Assembly: GCA_964374095.1 (NCBI GenBank)
Contig: CAYJXJ010000006.1
Location: 4,339-56,779, forward strand
DNA: 52,441 nucleotides
Direction of reading: 5' to 3'
Source of the DNA: an uncultured Elusimicrobia bacterium
Lineage (GTDB): Bacteria > Elusimicrobiota > Elusimicrobia > UBA1565 > UBA9628
The notes below the pieces were generated by a model, which saw only the letters and a list, made by a program, of their open reading frames with translations, was not told where the DNA came from and did not search any database. Positions 1 through 52,441 of the stretch are shown piece after piece. Each line of letters starts with the position of its first letter. Within the stretch, counting starts at the first letter, position 1. The position numbers and the translations under genes are program-made.

Positions 1-930
1 GAAGGCCACGAGGCGCTTCAAGTCCGTCTGCGCCATGGCGCAGAGCGCCCCGTAAACGATGTTGATTACCGCGATCGCGGCCAGCGTCGGCAGGAACCAC
101 TCAAAGCCCAGGGGCAGCATGGGATAGGAGACCCGCAACAGGCCGTAGACTCCCATCTTGAGGAGCACCGCGGCGAGGATCACCGACACCGCGGTGGGGG
201 CCTCGACGTGCGCCAGCGGCAGCCAGGTGTGGAACGGAAAGGCCGGGACCTTGACCGCGAACCCGAGATAGAACGCCAGGAAGACGATGACCTGGAAGCG
301 CGGGCTCCAGGCCGTGTGGGCCCGCATGAGCTCGAGCATGTCGAAGGTGTGCGGCTGGGAATGGAAGTAGACCGCCAGTATCCCCAGGAGCATGAACACC
401 GAGCCGGTCAAGGTGTAGAGGAAGAACTTGATGGCCGCGTATTCTTTCTGGGGGCCGCCCCAGATGCCGATCAGGAAATACATCGGGACCAAGGTCAACT
501 CCCAGAATACGTAGAAGAGGACGAAATCCAGGGCCTCGAAGACGCCCAGCATCCCGACCTCCAGGGTCAGGAACCAGAAGGCGTACTCCTTGAACCGGTT
601 CGTGATCCCGAGCGAGCCGATCATCCCGATCAGGCACATGAAGGTCGTCAGCAGCACCAGCGGGAAGCTGAGCCCGTCCACGCCGAGGAAGTAATCGACC
701 CGGAAGCTCTCGGCGACGATCCAGGCATGGCGCTCGACGAATTGCATCCCCGTAGCGGAGCGGTCGAAGAGGGCCGGGTGGTACAGCACGGCGGAGAGGA
801 GAAAACTCGCCCCCGTGGCGGCCAGGGCGATGATCTGGATCGCCTTGATCCGGTCCTTGGGAACCAGGAGTATCGCCAGCGCCCCGAGGAGGGGCAGGAA
901 CGTGATGAGGCTCAAGATATGGCTGTCCAT
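1..930 (-). CDS. nuoM: NADH-quinone oxidoreductase subunit M (ND4/antiporter-like); N-terminal 310 codons only, C-terminus runs off the left window edge
   Basis: Absent from the ORF track because there is no stop in the window. My reverse translation from the ATG at 930 gives MDSHILSLITFLPLLGALAILLVPKD... The signature FPFHTWLPLAHVEAPTAVSV is encoded at about 181-240. GGGGAGAA SD-like run upstream of the ATG. The gene starts 19 nt after the nuoL stop. Confidence 0.9.
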   Translation of the reverse strand, partial: MDSHILSLITFLPLLGALAILLVPKDRIKAIQIIALAATGASFLLSAVLYHPALFDRSATGMQFVERHAWIVAESFRVDYFLGVDGLSFPLVLLTTFMCLIGMIGSLGITNRFKEYAFWFLTLEVGMLGVFEALDFVLFYVFWELTLVPMYFLIGIWGGPQKEYAAIKFFLYTLTGSVFMLLGILAVYFHSQPHTFDMLELMRAHTAWSPRFQVIVFLAFYLGFAVKVPAFPFHTWLPLAHVEAPTAVSVILAAVLLKMGVYGLLRVSYPMLPLGFEWFLPTLAAIAVINIVYGALCAMAQTDLKRLVAF

Positions 931-949
931 CAGATTTTTCTCCCCAGCG

Positions 950-2932
950 TCATGGTCGATTCAATATCATGGTCGCGAACAGGCTGACGGCGATGGCCAG
1001 GTACATGAGATACTCCTGCACCTGGCCGTGGGAGACCAGGCCCCGCAGGCCCGACCCGAGGTCCCGGCTCAAATCCCCGAACCCGTCGACCGTGCGGTCG
1101 ACGAACAGGACGTCGAAGACGTTGCTGATCTCGGACCAGATGCGGGTCATGAGGCCCCAGCCGTCCACGAAAATCTCATCGATGACCTTGAGATCCACCC
1201 AGGCGCAAAGACCCGCCAGGCGGTCCGAGAGGGCCACCAGGCCCAGGAAGAAATCGTCCAGAAAATAACGCCGGTCCAGGAGGTTGAAGGCCGGTTGGAA
1301 GCGCGCCTTGAGGCTTTCGGCGAGGCTGAAGTCCCGGTCCGCGTAGAGCTTCCAAGAGAGGGCGATCGAGGCGATCACCGCCGCGGTCACCGCGGCCGCC
1401 AGGACCCGCGGGTCGGCGTGGTGGTGTCCTCGCGGGAGTTCCCATGTCACCAAACGCGCGAACGTGTGGCGGTGCTCCAAGGCCCAGCCGGAGACTACGG
1501 AAAGAAAGGCCAGGATGACGAGCGGGGTGGTCATGACCGCGGTGGATTCCTTCGCGTGGTGGAACTTATCCCGGTCGCGGGCGTCGCCCCAGAAGGTGAG
1601 AAACAGCATCCGGAACATGTAGAAGGCCGTGAGGCAGGCGCTGAAGGCGAGCACCCCGAACATGAACGGGCTGCGCTCGAAGACCTTCTCGAGGATCAAG
1701 TCCTTGGAGTAGTAGCCGGCCAAGGGAGGGATGCCCGCGATGGCGAGGGTCCCGATGGCCATGGTCATGAAGGTCAGGGGCATCCTTTTCGAAAGACCCC
1801 CCATGGAGCGCATGTCGTTGGTGTGCACGGCGTGGATCACCGAGCCGGCTCCGAGGAAGAGCAGGGCCTTGAAGAAGGCGTGGGTGGTGAGATGAAAGAG
1901 GCCGGCCGTGTAGCCGGCGCAGCCCAGGGCGCACATCATGAAGCCCAGCTGGCTCACGGTCGAGAAGGCCAAAACCCGCTTGATGTCGTAGGCGACGAGG
2001 GCCATGCTCGCGGCGAGCAACGCCGTCAGGAGTCCGGCCCAGGCCGCCGCGTCCATGGCCAGGGGGCTGGCCGCGAAGATGAAGTAGCACTTGGCGACCA
2101 GATAGATTCCGGCCGCCACCATGGTCGCCGCGTGGATGAGGGCCGAGACCGGCGTCGGGCCTTCCATGGCGTCGGGCAGCCAGATGAAAAGCGGGAACTG
2201 CGCGGATTTGCCCGCCGCGCCGGCCAGCAGCCCCAGGCCGATGGCCGCGAGGGCGGCCTGGGAAATCATGCCTTGCACCACGTTGTTGTGGAGCAGGCTG
2301 ATCTGGAATGTCCCCCCCTTCACGAATATCAGGAGCAGAGCGAGGGAGAAGCCGATGTCGCCGAGCTTGGTGGTGATGAACGCCTTCTTGCAGGCGTAGG
2401 CGGGACCCGGCTTTTCGAACCAGAAACCGATGAGAAGATAGGAGGAGACTCCCACCAACTCCCAGCAGGCGAAGGTGACCAGGAGGTTGTTGGAAACCAC
2501 CAGACCCAGCATCGAGGCGGTGAAGAAGGAGAGATACGCGAAATAGCGCTTGAAGCGGGGGTCCCGCCGATGCTCGGCGTCGACCATGTATCCCAGGGAG
2601 TAGAGCTGGACGAGGAAGCTCACCAGGGTCACGACCACGAGCATGAAGGCGGCGGGGGCGTCGATGAGCACCCCGGCCCGGAGCTCGAAGAGGAAATCGG
2701 AGCCTCTGAGGCTGGCCGGAAAGCTGAACCAGGTCCAAGACCTCTCGACGGGAAGGGTCAGGCCGCCGGTGATCGTACGCCAAAGTATGGAGGATGAAAT
2801 GATGAGGCACGTTCCCATGGCCAGAAGGGCAAGGTAAGGCATGGGGGAATGCTCGTCTTCCGTGCCGACGAAAAGGATGATGAGCGACGCCGCCAGCGGG
2901 ATCAGGGGGATATACGGGGCGTAGTCGATCAT
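950..2932 (-). CDS. nuoL: NADH-quinone oxidoreductase subunit L (ND5 family)
   Basis: 660-aa multi-TM ORF. Motifs: SYLLIGFWFEKP, ALIHAATMVAAGIYL, MRSMGGLSKRMP. Lies between nuoK and nuoM. Confidence 0.95.
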   Translation of the reverse strand: MIDYAPYIPLIPLAASLIILFVGTEDEHSPMPYLALLAMGTCLIISSSILWRTITGGLTLPVERSWTWFSFPASLRGSDFLFELRAGVLIDAPAAFMLVVVTLVSFLVQLYSLGYMVDAEHRRDPRFKRYFAYLSFFTASMLGLVVSNNLLVTFACWELVGVSSYLLIGFWFEKPGPAYACKKAFITTKLGDIGFSLALLLIFVKGGTFQISLLHNNVVQGMISQAALAAIGLGLLAGAAGKSAQFPLFIWLPDAMEGPTPVSALIHAATMVAAGIYLVAKCYFIFAASPLAMDAAAWAGLLTALLAASMALVAYDIKRVLAFSTVSQLGFMMCALGCAGYTAGLFHLTTHAFFKALLFLGAGSVIHAVHTNDMRSMGGLSKRMPLTFMTMAIGTLAIAGIPPLAGYYSKDLILEKVFERSPFMFGVLAFSACLTAFYMFRMLFLTFWGDARDRDKFHHAKESTAVMTTPLVILAFLSVVSGWALEHRHTFARLVTWELPRGHHHADPRVLAAAVTAAVIASIALSWKLYADRDFSLAESLKARFQPAFNLLDRRYFLDDFFLGLVALSDRLAGLCAWVDLKVIDEIFVDGWGLMTRIWSEISNVFDVLFVDRTVDGFGDLSRDLGSGLRGLVSHGQVQEYLMYLAIAVSLFATMILNRP

Positions 2933-2933
2933 A

Positions 2934-3239
2934 TCATCCGCGGAGGAGGTTGTAGTCCTCCACGTAGACCGTGTCCTTGTTCCGGTAGATCGCCAGCACC
3001 AGGGCCAGGCCGACCACGACCTCGGCCGCCGCGATGGTGATGATGAAGAGGGCCACCGCCTGTCCCCCCACCCCCTGGGGATGCAGGAAGCGGTTGAAGG
3101 CGGCGAGGTTGAGGTTCGCCGCGTTGAAGATGAGTTCGATCGACATGAGTATGCCGATGATGTTGCGGCGGGTGAGGGCGCCGAAGATGCCGATGAGAAA
3201 CAGCAGGGAGCCGACGACGAGATACGGGCCGAGGGTCAT
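2934..3239 (-). CDS. nuoK: NADH-quinone oxidoreductase subunit K (ND4L)
   Basis: Internal ATG at 3239 of ORF 2934..3644 gives a 101-aa, 3-TM protein: MTLGPYLVVGSLLFLIGIFGALTRRNIIGILMSIELIFNAANLNLAAF... The upstream part of the ORF is Arg/Pro-rich noise. 4-nt overlap with the nuoJ stop. Confidence 0.92.
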   Translation of the reverse strand: MTLGPYLVVGSLLFLIGIFGALTRRNIIGILMSIELIFNAANLNLAAFNRFLHPQGVGGQAVALFIITIAAAEVVVGLALVLAIYRNKDTVYVEDYNLLRG

Positions 3240-3772
3240 GACCCCTCCTCCTCGCGGCGCGGGGCCGGTCGGGAGAAGACGATGACGCCCAGCAGCGCCG
3301 CGGTCAGGACCAGGGAGACCGCCTCGAAGGGCACCGCGTAGTCCCCAAGCATGAGCCGGGCCAGAGCCCGGGTCGTGCCCGCGGTCTCGGGCAGGCCCTG
3401 CGCGCCGTGTCCGGCGTAGAGCCGGGCGATGCGCAGCAGGCCCGTCAGGGCGATGAGGCAAATGACGACGGCCGCCGCCGCCTGCTGGTTGACCTGCTTG
3501 AGGTGGAGGTCGGATTCCCGGCCCAAGAGCATCACCACGAACATGATGAGCACCGCGATCCCGCCGACATAGACGAGAATCTGCCCCGCGAAGAGGAAGT
3601 CGGCCCCCAGGGCCGCGAAGAGCCCGCCCACGGCCGAGAGGCACAGGCCAAGGAAGAGCGCGGAGTGAACGGTGTTGCGCACGGCCACGACGAGCAGCGC
3701 CGAGATCAGCGCCACCGCGGCGATCGAGGTGAACGCGAACGTCTCAATCACAGCGCGCCCCCTGTTCGTCAT
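3236..3772 (-). CDS. nuoJ: NADH-quinone oxidoreductase subunit J (ND6)
   Basis: ATG at 3772 (MTNRGRAVIETFAFTSIAAVALISALLVVAVRNTVHSALFL...), 178 aa, multi-TM. An alternative in-frame GTG at 3751 overlaps the nuoI stop by only 8 nt. The start is uncertain by 7 codons. Confidence 0.85.
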   Translation of the reverse strand: MTNRGRAVIETFAFTSIAAVALISALLVVAVRNTVHSALFLGLCLSAVGGLFAALGADFLFAGQILVYVGGIAVLIMFVVMLLGRESDLHLKQVNQQAAAAVVICLIALTGLLRIARLYAGHGAQGLPETAGTTRALARLMLGDYAVPFEAVSLVLTAALLGVIVFSRPAPRREEEGS

Positions 3773-4277
3773 GCCGGACCGGGACGGTCTGGATGGAAAA
3801 CTGCCCCTCGGGATCCTTGAAGGCCTTGGCGAGACGGTCCCAGTACTTTCCGATGAACGGGAAATCCTTCTTCCAGCAGCGCACCATCTCGTCCCGGCTA
3901 TAGAAGACGACCTCATAATCCAGGGCATGCCAGACGGACTTCGGCTTGGTCGGGCAGGACTCCTCGCAGAGCCGGCAGAAGTTGCACTTTCCGAAATCGA
4001 TCGAGTACCAGGCCACCTGCGCGATCTTCTTGCCGGTCTCGTTGGTCGCGTTCTCCAGGGCGATGCAGGCCGAGGGGCAGGCCTTGACGCAGAGGTTGCA
4101 GGAGATGCACACCCCGGCGTCGAAGAGGAGTGCCCCCCGGAATTTCTCGGCGGGAACGAGCTTCTCCTCCGGGTATTGAATCGTGATGGCGGGCTTGACC
4201 ATCGTCCTGAGGGTGATCCAGAAGCCTTTGCCGAGGGCCCCGGCCGCGCCGCCGATCCGTTTAAAATAGTCGATCAT
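3744..4277 (-). CDS. nuoI: NADH-quinone oxidoreductase subunit I (2x[4Fe-4S] ferredoxin-type)
   Basis: 177 aa with two CxxCxxCxxxCP motifs (CISCNLCVKACP, CNFCRLCEESCP). Correct operon position. Confidence 0.95.
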   Translation of the reverse strand: MIDYFKRIGGAAGALGKGFWITLRTMVKPAITIQYPEEKLVPAEKFRGALLFDAGVCISCNLCVKACPSACIALENATNETGKKIAQVAWYSIDFGKCNFCRLCEESCPTKPKSVWHALDYEVVFYSRDEMVRCWKKDFPFIGKYWDRLAKAFKDPEGQFSIQTVPVRHDEQGARCD

Positions 4278-4281
4278 TGCT

Positions 4282-5622
4282 TCATAGTTGGGCCACCAGC
4301 AGGCCCGCCATGGCGATATTGGCGAAGCTCCAGGGCAGGAGGAATTTCCAGTTGAAGTCCATGAGCTGGTCCACGCGGAATCTGGGGAGGGTCCAGCGGA
4401 TCCACAGGAACACGAACATCATGACCATGGCCTTGGCCAGCATCCATATCCAACTCGGGATGAACCCCAGGCCCGGGAAGGGAGGCTGGCCTCCGCCCAG
4501 GAAGAAGGTCGCGAGCAGGAAGCACGCCAACAAGACGTAGGCGTATTCCGCCAGGAAGAAGATCGACCACTTCATCCCGGAGTACTCGGTGTGGTATCCC
4601 GAGACGAGCTCGGACTCGGCTTCCGGGATGTCGAAGGGCGTGCGGTTGGTCTCGGCCACGGAGGCGATGAGAAAGATCAGGAAGGCGATCGGGCCGACGG
4701 GGAAGTAGAAAATGAACCACTTGGGCCAGAAACCGGCCCAATAGCCGCTCTGGGCCGAGTCGATCACCGCGAGGTTGAGCGAGCCCGCGAGCATGATGAC
4801 GGGCACCACCGAGAACCCGCGCGGGAGCTCGTAGCTGACGACTTGGGCCGCGGCGCGCAGGCCCCCGAGCAGGGAGTACTTGTTCCCCGAGGCCCAGCCC
4901 GCCATCACGACCCCGACGACGGAGATGCCGGCCACGGCGAAGATGTAGAGGACGCCCATGTCGAGGTCGGCCGCGGCCAGTTCGGAGCCGAAAAGGACCG
5001 GCGCGAATGCCATGACCGCCGGGGCCACGACCACGGCCGGGGCGAGGGCGTGGACGAGCTTGTCGGCCGCCTCCGGGGTGATGTCTTCCTTAAAGAGGAG
5101 CTTGATCCCGTCGAGTATGGTCTGGGCCCAGCCATGGAAGCCCCCGGCGCGCATGGGACCCAGCCGCGACTGCATGTGCGCCGAGATCTTACGCTCCCAC
5201 CAGATGGCCCAGAGACCGTTGATGAGGACGATATGGAGAACGATGAGGGCCTTGATCGCGATCCATGCCGCGGCGACCGCCGGAGGCGGGAGCCGCAAGG
5301 CCATGACGTCGTAAAGACGATTGCCCCACCGGGAGAGCTCTCCGATCAACCAGCCCGCGCCGAAAATGCCGAGAATGATGGCGGCGAGCAAACCCGCCGC
5401 CCGCCGGTAGCCGGGATCGCCCCAGGGATTGGCCCACTTCTCCGTCGGCCAGTAACGCGTGTCGTGGAGCAGGCGCCCCGCGGATTCGTTGAACACCGGC
5501 TTGGGATAAACCGCCTTGGCCGCGGTCTTGGCCGCCGCCGAGGTCGCGGCCGGGGCGGGCTTGGCGGCGGGCGGCGGGGCGCCGGACGTCGGCGGCGCCT
5601 TGGGCTCTTCTTCCGCGCTCAT
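4282..5622 (-). CDS. nuoH: NADH-quinone oxidoreductase subunit H (ND1) with about 105-aa N-terminal extension
   Basis: The canonical NuoH core starts near WWERKISAHMQSRLGPMRAGGFHGWAQTILDGIKLLFKEDI. The first plausible ATG is 5622 (MSAEEEPKAPP...). The extension keeps G/C-ending codons and contains an extra TM helix (AAGLLAAIILGIFGAGWLIGEL). An internal ATG at 5304 would give a canonical-length 340-aa protein. Confidence 0.85.
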   Translation of the reverse strand: MSAEEEPKAPPTSGAPPPAAKPAPAATSAAAKTAAKAVYPKPVFNESAGRLLHDTRYWPTEKWANPWGDPGYRRAAGLLAAIILGIFGAGWLIGELSRWGNRLYDVMALRLPPPAVAAAWIAIKALIVLHIVLINGLWAIWWERKISAHMQSRLGPMRAGGFHGWAQTILDGIKLLFKEDITPEAADKLVHALAPAVVVAPAVMAFAPVLFGSELAAADLDMGVLYIFAVAGISVVGVVMAGWASGNKYSLLGGLRAAAQVVSYELPRGFSVVPVIMLAGSLNLAVIDSAQSGYWAGFWPKWFIFYFPVGPIAFLIFLIASVAETNRTPFDIPEAESELVSGYHTEYSGMKWSIFFLAEYAYVLLACFLLATFFLGGGQPPFPGLGFIPSWIWMLAKAMVMMFVFLWIRWTLPRFRVDQLMDFNWKFLLPWSFANIAMAGLLVAQL

Positions 5623-5629
5623 GGGCCCC

Positions 5630-5700
5630 CCAACCGCTCCGTTCCCGATCGAGGCCACGCTACGCGTCCTGAATGTTGCCGTCCAACCGCTCCGTTCCCG
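5630..5700. repeat. Perfect 18-nt direct repeat CCAACCGCTCCGTTCCCG (5630-5647 and 5683-5700) in the nuoD-nuoH spacer
   Basis: Read directly from the sequence. The copies are 53 nt apart. On the transcribed strand each reads CGGGAACGGAGCGGTTGG (contains GGAG). The proximal copy ends 7 nt before the nuoH ATG. Confidence 0.9.
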
Positions 5701-5727
5701 GGGGCTTGCGGGAAGGCCCTCTGGCTG

Positions 5728-5743
5728 CCTCCACCGGTGGAGG
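5728..5743. repeat. 16-nt perfect palindrome CCTCCACCGGTGGAGG in the nuoD-nuoH spacer (potential RNA hairpin or protein site)
   Basis: The sequence is self-complementary when read directly. Located 75 nt downstream of the nuoD stop on the transcribed strand. Confidence 0.7.
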
Positions 5744-5818
5744 TGGCCGTGGCATGCGGGCGGTGGGCTCGAAAGGCATCGCTCTCGCAGCATACGGGGG
5801 GCGTCGAGTCGCCGTTTG

Positions 5819-6949
5819 TCACCGGTCCACCTCGCCGAGCACGATGTCGATGGAGCCCAGGATCGCGATCACGTCGGCTACCTTGCAGCCGACGAGCATC
5901 TCTTGGAGTATCGCGAGGTTGACGAAGGAGGGGGCGCGCACGTGCATCCGGTAGGGGCTGGCGCCGCCGTCGGAGACCAGGTAGATGCCGAGGTCTCCCC
6001 GGGAGCCCTCGACATGGACGTAGCTCTCGCCCTGGGGGGCCTTGGGGATCTTGGCCACGCCCGTGGCCATGATCTCGCCGGGCGGAAGGCGGGCGAGGAC
6101 CTGTTCGATGATCCGCACCGATTGGCGCATCTCCCGGACGCGGCAGTGGTAGCGGTCCCAGCAGCTTCCGGTCTCGCCGAGCGGAATATCGAAGGCGAGT
6201 GTCGCGTAGGAGCAGTAGGGATCGGACTTGCGGACGTCGTAATCCACCCCGGAGGCGCGCAAATTGGCCCCGGAGAGCCCCCAGTCCATGGCCTGCTCCC
6301 GGCTGATGCGGCCGACGTCTTGGGTTCGGGCCATGAAGATGGGGTTGTAGGTGAGGAGGGCGTCGTACTCGTCCAAGCGGGCTTTGAAATGGTCCAGGAA
6401 CTCCCGGGTCTTGGCGAGCCACTCGGGCTTGAGGTCGGCCATCAGGCCGCCGAGCCGGATGTAGTTGTAGGTCAGCCGCGCCCCGCAGCACATCTCGAAG
6501 AGGTCGAGGATCATCTCGCGCTCGCGGAAGGCGTGCAGGAAAGGGGTGAAGGCCCCGATGTCGATGCCGTAGGTGCCGAAGAAGAGAAGGTGGCTGGCGA
6601 GGCGGTTCATCTCGCACATGAGGACCCGGATGTCGTCGGACCGCGGCGGGACCTTGAGCCCCATGAGCTTCTCGGCCGCCAGGCAGAAGACGAGGTTGTT
6701 GGGCATGGCTGAGACGTAGTCCCAGCGGTCGGTGAGGACCACGCAGTGGTGATAGCCCCGCACTTCGGCGAGTTTGGCCGTGCCGCGGTGGAGGTAGCCG
6801 ATGTCCGGGACGGCCTTGGTGATCACCTCCCCTTCGATGGTGAGTCCAACCCGCAGCACGCCGTGGGTCGAGGGATGCTGAGGACCGAGATTGATGAAGA
6901 GCGAGTCGGACCTCACGCCGGGCTCGAGCTTGGCCGGGGCGCTACTCAT
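5819..6949 (-). CDS. nuoD: NADH-quinone oxidoreductase subunit D (49-kDa/NDUFS2 homolog)
   Basis: 376 aa: [15 protein letters not shown], ...[16 protein letters not shown]..., and a C-terminal DIVLGEVDR typical of NuoD. Confidence 0.95.
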
Positions 6950-7511
6950 CGTACTGATCCTTGACGTGGACGTAGTCCTTGCGCAGCGGGAAACCCTTGA
7001 TGAAATCGGGCGTGAGGATTTTCGTCAGGTTGGGGTGCCCCTCGAAGCGGATGCCGAGCAGGTCGAAGGTCTCGCGCTCCTGCCAATCGGCGGCCTTGAA
7101 CAGGGAGACCAGGCTCGGGACGACGGGCTGGTCGCGCGGGACTTCCAAGCGCAGGAACAGCCGCAAACGCTGCGGGATGTTGGCCAGGCACCAGAGCAGG
7201 TCGAAAACCGGGCGATAATTGACCCCGGCCGTCGCGGTGACTTGGATCTGCGGGGTGGCGCCCTCCGGAAGGAAGACGTTGAAGTTCGGGTTGCGGATGA
7301 AGCCCTCTTTGCCGACCGGGCCCAGCCAGTCGACGGCGGTGACGATCTCGAGGTAAGCGAAGCCGAGGACCTCCTTCAAATACTTGACCACGGGGATGAG
7401 GTCCTCGGCTCCTTTTAGCCGCAGCGTCACGTAGTCCTTGACGGGGTTCTGAGCTTTTTGGATCGAAGCAAATCGCGCCAGAATACTGGCCTCGAGCTCT
7501 TCCCTCGTCAT
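6942..7511 (-). CDS. nuoC: NADH-quinone oxidoreductase subunit C (30-kDa)
   Basis: Internal ATG at 7511 ([14 protein letters not shown]...), 189 aa. Contains [24 protein letters not shown] overlap with the nuoB stop; 8-nt overlap with the nuoD start. Confidence 0.9.
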
Positions 7512-8080
7512 GTGGCCGAGGCCGGGCCTTCGGCGGCGATGTCGCGCGAGCCCTTCTCTTGCCGAGGGGTGGCGCCGGCGCCGCGGCTGAGCTTCATGCG
7601 GGCGATCTTTTCCTGCAGCTTGATGATGGCGAACTGGAGGGCCTCGGGGCGCGGCGGACAACCGGCGATATAGATGTCGACCGGCACGATCCGGTCCACC
7701 CCCTTCAAGACGGAATAGGAATCATAGTACGGACCGCCGCAGTTGGCGCAGCTGCCCATGGAGATGACGAAGCGAGGCTCCGGCATCTGGTGATAAATCT
7801 GAAGGATGGGCTCCGCCATTTTCTTGACCACGGTTCCCGCGACGATCATCACGTCGGCCTGGCGCGGGCTGGCCCGCGGGATGACCCCCATCCGGTCGAA
7901 GTCGAAACGAGCCGCGTAGGAGGCCATCATCTCGATGGCGCAGCAGGCCAAGCCGAAGGTCATGGGCCAGAGGGACATCTTGCGCCCCATGTCGATGACG
8001 GCGTCGGCGGTGGCGAGAATGAGCTCGCCTCCGGGCAGGCCCTTCGTGGCTCCCGGCAGTTTCTCTAGGATCAGTCCCAT
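7508..8080 (-). CDS. nuoB: NADH-quinone oxidoreductase subunit B (PSST, N2 cluster)
   Basis: Internal ATG at 8080 ([10 protein letters not shown]...), 190 aa. Contains [20 protein letters not shown] and IAGCPPRPE cluster ligand motifs. Confidence 0.93.
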
Positions 8081-8439
8081 ACCAGGGCTCCCTTGCGCCA
8101 GGCGTAGATCAGCCCGAGGAACAGGATGCCCAGGAAGATCGCCATCTCGATGAGGAATGTGGAACGGGCGATGGCGCCCGGATCGCGGGCCGCGACCGCC
8201 CACGGGTAAAGGTAGAGGGTCTCCACGTCGAAAAGGACGAAGAGCAGCGCGAAAACGTAGAAGCGGATGTTCAGCCGGACTCCCGTCGAGCCGGTGGCCG
8301 GTATGCCGCACTCGTAGGTGGAGAGCTTGCGCGCGTAGGGGACCCGGGGCCGCAGGAGCTTCGCGGCGAGCAACGTGACGGCGGCAAACAGCGCGCCCAG
8401 CAGCGCGAAGGCGTAAACGACCGCCATGGCGTGGTTCAT
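8071..8439 (-). CDS. nuoA: NADH-quinone oxidoreductase subunit A (ND3)
   Basis: Internal ATG at 8439 ([21 protein letters not shown]...), 122 aa, 3 TM. Contains YECGIPA and [16 protein letters not shown]-type 4-nt overlap with the upstream methyltransferase stop. Confidence 0.92.
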
Positions 8440-9449
8440 ATCCCTTCGGTCGCGGCGCCCTTGGTTTGGATCAAGACTTTGAACGACTCCCCCATGCCGT
8501 CGGGATGCAGGAGAGTCTTGACGCGCAGGCGCTCGGGAGGAGGGGCGGCCTCGACGAGCGCGCCGATCCCGCCGTCGATCAGAAAGCCCGCGAGGGTCGA
8601 GTATCGATCCAGGCCCAGGCCGAGGCGGCGGCCCTCCCCGATGAGGGCCTCGAAATCGACGTTGGCGGTGATGTCGCGTCCCCCGAGCCCCAGTTCCGAG
8701 CCCTCGGTCTCGACCCGGTGGCGCCGGAAGGTGCGCGGGGGGTTGATCGCCCCCGGCGGGAGACGCGAGCCGTAGTCCACCGTAACGACCGCGCCGGCGG
8801 TGAGCTTGCGGGCGACGGTTCCCAGCCACCGGAGGGCTTCCAGCCCCACCGCGTGGCGCTGTCCCGGGGGCAGGCCGTCCAGGGTCCGCGCGGGTCCCTC
8901 CAGCGCGGGGCTCGAGAGCGGGCCGAGGACGGGGACGTCACCCCGGATGTATACCTCGCGCGCGCCTTCCGGGGTCGTTTCCAAGAGGTGGAAGGGCAGC
9001 GCGTCGACCAGCTCGTTGGAGTGGAAGACGCCCGCGCAGGGGAGGACGTCTTCGAGGCGGGAGTAGCCCAGAACGTGCGGGGTCGCCGCCGAAAGGCTCA
9101 AGACGCTGTCCAGGAGGAGCTGGCGCTGCGGTTCGACGAGGATGAACCGCAGGCTCGAGAAAAGATCCGGCCGAAGCCTGGACAGAGCCGCGGCGACCTG
9201 CCGCGCGAGCAGGCCCGTTCCCGAGCCCATCTCAACCAGGGCGTAGGGTCCCCGGATCCCCTGCCGGCGCAGGGCGTCGAAGCGGCGCGCGAACTCCCCC
9301 GCCAGGATTTCGGCGAAGGCCGGGGTGAGTTCCGGGGCGGTGTAGAAATCCGCCCCGGGACGCCTGCGGGAGTAGAAGCCCCCCCGCCCGTGCAGGGAGT
9401 GGGCCATGAAATCGCGGAACGGGACCGCTGCGGCGGCGGGGGCGCTCAT
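8436..9449 (-). CDS. Class I SAM-dependent methyltransferase, MidA/NDUFAF7 (DUF185)-like
   Basis: 337 aa: [17 protein letters not shown]...[19 protein letters not shown]...[15 protein letters not shown] (SAM motif I)...[14 protein letters not shown]. This pattern is what I recall for the MidA/NDUFAF7 family. 4-nt overlap with nuoA. Confidence 0.7.
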
Positions 9450-9469
9450 GGGACCGCGGTCGACCGCGC

Positions 9470-9646
9470 TTAAAGGTCCTCGGCGCCGAGGGTCTTGCGG
9501 CTTGTGCCCGTTACTTTCCCGATCGATTCCTTCACGAGTTCCTCGACCTTTTGAGAGAGTCGATCGATATAATCCCCCCCGGTTCTGAGGCCGCCGGCCT
9601 TGACCATCTGCTTGACTTTGCTCACCACAACCATCGATTCAGCCAT
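9470..9646 (-). CDS. Small histone-fold-like DNA-binding protein (singlet bacterial histone / DUF1931-related)
   Basis: ATG at 9646 preceded by GGAGGT (9654-9659). 58 aa: MAESMVVVSKVKQMVKAGGLRTGGDYIDRLSQKVEELVKESIGKVTGTSRKTLGAEDL. The helix-loop-helix-loop-helix layout and the C-terminal RKT-x4-D motif resemble archaeal and Bdellovibrio-type histones, from memory. Confidence 0.6.
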   Translation of the reverse strand: MAESMVVVSKVKQMVKAGGLRTGGDYIDRLSQKVEELVKESIGKVTGTSRKTLGAEDL

Positions 9647-9682
9647 TGTCTTTACCTCCGAAATATAAGTCCCGCTCACCCC

Positions 9683-9711
9683 AATTTATTAAAAATCGTG
9701 TACTGAGTCAA
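9683..9711 (-). promoter_or_regulatory. Putative sigma70-type promoter of the histone-like gene (TTGACT-17-TAAATT)
   Basis: On the minus strand: -35 TTGACT (9706-9711), 17-nt spacer, -10 TAAATT (9683-9688). Lies about 35 nt upstream of the ATG, just downstream of the vapC stop. Confidence 0.45.
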
Positions 9712-9718
9712 ACCGAGG

Positions 9719-10117
9719 TTAGAGCCAGACGATCTTGACCGTTCCTTCGATGGCGCCGAATTCCTTGTCCCCCGTTACAAGGTCCGCCTTTCTGAGCTTG
9801 GCCAGCGCGGCCGCGAAGCAATCCGCATAGGACATCTTGTGCGCGGCCTTGATCTCGGCGGCCGCGGCCGCCATGCCTCGGTCGACGGGGACTATCTCAA
9901 CCGGCAGAGTATCCAAATTTCTGATGACCGCCTCAGCCGCGGGTTTTCCTGCGGCCCTACGAACGATATAATAAACCTCGCCCCAATTGATGACGCTCAT
10001 CAATAGCGGCTTGTCCTTGTCTCGCGCCTGTTTGATCATGTTGGAAACGCGCTCGGCGCCTTTCTCATTCTCTAGATAGGCGATTACGGCGAAGGAGTCG
10101 AGGACCAGCCGGCTCAC
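9719..10117 (-). CDS. vapC: PIN-domain ribonuclease toxin VapC
   Basis: 132 aa with the conserved acidic positions (LVLDSFA..., WGEVYY, SYADCF, TGDKEF). 4-nt overlap with the upstream antitoxin. Confidence 0.9.
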   Translation of the reverse strand: MSRLVLDSFAVIAYLENEKGAERVSNMIKQARDKDKPLLMSVINWGEVYYIVRRAAGKPAAEAVIRNLDTLPVEIVPVDRGMAAAAAEIKAAHKMSYADCFAAALAKLRKADLVTGDKEFGAIEGTVKIVWL

Positions 10118-10350
10118 AGCTTCCGCTCCCGTTCTTTCTCGGTGAGAAGGGCCTTGAGAATGGAGCCGCGCGTCCCTAGCGAGCCTCGCAGGTGGTCGAT
10201 ATACTCGTCGGTCACGGGCTTGAGCACGATCTCGTCGCCCCGCTCCATGAAACAGACTCGCGTCCCCTTCCGGATCTTCAGGCGGTGGCGTATCCGGTAA
10301 GGAATGACGACTTGCCCTTTGGTCGTGACCACGCCGGTTTCAAGGTGCAT
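10114..10350 (-). CDS. vapB: AbrB/MazE/SpoVT-family antitoxin (VapB)
   Basis: 78 aa with a swapped-hairpin motif: TTKGQVVIPYRIRHRLKIRKGTRVCFMERGDEIVLKP. GGGAGGAGG SD-like run upstream of the ATG. Confidence 0.88.
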   Translation of the reverse strand: MHLETGVVTTKGQVVIPYRIRHRLKIRKGTRVCFMERGDEIVLKPVTDEYIDHLRGSLGTRGSILKALLTEKERERKL

Positions 10351-10376
10351 GAATTTCCTCCTCCCTTATTAACAAT

Positions 10377-10405
10377 AGGATACCATTAGTAATAATGTAT
10401 GTCAA
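10377..10405 (-). promoter_or_regulatory. Putative vapBC promoter (TTGACA-17-TATCCT) in a 200-bp AT-rich spacer
   Basis: On the minus strand: -35 TTGACA (10400-10405), 17-nt spacer, -10 TATCCT (10377-10382), then a leader with the SD. The surrounding 10351-10549 is the most AT-rich stretch of the window. Confidence 0.5.
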
Positions 10406-10549
10406 TAGTATTTAAGTAAGATATATTATAAATATAGAGCCGCATATCAATTATGGAGTCCATCGTTTTATTGGTACGATCTAGAATCGACGCGGTAGGT
10501 TGGATTGGTGGTTGAGACGTCGTCGGCCTAGCGCACTCGACGGCGCGGC

Positions 10550-11263
10550 TTAATTGGGCGCGCGCTCCAACTCGGCCGCCCGGCGCTCATCCCGCTCGGC
10601 CGGGGCGATCCGCCCGAGGGCGCGGGCGATGCGGGCCCGCAGGCGCCAGTGGGGCGCGTGCGAGGGGTCGAGCTGGACCGCGGCGTCGGCCTCGGCGAGG
10701 GCTCCCGCCGGGCTTTGCAGGAGCAGAAGGGCGCGGGCGCGTCCCGCCCGGGCCCCCGCGAACTCCGGGGCGAGCTTCACCGCGCGGTCAAAATGCCCCA
10801 GAGCGGTGTCGGGCTGTCCGCTCTCCAAGGCGAGGTCTCCCAGGGTGTCGTAGGGAAGGGGATTTTTTCGATCCAGGCGGGCCGCGGCGTAGAGGTCCCG
10901 CAGGGCGTCGTTCTTGCGGCCGGAGCCCAAGGCCGATATGGCGCGCTGGAAATACGCGTCGCTCATGGACGCCCCCATGTGCCGCTTGAGTTCGGGTTTG
11001 AACTTGGCGGCGGATTCAAAATCCGCGATGGCCCCGTCGAACTTCTTGAGGCGGTAGCGCGCCGTCGCCCGGTTGGCGAGCGCCTGGACGTTCTGGGGGT
11101 CCCGTGCCAGGACCTTGTCGAACAGCGCGGCCGCGGCGGCCGGATCGCCTTTGACGAGGAGCGCCACCCCGTGCGCGGTCGGGTCGTCGGGTTTGGGAGC
11201 GGCGAGGGAGAGGGAAACGGATAACGACAACGGCAACAACAACGGCAGGGACGGATATTTCAT
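10550..11263 (-). CDS. Secreted tetratricopeptide-repeat (TPR) protein
   Basis: 237 aa. Signal-peptide-like N-terminus MKYPSLPLLLPLSLSVSLSLAAP. Repeated A-x3-F/Y-x2-A-x6-P TPR-like units. Confidence 0.75.
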   Translation of the reverse strand: MKYPSLPLLLPLSLSVSLSLAAPKPDDPTAHGVALLVKGDPAAAAALFDKVLARDPQNVQALANRATARYRLKKFDGAIADFESAAKFKPELKRHMGASMSDAYFQRAISALGSGRKNDALRDLYAAARLDRKNPLPYDTLGDLALESGQPDTALGHFDRAVKLAPEFAGARAGRARALLLLQSPAGALAEADAAVQLDPSHAPHWRLRARIARALGRIAPAERDERRAAELERAPN

Positions 11264-11286
11264 TCCGGGGATGCGGTCGGGCCATT

Positions 11287-11315
11287 GCGACGAAGGCGCT
11301 TTGCGCCTTCGTCGC
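11287..11315 (-). terminator. Perfect 13-bp stem / 3-nt loop hairpin immediately 3' of tRNA-Met
   Basis: GCGACGAAGGCGC-TTT-GCGCCTTCGTCGC read directly. There is no U-tract, so it may be a terminator or a 3'-processing structure. Confidence 0.45.
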
Positions 11316-11319
11316 GACG

Positions 11320-11392
11320 TGGCGCCGGGAGGACTTGAACCTCCGACCTAACGCTTATGAAACGTCCGCTCTAACCCCTGAGCTACGGCGCC
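11320..11392 (-). tRNA. tRNA-Met (anticodon CAU; elongator-type, or Ile2 if lysidinylated), CCA not encoded
   Basis: Manual cloverleaf of GGCGCCG-TA-GCTC-AGGGGTTA-GAGC-G-GACGT-TTCATAA-GCGTT-AGGTC-GGAGG-TTCAAGT-CCTCC-CGGCGCC-A. It lacks initiator features (no C1:A72 mismatch, no 3xGC anticodon stem). Confidence 0.9.
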
Positions 11393-11401
11393 GTTGGCAA
11401 G

Positions 11402-11407
11402 ATTATA
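11402..11407 (-). promoter_or_regulatory. Perfect TATAAT -10 box 9 nt upstream of the tRNA-Met 5' end
   Basis: The minus strand reads ...GACGTGC-TATAAT-CTTGCCAAC-GGCGCC(tRNA). The -35 is poor (TGACAA at 19 nt). Confidence 0.4.
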
Positions 11408-11426
11408 GCACGTCCCTTTGCTCGAT

Positions 11427-11456
11427 TTGTCATGGCGGGCTCTTTCATGGTATAGT
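11427..11456 (+). promoter_or_regulatory. Putative promoter TTGTCA-18-TATAGT ending 7 nt before the response-regulator ATG (leaderless-type)
   Basis: -35 at 11427-11432, -10 at 11451-11456, ATG at 11464. There is no SD in the 7-nt gap (TCCGGCC). Confidence 0.45.
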
Positions 11457-11463
11457 TCCGGCC

Positions 11464-12141
11464 ATGCCAATTCAGAAGAAGATCACCGTCGTCATCGCCG
11501 ATGACCAGACCCTCTTTCGCGAGGGGATCAAAGACCTCCTGGAAAATGAGAGGAATGTCGAGGTCGTCGGCGAGGCGGCCGACGGCCCCGAGGCCTTGCG
11601 TCTGGTCAAGAAGCTGCGGCCCAACGTGATCCTCATGGACATCAAGCTCCCGCACATGGACGGGATCGCCGCGACCCGTCAGATCCACGCGGAATGCCCC
11701 CAGACCAACGTCTTGATCCTCTCATCCTACGAGGACGAGGCCCATGTGATCGAGGCGATCCAGGCCGGGGCCAACGGCTACCTTTCGAAGATGCTTCCGG
11801 CCTCCGAGCTCGTCAACGCCCTCAAGACCTTCGCCCACTCGGGAGTGATGATCCCCCAACCCGTGATGAACAAGCTCATCGAGGGTCTGCGCCAGATGGG
11901 CAATGTCTCCGCCGAGGCCTCTCTCGTCGCGCTCACCAAGACCGAGGTCAAGGTTCTCGCCCTTTTGGGGCGCGGCAAGTCGAACAAGGAGATCGCCGCG
12001 GACATGGGCTGCAGCGTCAAGACCGTCAAGAACCACCTCAACAGCGTCTTCCAGAAGCTCAATGTCTCCAACCGCACCGAGGCCGTGGTCAAGGGGATCG
12101 ATATGGGGCTCATCTCCGCGGAAAGGTTGGACCAGCCTTGA
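11464..12141 (+). CDS. NarL/FixJ (LuxR-HTH) family response regulator, no adjacent histidine kinase
   Basis: Internal ATG at 11464 (MPIQKKITVVIADDQTLFREG...); the upstream part of the ORF overlaps the tRNA. REC residues are present (ADD, LMDIKLPHMDG, ILSSY, YLSK). LuxR HTH: LTKTEVKVLALLGRGKSNKEIAADMGCSVKTVKNHLNSVFQKLNV. Confidence 0.92.
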   Translation: MPIQKKITVVIADDQTLFREGIKDLLENERNVEVVGEAADGPEALRLVKKLRPNVILMDIKLPHMDGIAATRQIHAECPQTNVLILSSYEDEAHVIEAIQAGANGYLSKMLPASELVNALKTFAHSGVMIPQPVMNKLIEGLRQMGNVSAEASLVALTKTEVKVLALLGRGKSNKEIAADMGCSVKTVKNHLNSVFQKLNVSNRTEAVVKGIDMGLISAERLDQP

Positions 12142-12283
12142 GTTAATATCCCCCACCCGCGCCCCGCGGATGCTGTTTTCTGCTTATATTTACATCATTT
12201 ATTAAATTACGGCCGTAACACCCGCGAAATTAATTTAGCCTAGCCGCCGGGTATACTTACCAACGAGGCACGCGCGGCCTCGC

Positions 12284-15200
12284 TTGATGAAGCGTCGAGG
12301 GTTCCCCGCCTTTCCCCTCCTCCTGGTCGGCCTGGCCATCGGCGCCCCGACCTCCCTGCGCGCCGAGTACCTCACCCAGCTTATCGTCAAGTTCAAGAAT
12401 CCGAGTGAGGTGCGCGCCCGGACGCTGAGCGTGTCCCGGATGCGCGCCCTGAGCACGTCGGCCGGGAATGTCCCGCTGACCTTCCTGCGCCAGATGTCGG
12501 GCCAGGCCCACGTTCTCAAGCTGCCCGGGGCGGTCACCGTGGGGGAGGTTGAGGAGATGGCCCGGCGCCTGTCGAGGGATCCCGAGATTGAATATGCCGT
12601 GCCCGACTACCGCCGCAAGCCGCTGGCGGCGCCCAACGACGAGCTCTACAGCCTCCAGTGGCACTACCACGCCGCTCCGCTCGAGCCCGCCGCGGCGAAC
12701 CTTCCGGAGGCCTGGGACATCACCAAGGGAACCTACGCGACCGTGACCGCGGTGCTCGATACCGGGATTCTGTCGCACGGGGATCTGATCGCCGCCGGGC
12801 CCAGCCCGCGCGTGCTGGCGGGCTACGACTTCATCGTGAGCACCGCGATATCCAACGACGGGGACGGACGAGACGCGATTCCCGCTGATACCGGCGACTT
12901 CATCACCGCGGCGGAGGACGCGGGGATCCCGGGGGACTTCACGCTCAAAGACTGCTGCGACCCCGCCCCGGGCGGCCAGGCCTGCAGCAGCTCATGGCAC
13001 GGAACCCACGTTTCCGGCACGATCGGCGCGCGCACCAACAACGGCCCCGGCTCGGGAAGCGGCGTGGCGGGCGTGGACTGGAACGGCCGCATCCTGCCGG
13101 TGCGGGTCCTGGGAAAGTGCGGGGGCTTTGACTCCGACATCATCGACGCGATGCGCTGGTCCGCCGGCCTCTCGGTGGCAGGCGTTCCGGCCAACACCAC
13201 TCCGGCGAAGGTCATCAACATGAGCCTGGGCTCAACGGGGGCTTGCCCGGCCAGCTATCAGAGCGCCATCGTCGATGCGACGGGAGCGGGGGCGGTCGTT
13301 ATAGTCGCCGCGGGCAACGACAACTCCGTCGTCGGGACGCCCGGCAACTGCCCCGGCGTCATCACGGTCGCCGCGGTCAGCCGCAACGGCGGCAAGGCAT
13401 CCTACAGCAACACCGGCCCCGAGGTGGAGTTGGCCGCACCCGGAGGGAGCAGCCCGGTCAACCCGGACGGAGTGGCCTCGACGCTCAACAACGGGGAGAC
13501 GAGCCCGACCACCGACGCCTATTTCTACTACCGGGGCACCAGCATGGCCACGCCCCATGTCGCGGGGGTGGCGGCGCTCATGTTCGCGGTGCGCCCGACG
13601 CTCACCCCCGCCGAAGTGCTCTCCAAGCTCCAATCCACGGCCCGCGCCTTCCCGACGAGCGGGGTGGCCACCCCCTGCTCGACCTCCGCGTGCGGCGCCG
13701 GCCTCCTCGATGGGGCCGCGGCCCTCAGGGCGCTTAGGCCGACGGCGCCGACGGGCTTCGCCACGACCGTCACCGGGGTCGGCCAGATCAATTGGACCTG
13801 GACCGCGGTCTCGGAGGCGACATCCTACAACGTCTATGTCGCTTCCGACCAGGCGGTCCTGTTGGCCAACGTCGGCTCGGCCTCCTACACCCGCTCCGAC
13901 CTCACGGCCAATACCACGGCGGGCATCATGGTCAAGGGGGTCAACCTCGCGGGGGAAGGCGCCGGCACGGTGGGCCCCTCCACCGCGACCTACTCGACCC
14001 CGAGCGCGATCACCACCGCGCCTCCCCACGTGACGAGCGTCACCGTGAATTTCACGACCGTGGGGGGCAATAGCGGCTACCGCGTGGACGCCGCCACGGC
14101 CTCCGATTTCTCGGGGACGGTCTTTTCCAGCATCACCTCCAACCCCGCCTCGGGCAGGCTCATCGTGAGCGGGCTGACGACTCTGACGAGCTACTACCTT
14201 CGGATCGGGACCCTCAACCAGTTGGGCGTGGTCAACTACGCGGGCGGTCCCCAGGTGTTCACGCTCACCGACCTGGCGGCCCCCCTTCCGGTCGCCCTGA
14301 GCGCCGCGGATTCGCGCACCGTATTTTTCAGCTGGGGCCAGGGGGTCAACCCCTCGGGACAGCTCTACCGGGCCGAAACCTCGACGGCGTCGAATTTCAC
14401 CGGCACCGTTTCAACCGCCGCCGGCATCGATCTATTCTCGACTTTTTTCGGCGGACTCGAGGTCAATACGACGTATTTCATGCGCGTGTGGGCTTCGGGC
14501 GGGCCGGCCATGAGCACGGGCCCGGTCGCCACCTATGCGATTTCCCCCGCGACGGCCGCGCCCTCGCACTCGGGGTTGACCCTCGCCGCCATGAGGGTCT
14601 TCTGGACCTCGGGAGGAAATCCCCCGGGAACGTGGTACCAATCCCAGATCTCGGGCGGCGCCGACTTCTTCACGCAGCCGGTCCTTTCATCGGTGACGCG
14701 CAACGCCTTCGCTGACTTTACGGGACTCTCGCAGAACGCCACCTATTTCGCCCGGGTCCGCGCGGTGGGCCACAACGGCACTCCGATCCCCTTCGAGTAC
14801 GTCACCCTGCCGTCGACGCCGACGTTGGCGGCGACCTTGACTCCTGCCGCGCCTCTTTTCAGCGCGGTGAGCGCCACCGCATTGACTTTGTACTTCGGGG
14901 ACGGCGGCAACCCGCCCGGGACCAGCTACGTCGCGCAAGTCTCGAGCTCTCCGACCTTCGCCTGGGTCACCGCCGAGACGCGCGGCAGCCTGGCGGCCGG
15001 GACCAACTCGGCGTCCGTGACCGGCCTTGCGGCCAACACCACCTACTACTACCAGACCGCCTCGGCCAACCATGCCGGCGTGGCCTCGTCCTTCACCCCG
15101 GCGGCGGCGAGCACCTCCACCCTCGCCGTGCCGCCGACCGCCGACACGACCGCCCCGACCGTGTATCTGGCCTCGATCACCTTCCGCTGGGCCGGCGGCG

Positions 15201-16438
15201 TCAACCGGGCCGGGACCATGTACTTCATCCAGGTGTCGTCGAAATCCGACTTTTCGCTCATCGGGTATTCGTCGACGACGAGCCAAACCAGCATCGATGC
15301 CGTCCAACTCTCCAGCAACACGATACACTATGCCCGGGTCCGGGCCGTGAGCCACGCGCCTCCCAATCCGGACAGCGCCTTTCTCTCGCTCGCGGTAAAA
15401 TCGACCCTGGCCAACCCCCCCACGCCCGCGGCCGCCGCCTTCGCGGCCGTCACCTACACGAGCATGACGGTGCTTTGGACGCCCAATCCCTTGCTCCCGC
15501 AGCAAGCCGCCGCCGAAGGCTACCGCGTCGAGCTCTCGACCGCCGCGAATTTCGGCGGCATATTGATCGCGGCCACGGTCGGAGGACCGGCCGCGGCCGC
15601 GGTTTCCATCAACGGGCTCAAGCCCTCCACCACCTACTACGGCCGGGTCGCCTCGCTCAACTGGGACGGCGCCGCCGGATACGAGACCCTCGTGATCGGC
15701 TCGACTCAAACCCTCGTTCCCGTCCTGACATCTCGGACCGTCAGCGGCGGGGAACTGCTCTCCGTTACCCCCGTCTATCCGGAGGTCCGGTCGATCCAGA
15801 TGACGGTGCCCTCGGGGGCCTTTCCCGGCGGGACGGTCGTGGAGATCAATGCTTCCGTCGAGGTGGAGTTGCCGCCCGTGAATCGCTCCCAAAAGAATTT
15901 TCGCCTCCTGGGCGCGGCGGTGGGATTCAGCATCACGGCGGGCGGGCTTCAGCCCAAGGTGCCGGTCCCGATCACTTTGTTCTACGACCTGCCGCTCGGA
16001 ACGGACCCGAACCTCCTCGTCATCGGCCGCTATGACGACCCCTCCGGTCTTTGGGTTCCCCTGCCCTCGGCCGTCGATACGCGCAGCCGCACGGTCGCGG
16101 CGCGCACGGAGCACTTCTCGTTCTTCGCGCCGCTTCTCGTGGATCCTGGGACGAACCTCGATCAAATCGAGATATTCCCGAGTCCGTGGGAGCCCCTCTC
16201 CGACAACTTCCAACACAACGCCGAGCTTCTCACCCTGACCAAGCTCCCGGCATTCGCCCGCGTGCGGATCTACACGATCGCCGGCGAGTTCGTCGATGAG
16301 GCCCGCGCCCCCCCGAGCGGCGTGCTCAACTGGGACGGGCGCAACCCGCGGGGCACGAAGGTCGGGACGGGGACCTATCTCTTCCGGATCGATTCCGCGG
16401 GCAAGAGCGTGGTCAGGCGCGTGGTGGTGATACGGTGA
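12284..16438 (+). CDS. Giant secreted S8 (subtilisin-like) serine peptidase with propeptide, seven FN3-like repeats and a T9SS/FlgD-Ig-like C-terminal domain
   Basis: 1384 aa with signal peptide MMKRRGFPAFPLLLVGLAIGAPTSLRA. Catalytic D (VTAVLDTGI), H (SWHGTHVSGTIGA), S (GTSMATPHVAGVAALM) and N (AAGNDN). C-terminal ...IFPSPWEP...VRIYTIAGEFV...LNWDGRN..G..VGTGTYLFRI resembles a por-secretion CTD. Confidence 0.88.
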   Translation: MMKRRGFPAFPLLLVGLAIGAPTSLRAEYLTQLIVKFKNPSEVRARTLSVSRMRALSTSAGNVPLTFLRQMSGQAHVLKLPGAVTVGEVEEMARRLSRDPEIEYAVPDYRRKPLAAPNDELYSLQWHYHAAPLEPAAANLPEAWDITKGTYATVTAVLDTGILSHGDLIAAGPSPRVLAGYDFIVSTAISNDGDGRDAIPADTGDFITAAEDAGIPGDFTLKDCCDPAPGGQACSSSWHGTHVSGTIGARTNNGPGSGSGVAGVDWNGRILPVRVLGKCGGFDSDIIDAMRWSAGLSVAGVPANTTPAKVINMSLGSTGACPASYQSAIVDATGAGAVVIVAAGNDNSVVGTPGNCPGVITVAAVSRNGGKASYSNTGPEVELAAPGGSSPVNPDGVASTLNNGETSPTTDAYFYYRGTSMATPHVAGVAALMFAVRPTLTPAEVLSKLQSTARAFPTSGVATPCSTSACGAGLLDGAAALRALRPTAPTGFATTVTGVGQINWTWTAVSEATSYNVYVASDQAVLLANVGSASYTRSDLTANTTAGIMVKGVNLAGEGAGTVGPSTATYSTPSAITTAPPHVTSVTVNFTTVGGNSGYRVDAATASDFSGTVFSSITSNPASGRLIVSGLTTLTSYYLRIGTLNQLGVVNYAGGPQVFTLTDLAAPLPVALSAADSRTVFFSWGQGVNPSGQLYRAETSTASNFTGTVSTAAGIDLFSTFFGGLEVNTTYFMRVWASGGPAMSTGPVATYAISPATAAPSHSGLTLAAMRVFWTSGGNPPGTWYQSQISGGADFFTQPVLSSVTRNAFADFTGLSQNATYFARVRAVGHNGTPIPFEYVTLPSTPTLAATLTPAAPLFSAVSATALTLYFGDGGNPPGTSYVAQVSSSPTFAWVTAETRGSLAAGTNSASVTGLAANTTYYYQTASANHAGVASSFTPAAASTSTLAVPPTADTTAPTVYLASITFRWAGGVNRAGTMYFIQVSSKSDFSLIGYSSTTSQTSIDAVQLSSNTIHYARVRAVSHAPPNPDSAFLSLAVKSTLANPPTPAAAAFAAVTYTSMTVLWTPNPLLPQQAAAEGYRVELSTAANFGGILIAATVGGPAAAAVSINGLKPSTTYYGRVASLNWDGAAGYETLVIGSTQTLVPVLTSRTVSGGELLSVTPVYPEVRSIQMTVPSGAFPGGTVVEINASVEVELPPVNRSQKNFRLLGAAVGFSITAGGLQPKVPVPITLFYDLPLGTDPNLLVIGRYDDPSGLWVPLPSAVDTRSRTVAARTEHFSFFAPLLVDPGTNLDQIEIFPSPWEPLSDNFQHNAELLTLTKLPAFARVRIYTIAGEFVDEARAPPSGVLNWDGRNPRGTKVGTGTYLFRIDSAGKSVVRRVVVIR
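13760..15780 (+). repeat. Seven tandem, diverged FN3-like modules of about 95 aa inside the S8 peptidase (protein-level repeats)
   Basis: Recurrent pattern: ...W/F-x-(G)GNPPGT-x-Y-x-(V/A)-x-S/T-(S/A)-x-(D/N)F-...-L-x-(A/S)NT-x-Y(Y/F)-x-RV-x-A... Seen seven times between aa about 493 and 1165. Confidence 0.7.
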
Positions 16439-17490
16439 AGAGAAGGCACCCTCGCGCCTGGGCGGGTTGCATTCTGACAGCGGCGGCGGTCCTGCCGCCG
16501 CCGCTGTGGCCGTTCCCCTACAACACCGGCGGTTCCCCGGCGCAATTCCTGGAGATCGGGGCGGGGGCGCGCGCCCTGGGAATGGGGGATGCCTATGCCG
16601 CGGTCGCCGAAGGGCCCGAGGCGGTCTACTGGAATCCCGCCGGCTTGGCCTCCATCTCCCGGCCCGAGTTCGCCTACAGCCGCAGCGAGCATATGCGGGG
16701 TTTCCACCACGATTGGGGGGCCTACGCCCACCCGGTCAAGGCGATTCGGGGGACGCTCGCCGTTTCGTTGACCCATTTTTCCCAGGATACCTTGCCCGTA
16801 CTGACCAACGCGGGCGCGCCGGCGGGGAATTTCAACCCTCATTCGGAGGTGATCGCGGTCGCTTACGCCTCCCAATTCAAGAGCGGGGAAAGGCGGCACG
16901 AAAAGGAGCGGGAGTATTTCGCGGATACCTGGAACGTTCCCGGGGCGCACCGACCGCTCGATGAGGCCTACGAACCATGGACGGGGACGGTTCTGGCGGG
17001 CGTGTCGGTGAAAGCGGTGCGCGAGACCTACTACCTGCGCAACGCCACCGCCTTCGCGATCGACGGCGGCGCCCTCTTCAGGCCGTTGGTTCTCAAGGAC
17101 CTCAGCCTCGCCTTCGCCTTCCGCAACATCGGGGAGGGAATGCGGTTCATCAAGGAGGATCACAGGCTTCCGGTCGAGCTCGAGTTCGGCGCGGCCTACC
17201 AATGGCGCTGGCGCGGCTCCAAACTCCTCGCCGCGACCGCCGTGACCCTGCCATACTACGGCCTTGCCCACGCGCAGTTCGGCGCGGAATTCTCGCGGAC
17301 CATCGCCAAGAAATCTTGGGGTGCCCTGCGCGTGGGCCTCAAGACCCGAACCCTGGATGATCTGGAGCCCCTCTCGGGACTCACGGCGGGGGCGGGCTTG
17401 CGCGCCGGCGCGGTCGCGCTCGATTTCGCCGCCCAGCCCGCGGCCGGCCTCGGAGAGACTTACCGCATGAGCCTGTCCTACCGCTTCTAA
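16435..17490 (+). CDS. PorV/PorQ-like outer-membrane beta-barrel protein
   Basis: 351 aa, GTG start in a GTGA overlap with the S8 stop. N-terminal FLEIGAGARALGMGDAYAAVAEGPEAVYWNPAGLA matches the PorV/PorQ family N-terminal motif as I remember it. Alternating beta-strand pattern and a C-terminal aromatic (SLSYRF). Confidence 0.6.
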   Translation: MKRRHPRAWAGCILTAAAVLPPPLWPFPYNTGGSPAQFLEIGAGARALGMGDAYAAVAEGPEAVYWNPAGLASISRPEFAYSRSEHMRGFHHDWGAYAHPVKAIRGTLAVSLTHFSQDTLPVLTNAGAPAGNFNPHSEVIAVAYASQFKSGERRHEKEREYFADTWNVPGAHRPLDEAYEPWTGTVLAGVSVKAVRETYYLRNATAFAIDGGALFRPLVLKDLSLAFAFRNIGEGMRFIKEDHRLPVELEFGAAYQWRWRGSKLLAATAVTLPYYGLAHAQFGAEFSRTIAKKSWGALRVGLKTRTLDDLEPLSGLTAGAGLRAGAVALDFAAQPAAGLGETYRMSLSYRF

Positions 17491-17491
17491 T

Positions 17492-17504
17492 GGGGCCAGG
17501 CCCC
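17492..17504. terminator. Short GC hairpin (GGGGCC-A-GGCCCC) between convergent stop codons
   Basis: TAA-T-GGGGCCAGGCCCC overlapping the TAG of the minus-strand MMPL gene. It occupies almost the entire 13-nt convergent spacer. Confidence 0.3.
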
Positions 17505-20089
17505 TAAGTTTTGCCCGGCCCGAAAGGCTTGGTCAGCAGGATGAGGGCCGGCAGCAGGGTCTGGGACGAGACGCAAGCCGTGACCATCGCGGCCCCCGTG
17601 AGGAGCCCGAAGAGCACGGTCGGCACGAAATTCGAGAAGGCGAGGATCGAGAAGCCCGCCGTGATGGCCAGCGAGGTGTAGTACATCGCGTTGCCGATTG
17701 TGGAGTGGCAGCGGTGCATGGCCTCGAGGTAGCCGGCCCCCGCTTCGATCTCGAATCGGAAGCGGTAGACGTAGTGGATGGCGTCGTCGATGCCGATCCC
17801 GATGGCGATCGAGACGATGGTGATGGTCATCACGTCCAAGGGGACTCCCCCCAGGCCCATGATCCCGAGCACGCTCAAAGACGAGAGCAGCTGCGGCAGC
17901 AAAGCGATGGCGGCGAGCTTGAGCGACCGAAATAGGATCACGAGCATCACCAGCAGGGCCGCGACGGTGGTGCCGATGGTCTTGATCTGCGAACTGAAGA
18001 GGCTCTGCAGCATGTTGTTGTAGAGGAGCATGAGCCCGCTCACGCGGAACTGGTCTTCCCTCAAGCCGACCTTTGCGACGAGATCGCGGCGCACCCGCGC
18101 GATGAGCTCCGCTCGGCGCAGGGAACGCCGGGAGTCCTTGATCCGGGTCGTGATCCTCGCCTCGTCGCGCTCCACGGAGACGTAGGGAGTCACGAGTATG
18201 CTGCGGAACTTGTCGGAGATGGCGTTGTAGAGGAGAGCCAGGGCGAAATTATCGAAGGCTTTCCCTCCGTTGAGGTCCACGGCGGTCTTGTAGAGCGTGG
18301 CCAGGGAGAGGACCTTGCCCGTCTCCGGCAGACCGTCGAGATAGTCGTGGACCTTTCCGATGGCGGCGAGGCGCTCGGTCGTGTACCAGTATTTTGAGGG
18401 GTCCTTCTCGGCCGCCTCGAATTCCTCGAATCCTTCGAATTCCTTGTCGCCGGCCCCCGGTTCGGCCAGGGGTCGCCGGGGGCCGCCGGTCTTGAATTCG
18501 ACGATGATGTCGAGCGGCGTGGTCCCGCCCAGTTCCTCGTCGATGAACTTCATCCCCTGGTAGATATCGGTGCTCGTTCGGAAGTAATCGATAAAGCTGT
18601 TCTCGACCTCCAGGCGGGAAATGCCGAGCCCGGTCGCGACCGCGAGCCCGGCGAAGCCCGCGAGAATCAGCGGGCGGCGCCGCTCGGTCATCCTCGCGAA
18701 GAATCCGGTGACGGGCGTCCCGAACTCCGATTCCGCGGCGGGGGGCGGCTTGGGCAGCCAGGCCATTCCCGCCGGCAGGAGCCAGTAGACGATGATCATG
18801 GAGAGGACCAGCCCCATGGTCATGATCGAGCCGAATTGGACCACGGGCAGGATGTCGCAGAAGACGAGGGACTGAAAGCCCGCGATGGTCGTAAGGGTGG
18901 CGAAGAGGCAGGGCGCGAAACTCCCGCGCACCGCCTTGAGAACCAGTTCGTGATTGTCCGCCTCGGGGAACTTGCGCAGGAGCTCCCGGTAGTGGCTGAT
19001 GATATGGATGGCGATGGACATGGTGAGGATCAGCTGCAGGGAGACGAAGTTCGAGGAAACGACGGTGACGTCCCACTCGAGCAGTCCCATCCCGCCCATC
19101 ATGATGAGGACGGCCGCCACGCAGCAGAGCATGGGCAGGAGGACCCAGCGGGCCAGGCGGTAGATCAGGTAGAGGGTGGTCATCACGAAGGCCAGCATCG
19201 CGAAGCCAAAGACAATGAGATCGCTCCGGATGTAGGACATGATGTCCTCGACGATCATGGGCACGCCCCCCAGAAAAAAGCGCGCCTCGGGGCGGTAGCG
19301 GCCGATGATGCGCCGGATGGCGAGGATGTCCCCATGGCGCCGGTCTTGGACGTCGTCCTTGTAGGCCCGGTAGCGCCGCTCGAGGTCCCGGAGCTCCCTG
19401 CGTTCCGTTGGAACGAGGGGCGCCTGCCGCCGCTTCTCCCGCAGGGCCGAGCGCCTTGAGACGAGATCGATGTCGTCCTGGGGGACGCTGAAATTGATCT
19501 GGATGGCCGTGGACTTGAGGTCCTGCCCCACGATGAGATTCTGGTAGATCGGGCTGGTACGGAACTCCGAGACCGCGAACTTCAAGTCCGCCTTGGGGGA
19601 TTCGAGCGTCTTGATGTTGTCCTTGAGCTCCTTGAGGGTGCCGGGAGGGTTGCGCAGGAGCGGCACGTCGAGCATGGTGACGACCGAAGACACCCCGCGC
19701 AGGCGGCTCAGGTCCATACGGATTCTTCGCAGTCTTCCTATGGCCGCGGTGGAAAAGAGGTCCTCCGGAGGGGTGTAGGTGATGACGACAAAATCGCCAT
19801 AGTCATACCGGGAACTCATCGCCCGGTAGTAGCGGACATCATCGTCGTGCTCCAGGACGAGGGCGTCGCCGGAGGCGTCGAGCCGGAAATCCGGAATCCA
19901 ACGGCAGAAGACCGCGGTCGCCGCGGCCAACGCGAGGACCGAGACCGCGGGTCGCCGCAGCACGAGGAGGTCGTAGAGCGCCAGAAGGCGTTCTACGTTC
20001 CAGCGCCTCGCGGCGGGCGGCGCGGCGGGGGATGCGGCGCCCGGCGAGGGGCGCTCCGAGTTCCCGGGGGGCGAGGCGGGAGACGCCAT
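17504..20089 (-). CDS. MMPL/RND-superfamily lipid exporter (HpnN-like)
   Basis: ATG at 20089 (MASPASPPG...) in a TAATG overlap with the mlaC stop, 861 aa. Two 6-TM bundles, each followed by a large soluble loop. Motifs such as GIGIDDAIHYVYRF and PLDIIVEF are typical of MMPL/HpnN transporters. Confidence 0.85.
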   Translation of the reverse strand: MASPASPPGNSERPSPGAASPAAPPAARRWNVERLLALYDLLVLRRPAVSVLALAAATAVFCRWIPDFRLDASGDALVLEHDDDVRYYRAMSSRYDYGDFVVITYTPPEDLFSTAAIGRLRRIRMDLSRLRGVSSVVTMLDVPLLRNPPGTLKELKDNIKTLESPKADLKFAVSEFRTSPIYQNLIVGQDLKSTAIQINFSVPQDDIDLVSRRSALREKRRQAPLVPTERRELRDLERRYRAYKDDVQDRRHGDILAIRRIIGRYRPEARFFLGGVPMIVEDIMSYIRSDLIVFGFAMLAFVMTTLYLIYRLARWVLLPMLCCVAAVLIMMGGMGLLEWDVTVVSSNFVSLQLILTMSIAIHIISHYRELLRKFPEADNHELVLKAVRGSFAPCLFATLTTIAGFQSLVFCDILPVVQFGSIMTMGLVLSMIIVYWLLPAGMAWLPKPPPAAESEFGTPVTGFFARMTERRRPLILAGFAGLAVATGLGISRLEVENSFIDYFRTSTDIYQGMKFIDEELGGTTPLDIIVEFKTGGPRRPLAEPGAGDKEFEGFEEFEAAEKDPSKYWYTTERLAAIGKVHDYLDGLPETGKVLSLATLYKTAVDLNGGKAFDNFALALLYNAISDKFRSILVTPYVSVERDEARITTRIKDSRRSLRRAELIARVRRDLVAKVGLREDQFRVSGLMLLYNNMLQSLFSSQIKTIGTTVAALLVMLVILFRSLKLAAIALLPQLLSSLSVLGIMGLGGVPLDVMTITIVSIAIGIGIDDAIHYVYRFRFEIEAGAGYLEAMHRCHSTIGNAMYYTSLAITAGFSILAFSNFVPTVLFGLLTGAAMVTACVSSQTLLPALILLTKPFGPGKT

Positions 20090-20724
20090 TAGGGCTTGGC
20101 GGAGGCGGATTTCTTCCCGGCGGCCTTGAGGTCCTTGGGGGCTTCCAACGACTTCTCCCGCAGCTTGGCGATGAGGCCGTCGGGATTCGAGGTCTGCAGG
20201 AACTGATCGTACTGCGAGCCGTAGGCCCGCACCAGGCTCACGCCCTCGATCTCCACGTCGTAGATCCTCCACGCGCCGCCGCTGAGATAGAGCTTGTACA
20301 GGATGGTGTAGCGCTCCCCCTTGGAGACCACGCGGGTGAGCATCTGGTATTTGCCCTTTTCTCCGGGAGACGGCGCCTCGAACTCCACGGACTCGTCGGT
20401 GAAGAGGTCGATTTTATCGACGTAGGACTCGCGCATCGTGGTCACGAAGAGCCGGATGAACTCCTTGCGTTGGGGCTCGGAGAACTTGGGCCAGTGGACT
20501 CGGCCCAAGGCGAGTTTGGCCATGAGGGGCAGATCGAAGAGTGGGTCGACGACCGCCAGGACGCGCTTCTTGCGCTCCTCACCCTTGACCGACTTGTCCC
20601 GAAGCACGCCCAGGACCGTGTTGACCGACTTCTCGACCACGGCCCGGACCCGCCCGGCCTCGTCGGCCGCCGCGGCGGGCGGCCCGGCCGCCAGCAAACT
20701 CCACGCCACGAGGGCGGCTGTCAC
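20089..20724 (-). CDS. mlaC: MlaC/Ttg2D-family periplasmic lipid-binding protein
   Basis: Contains VLGVLRDKSVKGEERKKRVLAVVDPLFDLPLMAKLALGRVHWPKFSEPQRKEFIRLF...WRIYDVEIEGVSLV. The longest ORF start would overlap mlaA by about 100 nt. An in-frame GTG at 20724 (VTAALVAWSLLAAG..., signal peptide) lies 7 nt after the mlaA stop. The start is uncertain. Confidence 0.8.
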   Translation of the reverse strand: MTAALVAWSLLAAGPPAAAADEAGRVRAVVEKSVNTVLGVLRDKSVKGEERKKRVLAVVDPLFDLPLMAKLALGRVHWPKFSEPQRKEFIRLFVTTMRESYVDKIDLFTDESVEFEAPSPGEKGKYQMLTRVVSKGERYTILYKLYLSGGAWRIYDVEIEGVSLVRAYGSQYDQFLQTSNPDGLIAKLREKSLEAPKDLKAAGKKSASAKP

Positions 20725-20731
20725 ACGCGGC

Positions 20732-21526
20732 TCATTCCTGCACCTTCTTTTCGCGGTTCTGAAGGTGCGCGTCGCGAATGAACGTATATGGATCGAGGGA
20801 GTCCTTCTTGAGCTTCTCGTAGTCCCCAATATGCAGGGAGAGGTAGTTGAAGTAGTAGCCCGACGAGACGCCGAAGTACACCCATTGATCGGCGAGGTAG
20901 TAGACGGGGTTGAGAAGGAAGTTGGGGCCCATCCCGACGGTGTCTCGGAGGTTGTTCTGGCCCAGGAGGGGGAGCACGAGCGGAGGGCCGGCCCCGATTC
21001 CGTAGAATCCGAAGGTTTGCCCGAAGTCTTCCTCGCTGGGTTTGAGCTTGAACCACGCCCACGCGGGGTCGAAGAGCCCGCCGATCCCGATGGTGGTGTT
21101 GAGGGTGAACCTGCCCAACTCGCGGCCCGCGCCGGCGAATTTACCCTGGAACCCGGAGTTCACGAAACGGATGGGGAAGTAGAGGTTGTCGTAGGCGCGT
21201 CCAATGGAGACCCGGACGGGCTCGGGAGCGAAGAAGCCGTAGAACATCGCCGCGGGCTTGGCCATCCAGAAGTAAAACTTGTCGTTGACGGCGAACATCG
21301 CCCGGTTGTAGCCGCGCAGCGGGTCCCATGCCGGCTTGGCCGGCTGGCCCCTGGTCTCCGGGCTTTCGAAGGCGTCGAAGTCCACGTCCGTGGCGAAGGG
21401 CGCGCCGGGGGTGGCGGGTTTGGCCTTGGCGGCCGGCTTGGCCTTTCGGGAGGACTGGGCTTGGGCCGCTAGGGGCCCCCCCGGCGTCAGGAGAATCGCC
21501 GTCAGGATGAGAATCGTTGATTTCAT
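20732..21526 (-). CDS. mlaA: MlaA/VacJ-family outer-membrane lipid-transfer protein (no lipobox Cys seen)
   Basis: ATG at 21526 (MKSTILILTAILLTPGGPLAAQAQ...). Contains DPLRGYNRAMFAVNDKFYFWMAKP, NTTIGIGGLFDPA and DFGQTFGFYGIG, characteristic of VacJ. Confidence 0.85.
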   Translation of the reverse strand: MKSTILILTAILLTPGGPLAAQAQSSRKAKPAAKAKPATPGAPFATDVDFDAFESPETRGQPAKPAWDPLRGYNRAMFAVNDKFYFWMAKPAAMFYGFFAPEPVRVSIGRAYDNLYFPIRFVNSGFQGKFAGAGRELGRFTLNTTIGIGGLFDPAWAWFKLKPSEEDFGQTFGFYGIGAGPPLVLPLLGQNNLRDTVGMGPNFLLNPVYYLADQWVYFGVSSGYYFNYLSLHIGDYEKLKKDSLDPYTFIRDAHLQNREKKVQE

Positions 21527-21640
21527 GATATCCCCCGCGAGATGATTCGTCACACCGGACCTCCCCAATGTTTAATCCCAAAACCGCGAAAAATCAAGGG
21601 GCGGGACACCCGGGGCTGAAATCCGGATTTCACGCGCGGG

Positions 21641-24016
21641 TCATTTCGAGCCGGCCTTCGACCCCGCGCGGACATGCGCCAGGGCCTCCTCGGCGAGTAT
21701 GCGGATGCGGCTGTTGGCGCTGCGCGACGCCGCCTTCAAGGCCGGGAGGGCCCGTTCGTCTTCGAGCTGGCCGAGCACCGAGATGGCGACGATGGCCAGG
21801 CGTTCATCGGGGTCATCTAGGGCGCCGGCGACCGCGGTAAAGGCCTGGTCGGAGACGGCGTGGTACTCCCCGAGGCTGCGCAGCGCCGTCGCTCGCACCG
21901 AAAAACCGTTGGGCGGCCGGCTCAGGCCCGCCAAAAGGCGGACATTGCCGGGGTCCCGGATCGAGGCCAGGCCCGCGGTCGCGCCCGCGGCCACGGTGTC
22001 GCGGTAGGACCGCTCCGACAGGGCTCGGCGCAGGGTGCGAGCGAGTTCGGGCCGCCGCAGGGCTCCCAATCCGCGCAGGGCCTCGGCCCGGACATTGAAG
22101 GAGGGATCCCGCCGGGCCAGGCGCTCCAGCACGGGCCGGCTGGCGTTCTCGGAAAACTGGGACAAGGCCGAGACCGCGGCGCGGCGCACCTTGGGGTGGG
22201 CGTGGCGGGTCAGTCGCGCCGCGGCGTCGGCGGCGGCGCCGGACCGTATCCCCCCGAGGGCCCGGGCCATTTCGGCGGCCGCGCCCCAGAATTTGTCGGC
22301 GCGGGAGGCGGACTCAAGGAGGGCGACGGTGCGCGAATCTCCCCAGCGAGACAGGGGGCCCGCCGCCAACAGGCGGCTGACGCCCGAGGGGGCGCGCCGG
22401 AGCTGATGGGCCCACATCCGCCAGGGCTTGGGAAAATCCAGCCGCTTGAGCAGGAGATGCCGGGGGTCGAACTCGACGTTCAAAGGCTCGCCGGGGAGGA
22501 AATAGCGCCACCGCGTCTCTTTGCGGGTGAGATTTTCCTTGAACTCCCGCGTCCAGCCGCGGCCCTCGAAACGCAGCTCCACCGGAGCCTTGAAGACCTT
22601 GGAGTCGTCGCCTTCCTGGCGCTGGAGCACCCACAGGCCGGCGCGCCGGCGGCTCTGGTCCCAGCTGTATCGCACGCGGAAGTTTGGATACCCGGCCCGG
22701 TAAATCCACTGGTCGAAAAATCCCTGGAGGTTGCGGCCGGTCGCTTCGGCGATGGCCGCGATCAGGTCCGAGGTCTCGACGCTGGCGTCGCGGTTCTTGG
22801 CGACGTAGTGGCGCACCGACTTCCACCACAGGTCCTCCCCGAGTTCCGCGCGGAGCATGTGCAGAACCCAGGCGCCCTTTTCGTAGGTGTGGCGGTCGAA
22901 GAGCGTCCAGGGCAGTTTGTAGGTGCTCGAAACGATAGGGCGGCGGTAGCGGCGGGAATCTTCGTCGAAGTAGAGGTTGGCGTTGGTCCAGAGTTCGTAG
23001 TCGGCCTCGTCGCGTCCCTTGTCGTGTTCGGTGAAGAGGATCTCGAAGTACGTGGCGAAACCCTCGTTGAGCCAGGCGTGCGACCAGTCCCGGCAGGTGA
23101 GAAGGTCTCCGAACCACTGGTGGGCGAGCTCGTGGGCCACCAGGAAGTCGAGGTCGGTGTCGATGCCCGCCCGCCGGTCGATGAGGAGGGCGTCGGTCTG
23201 GGTCGTGCAGGTGGTGTGCTCCATGCCGCCCGGGTACTCGGCGACCGCCACCTGGGCGTACTTCTCGTAAGGATACTTGGCGCCGGTGATGCGGGAGAAG
23301 TGCTCCAGGGCCTTGACGGTCTTCTGAAAACCACGCCGGGCGTCCTCTTCCCGCCCGCGCTCGCAATAGTAGGTCACGGGGATGCCTTCCCACTCCTCGC
23401 TGATCGAGGCGAAGCGGCCGGCCGCCAGGCTGATCAAGTAGATCGAGTGGGGTTGGCCCATCTTCCAATGAAAGGTGCTCTGGTTGCCGGCGTGGGCTTC
23501 TTCAACGAGGGCCCCGTTGGAGACCGCCACGAACCCCTTCGGGACGGTGACCCGCACCTCGCTCGTGGTCTTTTCCTGGGGGCTGTCGTGACAGGGGTAC
23601 CAATAGCGCGCGTCCTCCGGTTGGCTCTGACTCCAAACTTGAACCGGGTTCTTGGGATTGTGCGGTCCCGGATGGACGAAGTGAAGCCCGGCCTGGGGCT
23701 TCACCACCCGGTAGCGCACGACCACGCTGGCTTCCTGGCCGGCGGAGAGGCCGCGGGGAGCGGTGACGGTCAGCGTGCCCGCCCCCAGGCGGTGGCGGCA
23801 GCCCTTGCCGTCCACGGAGACTCCCGAGACCTTGAGGTTGACGGCGTCGAACTCCAGCCTGCGGACCCCGTCGCGGAAGGCTCGCACCAAGGTTGTGCAG
23901 CGGCCGGCCACCGTCCGTCGCGCGAAATCGACGGTCAGGTCGAGCCGCACATGGACCGTGTCGAAGGCCCGGTCGGGCGCGTAGCGAGCGGTCTGACCTA
24001 AGAGCGCCTCGCGCAC
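21641..24016 (-). CDS. M1-family aminopeptidase (aminopeptidase N-like) with C-terminal HEAT/PBS-lyase-type repeats
   Basis: Exopeptidase motif YPGGMEHTT, zinc site HELAHQWFGD plus WLNEGFATY. The C-terminal about 250 aa are Ala/Arg/Leu-rich helical repeats. No ATG exists between the acyl-CoA dehydrogenase stop (24100) and the conserved core; the only ATG/GTG/TTG start is GTG at 24016. Confidence 0.85.
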   Translation of the reverse strand: MREALLGQTARYAPDRAFDTVHVRLDLTVDFARRTVAGRCTTLVRAFRDGVRRLEFDAVNLKVSGVSVDGKGCRHRLGAGTLTVTAPRGLSAGQEASVVVRYRVVKPQAGLHFVHPGPHNPKNPVQVWSQSQPEDARYWYPCHDSPQEKTTSEVRVTVPKGFVAVSNGALVEEAHAGNQSTFHWKMGQPHSIYLISLAAGRFASISEEWEGIPVTYYCERGREEDARRGFQKTVKALEHFSRITGAKYPYEKYAQVAVAEYPGGMEHTTCTTQTDALLIDRRAGIDTDLDFLVAHELAHQWFGDLLTCRDWSHAWLNEGFATYFEILFTEHDKGRDEADYELWTNANLYFDEDSRRYRRPIVSSTYKLPWTLFDRHTYEKGAWVLHMLRAELGEDLWWKSVRHYVAKNRDASVETSDLIAAIAEATGRNLQGFFDQWIYRAGYPNFRVRYSWDQSRRRAGLWVLQRQEGDDSKVFKAPVELRFEGRGWTREFKENLTRKETRWRYFLPGEPLNVEFDPRHLLLKRLDFPKPWRMWAHQLRRAPSGVSRLLAAGPLSRWGDSRTVALLESASRADKFWGAAAEMARALGGIRSGAAADAAARLTRHAHPKVRRAAVSALSQFSENASRPVLERLARRDPSFNVRAEALRGLGALRRPELARTLRRALSERSYRDTVAAGATAGLASIRDPGNVRLLAGLSRPPNGFSVRATALRSLGEYHAVSDQAFTAVAGALDDPDERLAIVAISVLGQLEDERALPALKAASRSANSRIRILAEEALAHVRAGSKAGSK

Positions 24017-24099
24017 GTGAGCCGGGGCGGCCCCCCCCTCGCGTTTTTCCAGCCCGAGGAAGCGGCGCCCGCAGTGCGAAAAGTCCAGGAGGTCGCGGC

Positions 24100-25347
24100 T
24101 CAGGCGGGCACCGCCTCGGCCTTCTGCCGGGAGGCCGCTTCCCGGATCATCATCATGGCGATCTCGTTGCGCTGGATCTGGTTGGTGCCCTCGTAGATCT
24201 GCGTGATCTTTGCGTCGCGCATGAATTTCTCGACGGGGAAATCCCGCATGTAGCCGATGCCGCCGCACATCTGGACGCAGTCGGTGGTGACGCGCATGGC
24301 GGTGTCCGAGCAAAGGACCTTGCACATGGCGGATTCCTTGGTCCAGCGCTTGATGTCGAGCTCGTTCATTTCGTCGTAAACGATCGTGCCGCGCTCCATG
24401 GCCCGGTCGATCGCGGGCTTCATGGCCTTGTCCATGGCCTTGGTGGTGGCGTAGAGCAGCGCGCGCGCCGATTCGATGGCGGTGCCGCAGTCGGCCAACA
24501 TGTGTTGGATGGCCTGGAAGCTCGCGATCGTTTGGCCGAACTGCTTGCGCACGCGGACGTAAGCCATGGTTTCATCGAGCGCCCCTTGAGCGATGCCCAA
24601 GGCTTGGGCGGCGACCCCCGGCCGGGAATTGTCGAAGGTCGTCTGAGCGACATGCAGGCCGTATCCTTCTTTGTAGAGCAGGTTTTCCTTCGGGACCCGG
24701 CAATCCTTGAAGACCAGCTCATAGGTGGGGCTGGCGCGGATGCCCATTTTCTCTTCTTTCTTGCCGAACGCAAAGCCCCCGGTGTTTTTATCGATAATGA
24801 ACGCCGTGATGCCGCGGGCGCCGCGGTTGGGGTTGGTCGTGAAGAAGACCACATAGGTCTCGGCGACCTTGCCCCCGGAGCAGAAATTCTTGATCCCGTT
24901 GAGGACATAGTGGGCGCCGTCGAGCCGAGCGGTCGCCTTGGTCGCCGTGGCGTCCGAGCCCGCCCCCGGTTCCGTAATGCAGAATGAGCCGAGCTTCTTT
25001 CCCGAGGCCAGGTCGGGGAGCCAACTCTGGCGCTGCTGCGTCGTCCCGAAGAGGAGGATCGGGACGCCGCAGAGCCCGGAGGCCGCCACGCACAAGGCGA
25101 TGCCGCCGCAGGCGCGCGAGAGGGCCTCCGCGACGAGGACCTGCTCGAAGTTGCCCCCGCCGAGGCCGCCGTAGGCTTCCGGGAGATAGACCCCGAAGAG
25201 GTCCGCCTTGCGGATCTCTTCGACCACGGGCCAGGGGAATTCCTCGGTCTGGTCGTATTGAGCCCGGACGGGCTTGATCTTCTGATCCGCGAGCTGGCGG
25301 GAGAGCGCGACGATCTCGCCTTGCTGTTCGGTTAGTTCATAGTCCAT
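24100..25347 (-). CDS. Acyl-CoA dehydrogenase
   Basis: 415 aa: FCITEPGAGSD, and a C-terminal GGIGYMRDFPVEKFMRDAKITQIYEGTNQIQR, the classical ACAD signature. Confidence 0.93.
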   Translation of the reverse strand: MDYELTEQQGEIVALSRQLADQKIKPVRAQYDQTEEFPWPVVEEIRKADLFGVYLPEAYGGLGGGNFEQVLVAEALSRACGGIALCVAASGLCGVPILLFGTTQQRQSWLPDLASGKKLGSFCITEPGAGSDATATKATARLDGAHYVLNGIKNFCSGGKVAETYVVFFTTNPNRGARGITAFIIDKNTGGFAFGKKEEKMGIRASPTYELVFKDCRVPKENLLYKEGYGLHVAQTTFDNSRPGVAAQALGIAQGALDETMAYVRVRKQFGQTIASFQAIQHMLADCGTAIESARALLYATTKAMDKAMKPAIDRAMERGTIVYDEMNELDIKRWTKESAMCKVLCSDTAMRVTTDCVQMCGGIGYMRDFPVEKFMRDAKITQIYEGTNQIQRNEIAMMMIREAASRQKAEAVPA

Positions 25348-25409
25348 GGTTTAACTCCTCCTCTATACCGGCCAAACGGGCCGGGGTCGGGCCGTGGGGG
25401 CCGGGGCCG

Positions 25410-26069
25410 TCAAATCGAATCGATGGCGTCCTTCGCGGCGGCCTGCTCCGCCTCTTTCTTGCTTTTTCCCAAACCGCGGCCAAGCGCCTTCTTGCCCAAT
25501 CGAACCTCGACCTCGAAGGTTCTATCGTGGTCCGGTCCCGTGAAACTCGACATCGCGTAGTCGGGCGTCTTGCGGTACTTGCGCTGCAGGAGCTCCTGGA
25601 GGCGGCTCTTGTAGTCGGTTTCGACCAAAGTCCCGTGCTCGGCCGTGAAGTAACGCCGGATGAAGGCCGCGGCGCTTTCGTAGCCGCCGTCGAGATAGAC
25701 GGCCCCGATGAGGGCCTCCACCGAGTTGGCCAGAAGGCTTTGCCGCAACCGCCCGCCGGAACTTTCCTCGCCGACTCCCAAGTAGAGGTAAGATCCGATG
25801 TCGAGGTCTTGGGCCCATTTGGCCAAGTTGGGACGCGACACCAACTGCGAACGCTTCTTGGATAGCGCCCCTTCCTTTTCATTCGGATAGTGCAGGTATA
25901 ATTCATGCGCGACGACGGCCGACAAAATGCTGTCCCCCAAGAACTCCAAGCGCTCGTTGTACACCGGGGAACGCGACTCGGAGGCGTAGGACCGGTGCGA
26001 CAGGGCCTCCTCCAGAAGCGCGTGATCCCTAAATCGGTAACCGATGGCTTCCTCGAGCGGTTTGGCCAT
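25410..26069 (-). CDS. rnc: Ribonuclease III
   Basis: Internal ATG at 26069 (MAKPLEEAIGYRFRDHALLEEALSHRSY...). Catalytic ERLEFLGDSIL; dsRBD at the C-terminus (KSRLQELLQRKY...FEVEVRLGKKALGRGLGKSKKEAEQAAAKDA). Confidence 0.93.
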   Translation of the reverse strand: MAKPLEEAIGYRFRDHALLEEALSHRSYASESRSPVYNERLEFLGDSILSAVVAHELYLHYPNEKEGALSKKRSQLVSRPNLAKWAQDLDIGSYLYLGVGEESSGGRLRQSLLANSVEALIGAVYLDGGYESAAAFIRRYFTAEHGTLVETDYKSRLQELLQRKYRKTPDYAMSSFTGPDHDRTFEVEVRLGKKALGRGLGKSKKEAEQAAAKDAIDSI

Positions 26070-26158
26070 GAGCGGTGCTGCCGCCTCGGCCCCCGCCCCA
26101 GCCGCCTTGGGCTTCGCCCAAGTGTCGGCAAGGACGGGAGCGAGGGCCGCGGGCGAAG

Positions 26159-26404
26159 CTATTTCTTCGCGTGCGCCGAGATGTATTCGATGGCCTGGCC
26201 GACGGTCTGAATCTTCTCGGCCTGTTCGTCGGGAATCTCGGTGTCGAACTCCTCCTCGAGCGCCATGACCAGCTCGACGGTGTCGAGGGAATCCGCGCCC
26301 AGGTCGTTGACGAAATGCGACTGGGGGGTTACCTCGTCGGCGCTCACGCCCAGCTGCTCGACGATGATCTGCTTGACGCGGTCTGCGATGTTGATTTCGG
26401 CCAT
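26159..26404 (-). CDS. acpP: Acyl carrier protein
   Basis: 81 aa with the [20 protein letters not shown] phosphopantetheine-attachment motif. Confidence 0.97.
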
Positions 26405-26448
26405 GAGTTTCCTCCCGTTGCCCCGAGTTCGGGGTCGGCTGATTTACT

Positions 26449-27246
26449 TTAGGTGTAGCCTCCGCCATTGACGGCCAAGACGTGGCCGGTGATGTAGGAA
26501 GAGTCCTCGCTGCACAAAAAGAGTATGGCCCGGCCGATCTCGGCGGGCTCGCCGGGGCGCCCCTTGGCGCCCTCGCGTCCCACGAGAATCTTGTTCAGGA
26601 GGTAGTCCTTGGCCTCCTGCGGCAGGGTTTCGGTCAGGCGGGTGCGTATGAAGCCGGGCGAGATGGCGTTGACGAGGATGTTGCGTGAGGCCAATTCCCG
26701 GGCGGCGGCCTTGGTCAGCGCGATCAGGCCCCCCTTGGAGGCGGCGTAATTAGCCTGCCCGGCGTTTCCTTCCTGGCCGACCACGGAGGCGACGTTGACG
26801 ATGCGGCCGTAGTGGGCTTTCATCATCGGGCGGCACGCCGCCTTGATGAAGTTGAAGGGCCCCTTCAGGTTGACGTTGATGACGAGATCCCAGTCGTTGT
26901 CGGACATGCGCATGATCAAGTTATCCCGGGTGATCCCGGCGTTGTTGACGAGTATGTCCAGGCGGCCGAACCTTTCGACGACCTGCTTGACCGCCGCCTC
27001 GCATTCCGGGAAGCTGGTCACGTTGACCTTCAAGCCCATGACCCGGTCTCCGGCGGAGAGGTCCTGGGCCGCTTTCTGGAGCGCGCCTTCATCGATGTCG
27101 ACGAGGACGACGCGGGCTCCCTGGCTGAGAAACACCTCGGCGGTGGCTAAGCCGATGCCCTGGGCGCCGCCGGTAATGATGGCGACGCGGTCGAGGAGCC
27201 GGGTGCCTTGGTTTTTGGCGGCGGGAGCGGCCTGAGTGGTTTCCAT
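26449..27246 (-). CDS. fabG: 3-oxoacyl-ACP reductase (SDR)
   Basis: 265 aa: TGGAQGIG, NNAG, and the YAASKGG catalytic Y-x3-K. Lies upstream of acpP. Confidence 0.9.
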   Translation of the reverse strand: METTQAAPAAKNQGTRLLDRVAIITGGAQGIGLATAEVFLSQGARVVLVDIDEGALQKAAQDLSAGDRVMGLKVNVTSFPECEAAVKQVVERFGRLDILVNNAGITRDNLIMRMSDNDWDLVINVNLKGPFNFIKAACRPMMKAHYGRIVNVASVVGQEGNAGQANYAASKGGLIALTKAAARELASRNILVNAISPGFIRTRLTETLPQEAKDYLLNKILVGREGAKGRPGEPAEIGRAILFLCSEDSSYITGHVLAVNGGGYT

Positions 27247-27294
27247 GGGTTTGGTCCTTATGGTTCTCTTCCCATATTTATTGGAAAGGGATGG

Positions 27295-28326
27295 TCATGG
27301 CGCGGCGCTGATGGGGGCGGCCTGCATCGTTTGACGCATGGTTTCCATCGAAGCGCACAGGCGGCCGCAAATCCCGTTGGCGGCGAGCGTCCCCGCCAGT
27401 CGTATCGCGTTCGCGACGACTTTCCCCCCGGGGCGCGACGGCGCGACGATGACGATGCCGCCGACCCCCAGCAGGGGAGCCGCGCCCCATCCCTCGAAAT
27501 CGAACTTGGCGCGCATAGACCCCAGCGCCCCCCGCAGAAGCCGCGCCCCCACGCGCTGGAGGGGCGTGGTGAGGGCGCCGTCGAAAGCGGTGATCATGGC
27601 GGCGGCGGTCCCCTCCACCGCCTTGACCGCCACATCCCCGACGAAGCCGTCGCAGACCACCACGTCCGTCGTGCCCGCGGCGATGTCGCGGCCTTCGACC
27701 GGCCCGGCGTAGCGCAGCCCGCTGGATTTGATCAAGGGGATGGCTTCCCGCACCATGTCGCCGCCCTTGTATTCCTGCGGGCCGCTGGAGAGTATGCCCA
27801 CGGAGGGTTCCGGGATCTTGTGGACTTCCTGGGCGTAGAGCGTCCCCATCATGGCGAATTGCAGCAGGTGCCAGGGCTTGCACTCGGTGTTGGCGCCTCC
27901 GTCGATGAGGACGGTGGTCCCCCGCGGGGTGGGCACGGAGAAGGCCAGGGCCGGGCGCAGGACTTCGGGAAGCCTTTTGAGCTGCCAGAGGGCCGCGATC
28001 ACCGAAGCCCCGGGGTTTCCAGCCGAGACCAGGGCGTCGGCGGCGCCGCGGGCGACGAGCTCGGCGCAGGCCATGATGGAAGCGCGCGGCCGGGCCCGGC
28101 ACGCCGCGGCGGGCTCGTCGCCCATGCCGATCACCTCGGGGCAGTCGACGATCTCAAAACGAGGGTCCCCCGGGGCGACGGCGCGCGCGGCGAGCGCGGT
28201 CCGAATATCCGCCGCCGGTCCGACGAGCACGAGCTTGGACCCCACGGCGTCGGCGGCGGCGACGGCCCCCGAGATGTTGGGAGCCAGGCCCCGGTCTCCG
28301 GCGGCCGCGTCCAGGGCGATTGTCAC
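27295..28326 (-). CDS. plsX: Phosphate acyltransferase PlsX
   Basis: GTG at 28326 in a GTGA overlap with the rpmF stop (VTIALDAAAGDRGLAPN...). Contains VSAGNPGA and IDGGANTECKP, and has the classic rpmF-plsX synteny. Confidence 0.9.
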   Translation of the reverse strand: MTIALDAAAGDRGLAPNISGAVAAADAVGSKLVLVGPAADIRTALAARAVAPGDPRFEIVDCPEVIGMGDEPAAACRARPRASIMACAELVARGAADALVSAGNPGASVIAALWQLKRLPEVLRPALAFSVPTPRGTTVLIDGGANTECKPWHLLQFAMMGTLYAQEVHKIPEPSVGILSSGPQEYKGGDMVREAIPLIKSSGLRYAGPVEGRDIAAGTTDVVVCDGFVGDVAVKAVEGTAAAMITAFDGALTTPLQRVGARLLRGALGSMRAKFDFEGWGAAPLLGVGGIVIVAPSRPGGKVVANAIRLAGTLAANGICGRLCASMETMRQTMQAAPISAAP

Positions 28327-28559
28327 CCCTGCGCCGGCCCGGAGGCCTCCCCTCCCTCTCCCTTCTTCTTTTTCACCTTCTTGGGGACCACCAGACGCCC
28401 GCCGTAAAACCCGCATTCGGGGCAGACGGTATGGGGCGGGTGGAGCCTGCCGCACGCGGGGTTGCTGCAGCGGCTCAAGGACAGGGCTTCGAGCCTCCAG
28501 TTCTGGGACCGCCGGCTGTCGCGGCGAGACCGGGTATGCTTGCGTTTTGGGTTGGGCAT
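28323..28559 (-). CDS. rpmF: 50S ribosomal protein L32 (Cys-containing zinc-ribbon form) with Lys/Gly-rich C-terminal tail
   Basis: MPNPKRKHTRSRRDSRRSQ...CSNPACG...CPECG... fits the L32 N-terminal signature. Confidence 0.93.
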   Translation of the reverse strand: MPNPKRKHTRSRRDSRRSQNWRLEALSLSRCSNPACGRLHPPHTVCPECGFYGGRLVVPKKVKKKKGEGGEASGPAQG

Positions 28560-28568
28560 GACGGGGAA

Positions 28569-28598
28569 ATTCTATTGACTTTAAGGAAACAAGTCAAT
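28569..28598 (-). promoter_or_regulatory. Putative rpmF promoter TTGACT-17-TAGAAT, 9 nt upstream of the ATG, embedded in an 8-bp inverted repeat (ATTGACTT-N9-AAGTCAAT)
   Basis: On the minus strand: -35 at 28592-28597, -10 at 28569-28574, rpmF ATG at 28559, no SD in between. The inverted repeat (28574-28581 / 28591-28598) overlaps the GT2 stop codon. Confidence 0.5.
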
Positions 28599-29557
28599 CT
28601 GCGGCGGACGGCGCGGCGGCCGTGGTTTCCGCCACGAAGAACCCCGGCTTGTCCTTGATGTCGAAGTAGACCCGCACGAGGACTTCAGCGAGGAGCCCGA
28701 GCAGAACCAGTTGAAAGCCGATCAGCCCGAAAAATATCGAGATTTGAAACAGCGGCTGATCCTTGACGAAGGTCCCCTCGAAGAACTTCTTGTAGAGGGT
28801 GATGGCGGCCAGGCACGCTCCCAGGGCTGCGAAGCCGAGGCCCCAGCCGCCGAACAGGTAGATGGGCTTGCCCAGATAGGCATCCATGAACTTCACGGTC
28901 AGAAGGTCAAGTACGACCTTGAAAGTCCGCCCCAGACCGTATTTGGATCTGCCGAGCGCTCTGGGGCGGTGCGTGACCTCGGCCTCGCCCACGCGGGCTC
29001 CCAGGGAGCCCGCGAGAGCTGGAATGAAGCGGTGCATCTCCCCGTAGAGGCGCAGGGGCTTCAAGTAGCGGCTGCGGTAGAGCTTCAGGGTGCAGCCGTA
29101 GTCGTGCAGGGCGACCCCGGTGATCCAAGAGATGAGGAGATTCGCCGCTTGGGACGGGAGCCGCCGGGTGAGCCAGGGGTCCTTGCGCTCGCGCCGCCAG
29201 CCGCTGACCACGTCGTAGCCTTGGTCCAGGACGACCAGCAGCGCCGCGATGTCGCGGGGATCGTTTTGCAGGTCCGCGTCGAGACAGGCGATCACCTCCC
29301 CCCGCGCGGCCGAGATGCCCGCGGCGAGAGCCGCGGTCTGTCCGAAGTTGCGGCCCAAGCGGGTGCCGGTGAAGCCCGGCAAGCGCGTCGCGAAGTCCTT
29401 GATGATGTCCCAGCTGCGGTCGGTGGAACCGTCGTCGATCAGCAGGATCTCGTAGCTCCGCCCGAGCCGGGTCATCGCGTTCAAGACCTCCACGCCCAGG
29501 CCCGGGAGGCTCTCGGCCTCGTTGTAGACGGGGATGATGACGCTCAGCGTCGGAGCG

Positions 29558-29565
<8 letters not shown>
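28594..29565 (-). CDS. GT2-family polyprenyl-phosphate glycosyltransferase (DPM1/GtrB/ArnC-like)
   Basis: 323 aa: [26 protein letters not shown] (DxD), two C-terminal TM helices. Confidence 0.88.
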
Positions 29566-30925
<1,360 letters not shown>

Positions 30926-31027
30926 GGCTTGGCCTCGACTTGCCGAATTCCCCAAAAGTCTAACAATTTGCGGCCCGGTTAGGCTACGACCTGCGCCTCC
31001 AATGACAGGAGCACCGGAGGAGAATAT

Positions 31028-31495
31028 TCATACCCGTTCCCTCAGGCACCGCAGGATCTCCTCGGCGGAGGCTTGACGGGTCACGGCCTGCCTGAAATCG
31101 GGTTGGTGCAAGGCGGCGGCGATCTGAGAGAGAAGGGCCAGGTGCAGGCGGACCGTGGGGGCCAGGATCACGAATAGGGCGCCGACCGGCTTGCCGTCGG
31201 CCGCGCCGAAATCGACGGGCTTCTCGAGCAGGCAGAGCGCGGCGATGGAGCGCGACGACGTCGGAAAGACCAGGGGACTGCGCGGATGCGGTATGGCGAT
31301 GCCCTCTCCCAGCGCCGTCGTGCAGTCCCTTTCCCGTTCCGTCAGCATACGAGCCGCCAACGCCCTTTCGGCGGGAGACAAAGGAAGGAGCTCGGCCGCG
31401 GCAGCCATGGCGGCTCTGGCATCTCCGCCCGGAACGCCGTGGTGTATGCCGCCCGCCTCCAAGGCCTCCGCTAAGGTCACGCCGGCTCGGGGCAT
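31028..31495 (-). CDS. ptsN: PTS EIIA type-2 (EIIA-Ntr/PtsN-like) regulatory protein
   Basis: 155 aa. Contains ERERDCTTALGEGIAIPHPRS (phosphorylatable His context) and FVILAP. No other PTS genes in the window. Confidence 0.75.
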   Translation of the reverse strand: MPRAGVTLAEALEAGGIHHGVPGGDARAAMAAAAELLPLSPAERALAARMLTERERDCTTALGEGIAIPHPRSPLVFPTSSRSIAALCLLEKPVDFGAADGKPVGALFVILAPTVRLHLALLSQIAAALHQPDFRQAVTRQASAEEILRCLRERV

Positions 31496-31501
31496 GGCGG
31501 G

Positions 31502-32656
31502 CTATTTGGCTCGAGGGGACAGGAGTTCCCCGTAGAGCTCCTCCTGCCGCCGGACCATGAGGTCGATGTCGAACTCGGGACCGACGCTCTCGCGGGCGCG
31601 CGCCCCCAGGCGCCGGCGCAGGCCCGCGTCGGTCAGCACGGCGGCGACGCGCTCGACCAGGAGGTCGACGTTGCCGATGGGGACGCTCAAACCGTTGTCG
31701 CCGTCGCGCAGGATGTCGGAAACCCCGTCGGTGGCGTAGCAGACGCAGGCCAGGCCGGTGCGCATCGCCTCCAGGAGCGAGCGGGGCAGCCCCTCCCAGA
31801 GCGAGGTGAGTACGAAGACGTCGGTCGCGGCGAGGATCTCGTCGGTGTCGCGCCGCCAGCCGGGCAATAGCAGCTTGCCGTGCAGGCCGGAGGCGAGCAC
31901 TTGGCACTCGACTCGCGGACGCAGCGGCCCGTCGCCGACGAAAAGGAAGCTCGCCTGGGGGACCCTCGCCAGGACTTCGTGGGCCACGACGACGAAGTCC
32001 ATGGGGTTTTTCTGGGGTTTGAGGTTGCCGATCGAGGTCACCAGCAGGGAGTGCCGCCCGGCGCCGAGAGAGGCTTTCTTCGCCCCGGGGTCGGCAAGGG
32101 GCGCGGGATACCGTGCCAGCGGGATTCCCGAGCGGATCAGCGCGCCCCGGCGCTCGCCCGGCAGGCGGTGCCGCCGCGCGGTGGCGCGGTTGGAGAGGCT
32201 GACGAATACCAGGCGGTTGGCGGCGAGGCAGGCCAGACGCTCGGCCCAGACGTAGGCCGCGCGCGCCAGCGGCGGCTGCCAGTCATGGAAGCCGAAGCCG
32301 TGGTAGGTGTGGACGACCCCGGGCACGCCCGCCAGCCTCGCCGCCAGGCGGCCGAGTATTCCGGCCTTGGAGCTGTGGGTGTGGACGACGTCGGGCTTCT
32401 CGGCGAGGAAGAGAGACCAGAGGCGAAAGAACGCCAGCAGATCCAAGACCGGCCGCACCTCCCGGACCAACTCCGGGATCAGCACGACCCGCGGGGCCCC
32501 GGCCCCGCCGGGTCCCCCCGCGCTCAACTCAGGGTCGAGCGCGCCGCCCGGCCCGGTCACGAGGACGGCCTCGAATCGCTCCGGGTCTAGAGCGCGGCAG
32601 GTGTGAAGGGTGTTGCCCTGGGCGCCGCCGAGGTCCATCCGGGTGATCACGTGCAT
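31502..32656 (-). CDS. GT4-family (GT-B) glycosyltransferase
   Basis: Contains ITRMDLGGAQ, HTHSSKAGILGR and LTSLWEGLPRSLLEAM (E-x7-E). ATG at 32656 has AGGAGG 9 nt upstream. An alternative ATG at 32710 forms an ATGA overlap with the SpoIID-like gene stop. Confidence 0.85.
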   Translation of the reverse strand: MHVITRMDLGGAQGNTLHTCRALDPERFEAVLVTGPGGALDPELSAGGPGGAGAPRVVLIPELVREVRPVLDLLAFFRLWSLFLAEKPDVVHTHSSKAGILGRLAARLAGVPGVVHTYHGFGFHDWQPPLARAAYVWAERLACLAANRLVFVSLSNRATARRHRLPGERRGALIRSGIPLARYPAPLADPGAKKASLGAGRHSLLVTSIGNLKPQKNPMDFVVVAHEVLARVPQASFLFVGDGPLRPRVECQVLASGLHGKLLLPGWRRDTDEILAATDVFVLTSLWEGLPRSLLEAMRTGLACVCYATDGVSDILRDGDNGLSVPIGNVDLLVERVAAVLTDAGLRRRLGARARESVGPEFDIDLMVRRQEELYGELLSPRAK

Positions 32657-32706
32657 CACCTTCACCCTCCTTCCGGAGGGAGGCCGTCCTCCTTTCCCGG
32701 AGGGGG

Positions 32707-34863
32707 TCATCGCTTGAGGCGGGGGTTGCGGCGCCGCTTGCCGGTCTCGGAGGCTGCCTTGCGCGCGGGAGCCCGGGGGTCGTGGACGTCGAGTCCGGGG
32801 AAATAGTGGGCGAGGATTTGGCGCCAGACGCGGCCGAGACTGGCCTGGCCGACGGCTCCGGCCTGGCAGAGCCCGCGGCCGTGTCCGGTCCCGGCGCCCC
32901 ATAGGACGAAATGGGTCGCCTTCGCGCCTTGATAGAGAGGCTGGATGGTGAAGAGCGTCGAGCGAAGGGAGCCTGGGGAGAGAAACTGACGGATCGCCGG
33001 CTCACCCTCAAAGATGAGGTTTTCGCGGGTCCCCTGCACTTCCAAGGAGCGGATGCGTCCCGAAGGCGTCCGGGAGAGCGCCCGGATATGGCGCACCGTT
33101 CCCAAGGCCTTCACGACCTGGGCGCGCCGGGAAAGCTCCGAGGCGTCGATCAGGCGGATCCACCGGGCCTCGACCGCGGGCGACAGGCTGCCCGCCTCGC
33201 AGTAGCGATCGCGCGGGGGGTAGGAATGCATCCAGCGCTCCAGGTCGGCGGCGGTGGCGGCGAGGGGCGCGGGGTTGGCGGAGTCGGCGACGGGCCGCAG
33301 GTGGTCGAGCCCTTCCCCCTCGAATCCCTCGGGAGATTCGGTGAACCCGCCGCAGTTGGCGTGGTCCGCCACGTTGGCGGGGCCGCCGCCGGGCCTGCGC
33401 AGGACCACGCCCCGGGTCTCCCGCACGGCCTGCGTCGCCGCGGCGAGCTCGGCGTTAAGTCCCAGATAGCGTTGGCAATGATCGGAGTCGCACAGGTCGG
33501 CCTTCTCGAAATTCTCCCGACGATGGGTCTTGTGCCAGAGGGCGCGGGTCCTCGCCACGACGGACTGGGCTTTGTAGGCTTCCATCGGGCTGCGCTGCGT
33601 CAGGGCGGCCGGGACGGCCCCGTAGAGGTAATGCTCCAAGGGAAGGTCGTTGACGATCTTGAAGCCGTAGGGCGTCGGGACGATCTCCACAACCCCCCGC
33701 AGCTCCCGGTCCCCGGGGTCGGCGACGCCTTCCTCGCGAAGCACGGCGCTTTTGATCAGCACCGAGCCGTTCGCTCCGGCGGGCTCGAAGCGAAATGCCT
33801 GTTTGGAGGTGTATTGCAGGACGCCGCCGGTGTCGCGCACCTCGACGATGTTCGATTCGGGACGGAACTCCACCGCCCACTGCGCCATGGCCCTGCCGTC
33901 GTCCCGGACCACCTCGCCCCCGGCGGCGGTGAGGCGGAAGGCGGCATTGGCCATGACGTAGAGACGCGTCGCCTCGACGCCGACCCCGTCGGAGCCGCTG
34001 AACACCGCGACCCTGATGCGGGGCGCGGTGGGGTCCTCCGGCTCCCCGGCCCCGGCGTCGAGCATGGGCCTCGAGAGCCGCCGGACGGGCCGCAACGCCT
34101 CCGGCGTGGCGGGAAGGTATTTGGAGACCTTGCGCGCCGCGGCGGCGGCGTCGGAGTCGTCGGGATCGAGGAGGAGGGCCGCTTGCCAGGCGCGGAAAGC
34201 CTGCCGGTTCTCACCCACCTTCTGATAGAGGCGGGCGAGCTCCCGCAGGGCTTCGCGGTTGAGGGGATCGACCCCCACGCTTTCGCCGAGATAGGCCAGC
34301 GCCAACTGCCGGTCTCCCATGGCCAGGGCCGTCAGCCCCGAAAGCTGGGCCGACAGGGGGATCATGTAGGGGCCCTGCGATCGGGCCGCCCGCAGGGGCT
34401 CCTTGGCGGCCTTGGGATGTTCGTCGAGCAGGGAGGCGAGTCCCAGGCCGATATTGGCTTCCGCCTGCGCGGCCGTTGTCGTTGAAAGCTCCAGCGCCTT
34501 GCGAAAGACCGGGATGGCGTCGCGGGGCCGGCTATTCGAAAGGTAGCTCCAGCCCCGCTGACTCCACAGAAAGGCGTCGCGTCCCTCCAAGGAGGCTTTG
34601 GTCCAGGCCGGCAGCGCCGCTTCCGGACGGCCCATGTCGCGAGAGAGGATGGCCAGGCTCGGACCGGGGTCCGGAGCGGTTATGCCGAGCAGGGCCAAAT
34701 AGCGGTAGGAGGCCGCGGCGGCGTCGAGGCGACCGGCCAAGAAGGCGCGGTAGGCCTCGCGCAAGGCGGAAGGGGCGTCGGCCCCCGGGGGCACGGCCGC
34801 CGGCGGGAGCTCGCCGCACCATGACGCCGCGGCCCACAGGGCGATCGCCGCAAGGATGTTCAC
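32707..34863 (-). CDS. Secreted TPR-repeat + SpoIID/LytB-domain protein (peptidoglycan remodelling)
   Basis: 718 aa with signal peptide MNILAAIALWAAASW. The N-terminal half is TPR-like. The C-terminal half carries SpoIID features (LEHYLYGAVPAAL..MEAYKAQSVVARTRAL, CDSDHCQRYLG, ...GHGRGLCQAGA). Confidence 0.8.
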   Translation of the reverse strand: MNILAAIALWAAASWCGELPPAAVPPGADAPSALREAYRAFLAGRLDAAAASYRYLALLGITAPDPGPSLAILSRDMGRPEAALPAWTKASLEGRDAFLWSQRGWSYLSNSRPRDAIPVFRKALELSTTTAAQAEANIGLGLASLLDEHPKAAKEPLRAARSQGPYMIPLSAQLSGLTALAMGDRQLALAYLGESVGVDPLNREALRELARLYQKVGENRQAFRAWQAALLLDPDDSDAAAAARKVSKYLPATPEALRPVRRLSRPMLDAGAGEPEDPTAPRIRVAVFSGSDGVGVEATRLYVMANAAFRLTAAGGEVVRDDGRAMAQWAVEFRPESNIVEVRDTGGVLQYTSKQAFRFEPAGANGSVLIKSAVLREEGVADPGDRELRGVVEIVPTPYGFKIVNDLPLEHYLYGAVPAALTQRSPMEAYKAQSVVARTRALWHKTHRRENFEKADLCDSDHCQRYLGLNAELAAATQAVRETRGVVLRRPGGGPANVADHANCGGFTESPEGFEGEGLDHLRPVADSANPAPLAATAADLERWMHSYPPRDRYCEAGSLSPAVEARWIRLIDASELSRRAQVVKALGTVRHIRALSRTPSGRIRSLEVQGTRENLIFEGEPAIRQFLSPGSLRSTLFTIQPLYQGAKATHFVLWGAGTGHGRGLCQAGAVGQASLGRVWRQILAHYFPGLDVHDPRAPARKAASETGKRRRNPRLKR

Positions 34864-35336
34864 CGGGGCCCGGAGGCGCGCGCTTTGCGCCGCCCGGACG
34901 GAACGGGGGCGGGCCTGGCGATGGACGGGGGCGCGGGCGCGGCCGCCGGCGCGGCCCCCGTCGGCGGGATGTCGCGGCGCACTTCATTGAGAATCCTCTC
35001 GGCCTGGGCGCGGCCGTCGGGCCTATTGAGCTGCAGGGCGATCCCGGCCCTGGTCTCGAGATCGGAGACCGCATGCCCCTCCGCTCGCGCCCGTTGGATT
35101 TCCGCGGCGACCTTGGCGTGGAGGCGCGCGAGGCGGGCCTGCTGCCCCTTCTCGAGCTCCTCGAGGATGATCCGTCCGCGGGGGTCGGCCGGCCCCTGGT
35201 CCGGGTAGCGCCAGCGTCGGTAGGCGTCGAAGGGGACCCGGCGCCATTCATAGGCCCAGGGAAGCGCGGCCAGCGCGAAGAGCGTCAAGACAAGGTTGAG
35301 CGGCGTGACCCACCGCATCAACTTTTCCAAAGTCAC
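34860..35336 (-). CDS. Hypothetical N-terminally membrane-anchored helical protein with Pro/Ala-rich tail
   Basis: 158 aa. TM helix WVTPLNLVLTLFALAALPWAY. G/C-ending codon bias. 4-nt overlaps with both neighbours. No family recognised. Confidence 0.6.
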   Translation of the reverse strand: MTLEKLMRWVTPLNLVLTLFALAALPWAYEWRRVPFDAYRRWRYPDQGPADPRGRIILEELEKGQQARLARLHAKVAAEIQRARAEGHAVSDLETRAGIALQLNRPDGRAQAERILNEVRRDIPPTGAAPAAAPAPPSIARPAPVPSGRRKARASGPR

Positions 35337-35770
35337 CGCCGCTCCTCCTCGCCTTTGAGCCGCGGGTAGACGCGGGTGACGATGCCGAAGGAGAAGAGCT
35401 TCACCTTATCGAAAAGGATCTCGAGGTCCTGGACCATGTACCAGGCCTCGATCTTCTGTTCGTTGGCGATGATGTGATGATGCAGCAGGCGCATCTGCTC
35501 GGAAAGCCCCTGCAGCTCCTTTTCGAAGGCCGAGACGACGCGCTGCAGGCCGCGCGCGGTATCCAGGAGCTCGGGCGCCTTCGTGCATTCGCGGTCGAGC
35601 CAGTCGATGAGGCCGGGCAGGGCCGTCGAATCCTGGATGAAGGTGCGCATCGTGCGGCGGAGGAGCTGCAGATCGTCCCCGAAGAGGCTGTCGCGGTAAG
35701 ACGTCCTGTTGCGGGCGGCGTTGGCCGCGCGATGGGCGCGGAAGAGCAGGTCCTCGACGCGTCCCGCCAT
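35333..35770 (-). CDS. Hypothetical helical cytoplasmic protein (possibly 23 codons longer, non-ATG start at 35839)
   Basis: 145 aa from the first ATG. The frame stays open upstream to 35839, where ATC is preceded by AGGAGGG at 8 nt. No family recognised. Confidence 0.6.
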   Translation of the reverse strand: MAGRVEDLLFRAHRAANAARNRTSYRDSLFGDDLQLLRRTMRTFIQDSTALPGLIDWLDRECTKAPELLDTARGLQRVVSAFEKELQGLSEQMRLLHHHIIANEQKIEAWYMVQDLEILFDKVKLFSFGIVTRVYPRLKGEEERR

Positions 35771-35930
35771 CGCCCCGACCTTGTCGGTGAACTCGATGAA
35801 TCGCTCCTCGACGACCTTGAATAGCTTGTCCAGCTCGATGGGGGCGTCCCTCCTAAATGACCGGCAACGGTCAATCTAATCAGATTCCGCGCCGCGGCAC
35901 AACCTCGGCTCAGTCGCCGGATCGGCCTCC

Positions 35931-37733
35931 TTAGGGGCCGAGCAGGTCATCGAGGAGCTTTTCGTCGTCGGCGGCCGGCTCCGCGGCCGGGGCTTTGGCC
36001 TTGGCGGGCTTGGGGGTTTTGGGAGCGACGGCCGCCGGTTTCGGCACTCCCGGCAGCAGGAGATCGTCGAGGCTCGGCTCGGGTTCGGCGTTCTTCTTGG
36101 CCGCGCGCTTTCTTGCCGAAGGCTTCTTGGCGGCCGCCGGGGGCGGGCTCTCCGCCTCGAAGAGAGACGGCTCCCCCGCGCCCTTTCCGGCGGGCGGGGC
36201 GGCGGCCGGCTCGTCTCCGAAGAGCGCCGCCGCGTCCGGGTCGCCGGCCGGGGCGGCGGCCGAGGGCGGCTTGGCGGCGAGAAGTTTCCGGGCCGCGGCG
36301 TTGAGCCCTTTAACCCCGCCGTCGGAAAGGGTCACCGCGAATTCCAAGGGTTTCTTGGTTTTTCCCTTTCCTTTAGGCGGGTAGAAATTAACTTGATAGC
36401 CGTCATGCGTTCCCGGGAGCTTCTCGGCGATCCACGGCAGCCCAGGGGGAGGATTGGGACCCTCCAACTCGGCGCCGAGGGTCTTGCCGGAGGGGAGCGG
36501 GAATTGGCGCGCCATTTCCAGCGCGCGCGCCTTCAGCTCTTCCTCCGTCGGCTCCGGCGGCGGGGGCGGCGGCAGGGGCTGGGCCGGGGGGGGAGGCGCG
36601 GGGAGGGATGGGGATTCCTCGGGCGGCGGCTCGGCGGCTTGTTTCTTCCCAAAGGGGCCCAGCCCGAGCATGTAGGCCCCGCCGGCTCCCAGGACCGTGA
36701 TGCCGGCGATCCCGGCCATGACGAGCATGCCGCGTCCCCGTCGGGGCGCGGGGCCCGGCGCCGGCGGCGGCGCGATCACCGGCGCGGGCTCCGCGGGCAC
36801 GACCGGCTCCATGGCCGGAGGCAGGGCCATGGGGGGCAGGCCGAGAACCGGGGGTTGGGTCGGGGGGAAAGAGGTTCCAAACCCGGCATCCCCGGCCGGC
36901 GGGGAGGCGGGCGTCAGCGGCGGAGGGAGAGGGATGGGCCTCGCCGCCCCCTGGCTTTCACCGGCGGATGGCGAGGACGGCTCGGGCAGAAGAGGCGCCG
37001 CCAGGGGGGCGCTCCCCCCCGCGGCGGGTCTTGATTCGACGCGTTCCAGGGATTCTTCCATCCGGCGGAGATCTTCGCGCAGGCGCTTGACCTCCGCGAG
37101 CGGCTCTTCGAGCCGGCGGACGTCTTCCTTGATCGCCCCGACTTCCGAAAGCTGGGATTGAAGCCGCGAGAGTTGGGCCGAGACATCCTTCAACGTCCGT
37201 TCGTGGGTCTCGACGTTGGTCTCGACGGAGCGCTCCGCCGCCACCGCCTGGGCGAGGTTGTCGCGCAGATTCGATCCCACGTCCGCGAGCCTCCCCTCCA
37301 GGCTTTCGAGCTTGCGCAGCAGCTCCGCGGCTTGGGCCGATTTTTCTCCGAGCTCGACGTGCAAGCCGGATATTTCGGTGTCCTTGAGCCGGAGGTCGCC
37401 CTGCAGGCGAGACACCGTGTTTTCCATCAGGTTCATCTTCTCTTGGAGACTCCCGAGGGCGGCGAGGTCCTTGAGGGTGGGCTCCGGCGGGAGCCCCGCG
37501 AAAAGCGCCGAAGCGGGGTCGCCGCCCCGGGCGGCCGGCGAGAGTTGGGTGGCCTTGAGAAGAGAGAGCTGCAGCTCGGGCACCATCCCCGCGCGCTGCC
37601 AATCGCCGATGTGGGTTCCTTTGCGGCCTTCCGGGCAGACGAGAGCTTCCGGGGAATAGCTGGGAAGCTGGGAAAGATCGTCGGGCTCGTAGGGTCCGTG
37701 GACTTGGTTGTTTAGGAAGAGCCAGTAGCGCAT
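35931..37733 (-). CDS. GYF_2 (DUF4339)-domain / coiled-coil / Pro-rich bitopic membrane protein with Lys-Ala-Pro-rich tail
   Basis: 600 aa. N-terminal MRYWLFLNNQVHGPYEPDDLSQL...GDWQRAGMVPEL fits GYF_2. About 140 aa of heptad-like coiled coil. One TM helix (MLVMAGIAGITVLGAGGAYMLGL). The C-terminal tail is AKP-rich and H1-like. Confidence 0.65.
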   Translation of the reverse strand: MRYWLFLNNQVHGPYEPDDLSQLPSYSPEALVCPEGRKGTHIGDWQRAGMVPELQLSLLKATQLSPAARGGDPASALFAGLPPEPTLKDLAALGSLQEKMNLMENTVSRLQGDLRLKDTEISGLHVELGEKSAQAAELLRKLESLEGRLADVGSNLRDNLAQAVAAERSVETNVETHERTLKDVSAQLSRLQSQLSEVGAIKEDVRRLEEPLAEVKRLREDLRRMEESLERVESRPAAGGSAPLAAPLLPEPSSPSAGESQGAARPIPLPPPLTPASPPAGDAGFGTSFPPTQPPVLGLPPMALPPAMEPVVPAEPAPVIAPPPAPGPAPRRGRGMLVMAGIAGITVLGAGGAYMLGLGPFGKKQAAEPPPEESPSLPAPPPPAQPLPPPPPPEPTEEELKARALEMARQFPLPSGKTLGAELEGPNPPPGLPWIAEKLPGTHDGYQVNFYPPKGKGKTKKPLEFAVTLSDGGVKGLNAAARKLLAAKPPSAAAPAGDPDAAALFGDEPAAAPPAGKGAGEPSLFEAESPPPAAAKKPSARKRAAKKNAEPEPSLDDLLLPGVPKPAAVAPKTPKPAKAKAPAAEPAADDEKLLDDLLGP

Positions 37734-37777
37734 AGCGACACGGTCTTCGACCGCGTTGACTAGTATAACAGCCGGCC

Positions 37778-37807
37778 TTGGGAATTCAATTGCCGATTTG
37801 TTACAAT
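37778..37807 (+). promoter_or_regulatory. Putative promoter TTGGGA-18-TACAAT; -10 ends 7 nt before the tRNA-Lys 5' end
   Basis: -35 at 37778-37783, -10 at 37802-37807, tRNA starts at 37815. Confidence 0.4.
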
Positions 37808-37814
37808 GCCCTCA

Positions 37815-37887
37815 GGGCTATTAGCTCAACTGGTAGAGCAGGCGCCTCTTAAGCGCAAGGTTACAGGTTCGATTCCTGTATAGCCCA
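37815..37887 (+). tRNA. tRNA-Lys (anticodon CUU), CCA not encoded
   Basis: Manual cloverleaf: GGGCTAT-TA-GCTC-AACTGGTA-GAGC-A-GGCGC-CTCTTAA-GCGCA-AGGTT-ACAGG-TTCGATT-CCTGT-ATAGCCC-A. Confidence 0.9.
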
Positions 37888-37899
37888 GTTGCCCCTCCG

Positions 37900-37982
37900 G
37901 GGCGGGTGGCGGAACGGCAGACGCGCACGGCTTAGGACCGTGTGGCCGAAAGGCCTTGGGGGTTCAAATCCCCCCTCGCCCA
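37900..37982 (+). tRNA. tRNA-Leu (anticodon UAG), type II with long variable arm
   Basis: GGGCGGG-TG-GCG-GAACGGCAGA-CGC-G-CACGG-CTTAGGA-CCGTG-TGGCCGAAAGGCCTT-GGGGG-TTCAAAT-CCCCC-CTCGCCC-A. Confidence 0.88.
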
Positions 37983-37989
37983 CGCCTGA

Positions 37990-38011
37990 GGTTCCCCCCC
38001 GGGGGGGAACC
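37990..38011 (+). terminator. 22-nt perfect palindrome GGTTCCCCCCC/GGGGGGGAACC directly after tRNA-Leu
   Basis: Read directly. 11-bp arms with no spacer. No U-tract follows. Confidence 0.4.
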
Positions 38012-38070
38012 GAGAGTGGGGGGGCCGATAGCCGTTTCCGTTTCATTAAGGAATAACGAGGGATCATTTT

Positions 38071-39351
38071 ATGGGGCTCTTCACCAAATCCAAGCCGACC
38101 GAGGAATCTCCGTATAAGAAAATCAAGGAGGAAGGCTGCCTGGTTTCATTCTCGGTGGAGGTGCCCGCCGCCGAAGTGGAGTCCGAGACTCAGACCCGGC
38201 TCGTCCGTATCCAGCAGCGGGCGCGGATACCCGGGTTTCGCGCCGGGAAAGCGCCGATGGAGATCATCCAGAAGCGTTTCACGCACGCCGCTCGCGAGGA
38301 GGCGGTGGAGGGCCTGCTCCGGCGTCATATCCCCCGCGCCCTGGAGCGATTTGGGCTCTCGCCGGTCGCCCCGCCCCGGGTGACCGAGCTTTCCCATCCC
38401 GAGGCCAAGTCCTTGCGCTTCAGCGTGGCGGTGGAAATCACTCCCCAGGCGGCTCCCCGCAATTACGCCGGCATCTCGGTCTTGAGAAGCTCCTACCCCG
38501 CGACCGACGCGGAGTTCGACAAGCGTCTCGGCGAGCTGAGGGAGGGGCAGGCGCGGTTGGAGGCCAGCGACTCCGAGGCGCTGGAGTCGACCCACTACGC
38601 CGTGGTCGATTCCTCCGCGGTCTCGGGCGGCAAGCCGCTGCCCGAGCTGACGGGGCAGGGGCTGCTCATCGACATGTCCTCCGATGAGACCGCCCGGGGC
38701 CTGGCCCAAGGCCTCGCCGGCCTGCGCCGCGGCGAGACGCGCGAGGTCAAGGTCGACCGGTCCGGCGCTCCCGCCCTGCTGACCGTGACGCTGCGCGAGA
38801 TCAAGCGCAAGACCCTCCCGCCCATCGATGACGACTTTGCGCGGGACCTGGGATTCGGCAGCCTGCTCGAGCTGCGCGGCGGCCTGCGCGAGATGATCGA
38901 GAAGGAGGGGCGGGAGAGATCCGAGCGCGAAGTCCTCGGCCAAATCGAGGAGGCCCTGCTGGCCCAGAATCGCCTGTCGTTGCCCCCCTCCCTGGTGGAG
39001 GCCCAGTCCGAGCGCCTGCTCGAGCGCCTCCGCCACCGCCTCCTCGGACCGGAGCGGCAATGGTCGGCTGCCGAGTCGGGGAAGCTCAAGGAGCAGCTGC
39101 GCCCCCAGGCCGAGAAGGAGCTCTCCCTTTCCTACATCCTGCGCGCGATCGCGGAGCAGGAAAAGATCGAGGTCACCGACGCCGACCTCGAATCCGACCT
39201 GGCCCGCAATCTGGAGACGGCCCGGTCGGACCGCCAGAAGGAAGAGGTGCGCCGGCTCTTCGCCGAGGGCCGGGATGCCATCCGAGGCCTGATACGAGAC
39301 CGCAAGACCATGGCGTTTCTCAAGGAAAAGGCCGTGATCAAGGAAAGCTAG
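38071..39351 (+). CDS. tig: Trigger factor
   Basis: 426 aa: RARIPGFRAGKAPMEIIQKRF (ribosome-binding signature GFRxGxxP). Conserved tig-clpP synteny. Confidence 0.9.
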   Translation: MGLFTKSKPTEESPYKKIKEEGCLVSFSVEVPAAEVESETQTRLVRIQQRARIPGFRAGKAPMEIIQKRFTHAAREEAVEGLLRRHIPRALERFGLSPVAPPRVTELSHPEAKSLRFSVAVEITPQAAPRNYAGISVLRSSYPATDAEFDKRLGELREGQARLEASDSEALESTHYAVVDSSAVSGGKPLPELTGQGLLIDMSSDETARGLAQGLAGLRRGETREVKVDRSGAPALLTVTLREIKRKTLPPIDDDFARDLGFGSLLELRGGLREMIEKEGRERSEREVLGQIEEALLAQNRLSLPPSLVEAQSERLLERLRHRLLGPERQWSAAESGKLKEQLRPQAEKELSLSYILRAIAEQEKIEVTDADLESDLARNLETARSDRQKEEVRRLFAEGRDAIRGLIRDRKTMAFLKEKAVIKES

Positions 39352-39358
39352 GCAAGCC

Positions 39359-39436
39359 GGGGTCAGACCCTGCCCTCTGACACATGGAAGTTGCATGACG
39401 ACTTTGACAATGTGTTAGATGTTAGGGTCTGACCCC
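39359..39436 (+). promoter_or_regulatory. 13-bp perfect inverted repeat (GGGGTCAGACCCT ... AGGGTCTGACCCC) bracketing a 52-nt lower-GC segment in the tig-clpP spacer
   Basis: Arms at 39359-39371 and 39424-39436. The enclosed segment contains TTGACA (39404-39409) and a TGTTAGA/TGTTAGG direct repeat. The right arm ends 8 nt before the clpP ATG. Confidence 0.5.
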
Positions 39437-39444
39437 GCAACGAT

Positions 39445-40043
39445 ATGATCATCCCCACAATCATCGAACGCTGGAACCAAGGCTCCGCGATCACCTACGA
39501 TATCTACTCGCGGCTGCTCAAGGAGCGCATCGTATTCGCGGGAGGCTGGGAGGGAGCCGTCACGACGGACTCGGCCAACCTGCTCATCTCCCAGCTCCTT
39601 TACCTCGACGGCGACGACCCGGAGAAGGATATCAACCTCTACATCAATTCGCCCGGAGGGATGGTGTCGGCCGGGATGGCGGTCTACGACACGATGCAAT
39701 ACATCAAGGCCCCGGTCCGGACGCTCTGCATGGGCATGGCCATGTCCTTCGGGTCCGTCCTGCTGGCCGCCGGGACCAGGGGCAAGCGCTTCATCCTGCC
39801 CCAGGCCCGCGTGATGATCCATCAGCCTTCGATTCGGGGCGGCCTTTCGGGGCAGGCCTCGGACATCGTCATCCAAGCCGCCGAGATGGAGCGCATGAAG
39901 GAGCGCCTGGAGGGCATACTCAGCGTCCACACCGGCCAGCCCATCGACCGCCTGCGCCGCGACATGGAGCGCAACCACTACATGTCCGCCGAGGAGGCCC
40001 GCGCCTACGGCATCGTCGATCACGTCCTTCCGGGGGCCAAGCC

Positions 40044-40047
<4 letters not shown>
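39445..40047 (+). CDS. clpP: ATP-dependent Clp protease proteolytic subunit
   Basis: 200 aa: YDIYSRLLKERIVF, LYINSPGG, catalytic S (GMAMSFG), H (MIHQP), D (RRDMERNHYMSA). Confidence 0.93.
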
Positions 40048-42451
<2,404 letters not shown>

Positions 42452-42455
<4 letters not shown>

Positions 42456-43540
42456 AACCCGTCACCCTTCTTACCCCGGGCCCCACGCCCCTGCCGCCGG
42501 AGGTCTTGGAGGCCCTCTCGCGGCCCATCATCCACCACCGCACCGCCGAATTCGGCGAACTCTTCGCGGAGGTCCTGACGGGCCTGCGCTCGGTCTATCG
42601 GACCAAGCAGGCGGTGCTGATGATGAGCTGCTCCGGGACGGGTTCCATGGAATCGGCGGTCGTGAATCTGCTCTCGCCCAAGGACCCGGTGGTGGTTCAC
42701 TCAACCGGGGCCTTCGGCGACCGCTTCGTCTCCATCCTCAAGACTTATGGGATCGAGCCCGTTGTCGTGTCCGAGGAATGGGGGCACGCGGCCGACCCCA
42801 ACCGCCTGAAGGCCGCTCTCCGGGCCTCGAGCGGCCTGAAGGCCGTCTTTCTCCAGCATACCGATACCTCCACGGGCGTTGTCAACGACATCCAGGAGCT
42901 TTCCAAGTGCGTCCGTGAAAATTCCGACGCCCTTGTCGTCCTCGACTCAATCTCCGGCCTCGGCGCCGAGCCCCTCGAGACCGATGCGTGGGGCCTTGAC
43001 GTGGTGCTCGCAGGCTCCCAAAAGGGCCTGATGAACGCGCCCGGCCTGGCTTTTGCCGCGGTCTCCGACCGCGGCTGGAAGCTTTGCGAGGCGGCCAGGC
43101 TGCCGCGCTTCTACTTCGACTGGCGGACCATGGCCAAGTCCCTCCCCGAACTGGAGACTCCCTACACCCCCGCGGTCGCGCTGGTCGCGGCCCAAGCCGC
43201 CGCTCTGCGCCTGATTTTGAAGGAGGGCCTGGAGAAGGTCTGGGCCCGCACCGCCGAGATGGCGCTCCACGCGCGCCGGCGAGCCGAGTCGCTCGGCCTG
43301 GTCCTCTTCGCCAAAAATCCCGCCCACATCCTCACCGCCCTGCGGCTGCCCGAGGGAATCGACGGCCAGGACCTCGTCGCCCGCATCTTGAAGGAAGACA
43401 GGATCGCCATCGCCGGCGGACAGGCCAAGCTCAAGGGCAAGGTGGTCCGGGTGGCTCACATGGGCTTCATCCGAAAGGAGGACGTGGACCTCGGTTTCGA
43501 GGCGTTGTCGCGCCGCTTGCCCGCCCTGCGGGCTTCTTGA
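42452..43540 (+). CDS. Class V PLP-dependent aminotransferase (AGXT/SerC-like; probable phosphoserine aminotransferase role)
   Basis: 362 aa: LTPGPTPLPPEVLEAL, DSISGLG, GSQKGL (PLP Lys). Abuts serA with no spacer and overlaps lon by 4 nt. Confidence 0.8.
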
Positions 43541-45139
43541 ATGCTTGAGAAGTTCGGCGTCCTGGTCACCGACCCCATCGATCCGGAGGGGCTCCGATCC
43601 CTGAAGGACCACCCGTCCATCGACCTGCGATTCGCGCTGGGCCCGACCCCTCAGGACCTGCGCCGGGCGCTGGACCGCGCTCAGGCCTGGCTGGTGCGCT
43701 CCGAGACGAAGGTCACCCGCGAGTTCATCCTGGCCGCCCCGAAACTGCGCCTGATCGGGCGGGCGGGCGTCGGGATCGACAATATCGATCTGGACGCGGC
43801 GACGCTCCGGGGCATCGCGGTCATCAACGCCCCGGCGGCCAACACCACCGCGGCCTGCGAGCACGCCTTCGGACTGATGATCGCCTTGGCGCGCCATATC
43901 CCGCAAGCCGACGCCGACGTCAAGTCCGGCCGCTGGCAGCGGAGAAAATGGATCGGCTCCGAGCTCCAGGGAAAGACCCTGGGCCTGGTCGGGCTGGGCC
44001 GGATCGGGCGCGAGGTGGCCCGCCGCGCGGCGGCCTTCGGGATGCGGGTCCTCGCCCACGATCCGTACGTCTCCGCCGAGCAGGCCGCGGGCCTCGGGGT
44101 CGTCTTGGGCGAGCTCAAGACCGTCCTCGCGGAGAGCGATTTCGTCAGCCTCCACGCCCCGGGGACGGATTCGACCCGCCACCTCATCGCTGGCGAGGCC
44201 CTCTCCTGGATGCGTCACGGGGCCCGGCTCGTCAACTGCGCGCGCGGCGAGCTCGTCGATGAGGCCGCCCTCGCCGAAGCCCTCCGCTCCGGGCGCCTCG
44301 GCGGGGCCGCTCTCGACGTGTTCGAGGCCGAACCTCTCCCGGCGGGCAGTCCCCTGCGCGGCATCGAGAACCTCCTGCTGACCCCGCACCTGGGCGCCTC
44401 GACCCGCGAGGCCCAGAGCAAGGTCGCCGTCGAACTGGCGCGCCGGGTCATCGAGTTCTGCGAGCGCGGCTTCGCCGTGGACGCGGTCAACCTGCCGGGC
44501 TTCGACTCCCAGACCCTGGAGTCGCTCGGCGCCCTCCTGGGCTTGGCCGAAAGCCTCGGGCGATTCGCGGGACAGACGCTGGACTCGGGCCTCAAGGAAT
44601 TCCGCTGCCTGTTTCAGGGTTCCATCTCGGCGGCGCAGCGCCGGCCCTTGGCCGTGGCCGCGCTGCGCGGGTGCCTGTCGACCATGCTCGCCCAGACGGT
44701 CAACGCGGTCAACGCCCCGGCCTTGGCCGCCGAGCGGGGCATACGGGTTTGCGAATCTTCCGACCCGATGACCCTGCGCGGCTATCAAAACCTCATCACG
44801 GTCACCGCGGTCACCGACAAGGGCGCGGCCGCGGTCTCGGGGACCCTCCTGGCGGAAGGCGAGCCGCGCATCGTGCGCTTGGGCGAGCTCTCCGTGGAGG
44901 TCAAGCCCGCGGGCAGGCTCATCGTCCTCACCAACCGCGACACCCCCGGCGTTATCGGCCGGGTGGGCCTGCTCCTCGGCAAGAGCGGCGTCAACATCGC
45001 GGATATGCGCGTGGGGCGGCTCGCCCCTCGCGGCCAGGCCGTCATGGTCCTGACGGTGGACGACGAATTGACTCCGGAGACGCGCCGCAAGCTCGAGAAA
45101 CTGGAGGGGATCACCTCCGTTCGATTCGTGAACCTCTAG
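43541..45139 (+). CDS. serA: D-3-phosphoglycerate dehydrogenase (long form with ASB and ACT domains)
   Basis: 532 aa: GRAGVGIDNIDL, GLVGLGRIGREVA (NAD motif), CARGELVDE, PHLGAST. C-terminal ACT-like segment (LIVLTNRDTPGVIGRVGLLLGKSGVNIADM). Confidence 0.93.
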   Translation: MLEKFGVLVTDPIDPEGLRSLKDHPSIDLRFALGPTPQDLRRALDRAQAWLVRSETKVTREFILAAPKLRLIGRAGVGIDNIDLDAATLRGIAVINAPAANTTAACEHAFGLMIALARHIPQADADVKSGRWQRRKWIGSELQGKTLGLVGLGRIGREVARRAAAFGMRVLAHDPYVSAEQAAGLGVVLGELKTVLAESDFVSLHAPGTDSTRHLIAGEALSWMRHGARLVNCARGELVDEAALAEALRSGRLGGAALDVFEAEPLPAGSPLRGIENLLLTPHLGASTREAQSKVAVELARRVIEFCERGFAVDAVNLPGFDSQTLESLGALLGLAESLGRFAGQTLDSGLKEFRCLFQGSISAAQRRPLAVAALRGCLSTMLAQTVNAVNAPALAAERGIRVCESSDPMTLRGYQNLITVTAVTDKGAAAVSGTLLAEGEPRIVRLGELSVEVKPAGRLIVLTNRDTPGVIGRVGLLLGKSGVNIADMRVGRLAPRGQAVMVLTVDDELTPETRRKLEKLEGITSVRFVNL

Positions 45140-45142
45140 GCC

Positions 45143-45883
45143 ATGAACCGCCCCGCCCTGTCATTTCGCGGCGTGAGCAAGAGCTACGCTCGTTCCCATC
45201 TAGGACGCGTCACGATGTCACGGGGGGTGGAAGGCCTGGACCTGGAGGTGGCCGAGGGCGAGGTCTTCGGACTTCTGGGTTTGAACGGCAGCGGCAAGAC
45301 CACGACCTTCAAGCTCTCACTCGGACTGCTGACGCCCACCGTGGGGACCGTCTCGGTGCTCGGCCTGGCGCCCCGCGACCCCGCCGCCTTGGCCCAGGTC
45401 GGCTATCTCCCGGAGCTCCCCTACTTCCACAGCTTCCTGACGCCCTCCGAGAGCCTGCATTTCTACGGCCGGCTCTCCGGGTTGCCCGCCGCGGCGCTGT
45501 CGGAGGCGGTCCCCTCGGCCGTCAGGCGGGTCGGGTTGGAGCGGGCCGCGGACCGGCGCATCGGAGAGTTCTCCAAGGGCATGGTCCAGCGCGTCGGCCT
45601 GGCGCAGGCGATCCTGCATGATCCCAAGCTCCTCATTCTGGACGAGCCGGTGAGCGGTCTCGATCCCTTGGCCATCAAGGACTTCCGCGATCTGCTGGTC
45701 AACCTCAACCAGGCCGGCAAAACCATCATCGTTTCTTCCCATTCCATATCGGAGATCGAGCGCCTCTGCCACCGGGTGGGCATTCTCCGGGATGGAAAGC
45801 TCGTGAGGCTGCTCACGTCCGGCGAGTGGTCCGGCGGCCTCGAGGAAGTCTTTGTCGAGACGGTGCGGGAGGGCGCCGGATGA
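45143..45883 (+). CDS. ABC transporter ATP-binding protein (ABC-2 exporter type)
   Basis: Walker A GLNGSGKTT, signature FSKGMVQR, Walker B LLILDEP, H-loop SSHS. Confidence 0.92.
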   Translation: MNRPALSFRGVSKSYARSHLGRVTMSRGVEGLDLEVAEGEVFGLLGLNGSGKTTTFKLSLGLLTPTVGTVSVLGLAPRDPAALAQVGYLPELPYFHSFLTPSESLHFYGRLSGLPAAALSEAVPSAVRRVGLERAADRRIGEFSKGMVQRVGLAQAILHDPKLLILDEPVSGLDPLAIKDFRDLLVNLNQAGKTIIVSSHSISEIERLCHRVGILRDGKLVRLLTSGEWSGGLEEVFVETVREGAG

Positions 45884-46656
45884 CCGCCGTCTTCATACTC
45901 GCCGCCAACTCCTGGAAGGAGAGCCTCCGCACGAAGTTTTTCCTGCTCTCCCTGCTCTTCGGCGGCGTCGTGCTCTACCTGAGCCTGCTCCTGGGACTGT
46001 TGGCCACCGATGAAGAGGTTCGCGTGCTCCAGGATTTCGGCCTGGCCTTCATCGAGTTGATGGGGCTGGCCGGGGCGGTCTTTTCCGCGTCGACGACCAT
46101 CCTTCGGGAGATGGAGACCAAGACGATCTATATGATCCTGACCCGTCCGGTCGCGCGCTGGCAATACCTCGTCGGGCGATTCGCGGGCCTCATGTTGTCG
46201 ACGGCCGCCGCCATGGCGCTGATGGCGTCGATGCACGTGGCGATCCTCCTGGCCAAGGGCTGGAGCTGGAGCGGGCTTTACGTCGCCGCGCTGGCGGGGG
46301 CGTATCTCAAGGTTCTCATCACGGCGGCCTTGGCGATGTTCATGGCGATCTTCTCGACCTCGGTCCTATCGGGACTCACCATCACGGGCATACTCTGGAG
46401 TCTCGGCCATTTCATCCCGGAGATCCGCTACATGGTGACGCATAAGTCCCGTCATGCCGTGTTTATGGGCACCGGCATGAGCCTGCTGACGCGTCTGCTT
46501 CCCGACCTCCAACTCTTCAACCTGAGAGACCGTCTGCAGCCCCTAGCCGGCGCGGGGCTCGACATCCCCGTGGCCGCCTGGCTGGGCTACGCCGTGGTCT
46601 ACGCCGGGGCGTGGTTGGCGGCGTCGGTCTGGCTCTTCAACCGCAAGGAGTTCTAG
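45880..46656 (+). CDS. ABC-2 family transporter permease
   Basis: ATG at 45880 in an ATGA overlap with the ATPase stop (MTAVFILAANSWKESLRTKFF...). 258 aa, about 6 TM. Confidence 0.8.
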   Translation: MTAVFILAANSWKESLRTKFFLLSLLFGGVVLYLSLLLGLLATDEEVRVLQDFGLAFIELMGLAGAVFSASTTILREMETKTIYMILTRPVARWQYLVGRFAGLMLSTAAAMALMASMHVAILLAKGWSWSGLYVAALAGAYLKVLITAALAMFMAIFSTSVLSGLTITGILWSLGHFIPEIRYMVTHKSRHAVFMGTGMSLLTRLLPDLQLFNLRDRLQPLAGAGLDIPVAAWLGYAVVYAGAWLAASVWLFNRKEF

Positions 46657-46659
46657 CGC

Positions 46660-47457
46660 ATGAGGCAACTGGCCGGGGCGCTCGCGGTCTGCGCCCTGCT
46701 CAACGCCCTGCGCTCCGCTGACACGCCGTCCGGGCCCGCCGCGGGGGCGCCGATACGCCTCAACGAATCCGGCGCCGTCGAGACCGCCTTCCTATTCGGC
46801 CTCGGCATGCGGCGGTTGGCGGCCGACCTGGCCCTGATCCGCATGGTGATATACTATGGCTCGCCCGCGGCGGACGGGGACGACCATGCCGGGCACGACC
46901 ACGCGGGGCATGATCATGCCCACGGGGACCCCGCGGCCGGGCCATACCGCCGGCTGGGGGCACTGGCGATGCGGGTGGTGGACCTCGACCCGGCCTACCA
47001 CTACGCGGCCCAGTTCGCGGCCGGCGCCCTGGCCTTCAATCTGCAGCGTCCGGACGAGGCCCTGCAGGTGCTCCATTACGCCCTGGCCCGCGACCCGGGC
47101 AATCGCATACTCCAGGCTTACGTCGGGGCGATCGGGTTCCACAAGAAGGGGGAGCCGCTGGAATCCCTGCGCATACTCGAGCCCGTGGTCCTGGCGCCCG
47201 ACTGTCCCACCATGATCAAGAACATCGTCGCCTTCCTCTACCGGCGCTCGGGCCAGCCGGAAAAAGCCCTGCGGCTATACCGGGAAATCTTGGAGTCGAG
47301 CCGGGACGCGGGCTACCGCGACCTGGCGGCTCGCGTGATTGCCCGGATCGAAAGGCAGGCGCGCCTGCGCCCTAGAGCAGGCTCGCCACGGGCGTCGCCT
47401 TCAGGCCGAACGCCTCGGCGACCGGAGGACAGGTCAACTCCCCCTCGTACACGTTGA
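46660..47457 (+). CDS. Secreted hypothetical protein with His-rich (DHAGH)x3 motif and TPR-like C-terminal half
   Basis: Signal peptide MRQLAGALAVCALLNALRSA. Contains DDHAGHDHAGHDHAHGD. Starts 3 nt after the permease stop. The last 86 nt overlap the 3' end of the convergent ald gene. Confidence 0.6.
   Translation: MRQLAGALAVCALLNALRSADTPSGPAAGAPIRLNESGAVETAFLFGLGMRRLAADLALIRMVIYYGSPAADGDDHAGHDHAGHDHAHGDPAAGPYRRLGALAMRVVDLDPAYHYAAQFAAGALAFNLQRPDEALQVLHYALARDPGNRILQAYVGAIGFHKKGEPLESLRILEPVVLAPDCPTMIKNIVAFLYRRSGQPEKALRLYREILESSRDAGYRDLAARVIARIERQARLRPRAGSPRASPSGRTPRRPEDRSTPPRTR
46882..46926 (+). repeat. Three tandem, codon-aligned 15-nt units encoding DHAGH-DHAGH-DHAHG
   Basis: GACCATGCCGGGCAC / GACCACGCGGGGCAT / GATCATGCCCACGGG read directly. 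Confidence 0.85.
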
Positions 47458-48484
47458 CCCCGCGGGCCAGGGCCGCGTCGGCCCTCGCCGCGGATTCCAG
47501 CCCATGCCGGGCGATGGCGCGGGCGTACTTGAGGGTCACGTTGGTCAAGGCGTAGGTCGAGGTGTTGGAGACCGCCCCGGGAATGTTGGGCACCGCGTAG
47601 TGGAGCACCCCGTGCTTGACGCGGAGGGGGCGGTCGTGGCTGGTCTCCTCGGTGGTGGCGATGCAGCCGCCCTGGTCCACCGCGACGTCGACGACCACCG
47701 AGCCCGGGCGCATGCCGCGGATCATGGCTTCGCTGACCAGATGCGGGGCCTTGGCGCCGGGGATGAGGACGGCCCCGATCAAGAGGTCGGCGCGGACCAC
47801 CGCGGCGTTGATGTTCTCGTCATGGCTCATGAGGGTGCTCACCGAGTTGCCGAAGACATCGTCGAGGTAGGCCAGCCGGACCGGGTTGATGTCGAGAATG
47901 TTCACCCGGGCGCCGAAGCCCACCGCGATCTTGGCCGCGTTGATGCCGACGATCCCGCCGCCGATGATCGTGACCACCCCGCGGGCGACACCCGGCACCC
48001 CGCCGAGCAGCACGCCGCGTCCGCCGTTGTGCTTCTCGAGGCAGCTCGCGCCCAACTGCACCGACATCTTGCCGGCGACCTCGCTCATGGGGATGAGCAG
48101 GGGGAGACTCCCGTCCTTGAGCTGGATGGTTTCATAGGCCACGGCCTTGACCTTGCGTTTGCGCAGCGCCTCGGTCAGCCGCCTGGCGGCGGCCAGGTGC
48201 AGGTAGGTGTAGAGAATTTGCCCTTCGTGGAAGAGGGCGTACTCCTCGGGGAGCGGCTCCTTCACCTTGATGATCATCTCGGAGTCGTCGAAGAGCTTGC
48301 GCCGGTCGGAGACGATCCGGGCGCCCGCGGCCGAAAAGTCCTCGTCGGGTATCCCGGAGCCCAGGCCCGCGCCCTTCTCGACGAACACGCGGTGGCCGTC
48401 GGCCGCCAGGGCCTTGGCCCCCCCGGGGACGAGCCCGACCCGGTGCTCGCGGTTCTTGATCTCCCGCGCGACGCCGATGATCAT
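47372..48484 (-). CDS. ald: Alanine dehydrogenase
   Basis: 370 aa: [34 protein letters not shown] (NAD fold). Collinear with Ald/PNT-alpha-type proteins. Confidence 0.93.
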
Positions 48485-48488
48485 GCGG

Positions 48489-48941
48489 TCACGGCAGTCC
48501 CAGATAGGAGGCGAGGCCCTCGATATCGTCGACCCGGGGCAGGCCGGGAACGGCCTTGAGCACCGCGCCTTGCGCGTCCGAGACGTAGAAGTGGGGCACC
48601 CCGCCGGGGCGCATGGCGCCCTCGATGTCGAGCAGCGTATCGGGGCCGAAATCCCGCGCGTAATCCTCCACGGCCCGGGCTTGGTCCATCCCCACGATCA
48701 CCCTCGTGGCCACGTTGTTCAAGGACAGGTGCCTGCGCAGCTGCAGGATCAGGGGCGTGGCGCGGCGGCAGTAGCCGCACCAGGGGGCGACGTAGACCGT
48801 GAGGCATTTCGGAGTGGGGCAGGCCGCCAAGGAGGCCCCGGTGTTGCCGACCAAGGTCGGCAGGCGCAGGTCGGGGAGGGATTCAGGGGGGGCGCAGGAG
48901 GAAGCGAAGAGCACGAGAAGCGGCAGGATGACGCGCCTCAT
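48489..48941 (-). CDS. Thioredoxin-fold thiol:disulfide oxidoreductase, probable lipoprotein
   Basis: ATG at 48941 (MRRVILPLLVLFASSC..., lipobox-like). Redox motif WCGYC. 150 aa. Confidence 0.7.
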   Translation of the reverse strand: MRRVILPLLVLFASSCAPPESLPDLRLPTLVGNTGASLAACPTPKCLTVYVAPWCGYCRRATPLILQLRRHLSLNNVATRVIVGMDQARAVEDYARDFGPDTLLDIEGAMRPGGVPHFYVSDAQGAVLKAVPGLPRVDDIEGLASYLGLP

Positions 48942-48951
48942 CGTGAAGAAA

Positions 48952-49593
48952 TTACCACATTTGACGGAGCGTGAAAAGGACGGCTCCCGGAAGGACCGGA
49001 ATCCAAACATTATCGTCAGGCGGAATGGGAACGGCGTCGGCGACGGCGAAGGCCAGGGCGCCGGCGCAGGCCTGGGGTGCCGTCAGCCCGGCGGCCAACC
49101 CCGCGGCGAGGGCGACCGTCATCCCGGCGGCCGAACCTTCGAGGCTGCGTTTACGCCCCAGAATCCAGTAGGGATGCCGCCCCCAACGCACTCCGACCAC
49201 GGCCGATGCGGCGTCCCCGAGGGCCAGGTAGAGGAGCGCGGCGGTCACCACTTCGGGCCGGGAGCCGAAGAGCGCGATGACGCCCATCGCGCCCAGGGAT
49301 GTGTAGAAGGCCCCGGTGTAGCGCGCCCCCTCCTTGCTCCGGATCAGCGGACCGAAAACGCCTTCGACAACCCGTCGCCCCAGGGCGCTGCGAAGACGCC
49401 AGGTCTCTATGCCCCAGGTCAGCACGGTCACCGCGACCATGGCGCGGACGGCCGTTTCCCGCTCAAGGAGCCGGTAGCCTCCGAGATAGAGGAGGCACAA
49501 GAGGTGGAAGGTCTTGCGCCGGAGTTCGAGGGCCAGGCGCCCCGGAGCGGCGGGCCCCGGCGCGTCGTCTTCGGAGCGTTCGAGTGATTTCAA
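48952..49593 (-). CDS. Integral-membrane polyprenol/phytol/dolichol-kinase-family (CTP-dependent, CdsA-related) protein
   Basis: 213 aa, multi-TM. RKTFH near the N-terminus and LGDAASAVVG...KSLEGSAAG in the C-terminal half resemble the DolK/VTE5/DGK1 family, from memory only. Confidence 0.45.
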   Translation of the reverse strand: MKSLERSEDDAPGPAAPGRLALELRRKTFHLLCLLYLGGYRLLERETAVRAMVAVTVLTWGIETWRLRSALGRRVVEGVFGPLIRSKEGARYTGAFYTSLGAMGVIALFGSRPEVVTAALLYLALGDAASAVVGVRWGRHPYWILGRKRSLEGSAAGMTVALAAGLAAGLTAPQACAGALAFAVADAVPIPPDDNVWIPVLPGAVLFTLRQMW

Positions 49594-49671
49594 GCCAACG
49601 GATTATATCATGGGCCCGCGCTTCGCGCGCTGCTATCTACTGGAAGCGCATGGCTTTGCTAGACTAGCGGC

Positions 49672-50388
49672 ATGCAGGCGATCGTTGTCCGCGCGCCGGG
49701 CGGGCCCGAGGTCATGCGGCTCGACGAATTTCCCGAGCCTGTCGCCGGCGCCGGCGAGGCCGTTATCCGCGTGGAGGCCGCGGGAGTCAATTTCATCGAC
49801 GCCTACTTCCGCTCGGGACTCTATGACGCGGCCTATCCCTACGTCCCGGGGTATGAGGCCGCCGGCACGGTCTCCTCGGTCGACCCGGGGGTGAGCGAGG
49901 TCCGGATTGGGGACCGCGTGGCTTTCTGCGGCGTGCTTGGGACTTTCGCCGAGTACGCCAAGGCCCCGGCGAGCAGGCTCGTCCCGGTCCCGGAAGGGCT
50001 TGCCTCAGCCTCGGCGGCCGCGGCGCTGCTGCAGGGAATGACGGCCCATTATCTCACGCGCTCGACGTGCGCGCTCGGACCCGGCGATTGGTGCGTGGTC
50101 CACGCCGCGGCCGGGGGCACGGGCAACCTCGTCTGCCAGGAGGCGCGCGGCCTCGGGGCCCGGGTCATCGCGGTGGTTTCCACCCAAGCCAAGGCCGAGC
50201 TGGCCCGGGGCGCGGGAGCCTCGGCCGTGGTGCTGACCTCGGAGGACTTGCCGTCGCGGGTCCGAGCGCTCACGGGCGGAGCGGGCGTGCGGGTCGTCTA
50301 CGACTCGGTCGGGCGGGACACCTTCATGAAGAGCCTCGACTGCCCCGGTTGACAGCAGCGGCGGGGCCTGTTACACTCCTTCCGATGA
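49672..50388 (+). pseudogene. qor: NADPH:quinone oxidoreductase (Qor, MDR family). Truncated by an in-frame TGA and loss of about 90 C-terminal codons
   Basis: 226 aa are collinear with Qor (GVNFIDAYFRSGLY, VHAAAGGTG, VRVVYDSVGRDTF.KSLDC). TGA at 50350. The same frame continues QQRRGLLHSF, matching the family's next segment (E. coli LQRRGLMVSF, from memory). A second TGA follows at 50386, after which homology ends. Confidence 0.7.
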
Positions 50389-50405
50389 CGTTGGCGGAGG
50401 TGATC

Positions 50406-51035
50406 ATGGCTAAGTTATTCGGTGGTGCGGTCCGGGCCGGGCTGGCGGCGGCGCTTCTTGCGGCGCCTGTTTGGGCGAACCCTCCCGGCGATGACGACGG
50501 CGACGGGGCGGGCGCGCAGGAGCCCCAGACCGGCGGCGGGGAAAAGCACCCGCTCCTCGGGGAGGAGTTCATCGAGCGTCTCTCCAAGCAGCTCGAGCTC
50601 TCGGCCGACCAGCAGGCCAAGGCCAAAGCCCTCATCGCGAAAGCGCGCCCCGATTTGGAGCGCCGCCACGCCGAGGTCAAGGCCCTTCGCGACAAAATGA
50701 AGGCCGCGTCCAAGGAGATGCAGAAAGGAATGCGCCAGGTTCGCGAGGACCTGCGCCAGGGGATGACCCTGGAGCAAAGGGAACGCTTCGACGAGATGTG
50801 GATGTCCATGAAGATGCGCGGCCGGGGAGGGATGCGCGAACGGGGAGGGATGGGTCCCGGACGCCGCCGGCAGGGCGGGCGGGGCGAAGGGGCCGACGGC
50901 GAGGACGGCGACGGGGTGATGATCGAGCGTCACGAGCGCCGGCGACGCATGGGCGGGCCCGAGCTATGGGGCGAGCCCGAAGGCGAGGGGCCTCAGCGGC
51001 CGCGCTCCGGAGGTCCCGGCCGGGGCGGCGACTGA
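50406..51035 (+). CDS. Periplasmic Spy/CpxP-family (LTxxQ-motif) protein with Arg/Gly/Glu-rich tail
   Basis: ATG at 50406 preceded by GGAGGTG. Signal peptide MAKLFGGAVRAGLAAALLAAPVWA. LSADQQAK and MTLEQRERF motifs in a helical Lys/Glu-rich core. Confidence 0.65.
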   Translation: MAKLFGGAVRAGLAAALLAAPVWANPPGDDDGDGAGAQEPQTGGGEKHPLLGEEFIERLSKQLELSADQQAKAKALIAKARPDLERRHAEVKALRDKMKAASKEMQKGMRQVREDLRQGMTLEQRERFDEMWMSMKMRGRGGMRERGGMGPGRRRQGGRGEGADGEDGDGVMIERHERRRRMGGPELWGEPEGEGPQRPRSGGPGRGGD

Positions 51036-51599
51036 TCAAGCCGCGGTGCCCGTCTCCAGGAAGACCTTGACCCAGACCGACCGCTCGAGATAGTCCATGT
51101 CAAAAGGCTTGGTCACGTAGTCGCAGGCACCCAGGTCCAGGCATTTCCGGACGACCTCGGGGTCGTGCTCGGCCGTCACCATGATGACGCGCGGAGGTTT
51201 TTCCCGCCTCCGCAGGAGTTTGAGGACCTCCACGCCCTTGAGGCCGGGCATGTGGAGGTCCAGGAGCACCAGATGGGGATTCCAGCGCGCCGCGAGCTCG
51301 ACCCCGGCCAGGCCGTCGGCGGCGGTCGCCACCGCGAATTTCTTGCCCTTCAAGAACCGAGTCAGGACGTCCCGGATCCCCGCCTCGTCGTCGATGACCA
51401 GCACGCGGGGCATGGCGGCGGGCTTGGCGCCCGGAGCCGCGGGCAGCTCGCGCCGCACCGTGGCGATGAGGGTCTCGATGCTCGAGCCCTTTTCGATCAC
51501 CGCGCAGGCCCCCAGCTTGCGGTACTTGCGCTCCCCCTCCGGGTCCATGTAGGCCGTGAAGATCACGACCCGGGCCCGGGCGTCGATTTGGAGCCGCAC
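51036..51599 (-). CDS. Single-domain CheY-like response regulator (intact REC = 51036-51413) preceded in-frame by the C-terminal half of a second REC domain
   Basis: Intact REC from the ATG at 51413: MPRVLVIDDE...LVLLDLHMPG...VIMVTAE...YVTKPF. The upstream 62 codons (GTG at 51599) read like beta4-alpha4-beta5-alpha5 of another receiver (VVIFTAY..LGACAVIEKG..) without its Asp pocket. Confidence 0.75.
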   Translation of the reverse strand: MRLQIDARARVVIFTAYMDPEGERKYRKLGACAVIEKGSSIETLIATVRRELPAAPGAKPAAMPRVLVIDDEAGIRDVLTRFLKGKKFAVATAADGLAGVELAARWNPHLVLLDLHMPGLKGVEVLKLLRRREKPPRVIMVTAEHDPEVVRKCLDLGACDYVTKPFDMDYLERSVWVKVFLETGTAA

Positions 51600-51612
51600 G
51601 CTTGTCGCCCCC

Positions 51613-51640
51613 TTGACAAAATATAACTATCAGTTATAAT
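51613..51640 (+). promoter_or_regulatory. Near-consensus promoter TTGACA-16-TATAAT with an overlapping 7-bp-arm palindrome TATAACT-ATC-AGTTATA (likely HigA operator)
   Basis: -35 at 51613-51618, -10 at 51635-51640, palindrome at 51622-51638, higB GTG at 51647 (6 nt after the -10). Confidence 0.65.
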
Positions 51641-51646
51641 AAGACT

Positions 51647-51937
51647 GTGATCCTTCTGGGGGTCGAGCTCATCGATGCCTACAGGAAACGGCATCCTGAA
51701 GCCCGGGCCTCGCTGGACCGGTGGAGAAAGGTGATGGAGGAAACGACTTTCAGGTCGATACACGAAGCCCGTAGGACTTTCTCCAAGTCCTACGACTATG
51801 TCCGGCCGCACTGCCACGTCTTTGATATCGCTCAGGGCAGGCATAGATTGATCGCGCTTATGGATTTCGGAACCCAGATCGTCAACATCGACGCCATCAT
51901 GGACCACAGGCGCTATGACCGCTGGAGGTGCAAATGA
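51647..51937 (+). CDS. higB: HigB-family type II toxin (mRNA interferase)
   Basis: 96 aa. ..AYRKRHPEARASLDRWRKVMEETTFRSIHEARRTFSKSYDYV...VFDIAQGRHRLIALMDFGTQIVNIDAIMDHRRYD matches the HigB_toxin layout I remember. Toxin-first order with an ATGA overlap to the HTH gene. Confidence 0.8.
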   Translation: MILLGVELIDAYRKRHPEARASLDRWRKVMEETTFRSIHEARRTFSKSYDYVRPHCHVFDIAQGRHRLIALMDFGTQIVNIDAIMDHRRYDRWRCK

Positions 51938-52441
51938 CTCTTCAGACCCTGGAAAGGAAGGTTTCGGGGATACGCATCGGCCCCGCGGCGAACCGTGTTT
52001 ATGAGTTCCTGGTCGAAAGGTTTCCTCCGAGGGAGATCAGTAAAGCCTCTGACCATCGCGCCTACCGCGAGTTGCTCGGCACTCTGATGCGCGAGCTCAG
52101 TCACGGAGCCGACAGGCGTTCGGAAGAAGGAATCCGCCAATATCTGGCCGTCTTGGCGCCGTTCCTCGCCAAATTCGAGCAGGCTCGATGGCCCCGCGGC
52201 CGCACGACCGGGCCGGAAGTACTGGCGTTTCTCATCGAGCAAAACGGGTTGACACAGGCCGACCTCGGAGAGGAAATCGGTGCGCAGCCGTATGTCTCGG
52301 ATATTCTGAGAGGAAAGAAGACCTTGACGTCTGAGCAAATTGGGAAGCTGGCGAAGCGCTTCGGCGTCTCGCCCGCTGTGTTCTTTCCACCACAGCGTCA
52401 AAAGTCGGTTGGATTTCGGGTCAGCGTACGCTTAGGGCGGC
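51934..52441 (+). CDS. higA: HigA-family antitoxin (Xre-type HTH), 3' end beyond the right window edge
   Basis: Not in the ORF track (no stop in the window). My translation from the ATG at 51934 (GGAGGTG SD upstream) is MTLQTLERKVSG...LAFLIEQNGLTQADLGEEIGAQPYVSDILRGKKTLTSEQIGKLAKRFGVSPAVFF... No in-frame stop through 52441. Confidence 0.8.
   Translation, partial: MTLQTLERKVSGIRIGPAANRVYEFLVERFPPREISKASDHRAYRELLGTLMRELSHGADRRSEEGIRQYLAVLAPFLAKFEQARWPRGRTTGPEVLAFLIEQNGLTQADLGEEIGAQPYVSDILRGKKTLTSEQIGKLAKRFGVSPAVFFPPQRQKSVGFRVSVRLGR

What the first reader, a model, noticed from the sequence alone, without database searches (positions are those of the whole stretch)
9470..9646. Singlet histone-fold-like protein with its own promoter in a lower-GC islet
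The 58-aa product is MAESMVVVSKVKQMVKAGGLRTGGDYIDRLSQKVEELVKESIGKVTGTSRKTLGAEDL. Its length and short helix / loop / long helix / loop / short helix spacing fit one histone fold. Its N-terminal MAE-x-VVV-SKVK segment and C-terminal RKT-x4-D motif resemble, as I remember them, archaeal HMf-type histones and the recently characterised Bdellovibrio-type bacterial histone (DUF1931 relatives). It has a plausible TTGACT-17-TAAATT promoter and a GGAGGT SD. It sits beside a vapBC module in DNA of visibly lower GC than the flanking nuo operon, so it may be horizontally acquired. Bacterial histones are rare and their DNA-binding modes are barely explored.
Basis: partly seen in the sequence, partly recalled or inferred. 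Interest (0 to 1): 0.7.

Follow-up and report, generated by a model that had tools for sequence, protein, structure and literature searches.

The report
Bacterial histone gene in Elusimicrobia
This small gene encodes a bacterial histone of the recently described Bdellovibrio (HBb) type, a long-resident gene of the Elusimicrobiota phylum, so it is a correct call but a new member of a known kind.

Summary
The 58-aa ORF is real and lies on the minus strand (9646..9470). It matches the solved Bdellovibrio histone HBb/Bd0055 over its full length (E 5e-6 alone, 3.6e-11 as a family profile). Its AlphaFold model (pLDDT 85.8) is a histone fold with a short α2 and a one-turn α3. All top structural matches are histones, led by HLp, HBb and HTkC. 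It carries S9-K10, K12, K16 and R50-x-T52-x4-D57, and lacks the tetramer signature of face-to-face histones. It therefore fits the published "bacterial dimer" class of α3-truncated histones, already reported as common in Elusimicrobiota.

Pfam, NCBIfam and PHROGs do not detect it. The horizontal-transfer idea fails for the histone. The gene occurs in at least 121 species-level genomes, nearly all of those listed being Elusimicrobiota. It lies just upstream of a methyltransferase and the nuo operon in 57 of 65 informative loci, and is less GC-rich than its surroundings in 77 of 83. Only the neighbouring vapBC pair is an insertion. The unreported points are the conserved histone-nuo linkage, an archaeal-type L1 arginine, and Glu where HBb has Arg57.

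The parts
9470..9646 (-). Histone CDS, 58 aa plus TAA. Predicted α1 is residues 6-17, L1 18-23 (G-L-R21-T-G-G), α2 24-45, L2 46-54 (R50-K51-T52), and a one-turn α3 55-57 (D57).
   Evidence: ORF. (HBb E 5e-6 / 3.6e-11). (AF2 pLDDT 85.8). (Foldseek top hits HLp, HBb, HTkC, TM 0.70-0.74).
9654..9659 (-). Shine-Dalgarno GGAGGT, 7 nt upstream of the ATG.
   Evidence: An SD-like motif occurs at -18..-4 in 71 of 84 family upstream regions.
9683..9711 (-). Sigma-70-like promoter candidate TTGACT-17-TAAATT in the 72-nt, 41.7% GC spacer between vapC and the histone gene.
   Evidence: Sites scoring >=9/12 occur in 45% of family upstream regions, against 4% of coding controls and 11% of shuffles. Transcription start not tested.
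9450..9469 (-). 20-nt gap between the histone stop and the methyltransferase ATG. It contains the perfect 14-nt palindrome CGCGGTCGACCGCG (9455-9468) and no terminator-like site.
   Evidence: Downstream 45-nt folds across 84 loci are not unusually stable (mean z -0.19).
8436..9449 (-). Methyltransf_28 (PF02636) methyltransferase, the conserved downstream neighbour. Its stop overlaps the nuoA start at 8439-8436.
   Evidence: E 2.2e-27.. A relative is found within 400 nt downstream of the histone gene in 32 of 65 relatives.
8071..8439 (-). nuoA, first gene of the complex I operon (nuoA, B, C, D, H, J, L identified, running to about position 950).
9719..10350 (-). vapBC toxin-antitoxin pair (vapC PIN 9719-10117, vapB 10114-10350). 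It is an insertion relative to the syntenic relative L004 and is not part of the histone unit.
10377..10405 (-). Promoter-like site TTGACA-17-TATCCT upstream of vapB, in a 199-nt spacer of 41% GC.

Best explanation
The gene encodes an α3-truncated histone of the 'bacterial dimer' (HBb/Bd0055-like) class. It is native to, and vertically inherited in, an Elusimicrobiota genome.

Proposed mechanism, inferred by homology: two 58-aa chains pair head to tail through their long α2 helices to form a histone-fold dimer. Each end of the dimer presents an L1-L2 loop pair (R21-T22, R50-K51-T52, held by the R50-D57 clamp) together with the N-terminal turn of α1 (S9, K10, K12, K16). These contact the DNA phosphate backbone at minor grooves without sequence specificity, bending or coating the DNA. 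The protein would thus act as an abundant nucleoid-associated protein.

The gene has its own promoter and SD. With only 20 nt and no terminator before the next gene, transcription probably also reads through into the methyltransferase-nuo operon.

Shown here: gene reality, homology, fold, motifs, phyletic persistence, synteny, and that vapBC is the inserted element. Inferred: dimerisation, DNA binding and its mode, abundance, co-transcription.
For: Sequence:
- Full-length match to the solved HBb (8fvx/8cmp), E 5e-6 alone and 3.6e-11 with the 120-sequence family profile.
- Next best are HLp (9qt0) at 7e-9 and HTkC (9f2c) at 1e-6.

Structure:
- The AF2 model has pLDDT 85.8 with helices 6-17 and 24-45, a β-bridge in L2 and a 3-residue α3.
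- The 8 best Foldseek PDB hits are HLp, HBb and HTkC (TM 0.70-0.74), and all 50 listed hits are histone-fold proteins.
- α2 is 4 residues shorter than in HMfB and α3 is truncated.

DNA-contact residues:
- Of the ten HBb DNA-contact residues, six are identical here and invariant in the family: S9, K10, K12, K16, K51, T52.
- HBb N22 is replaced by an invariant R21, which aligns with the HMfB sprocket arginine R19.

Dimer interface: the hydrophobic HLp dimer positions map to V11, V15, L30, V34, L37 and I42.

Subclass: the FtF tetramer signature R49/N53/R55 maps to K44/T48/R50.

Persistence and selection:
- 459 homologue clusters, and 121 species-level genomes, nearly all of those listed being Elusimicrobiota.
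- Synonymous codon variation at invariant residues.
- The histone-nuo arrangement is found in 57/65 loci.
- Endomicrobia keep the gene without nuo next to it.

Literature: Elusimicrobiota are already listed among the phyla carrying bacterial dimer histones.
Against: - No curated profile library recognises the protein: Pfam, NCBIfam and PHROGs give nothing significant.
- The profile comparison with archaeal HMfB is weak (E 0.0015, probability 17%).
- HBb R57, which has the second-highest number of DNA contacts, is an invariant Glu here. T8 is Val and S24 is Gly, so the DNA interface is not identical to HBb.
- In most relatives the clamp arginine is Lys (57 K against 6 R).
- No expression or DNA-binding data exist for any Elusimicrobial member.
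- The tight and conserved placement ahead of nuo could point to a function other than general chromatin organisation.
Confidence: 0.82

Rival explanations
1. The protein is a tetrameric, DNA-wrapping face-to-face (FtF) histone like Leptospira HLp or archaeal HTkC, rather than a dimer-only bender like HBb.
For: HLp is the top Foldseek hit (E 6.9e-4, TM 0.73). The profile also matches HLp and HTkC (7e-9 and 1e-6). R21 is shared with HTkC R22 and HMfB R19 but not with HBb.
Against: The residues described as conserved in tetrameric bacterial FtF histones (HLp R49, N53, R55) map to K44, T48 and R50 in the window protein. In the family consensus they are K, variable and K. The best sequence match is HBb (46 bits against 39 and 32). 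The literature places the Elusimicrobiota histones in the bacterial dimer cluster.
Confidence: 0.08
2. The histone-fold protein is functionally tied to complex I. It could be a dedicated regulator or architectural factor of the nuo promoter region, or a protein-protein module acting with the methyltransferase or Nuo subunits, rather than a global nucleoid protein.
For: nuoB lies on the same strand within 3 kb downstream in 57 of 65 loci, even though the intervening methyltransferase changes family (Methyltransf_28, UbiE type, or none) and the upstream genes vary. The gap to the next gene is only 20 nt, with no terminator. Some histone folds work outside DNA binding, as discussed in the literature.
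Against: The DNA-contact residues of HBb are largely conserved and invariant. Endomicrobia loci keep the gene next to unrelated genes (L055, L056, L059-L061). The gene has its own promoter and SD signals across the family. Conserved gene order alone does not show a functional link.
Confidence: 0.07
3. The histone gene arrived by recent horizontal transfer together with vapBC, as a lower-GC islet.
For: The 9450-10549 stretch is 54.5% GC against 66.4% for the window. The histone GC3 is 0.69 against about 0.87 in its neighbours. A mobile-type toxin-antitoxin pair lies beside it.
Against: The window and L004 are collinear on both sides (S8 peptidase, RR-GerE, TPR-like protein, histone, Methyltransf_28, nuo). 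They differ only by about 780 bp that carries vapBC. The histone keeps its position before nuo in 57/65 loci. The gene is less GC-rich than its locus in 77/83 relatives, by 4.4 points on average. Its closest relatives are all from Elusimicrobia.
Confidence: 0.02
4. The ORF is a chance open frame in GC-rich DNA, or the region is a structured RNA.
For: High-GC DNA produces many spurious ORFs (51 ORFs of >=30 aa in 5.5 kb). No curated family hit was found.
Against: There are hundreds of full-length homologues, with 23 invariant residues and synonymous codon variation. The fold prediction is confident. The RNA fold is no more stable than shuffles (z +0.40).
Confidence: 0.01

Closest known systems
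HBb / Bd0055, bacterial dimer histone of Bdellovibrio bacteriovorus (PDB 8fvx, 8cmp, 9ezz, 9f0e)
   Same: Aligns end to end at about 39% identity. Both start MAE-x-VV-x-SKVK. K12, K16, the RKT-x4-D clamp, the short α2 and the one-turn α3 are shared, and both are 58-64 aa with no tails or extra domains.
   Different: L1 reads G-L-R-T-G-G-D-Y instead of G-Q-M-N-T-S-A-E. That gives an invariant Arg where HBb has N22, Gly where HBb has S24, and one residue fewer. HBb R57, a major DNA contact, is an invariant Glu; T8 is Val. Most Elusimicrobial relatives have Lys instead of the clamp Arg. The gene sits at the head of the nuo locus.
HLp (Leptospira perolatii, PDB 9qt0-2) and HTkC (Thermococcus kodakarensis, PDB 9f2c), face-to-face α3 histones
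   Same: Same α3-truncated fold (TM 0.70-0.75). The S-K-V-K start of α1, the hydrophobic dimer positions and the R-x-T-x4-D clamp register are shared. HTkC also has the L1 arginine.
   Different: Lacks the tetramer-interface signature (HLp R49, N53, R55 map to K44, T48, R50). Sequence scores are lower than to HBb.
HMfB, archaeal nucleosomal histone (PDB 1a7w)
   Same: The L1 arginine (R21 = R19) and the C-terminal motif R-K-T-L-G-A-E-D-L against R-K-T-I-K-A-E-D-I match. This is closer than HBb's R-K-T-V-M-A-R-D-I.
   Different: α2 is 4 residues shorter and the α3 and C-terminal 9 residues are missing, so the four-helix-bundle surface used for hypernucleosome stacking is absent. The profile similarity is only marginal (E 0.0015).
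DUF1931 (PF09123) pseudodimeric histone-fold proteins (e.g. Aquifex Aq_328)
   Same: Histone fold found in bacteria.
   Different: No Pfam hit to DUF1931. Those are two-fold pseudodimers in one chain that the literature describes as lacking DNA-binding residues. This protein is a singlet that keeps such residues. The 'DUF1931' label on PDB 9qt0 is a depositor's name for HLp.

Membership tests
α3-truncated histones (Schwab et al. 2024, PMC11390915) | Histone fold: α1-L1-α2-L2-α3 | tested here: met
   The AF2 model has pLDDT 85.8 with H6-17, H24-45 and H55-57. All 50 listed Foldseek PDB hits are histone folds.
α3-truncated histones (Schwab et al. 2024, PMC11390915) | α3 helix of only 3-4 residues | tested here: met
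   The model's α3 is residues 55-57 and the protein ends at 58. The C-terminal 9 residues of HMfB have no counterpart.
α3-truncated histones (Schwab et al. 2024, PMC11390915) | α2 is 4-5 residues shorter than in nucleosomal histones | tested here: met
   There is a 4-column gap within α2 relative to HMfB in alignment A4.
α3-truncated histones (Schwab et al. 2024, PMC11390915) | RxTxxxxD motif (RD clamp) | tested here: met
   R50-K-T52-L-G-A-E-D57. In most relatives R is replaced by K: 57 K against 6 R. The salt bridge itself was not inspected.
Bacterial dimer histones (HBb-like) | Sequence clustering with HBb/Bd0055 (the class is defined by sequence) | tested here: met
   HBb is the best PDB match: 5e-6 for the single sequence, and 3.6e-11 (46 bits) for the profile, over the full length. 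No CLANS map was made.
Bacterial dimer histones (HBb-like) | Conserved S9-K10 and α1 lysines (K11/K13/K17 in the published logo numbering) | tested here: met
   S9, K10, K12 and K16 are invariant in 120 homologues and align with HBb S9, K10, K12 and K16.
Bacterial dimer histones (HBb-like) | Lacks the FtF dimer-dimer residues | tested here: met
   HLp R49, N53 and R55 map to K44, T48 and R50. The family consensus is K, variable, K.
Bacterial dimer histones (HBb-like) | Forms dimers and no higher oligomers | not testable with these tools
Only the conservation of hydrophobic dimer positions could be checked.
Bacterial dimer histones (HBb-like) | Sequence-independent DNA binding or bending; abundant nucleoid protein | not testable with these tools
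   Inferred from 6 of 10 HBb DNA-contact residues being identical. There are no experimental data.
Face-to-face (FtF) histones | Conserved tetramer interface R49/N53/R55 (HLp numbering) | tested here: not met
   Window K44/T48/R50 matches one of three. The family consensus matches none.
Pfam CBFD_NFYB_HMF (PF00808) | Score above the Pfam gathering threshold | tested here: not met
   No hit at E<=1 for the window protein. Only 5/120 relatives reach E>=0.048.
Pfam DUF1931 (PF09123) | Match to the DUF1931 model; pseudodimeric two-fold chain | tested here: not met
   No hit in any of 120 members at E<=10. The protein is a 58-aa singlet.
Archaeal nucleosomal (HMf-type) histones | Full-length α2 and α3 giving the tetramerisation and stacking surface | tested here: not met
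   α2 is shorter by 4 residues and α3 is truncated. hhalign probability is 17%.

The most novel reading that the evidence does not exclude
In Elusimicrobiota the histone gene acts as the leader cistron of the complex I locus. It would be transcribed from its own strong promoter with read-through into methyltransferase-nuo. Chromatin-protein supply and respiratory-chain expression would then be coupled, or the histone would specifically shape or regulate the nuo promoter region. In addition, its archaeal-type L1 arginine and A-E-D motif, with Glu in place of HBb R57, would give a DNA-binding geometry different from both HBb and HLp.
Probability: 0.12. Interest if true: 0.55.

Novelty: new member of a known kind. 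Interest (0 to 1): 0.3.

Why it matters
Only two bacterial histones, HBb and HLp, have been characterised, and they bind DNA in different ways. The Elusimicrobial clade is large, with at least 121 species-level genomes. It is highly conserved and invisible to Pfam and NCBIfam, so genome annotation calls it a hypothetical protein. It differs from HBb at several DNA-contact positions: an archaeal-like arginine in L1 and Glu instead of Arg57. A member of this clade would therefore be a sensible third system for asking how histone-fold dimers engage DNA in bacteria. Its near-constant position ahead of the complex I operon is an unreported regularity that transcript mapping could test. For this window the practical outcome is an annotation: histone (native), vapBC (inserted).

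Tried and rejected
- **Curated profile libraries.** Pfam, NCBIfam and PHROGs scans of the protein gave nothing significant. Scanning all 120 relatives against Pfam gave only marginal CBFD_NFYB_HMF and TAF touches.
- **Comparison with archaeal HMfB.** hhalign of the family against HMfB alone was weak (E 0.0015, probability 17%). The archaeal link therefore rests on motif alignment and fold only.
- **Terminator.** The scan found none in 9000-10800. Folding 45 nt downstream of the gene in 84 loci showed no consistent hairpin (mean z -0.19).
- **RNA element.** The mRNA region folds no better than shuffles (z +0.40), so a structured-RNA reading is rejected.
- **Insertion scars.** The search for repeats flanking vapBC gave only short, imperfect matches that look like chance.
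- **Second histone or HU.** tblastn of the window for a second histone gene, or for HU (E. coli HUα sequence recalled from memory), found nothing. This says little, since only 52 kb were searched.
- **Literature on the nuo linkage.** The held literature search found no mention of a histone-nuo linkage.

Full report
**Observation**

The ORF is present at 9470-9646, but on the minus strand (ATG 9646-9644, TAA 9472-9470). It translates exactly to the 58 residues quoted. A longer frame from GTG 9679 exists (69 aa). Most homologues begin MAE (consensus MAET; A2 and E3 at least 90% conserved), and GGAGGT sits 7 nt upstream of ATG 9646, so the 58-aa reading is the gene.

The scan independently finds the promoter-like TTGACT(9711..9706)-17-TAAATT(9688..9683). 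The 1.8-kb region holds 5 such sites against 0.7 expected. GC is 55.4% for the ORF, 41.7% for the 72-nt upstream spacer and 54.5% for 9450-10549. The window is 66.4% and the flanking genes about 71%. The upstream neighbours are a PIN-domain toxin and a MazE/AbrB-type antitoxin overlapping by 4 nt, i.e. a vapBC pair.

**What the protein is**

- **Curated libraries fail.** Pfam, NCBIfam and PHROGs give no significant match. Of 120 relatives scanned one by one, only 5 touch CBFD_NFYB_HMF, at E>=0.048, and none touches DUF1931.
- **PDB sequence search succeeds.** The single sequence aligns end to end with the Bdellovibrio bacteriovorus histone HBb/Bd0055 (8fvx, 8cmp; E 5e-6). It also aligns with HLp of Leptospira perolatii (9qt0; 8e-6) and HTkC of Thermococcus kodakarensis (9f2c; 1e-3) (names).
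- **The family profile is stronger.** A profile of 120 homologues (alignment A1) raises these to 3.6e-11, 7.3e-9 and 1e-6.
- **The predicted structure is a histone fold.** An AlphaFold2 model built on A1 has mean pLDDT 85.8. It shows α1 6-17, L1 18-23, α2 24-45, a β-bridge in L2 and a three-residue α3 at 55-57.
- **Fold search agrees.** Foldseek against PDB returns HLp, HBb and HTkC as the eight best hits (TM 0.70-0.74, rmsd 1.9-2.4 Å). Every one of the 50 listed hits is a histone-fold protein: H4, H2B, TAFs, NF-Y and Asgard histones.

**Subclass**

Schwab et al. 2024 define α3-truncated histones by a 3-4-residue α3, an α2 that is 4-5 residues shorter than in nucleosomal histones, and retention of RxTxxxxD. 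All three are met here:

- α3 is residues 55-57.
- There is a 4-column gap in α2 relative to HMfB (HMfB sequence verified against 1a7w).
- The motif reads R50-x-T52-x4-D57.

Within that family, the bacterial dimer class is defined by sequence similarity to HBb, by conserved α1 lysines with the S9-K10 motif, and by absence of the FtF dimer-dimer residues. S9, K10, K12 and K16 are invariant across A1. HBb is the best match. The residues reported as conserved in tetrameric bacterial FtF histones (HLp R49, N53, R55) map to K44, T48 and R50 in the window protein. In the family consensus they are K, variable and K. The protein is therefore a bacterial dimer-type α3 histone, not an FtF, DUF1931 or HMf-type histone.

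**Mechanism (inferred)**

The hydrophobic residues that hold the HLp dimer together (V16, I20, L35, L39, L42, L47) correspond to V11, V15, L30, V34, L37 and I42 here (alignment). This is consistent with the usual antiparallel α2 handshake dimer.

The ten HBb residues with most DNA contacts in the HBb-DNA structures and simulations are N22, R57, S9, T53, T8, S24, K10, K12, K52 and K16. They compare with the window protein as follows:

| HBb residue(s) | Window protein |
|---|---|
| S9, K10, K12, K16, K52, T53 | identical (S9, K10, K12, K16, K51, T52) and invariant in the family |
| N22 | R21 (invariant) |
| T8 | V8 |
| S24 | G23 |
| R57 | E56 (invariant) |

R21 aligns with the "sprocket" arginine R19 of HMfB and with R22 of HTkC. 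The C-terminal RKTLGAEDL is closer to HMfB's RKTIKAEDI than to HBb's RKTVMARDI.

The likely action is sequence-independent binding of the phosphate backbone at minor grooves, through the L1-L2 loop pair and the start of α1. That would bend or coat DNA, as in HBb. The interface is partly different, and its consequences are unknown.

**Distribution and origin**

- The 5.8-billion-protein collection holds 459 homologue clusters at E<=1e-3. The best is 76% identical, and every named one is from Elusimicrobia MAGs.
- A scan of one genome per species found 121 genomes with the gene. Nearly all of the 80 listed are Elusimicrobiota, including Endomicrobia.
- An exhaustive profile search of 1.84 billion cluster representatives found only 405 at E<=1e-3. 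The fold type is rare globally but standard in this phylum, in line with the literature.
- Invariant residues are encoded by several synonymous codons across genomes, which indicates purifying selection on the protein.

**The "islet"**

In relatives the histone gene lies directly upstream of, and on the same strand as, a methyltransferase followed by nuoA-B-C-D-H. Of 65 loci with at least 2.5 kb of downstream sequence, 57 have nuoB on the same strand within 3 kb. In 32 the intervening gene is a Methyltransf_28 homologue, as in the window. Others have a UbiE/COQ5-type enzyme or none.

L004 (GCA_016218545.1) shares the window's whole neighbourhood: S8 peptidase of about 1,383 aa, response regulator with GerE domain, TPR-like protein, histone, Methyltransf_28, nuo. 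It has 185 bp where the window has 967 bp, and the difference is vapBC with its AT-rich spacer.

Only one other locus, L048, has a similar vapBC. There it lies in the opposite orientation, apparently separated from the histone gene by a tRNA-like stretch inferred from ORF translations (no tRNA scan was run on L048).

The histone gene is less GC-rich than its locus in 77 of 83 relatives, by 4.4 points on average. The window's difference is 11.1 points. The vapBC pair is therefore the inserted element, and the histone is native.

**Expression signals**

- SD-like motifs occur in 71 of 84 upstream regions.
- Sigma-70-like sites scoring >=9/12 occur in 45% of upstream regions, against 4% of coding controls and 11% of shuffles. 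Having its own promoter is thus a family feature.
- Downstream there are only 20 nt to the methyltransferase ATG, no terminator-like site and no consistent hairpin across loci.
- The methyltransferase stop overlaps the nuoA start at 8439-8436.

Read-through from the histone promoter into methyltransferase-nuo is therefore plausible but untested. Endomicrobia loci keep the histone next to unrelated genes, which argues that its function does not depend on nuo. The two main histone survey papers do not mention a nuo linkage, and a search of the held library found no relevant paper.

**Verdict**

The horizontal-transfer and DUF1931 parts are not. The protein is a new member, at most 76-78% identical to anything on record, of a known and published class. 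No Elusimicrobial member of that class appears to have been studied experimentally: HLp is described as only the second bacterial histone characterised. Interest is modest. It rests on the conserved histone-nuo arrangement and on the archaeal-like L1 and C-terminal residues that set this clade apart from HBb.

Noticed in passing
window 8436-9449 (-) and 8071-8439 (-): A Methyltransf_28 (PF02636) methyltransferase sits at the head of the nuo operon, and its stop overlaps the nuoA start at 8439-8436. From general knowledge, this Pfam family includes the mitochondrial complex I assembly factor NDUFAF7/MidA. In other Elusimicrobia the same slot holds a UbiE/COQ5-type methyltransferase, or nothing.
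   Followed up: partly
window 9719-10350 (-); L048 1531-2159 (-): The vapBC pair (PIN toxin plus MazE/AbrB-type antitoxin, 4-nt overlap) is an insertion relative to the syntenic relative L004. A closely similar vapBC pair lies upstream of the histone gene in L048, in the opposite orientation. The same mobile cassette therefore seems to have landed twice in the variable region upstream of the histone.
   Followed up: partly
window 9455-9468: A perfect 14-nt palindrome, CGCGGTCGACCGCG, fills most of the 20-nt gap between the histone stop and the methyltransferase start. It is too short and too loopless to be a classical terminator. It could be a protein-binding site or a weak hairpin.
   Followed up: no
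window 11319-11392 (-): A tRNA-Met (CAT) gene lies about 1.7 kb upstream of the histone gene. It overlaps the mechanically listed TTG start (11335) of the response-regulator ORF, so the true start of that gene is probably a downstream Met. In L048, ORF translations suggest a tRNA-like stretch directly upstream of the histone gene (not scanned).
   Followed up: no
window 950-8439 (-): The nuo operon reads nuoA, B, C, D, H, J, L, with no room for nuoE-F-G between D and H. This looks like the complex I-like form that lacks the NADH-oxidising module.
   Followed up: no
proteins P0134, P0143, P0147, P0150, P0154 and others: The exhaustive profile search returned many proteins of 118-136 aa with two matched stretches. 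These are tandem doublets of this same α3-type histone fold in a single chain. Their origin is unknown, because the library has no annotation.
   Followed up: no
window 9470-9646 (-), residues 46-50: The window protein is the only 58-aa member among 84 loci (59-60 aa is typical), owing to a one-residue deletion at the α2/L2 junction. It is also one of only 6 of 63 members with Arg rather than Lys at the clamp position.
   Followed up: yes

What the first reader, a model, noticed from the sequence alone, without database searches (positions are those of the whole stretch)
31502..37733. Uncharacterised translationally coupled envelope cluster: GYF/coiled-coil membrane protein, two small unknowns, TPR-SpoIID and GT4
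Five consecutive minus-strand genes are involved, and the last four are chained by 4-nt start/stop overlaps.
- The 35336/35333 and 34863/34860 overlaps are seen directly. A third (32710/32707) exists only if the GT4 starts at the alternative ATG 32710 rather than the annotated 32656.
- The first product combines a cytoplasmic GYF_2 domain, about 140 aa of coiled coil, Pro-rich linkers, one TM helix and a Lys/Ala/Pro-rich tail.
- The next two (145-168 aa cytoplasmic helical; 158 aa N-anchored helical) match no family I recognise.
- They feed directly into a secreted TPR-SpoIID/LytB peptidoglycan-remodelling protein and a GT4 glycosyltransferase, followed 6 nt later by an EIIA-Ntr-like regulator.

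This architecture suggests a trans-envelope scaffold that positions or regulates a cell-wall hydrolase activator and a glycosyltransferase. I know of no described system with this composition.
Basis: inference. Interest (0 to 1): 0.65.

Follow-up and report, generated by a model that had tools for sequence, protein, structure and literature searches.

The report
Elusimicrobial envelope operon with inactive SpoIID
This is a real gene cluster, conserved in and apparently confined to Elusimicrobiota, that pairs a membrane-spanning coiled-coil protein and two small unknown proteins with a secreted SpoIID-like cell-wall protein that has lost its catalytic residue, so it more likely binds or senses the cell wall than cuts it.

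Summary
Five consecutive minus-strand genes lie at 31502-37733. The two GTGA start/stop overlaps are real, and neither small ORF matches Pfam, NCBIfam or PADLOC.

The cluster GYF/coiled-coil/TM protein, s1, s2, TPR-SpoIID-like protein and GT4 recurs in about 30 related loci, at 30-60% protein identity. Every named source is an Elusimicrobia/Elusimicrobiota MAG.

Four corrections:
1. The SpoIID-like domain has no catalytic glutamate (Ala420 in the window). The same position is A/V/L/I/S in all 25 related loci compared, so it is probably not a lytic transglycosylase.
2. s1 and s2 are accessory. Single lineages lack one or both, and s1 has paralogs elsewhere.
3. The EIIA-Ntr gene is found only in this window. 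Most relatives have a patatin-like lipase there, usually followed by a GT-C-like or an FAD-oxidase-like gene.
4. The third overlap is probably not used here. GT4 most likely starts at ATG 32656.

New finding: nearly all homologues of the GYF protein end in a conserved LLDDLL(K/G)(E/P)-COOH motif on the periplasmic side.

I infer, without direct proof, a trans-envelope tether or sensor in which this tail docks the TPR domain of the inactive SpoIID-like glycan binder. Broad local synteny weakens the argument for functional linkage.

The parts
37762..37789 (-). Sigma-70-like promoter candidate (TTGAAT-16-TATACT with an extended TG) upstream of the GYF gene. It is the only such site on this strand in the cluster.
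   Evidence: This is a consensus match only. No terminator-like site on the minus strand was found inside 30900-38100.
35931..37733 (-). Bitopic membrane protein of 600 aa. The parts are a GYF_2-like N-domain (aa 1-60), a conserved linker LPPEPTLKDLAALGSLQEK (aa 81-99), a single long helix or coiled coil (aa 88-233), a Pro-rich disordered linker, a TM segment (aa 335-359), a conserved periplasmic alpha/beta domain (aa 390-487) and a Lys/Ala/Pro-rich tail.
   Evidence: The family has 133 clusters, and all named ones are Elusimicrobia/ota.
36039..36074 (-). Internal tail motif SLDDLLLPGVPK (aa 554-565). One subgroup of homologues ends at this motif.
35934..35957 (-). Extreme C-terminal motif LLDDLLGP-COOH (aa 593-600). 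L594, D595 and L598 are invariant in a 40-sequence alignment, and the motif is modelled as a short helix.
   Evidence: (90 of 120 homologues match a strict pattern; near variants, counted by eye, bring it to about 100).
35333..35839 (-). s1, a cytoplasmic six-helix bundle protein from a new small family. Met-1 of the homologues aligns with ATC 35839, which has the SD AGGAGGG 8 nt upstream (168 aa). The first canonical start is ATG 35770 (145 aa).
   Evidence: (pLDDT 90.8).
34860..35336 (-). s2, a 158-aa protein with an N-terminal TM anchor (aa 10-29), a helical domain and a basic C-terminal tail. Its GTG start overlaps the s1 stop (GTGA).
   Evidence: Which side of the membrane the soluble domain faces is not resolved.
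32707..34863 (-). Secreted 718-aa protein. The parts are a signal peptide, TPR repeats (about aa 35-245), a beta-rich middle region and a SpoIID/LytB-like domain (aa 401-693). Its GTG start overlaps the s2 stop (GTGA).
33604..33606 (-). Codon for Ala420, the position of the catalytic Glu of SpoIID (C. difficile E101).
   Evidence: The position is A/V/L/I/S in all 25 related loci compared.
31502..32656 (-). GT4 retaining-type glycosyltransferase of 384 aa with an EX7E motif (E288-E296). The likely start is ATG 32656, with GGAGG 9 nt upstream. The alternative ATG 32710 would overlap the upstream stop.
31028..31495 (-). EIIA-Ntr-like gene 6 nt downstream of GT4. It is adjacent but not part of the conserved cluster, and it was found only in this window.

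Best explanation
The region is an operon specific to Elusimicrobiota. I propose that it encodes an envelope-spanning, non-catalytic, peptidoglycan-associated complex.

**Shown**
- The first protein is bitopic. A conserved cytoplasmic GYF-like domain and a roughly 145-aa coiled-coil helix are joined, through Pro-rich linkers and one TM helix, to a conserved periplasmic alpha/beta domain. A basic tail follows and ends in LLDDLL-COOH.
- The fourth protein is exported. It carries TPR repeats and a SpoIID-fold domain whose catalytic Glu has been replaced throughout the clade.

**Inferred**
- The degenerate SpoIID domain keeps the family's affinity for peptide-free ('denuded') glycan strands but cannot cleave them.
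- Its TPR domain captures the C-terminal LLDDLL peptide of the membrane protein.
- Together they would act like a split SPOR-type protein such as FtsN or DamX. They would tether or report amidase-processed peptidoglycan, for example at the septum, to a cytoplasmic coiled-coil scaffold.
- s1 (cytoplasmic helical bundle) and s2 (membrane-anchored helical protein) would be accessory adaptors.
- The co-transcribed GT4, followed in most relatives by a patatin-like lipase and in several also by a GT-C-like gene, would be an envelope glycolipid or glycoconjugate module expressed with the complex.
For: - **Operon layout.** The genes are contiguous, two pairs overlap by GTGA, and there is one upstream promoter-like site with no internal terminator-like site.
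- **Recurrence.** The same gene order occurs in about 30 loci, with s1 at 30-54%, SpoIID* at 37-54%, GT4 at 54-62% and the GYF N-terminal region at 31-53% identity. It also recurs in L052, where the upstream tig-clpP-lon context is absent.
- **Loss of catalysis.** The catalytic Glu, mapped from C. difficile E101 in 5txu/5i1t and the equivalent residue in 4rwr, is Ala in the window and A/V/L/I/S in all 25 related loci compared. The Zn ligands and the GHGxGMSQ signature are also degenerate in most relatives. Even so, the domain keeps many residues that are invariant within the clade.
- **Substrate logic.** Canonical SpoIID acts only on denuded glycans (PMC3817522).
- **Family features.** All 120 listed GYF-family homologues have a single TM segment. 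About 100 end in LLDDLL(K/G/N)(E/P), or in the related SLDELLLPGVPK.
- **Motif and adjacency.** Paralogs without the motif (L051, L056) are not next to a TPR-SpoIID* gene.
- **Structure.** The AF2 model gives confident coiled-coil and periplasmic domains and a short C-terminal helix.
- **Export.** SpoIID* proteins carry signal peptides in every lineage read.
Against: - No direct evidence exists for any protein-protein contact, for glycan binding or for localisation.
- I could not run a multimer prediction.
- The loci that conserve the cluster also conserve unrelated housekeeping neighbours: lon-clpP-tig upstream, and icd, GT2, yceD-rpmF and plsX downstream. Part of the conservation may therefore be inherited synteny within one phylum.
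- s1 and s2 are missing in some lineages.
- The GYF_2 match is below the Pfam threshold.
- The periplasmic domain and s1 have no informative structural neighbours.
- Other invariant acidic residues remain in the SpoIID* domain, so a relocated catalytic residue cannot be excluded.
- The role of GT4 in this model is weak.
Confidence: 0.4

Rival explanations
1. Hydrolase-activator model. The degenerate SpoIID domain acts like the degenerate LytM factors EnvC and NlpD, or like B. subtilis LytB. It would allosterically activate a peptidoglycan amidase encoded elsewhere, and the membrane coiled-coil protein would control when and where this happens. This is.
For: The catalytic residue is lost but the fold is conserved. 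The NCBIfam SpoIID_LytB domain model matches at 133 bits. The protein is coupled to a coiled-coil membrane protein, as EnvC is coupled to FtsEX (established knowledge, not tested here).
Against: No amidase or other hydrolase gene is present in the cluster in any locus examined. There is no ATPase or ABC module to drive a conformational switch.
Confidence: 0.2
2. Glycoconjugate or lipid assembly model. The operon is mainly an envelope glycolipid or polysaccharide pathway. Its enzymes would be GT4, a patatin-like lipase, a GT-C/PMT_2-like transferase, and the nearby GT2 polyprenyl-phosphate glycosyltransferase. The TPR-SpoIID* protein would bind that glycan rather than peptidoglycan, and the GYF protein would be the scaffold or the substrate (for example, a glycosylated tail).
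For: In most relatives GT4 is immediately followed by a patatin-like lipase, often overlapping it, and in several by a PMT_2-like GT-C. A GT2 gene and plsX-fabG lie just downstream. GT4 is the best-conserved gene of the set. TPR proteins are common in synthase-dependent polysaccharide systems (weak NCBIfam hits to PgaA and BcsC).
Against: The window's own sublineage (window, L001, L006, L050) has lost the patatin and GT-C genes but keeps GYF-s1-s2-SpoIID*-GT4. No synthase, flippase or outer-membrane porin is present. The GT4 matches to PelF and other EPS families are far below their cut-offs.
Confidence: 0.15
3. No joint function. The genes are neighbours because a block of ancestral gene order is retained in this phylum. 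The GYF protein, s1, s2, SpoIID* and GT4 would then act in separate processes.
For: Synteny extends over about 17 kb and includes clearly unrelated housekeeping genes. s1 has paralogs next to murC or mcsAB-DUF47. s1 and s2 can be absent. An M24 peptidase gene is inserted between GYF and the rest of the cluster in L057.
Against: Gene spacing from s1 to the SpoIID* start is tight or overlapping (-17 to +10 nt between s1 and s2 in 19 of 20 loci; the window's GTGA overlaps). GYF-SpoIID*-GT4 adjacency persists in L052 although the upstream context changed. GYF paralogs that lack the tail motif also lack the SpoIID* neighbour.
Confidence: 0.15
4. Active enzyme after all. The SpoIID-like protein would still be a lytic transglycosylase that uses a different acidic residue, and the cluster would be a peptidoglycan-remodelling machine.
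For: Several acidic residues are invariant within the clade's SpoIID* domain. The window keeps three of the four Zn-ligand positions, ADLCDSDHCQ.
Against: The E101A substitution abolishes activity and function in C. difficile SpoIID (PMC6221140). The equivalent position is never acidic in any of the 25 related loci or in the window. The Zn motif and the GHGxGMSQ signature are lost in most relatives.
Confidence: 0.08

Closest known systems
SpoIID of the SpoIIM-SpoIIP-SpoIID engulfment machinery (Bacillus, Clostridioides)
   Same: The SpoIID/LytB fold is present (Pfam PF08486 E 1e-22; TIGR02669 at 133 bits). The protein is extracytoplasmic and is genetically associated with membrane proteins.
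   Different: The catalytic Glu is replaced (Ala420) across the clade, and the Zn site and GHGxGMSQ signature are degenerate. TPR repeats are fused N-terminally. No SpoIIP-type amidase or SpoIIM is present. The host is a non-sporulating phylum.
Degenerate-hydrolase regulators: EnvC/NlpD (dLytM) with FtsEX, and B. subtilis LytB
   Same: A hydrolase fold has lost its catalytic residues and is genetically coupled to a membrane or coiled-coil component. An activator or binder role is plausible.
   Different: The fold is different (SpoIID, not LytM). There is no ABC transporter, and no cognate amidase is in the cluster. Activation was not tested.
SPOR-domain bitopic division proteins (FtsN, DamX, DedD)
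   Same: The architecture is similar: a cytoplasmic N-terminus, one TM segment and a long Pro/Lys/Ala-rich periplasmic linker. In my model the proposed ligand (denuded glycan strands) would be the same.
   Different: There is no SPOR domain. The putative glycan binder is a separate secreted polypeptide. The cytoplasmic part is a GYF-like domain plus a long coiled coil. The resemblance concerns how the system may work, not family membership.
TPR receptors that bind C-terminal peptides (Hop-EEVD, PEX5-PTS1)
   Same: A TPR domain is encoded next to a partner with a strictly conserved motif at the extreme C-terminus. phmmer gave weak hits to the PEX5 TPR domain.
   Different: No binding test was done. 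The motif (LLDDLL) is hydrophobic and acidic and is predicted to be helical. The compartment is the periplasm.
Synthase-dependent exopolysaccharide systems with TPR proteins and GT4 (Pel, PGA, Bcs)
   Same: A TPR protein and a cytoplasmic GT4 are encoded in one operon.
   Different: There is no synthase, c-di-GMP receptor, porin or deacetylase. All family-specific models score far below their cut-offs.

Membership tests
SpoIID lytic transglycosylase family | SpoIID/LytB domain detectable by a profile | tested here: met
   PF08486 scores E 1.1e-22 (80.9 bits, cut-off 23). TIGR02669 scores 133.3 bits (cut-off 83.3).
SpoIID lytic transglycosylase family | Catalytic glutamate (C. difficile E101, B. 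subtilis E88) | tested here: not met
   Alignments to 5txu, 5i1t and 4rwr place Ala420 at this position. The role of E101 is taken from PMC6221140. All 25 related loci compared have A/V/L/I/S here.
SpoIID lytic transglycosylase family | Zn-binding turn (H134, C140, H145, C146 in C. difficile) and the C-terminal GHGxGMSQ signature | tested here: inconclusive
   The window keeps the C, H and C positions (ADLCDSDHCQ) and GTGHGRGLCQ. Most relatives have lost the Cys/His residues and the His and Ser-Gln of the signature.
TPR repeat proteins | Several TPR profile matches | tested here: met
   TPR_2 scores 2.4e-11, TPR_1 1.6e-10 and TPR_16 4.4e-08, all above their cut-offs. There are also matches to consensus TPR structures.
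GYF_2 domain (PF14237) | Profile match above the gathering score | tested here: inconclusive
   The window scores 21.8 bits against a cut-off of 25.8, and the L006 homologue scores 25.2. Several homologues carry a precomputed PF14237 hit. AF2 gives a small beta-rich N-domain with pLDDT 75-83. Binding to proline-rich ligands was not tested.
GT4 retaining glycosyltransferases | GT-B two-domain profile matches and the EX7E motif | tested here: met
   Glycos_transf_1 scores 2.9e-30 and Glyco_trans_4_4 6e-19. EGLPRSLLE lies at residues 288-296. The closest solved enzymes are PglA, BshA and GlgM at about 1e-18. No equivalog model reaches its cut-off, so donor and acceptor are unknown.
PTS EIIA-Ntr (PtsN) | EIIA_2 domain, and membership of the conserved cluster | tested here: not met
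   The domain is present (PF00359 1e-21). TIGR01419 scores 66 bits, below its cut-off of 138.7. No homologue lies next to the cluster in any other locus.
Anti-phage defence systems (PADLOC) | Any component matching a defence-system model | tested here: not met
   Only coiled-coil noise appeared for the GYF protein (19 bits). The other four proteins gave nothing.
SPOR-domain division proteins | SPOR domain | tested here: not met
   No SPOR hit appeared in Pfam or NCBIfam for any protein of the cluster. The resemblance is one of architecture only.

The most novel reading that the evidence does not exclude
A phylum-specific trans-envelope machine in which a catalytically dead SpoIID domain has become a reader of peptide-free glycan strands. 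It would be held by TPR capture of a conserved LLDDLL-COOH tail on a bitopic GYF/coiled-coil protein. This would make it a functional replacement, split over two polypeptides, for SPOR-type division proteins, with two new small protein families (s1, s2) as adaptors.
Probability: 0.25. Interest if true: 0.7.

Novelty: new variant of a known kind. Interest (0 to 1): 0.5.

Why it matters
- Elusimicrobiota are almost entirely uncultured, and how they grow and divide their envelope is unknown.
- The cluster is a phylum-specific candidate for envelope biology in this group. Its components are annotated only as 'hypothetical protein'.
- It gives a clear case of a SpoIID fold that has lost catalysis outside sporulating bacteria.
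- It adds two new small protein families, one with a confident but unmatched helical-bundle model.
- It includes a strictly conserved C-terminal peptide motif that yields a directly testable TPR-peptide docking hypothesis.
- If the split 'glycan reader plus membrane tether' idea holds, it would broaden the known ways in which bacteria couple the state of peptidoglycan to cytoplasmic scaffolds.

Tried and rejected
- **s2 homologue search.** A word-indexed search found only s2 itself. Relatives turned up only through tblastn and ORF reading of neighbourhoods fetched with s1.
- **First metagenome scan.** It worked with a 15-sequence subset.
- **Structure comparisons.** Foldseek of the s1 model gave only generic helical bundles: the STAT coiled-coil domain, syntaxin Habc and designed proteins. 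The s1 profile against PDB sequences gave only designed bundles. Foldseek of the full GYF model gave nothing below E 0.4, so the periplasmic domain remains unassigned.
- **Other searches.** PADLOC gave nothing relevant. Rfam found only the two tRNAs. Literature searches for GYF_2/DUF4339 in bacteria and for SpoIID in Elusimicrobia found nothing relevant.
- **s2 topology.** The positive-inside rule gives conflicting answers across the family, so I left the side of the membrane open.
- **Rejected ideas.** EIIA-Ntr as part of the system (found only in this window). ATG 32710 as the GT4 start. L003/L005 as evidence that s1 has separated from the cluster, because the same genome carries a complete cluster in L050 and the L003 copy is therefore a paralog.


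Full report
**1. What is in the window**

The stretch 31028-37733 carries six consecutive minus-strand genes.
- The first encodes a 600-aa protein (35931-37733). It gives a sub-threshold GYF_2 match and generic coiled-coil matches.
- The second, which I call s1, is listed as 145 aa from ATG 35770.
- The third, s2, is 158 aa (34860-35336).
- The fourth is a 718-aa TPR plus SpoIID/LytB-domain protein (32707-34863).
- The fifth is a GT4 glycosyltransferase.
- The sixth is an EIIA-Ntr-like protein (31028-31495).

- The s1/s2 and s2/SpoIID junctions are both GTGA overlaps.
- EIIA starts 6 nt after the GT4 stop.
- An ATGA at 32710/32707 exists. Homologous GT4 proteins, however, begin just before the conserved KVVHVITR strand, and ATG 32656 is preceded by GGAGG. 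The third overlap is therefore probably not used here. Genuine SpoIID/GT4 overlaps do occur in relatives.

One sigma-70-like promoter match lies just upstream of the first gene. No terminator-like site lies on that strand within the cluster. Rfam finds only the two divergent tRNAs.

**2. The small ORFs are real, conserved genes**

*s1*
- s1 has four close homologues, all from Elusimicrobia MAGs.
- A profile search of 1.84 billion representative proteins found 35 members at E <= 0.001, of 104-257 aa.
- All full-length homologues start at a Met that aligns with ATC 35839 in the window, 23 codons upstream of the first ATG and 8 nt after AGGAGGG.
- Independent contigs from three sequencing runs carry exactly this sequence. 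The ATC is therefore genuine and is a candidate non-canonical start.
- AF2 models s1 as a six-helix bundle with pLDDT 90.8.
- Neither Foldseek against the PDB nor a profile search against PDB sequences gives a specific relative.

*s2*
- The word-indexed search found only s2 itself.
- tblastn and ORF reading in fetched loci show a 135-177-aa protein in the same position in nearly every locus. It has an N-terminal TM anchor, a conserved helical domain and a basic tail.
- Its membrane orientation is ambiguous by the positive-inside rule.

**3. Neighbourhood conservation**

Loci came from three sources: scans of genome and metagenome collections with s1, look-ups of homologues of the GYF protein, and look-ups of s1 homologues.
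- About 30 loci were long enough to judge. Nearly all show GYF protein, s1, s2, TPR-SpoIID-like protein and GT4 in this order, with tight spacing.
- Identities to the window are 30-54% for s1, 37-54% for SpoIID-like, 54-62% for GT4 and 31-53% for the GYF N-terminal region.
- The GYF family comprises at least 133 clusters at 90% identity. Every named source is Elusimicrobia or Elusimicrobiota.

Several qualifications follow.
- L006 lacks s2, L053 lacks s1, and L052 lacks both.
- s1 has paralogs in other contexts: next to murC (L003, L005) and after mcsA-mcsB-DUF47 (L020, L041, L045). The L003 genome also carries a complete cluster in L050.
- EIIA-Ntr is found only in the window.
- In most relatives GT4 is followed by a patatin-like lipase. 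After that comes either a PMT_2-like GT-C membrane glycosyltransferase or a TAT-signal FAD-oxidase-like protein. The window's sublineage lacks these genes.
- The same loci also conserve aminotransferase-lon-clpP-tig upstream, and icd, GT2 and, where sequence extends far enough, yceD, rpmF and plsX downstream. Part of the conservation may therefore be inherited synteny rather than selection for linkage.

**4. The SpoIID-like domain is catalytically degenerate**

- HMMER alignments to the solved SpoIID structures 5txu and 5i1t (C. difficile) and 4rwr (B. anthracis) place Ala420 of the window protein (GAVPAAL) at the position of the catalytic Glu (agEm, E101).
- E101A abolishes both activity and function (PMC6221140).
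- In all 25 related loci compared, this position is A, V, L, I or S.
- The window retains three of the four Zn-ligand positions, but most relatives have lost them. The C-terminal GHGxGMSQ signature has degenerated to GxGxGxGLCxAGAxGQA.
- The domain nevertheless keeps many residues that are invariant within the clade, so it is under selection for some non-canonical role.
- Canonical SpoIID cleaves only peptide-free glycan strands (PMC3817522). A dead version is a natural candidate for a binder of such strands, or for a hydrolase activator.

**5. The GYF protein**

- All 120 listed homologues have a single strong TM segment.
- Invariant residues cluster in the N-terminal 100 aa, which cover the GYF-like domain and the LPPEPTLKDLAxLGSLQEK linker.
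- AF2 with a 40-sequence alignment gives a small beta-rich N-domain and one continuous helix over residues 88-233 with pLDDT above 90. Disordered Pro-rich linkers follow, then a confident alpha/beta domain at residues 390-487 on the far side of the TM segment, and a short C-terminal helix.
- There is no signal peptide, and basic residues precede the TM segment. The N-terminal half should therefore be cytoplasmic and the C-terminal half periplasmic (inference).
- About 100 of the 120 homologues end in LLDDLL(K/G/N)(E/P)-COOH. One subgroup ends at SLDELLLPGVPK, which is an internal motif in the window protein.
- Two related paralogs without the motif (L051, L056) are not adjacent to a SpoIID-like gene.
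- Foldseek finds no neighbour for the periplasmic domain.

**6. Proposed mechanism (inference)**

- The exported TPR-SpoIID* protein and the C-terminal half of the GYF protein share the periplasm.
- I propose that the TPR repeats capture the conserved C-terminal peptide, much as Hop binds EEVD or PEX5 binds PTS1.
- The dead SpoIID domain would bind glycan strands. The assembly would thus link the state of peptidoglycan to a cytoplasmic coiled-coil and GYF scaffold. This is the logic of SPOR-type division proteins such as FtsN and DamX, split over two polypeptides.
- s1 and s2 would be lineage-variable adaptors.
- GT4, with the patatin-like lipase and GT-C where present and the nearby GT2, looks like an envelope glycolipid or glycoconjugate module co-expressed with the complex. 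Its closest solved relatives are PglA, BshA and GlgM, and no equivalog model reaches its cut-off.

Rival explanations:
- an EnvC/LytB-like activator of an amidase encoded elsewhere;
- a glycoconjugate assembly system in which SpoIID* binds a glycan other than peptidoglycan;
- inherited synteny without joint function;
- an active enzyme with a relocated catalytic residue.

None of these can be excluded with the tools available here.

**7. Comparison with known systems and novelty**

- The cluster is not a member of the SpoIID lytic transglycosylase group in the functional sense, because a defining residue was tested and is not met.
- It is not a PADLOC defence system.
- It is not a recognised EPS system. 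All such models score far below their cut-offs.
- Full-text searches found no description of bacterial GYF_2 proteins of this type, nor of SpoIID homologues in Elusimicrobia.
- I rate it a new variant of a known kind, namely envelope complexes built around a degenerate cell-wall hydrolase fold. It contains two unclassified small protein families and a new conserved C-terminal motif.
- Interest is moderate. The cluster is conserved, phylum-specific and yields testable hypotheses. All function is inferred, however, and no homologue was seen in a cultured organism among the named hits.

Noticed in passing
window 35837-35839 (minus strand), with SD at 35848-35854: s1 appears to start at ATC (Ile codon). 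Met-1 of all homologues aligns here, and a strong AGGAGGG lies 8 nt upstream. The next canonical start (ATG 35770) would remove 23 conserved residues of helix 1. Contigs from three independent runs carry the identical sequence, so this is not an assembly error.
   Followed up: partly
L013, L024, L026, L033, L054, L055 (downstream of GT4); L019, L028-L030, L034, L038: In most relatives GT4 is followed, often with an overlap, by a patatin-like phospholipase. Next comes either a PMT_2-like GT-C membrane glycosyltransferase of about 525 aa or a TAT-signal FAD-oxidase-like protein of about 500 aa. The window and its closest relatives (L001, L006, L050) lack these genes.
   Followed up: partly
L003/L005 (8001-8612); L020 (about 7990-8630), L041, L045: s1 has paralogs outside the cluster. 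One lies between a divergent murC-like ligase plus a 122-aa N-anchored protein and a convergent 600-aa secreted unknown. Another follows mcsA-mcsB-DUF47 and faces a cyclophilin gene. Several of these paralogs carry a C-terminal RAAVPLRxxGRL motif and a Pro-rich tail.
   Followed up: partly
L051 (2915-5158), L056 (603-2804), L057 (6001-11479): GYF-family paralogs that lack the C-terminal LLDDLL motif sit next to a convergent M24 Xaa-Pro aminopeptidase gene and not next to SpoIID*. In L057 the same peptidase gene is inserted between the GYF gene and s2-SpoIID*-GT4-patatin.
   Followed up: partly
window 31028-31495: The EIIA-Ntr-like gene has an intact IAIPH histidine motif and lies 6 nt after GT4. 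It is absent from this position in every other locus, so it looks like a lineage-specific insertion between GT4 and icd.
   Followed up: yes
window 37762-37807: Back-to-back promoter-like sites lie in the 81-nt spacer between the GYF gene (minus strand) and tRNA-Lys/tRNA-Leu (plus strand). Only 0.2 such sites are expected by chance in the 7.2-kb region.
   Followed up: no
L001 12556-15397: A 202-aa unknown and an MmeI-like methyltransferase/restriction gene are inserted downstream of GT4 in the closest genome. This shows that the region between GT4 and GT2 is a hotspot for variable cargo.
   Followed up: no
window 27295-29565: A GT2 polyprenyl-phosphate-type glycosyltransferase, followed by plsX and fabG, lies just downstream of icd. 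GT2 lies downstream of GT4 in six or more related loci (L009, L013, L019, L029, L050, L052), and plsX follows it where sequence extends far enough. It could supply a lipid-linked sugar for the GT-C enzyme found in relatives.
   Followed up: no
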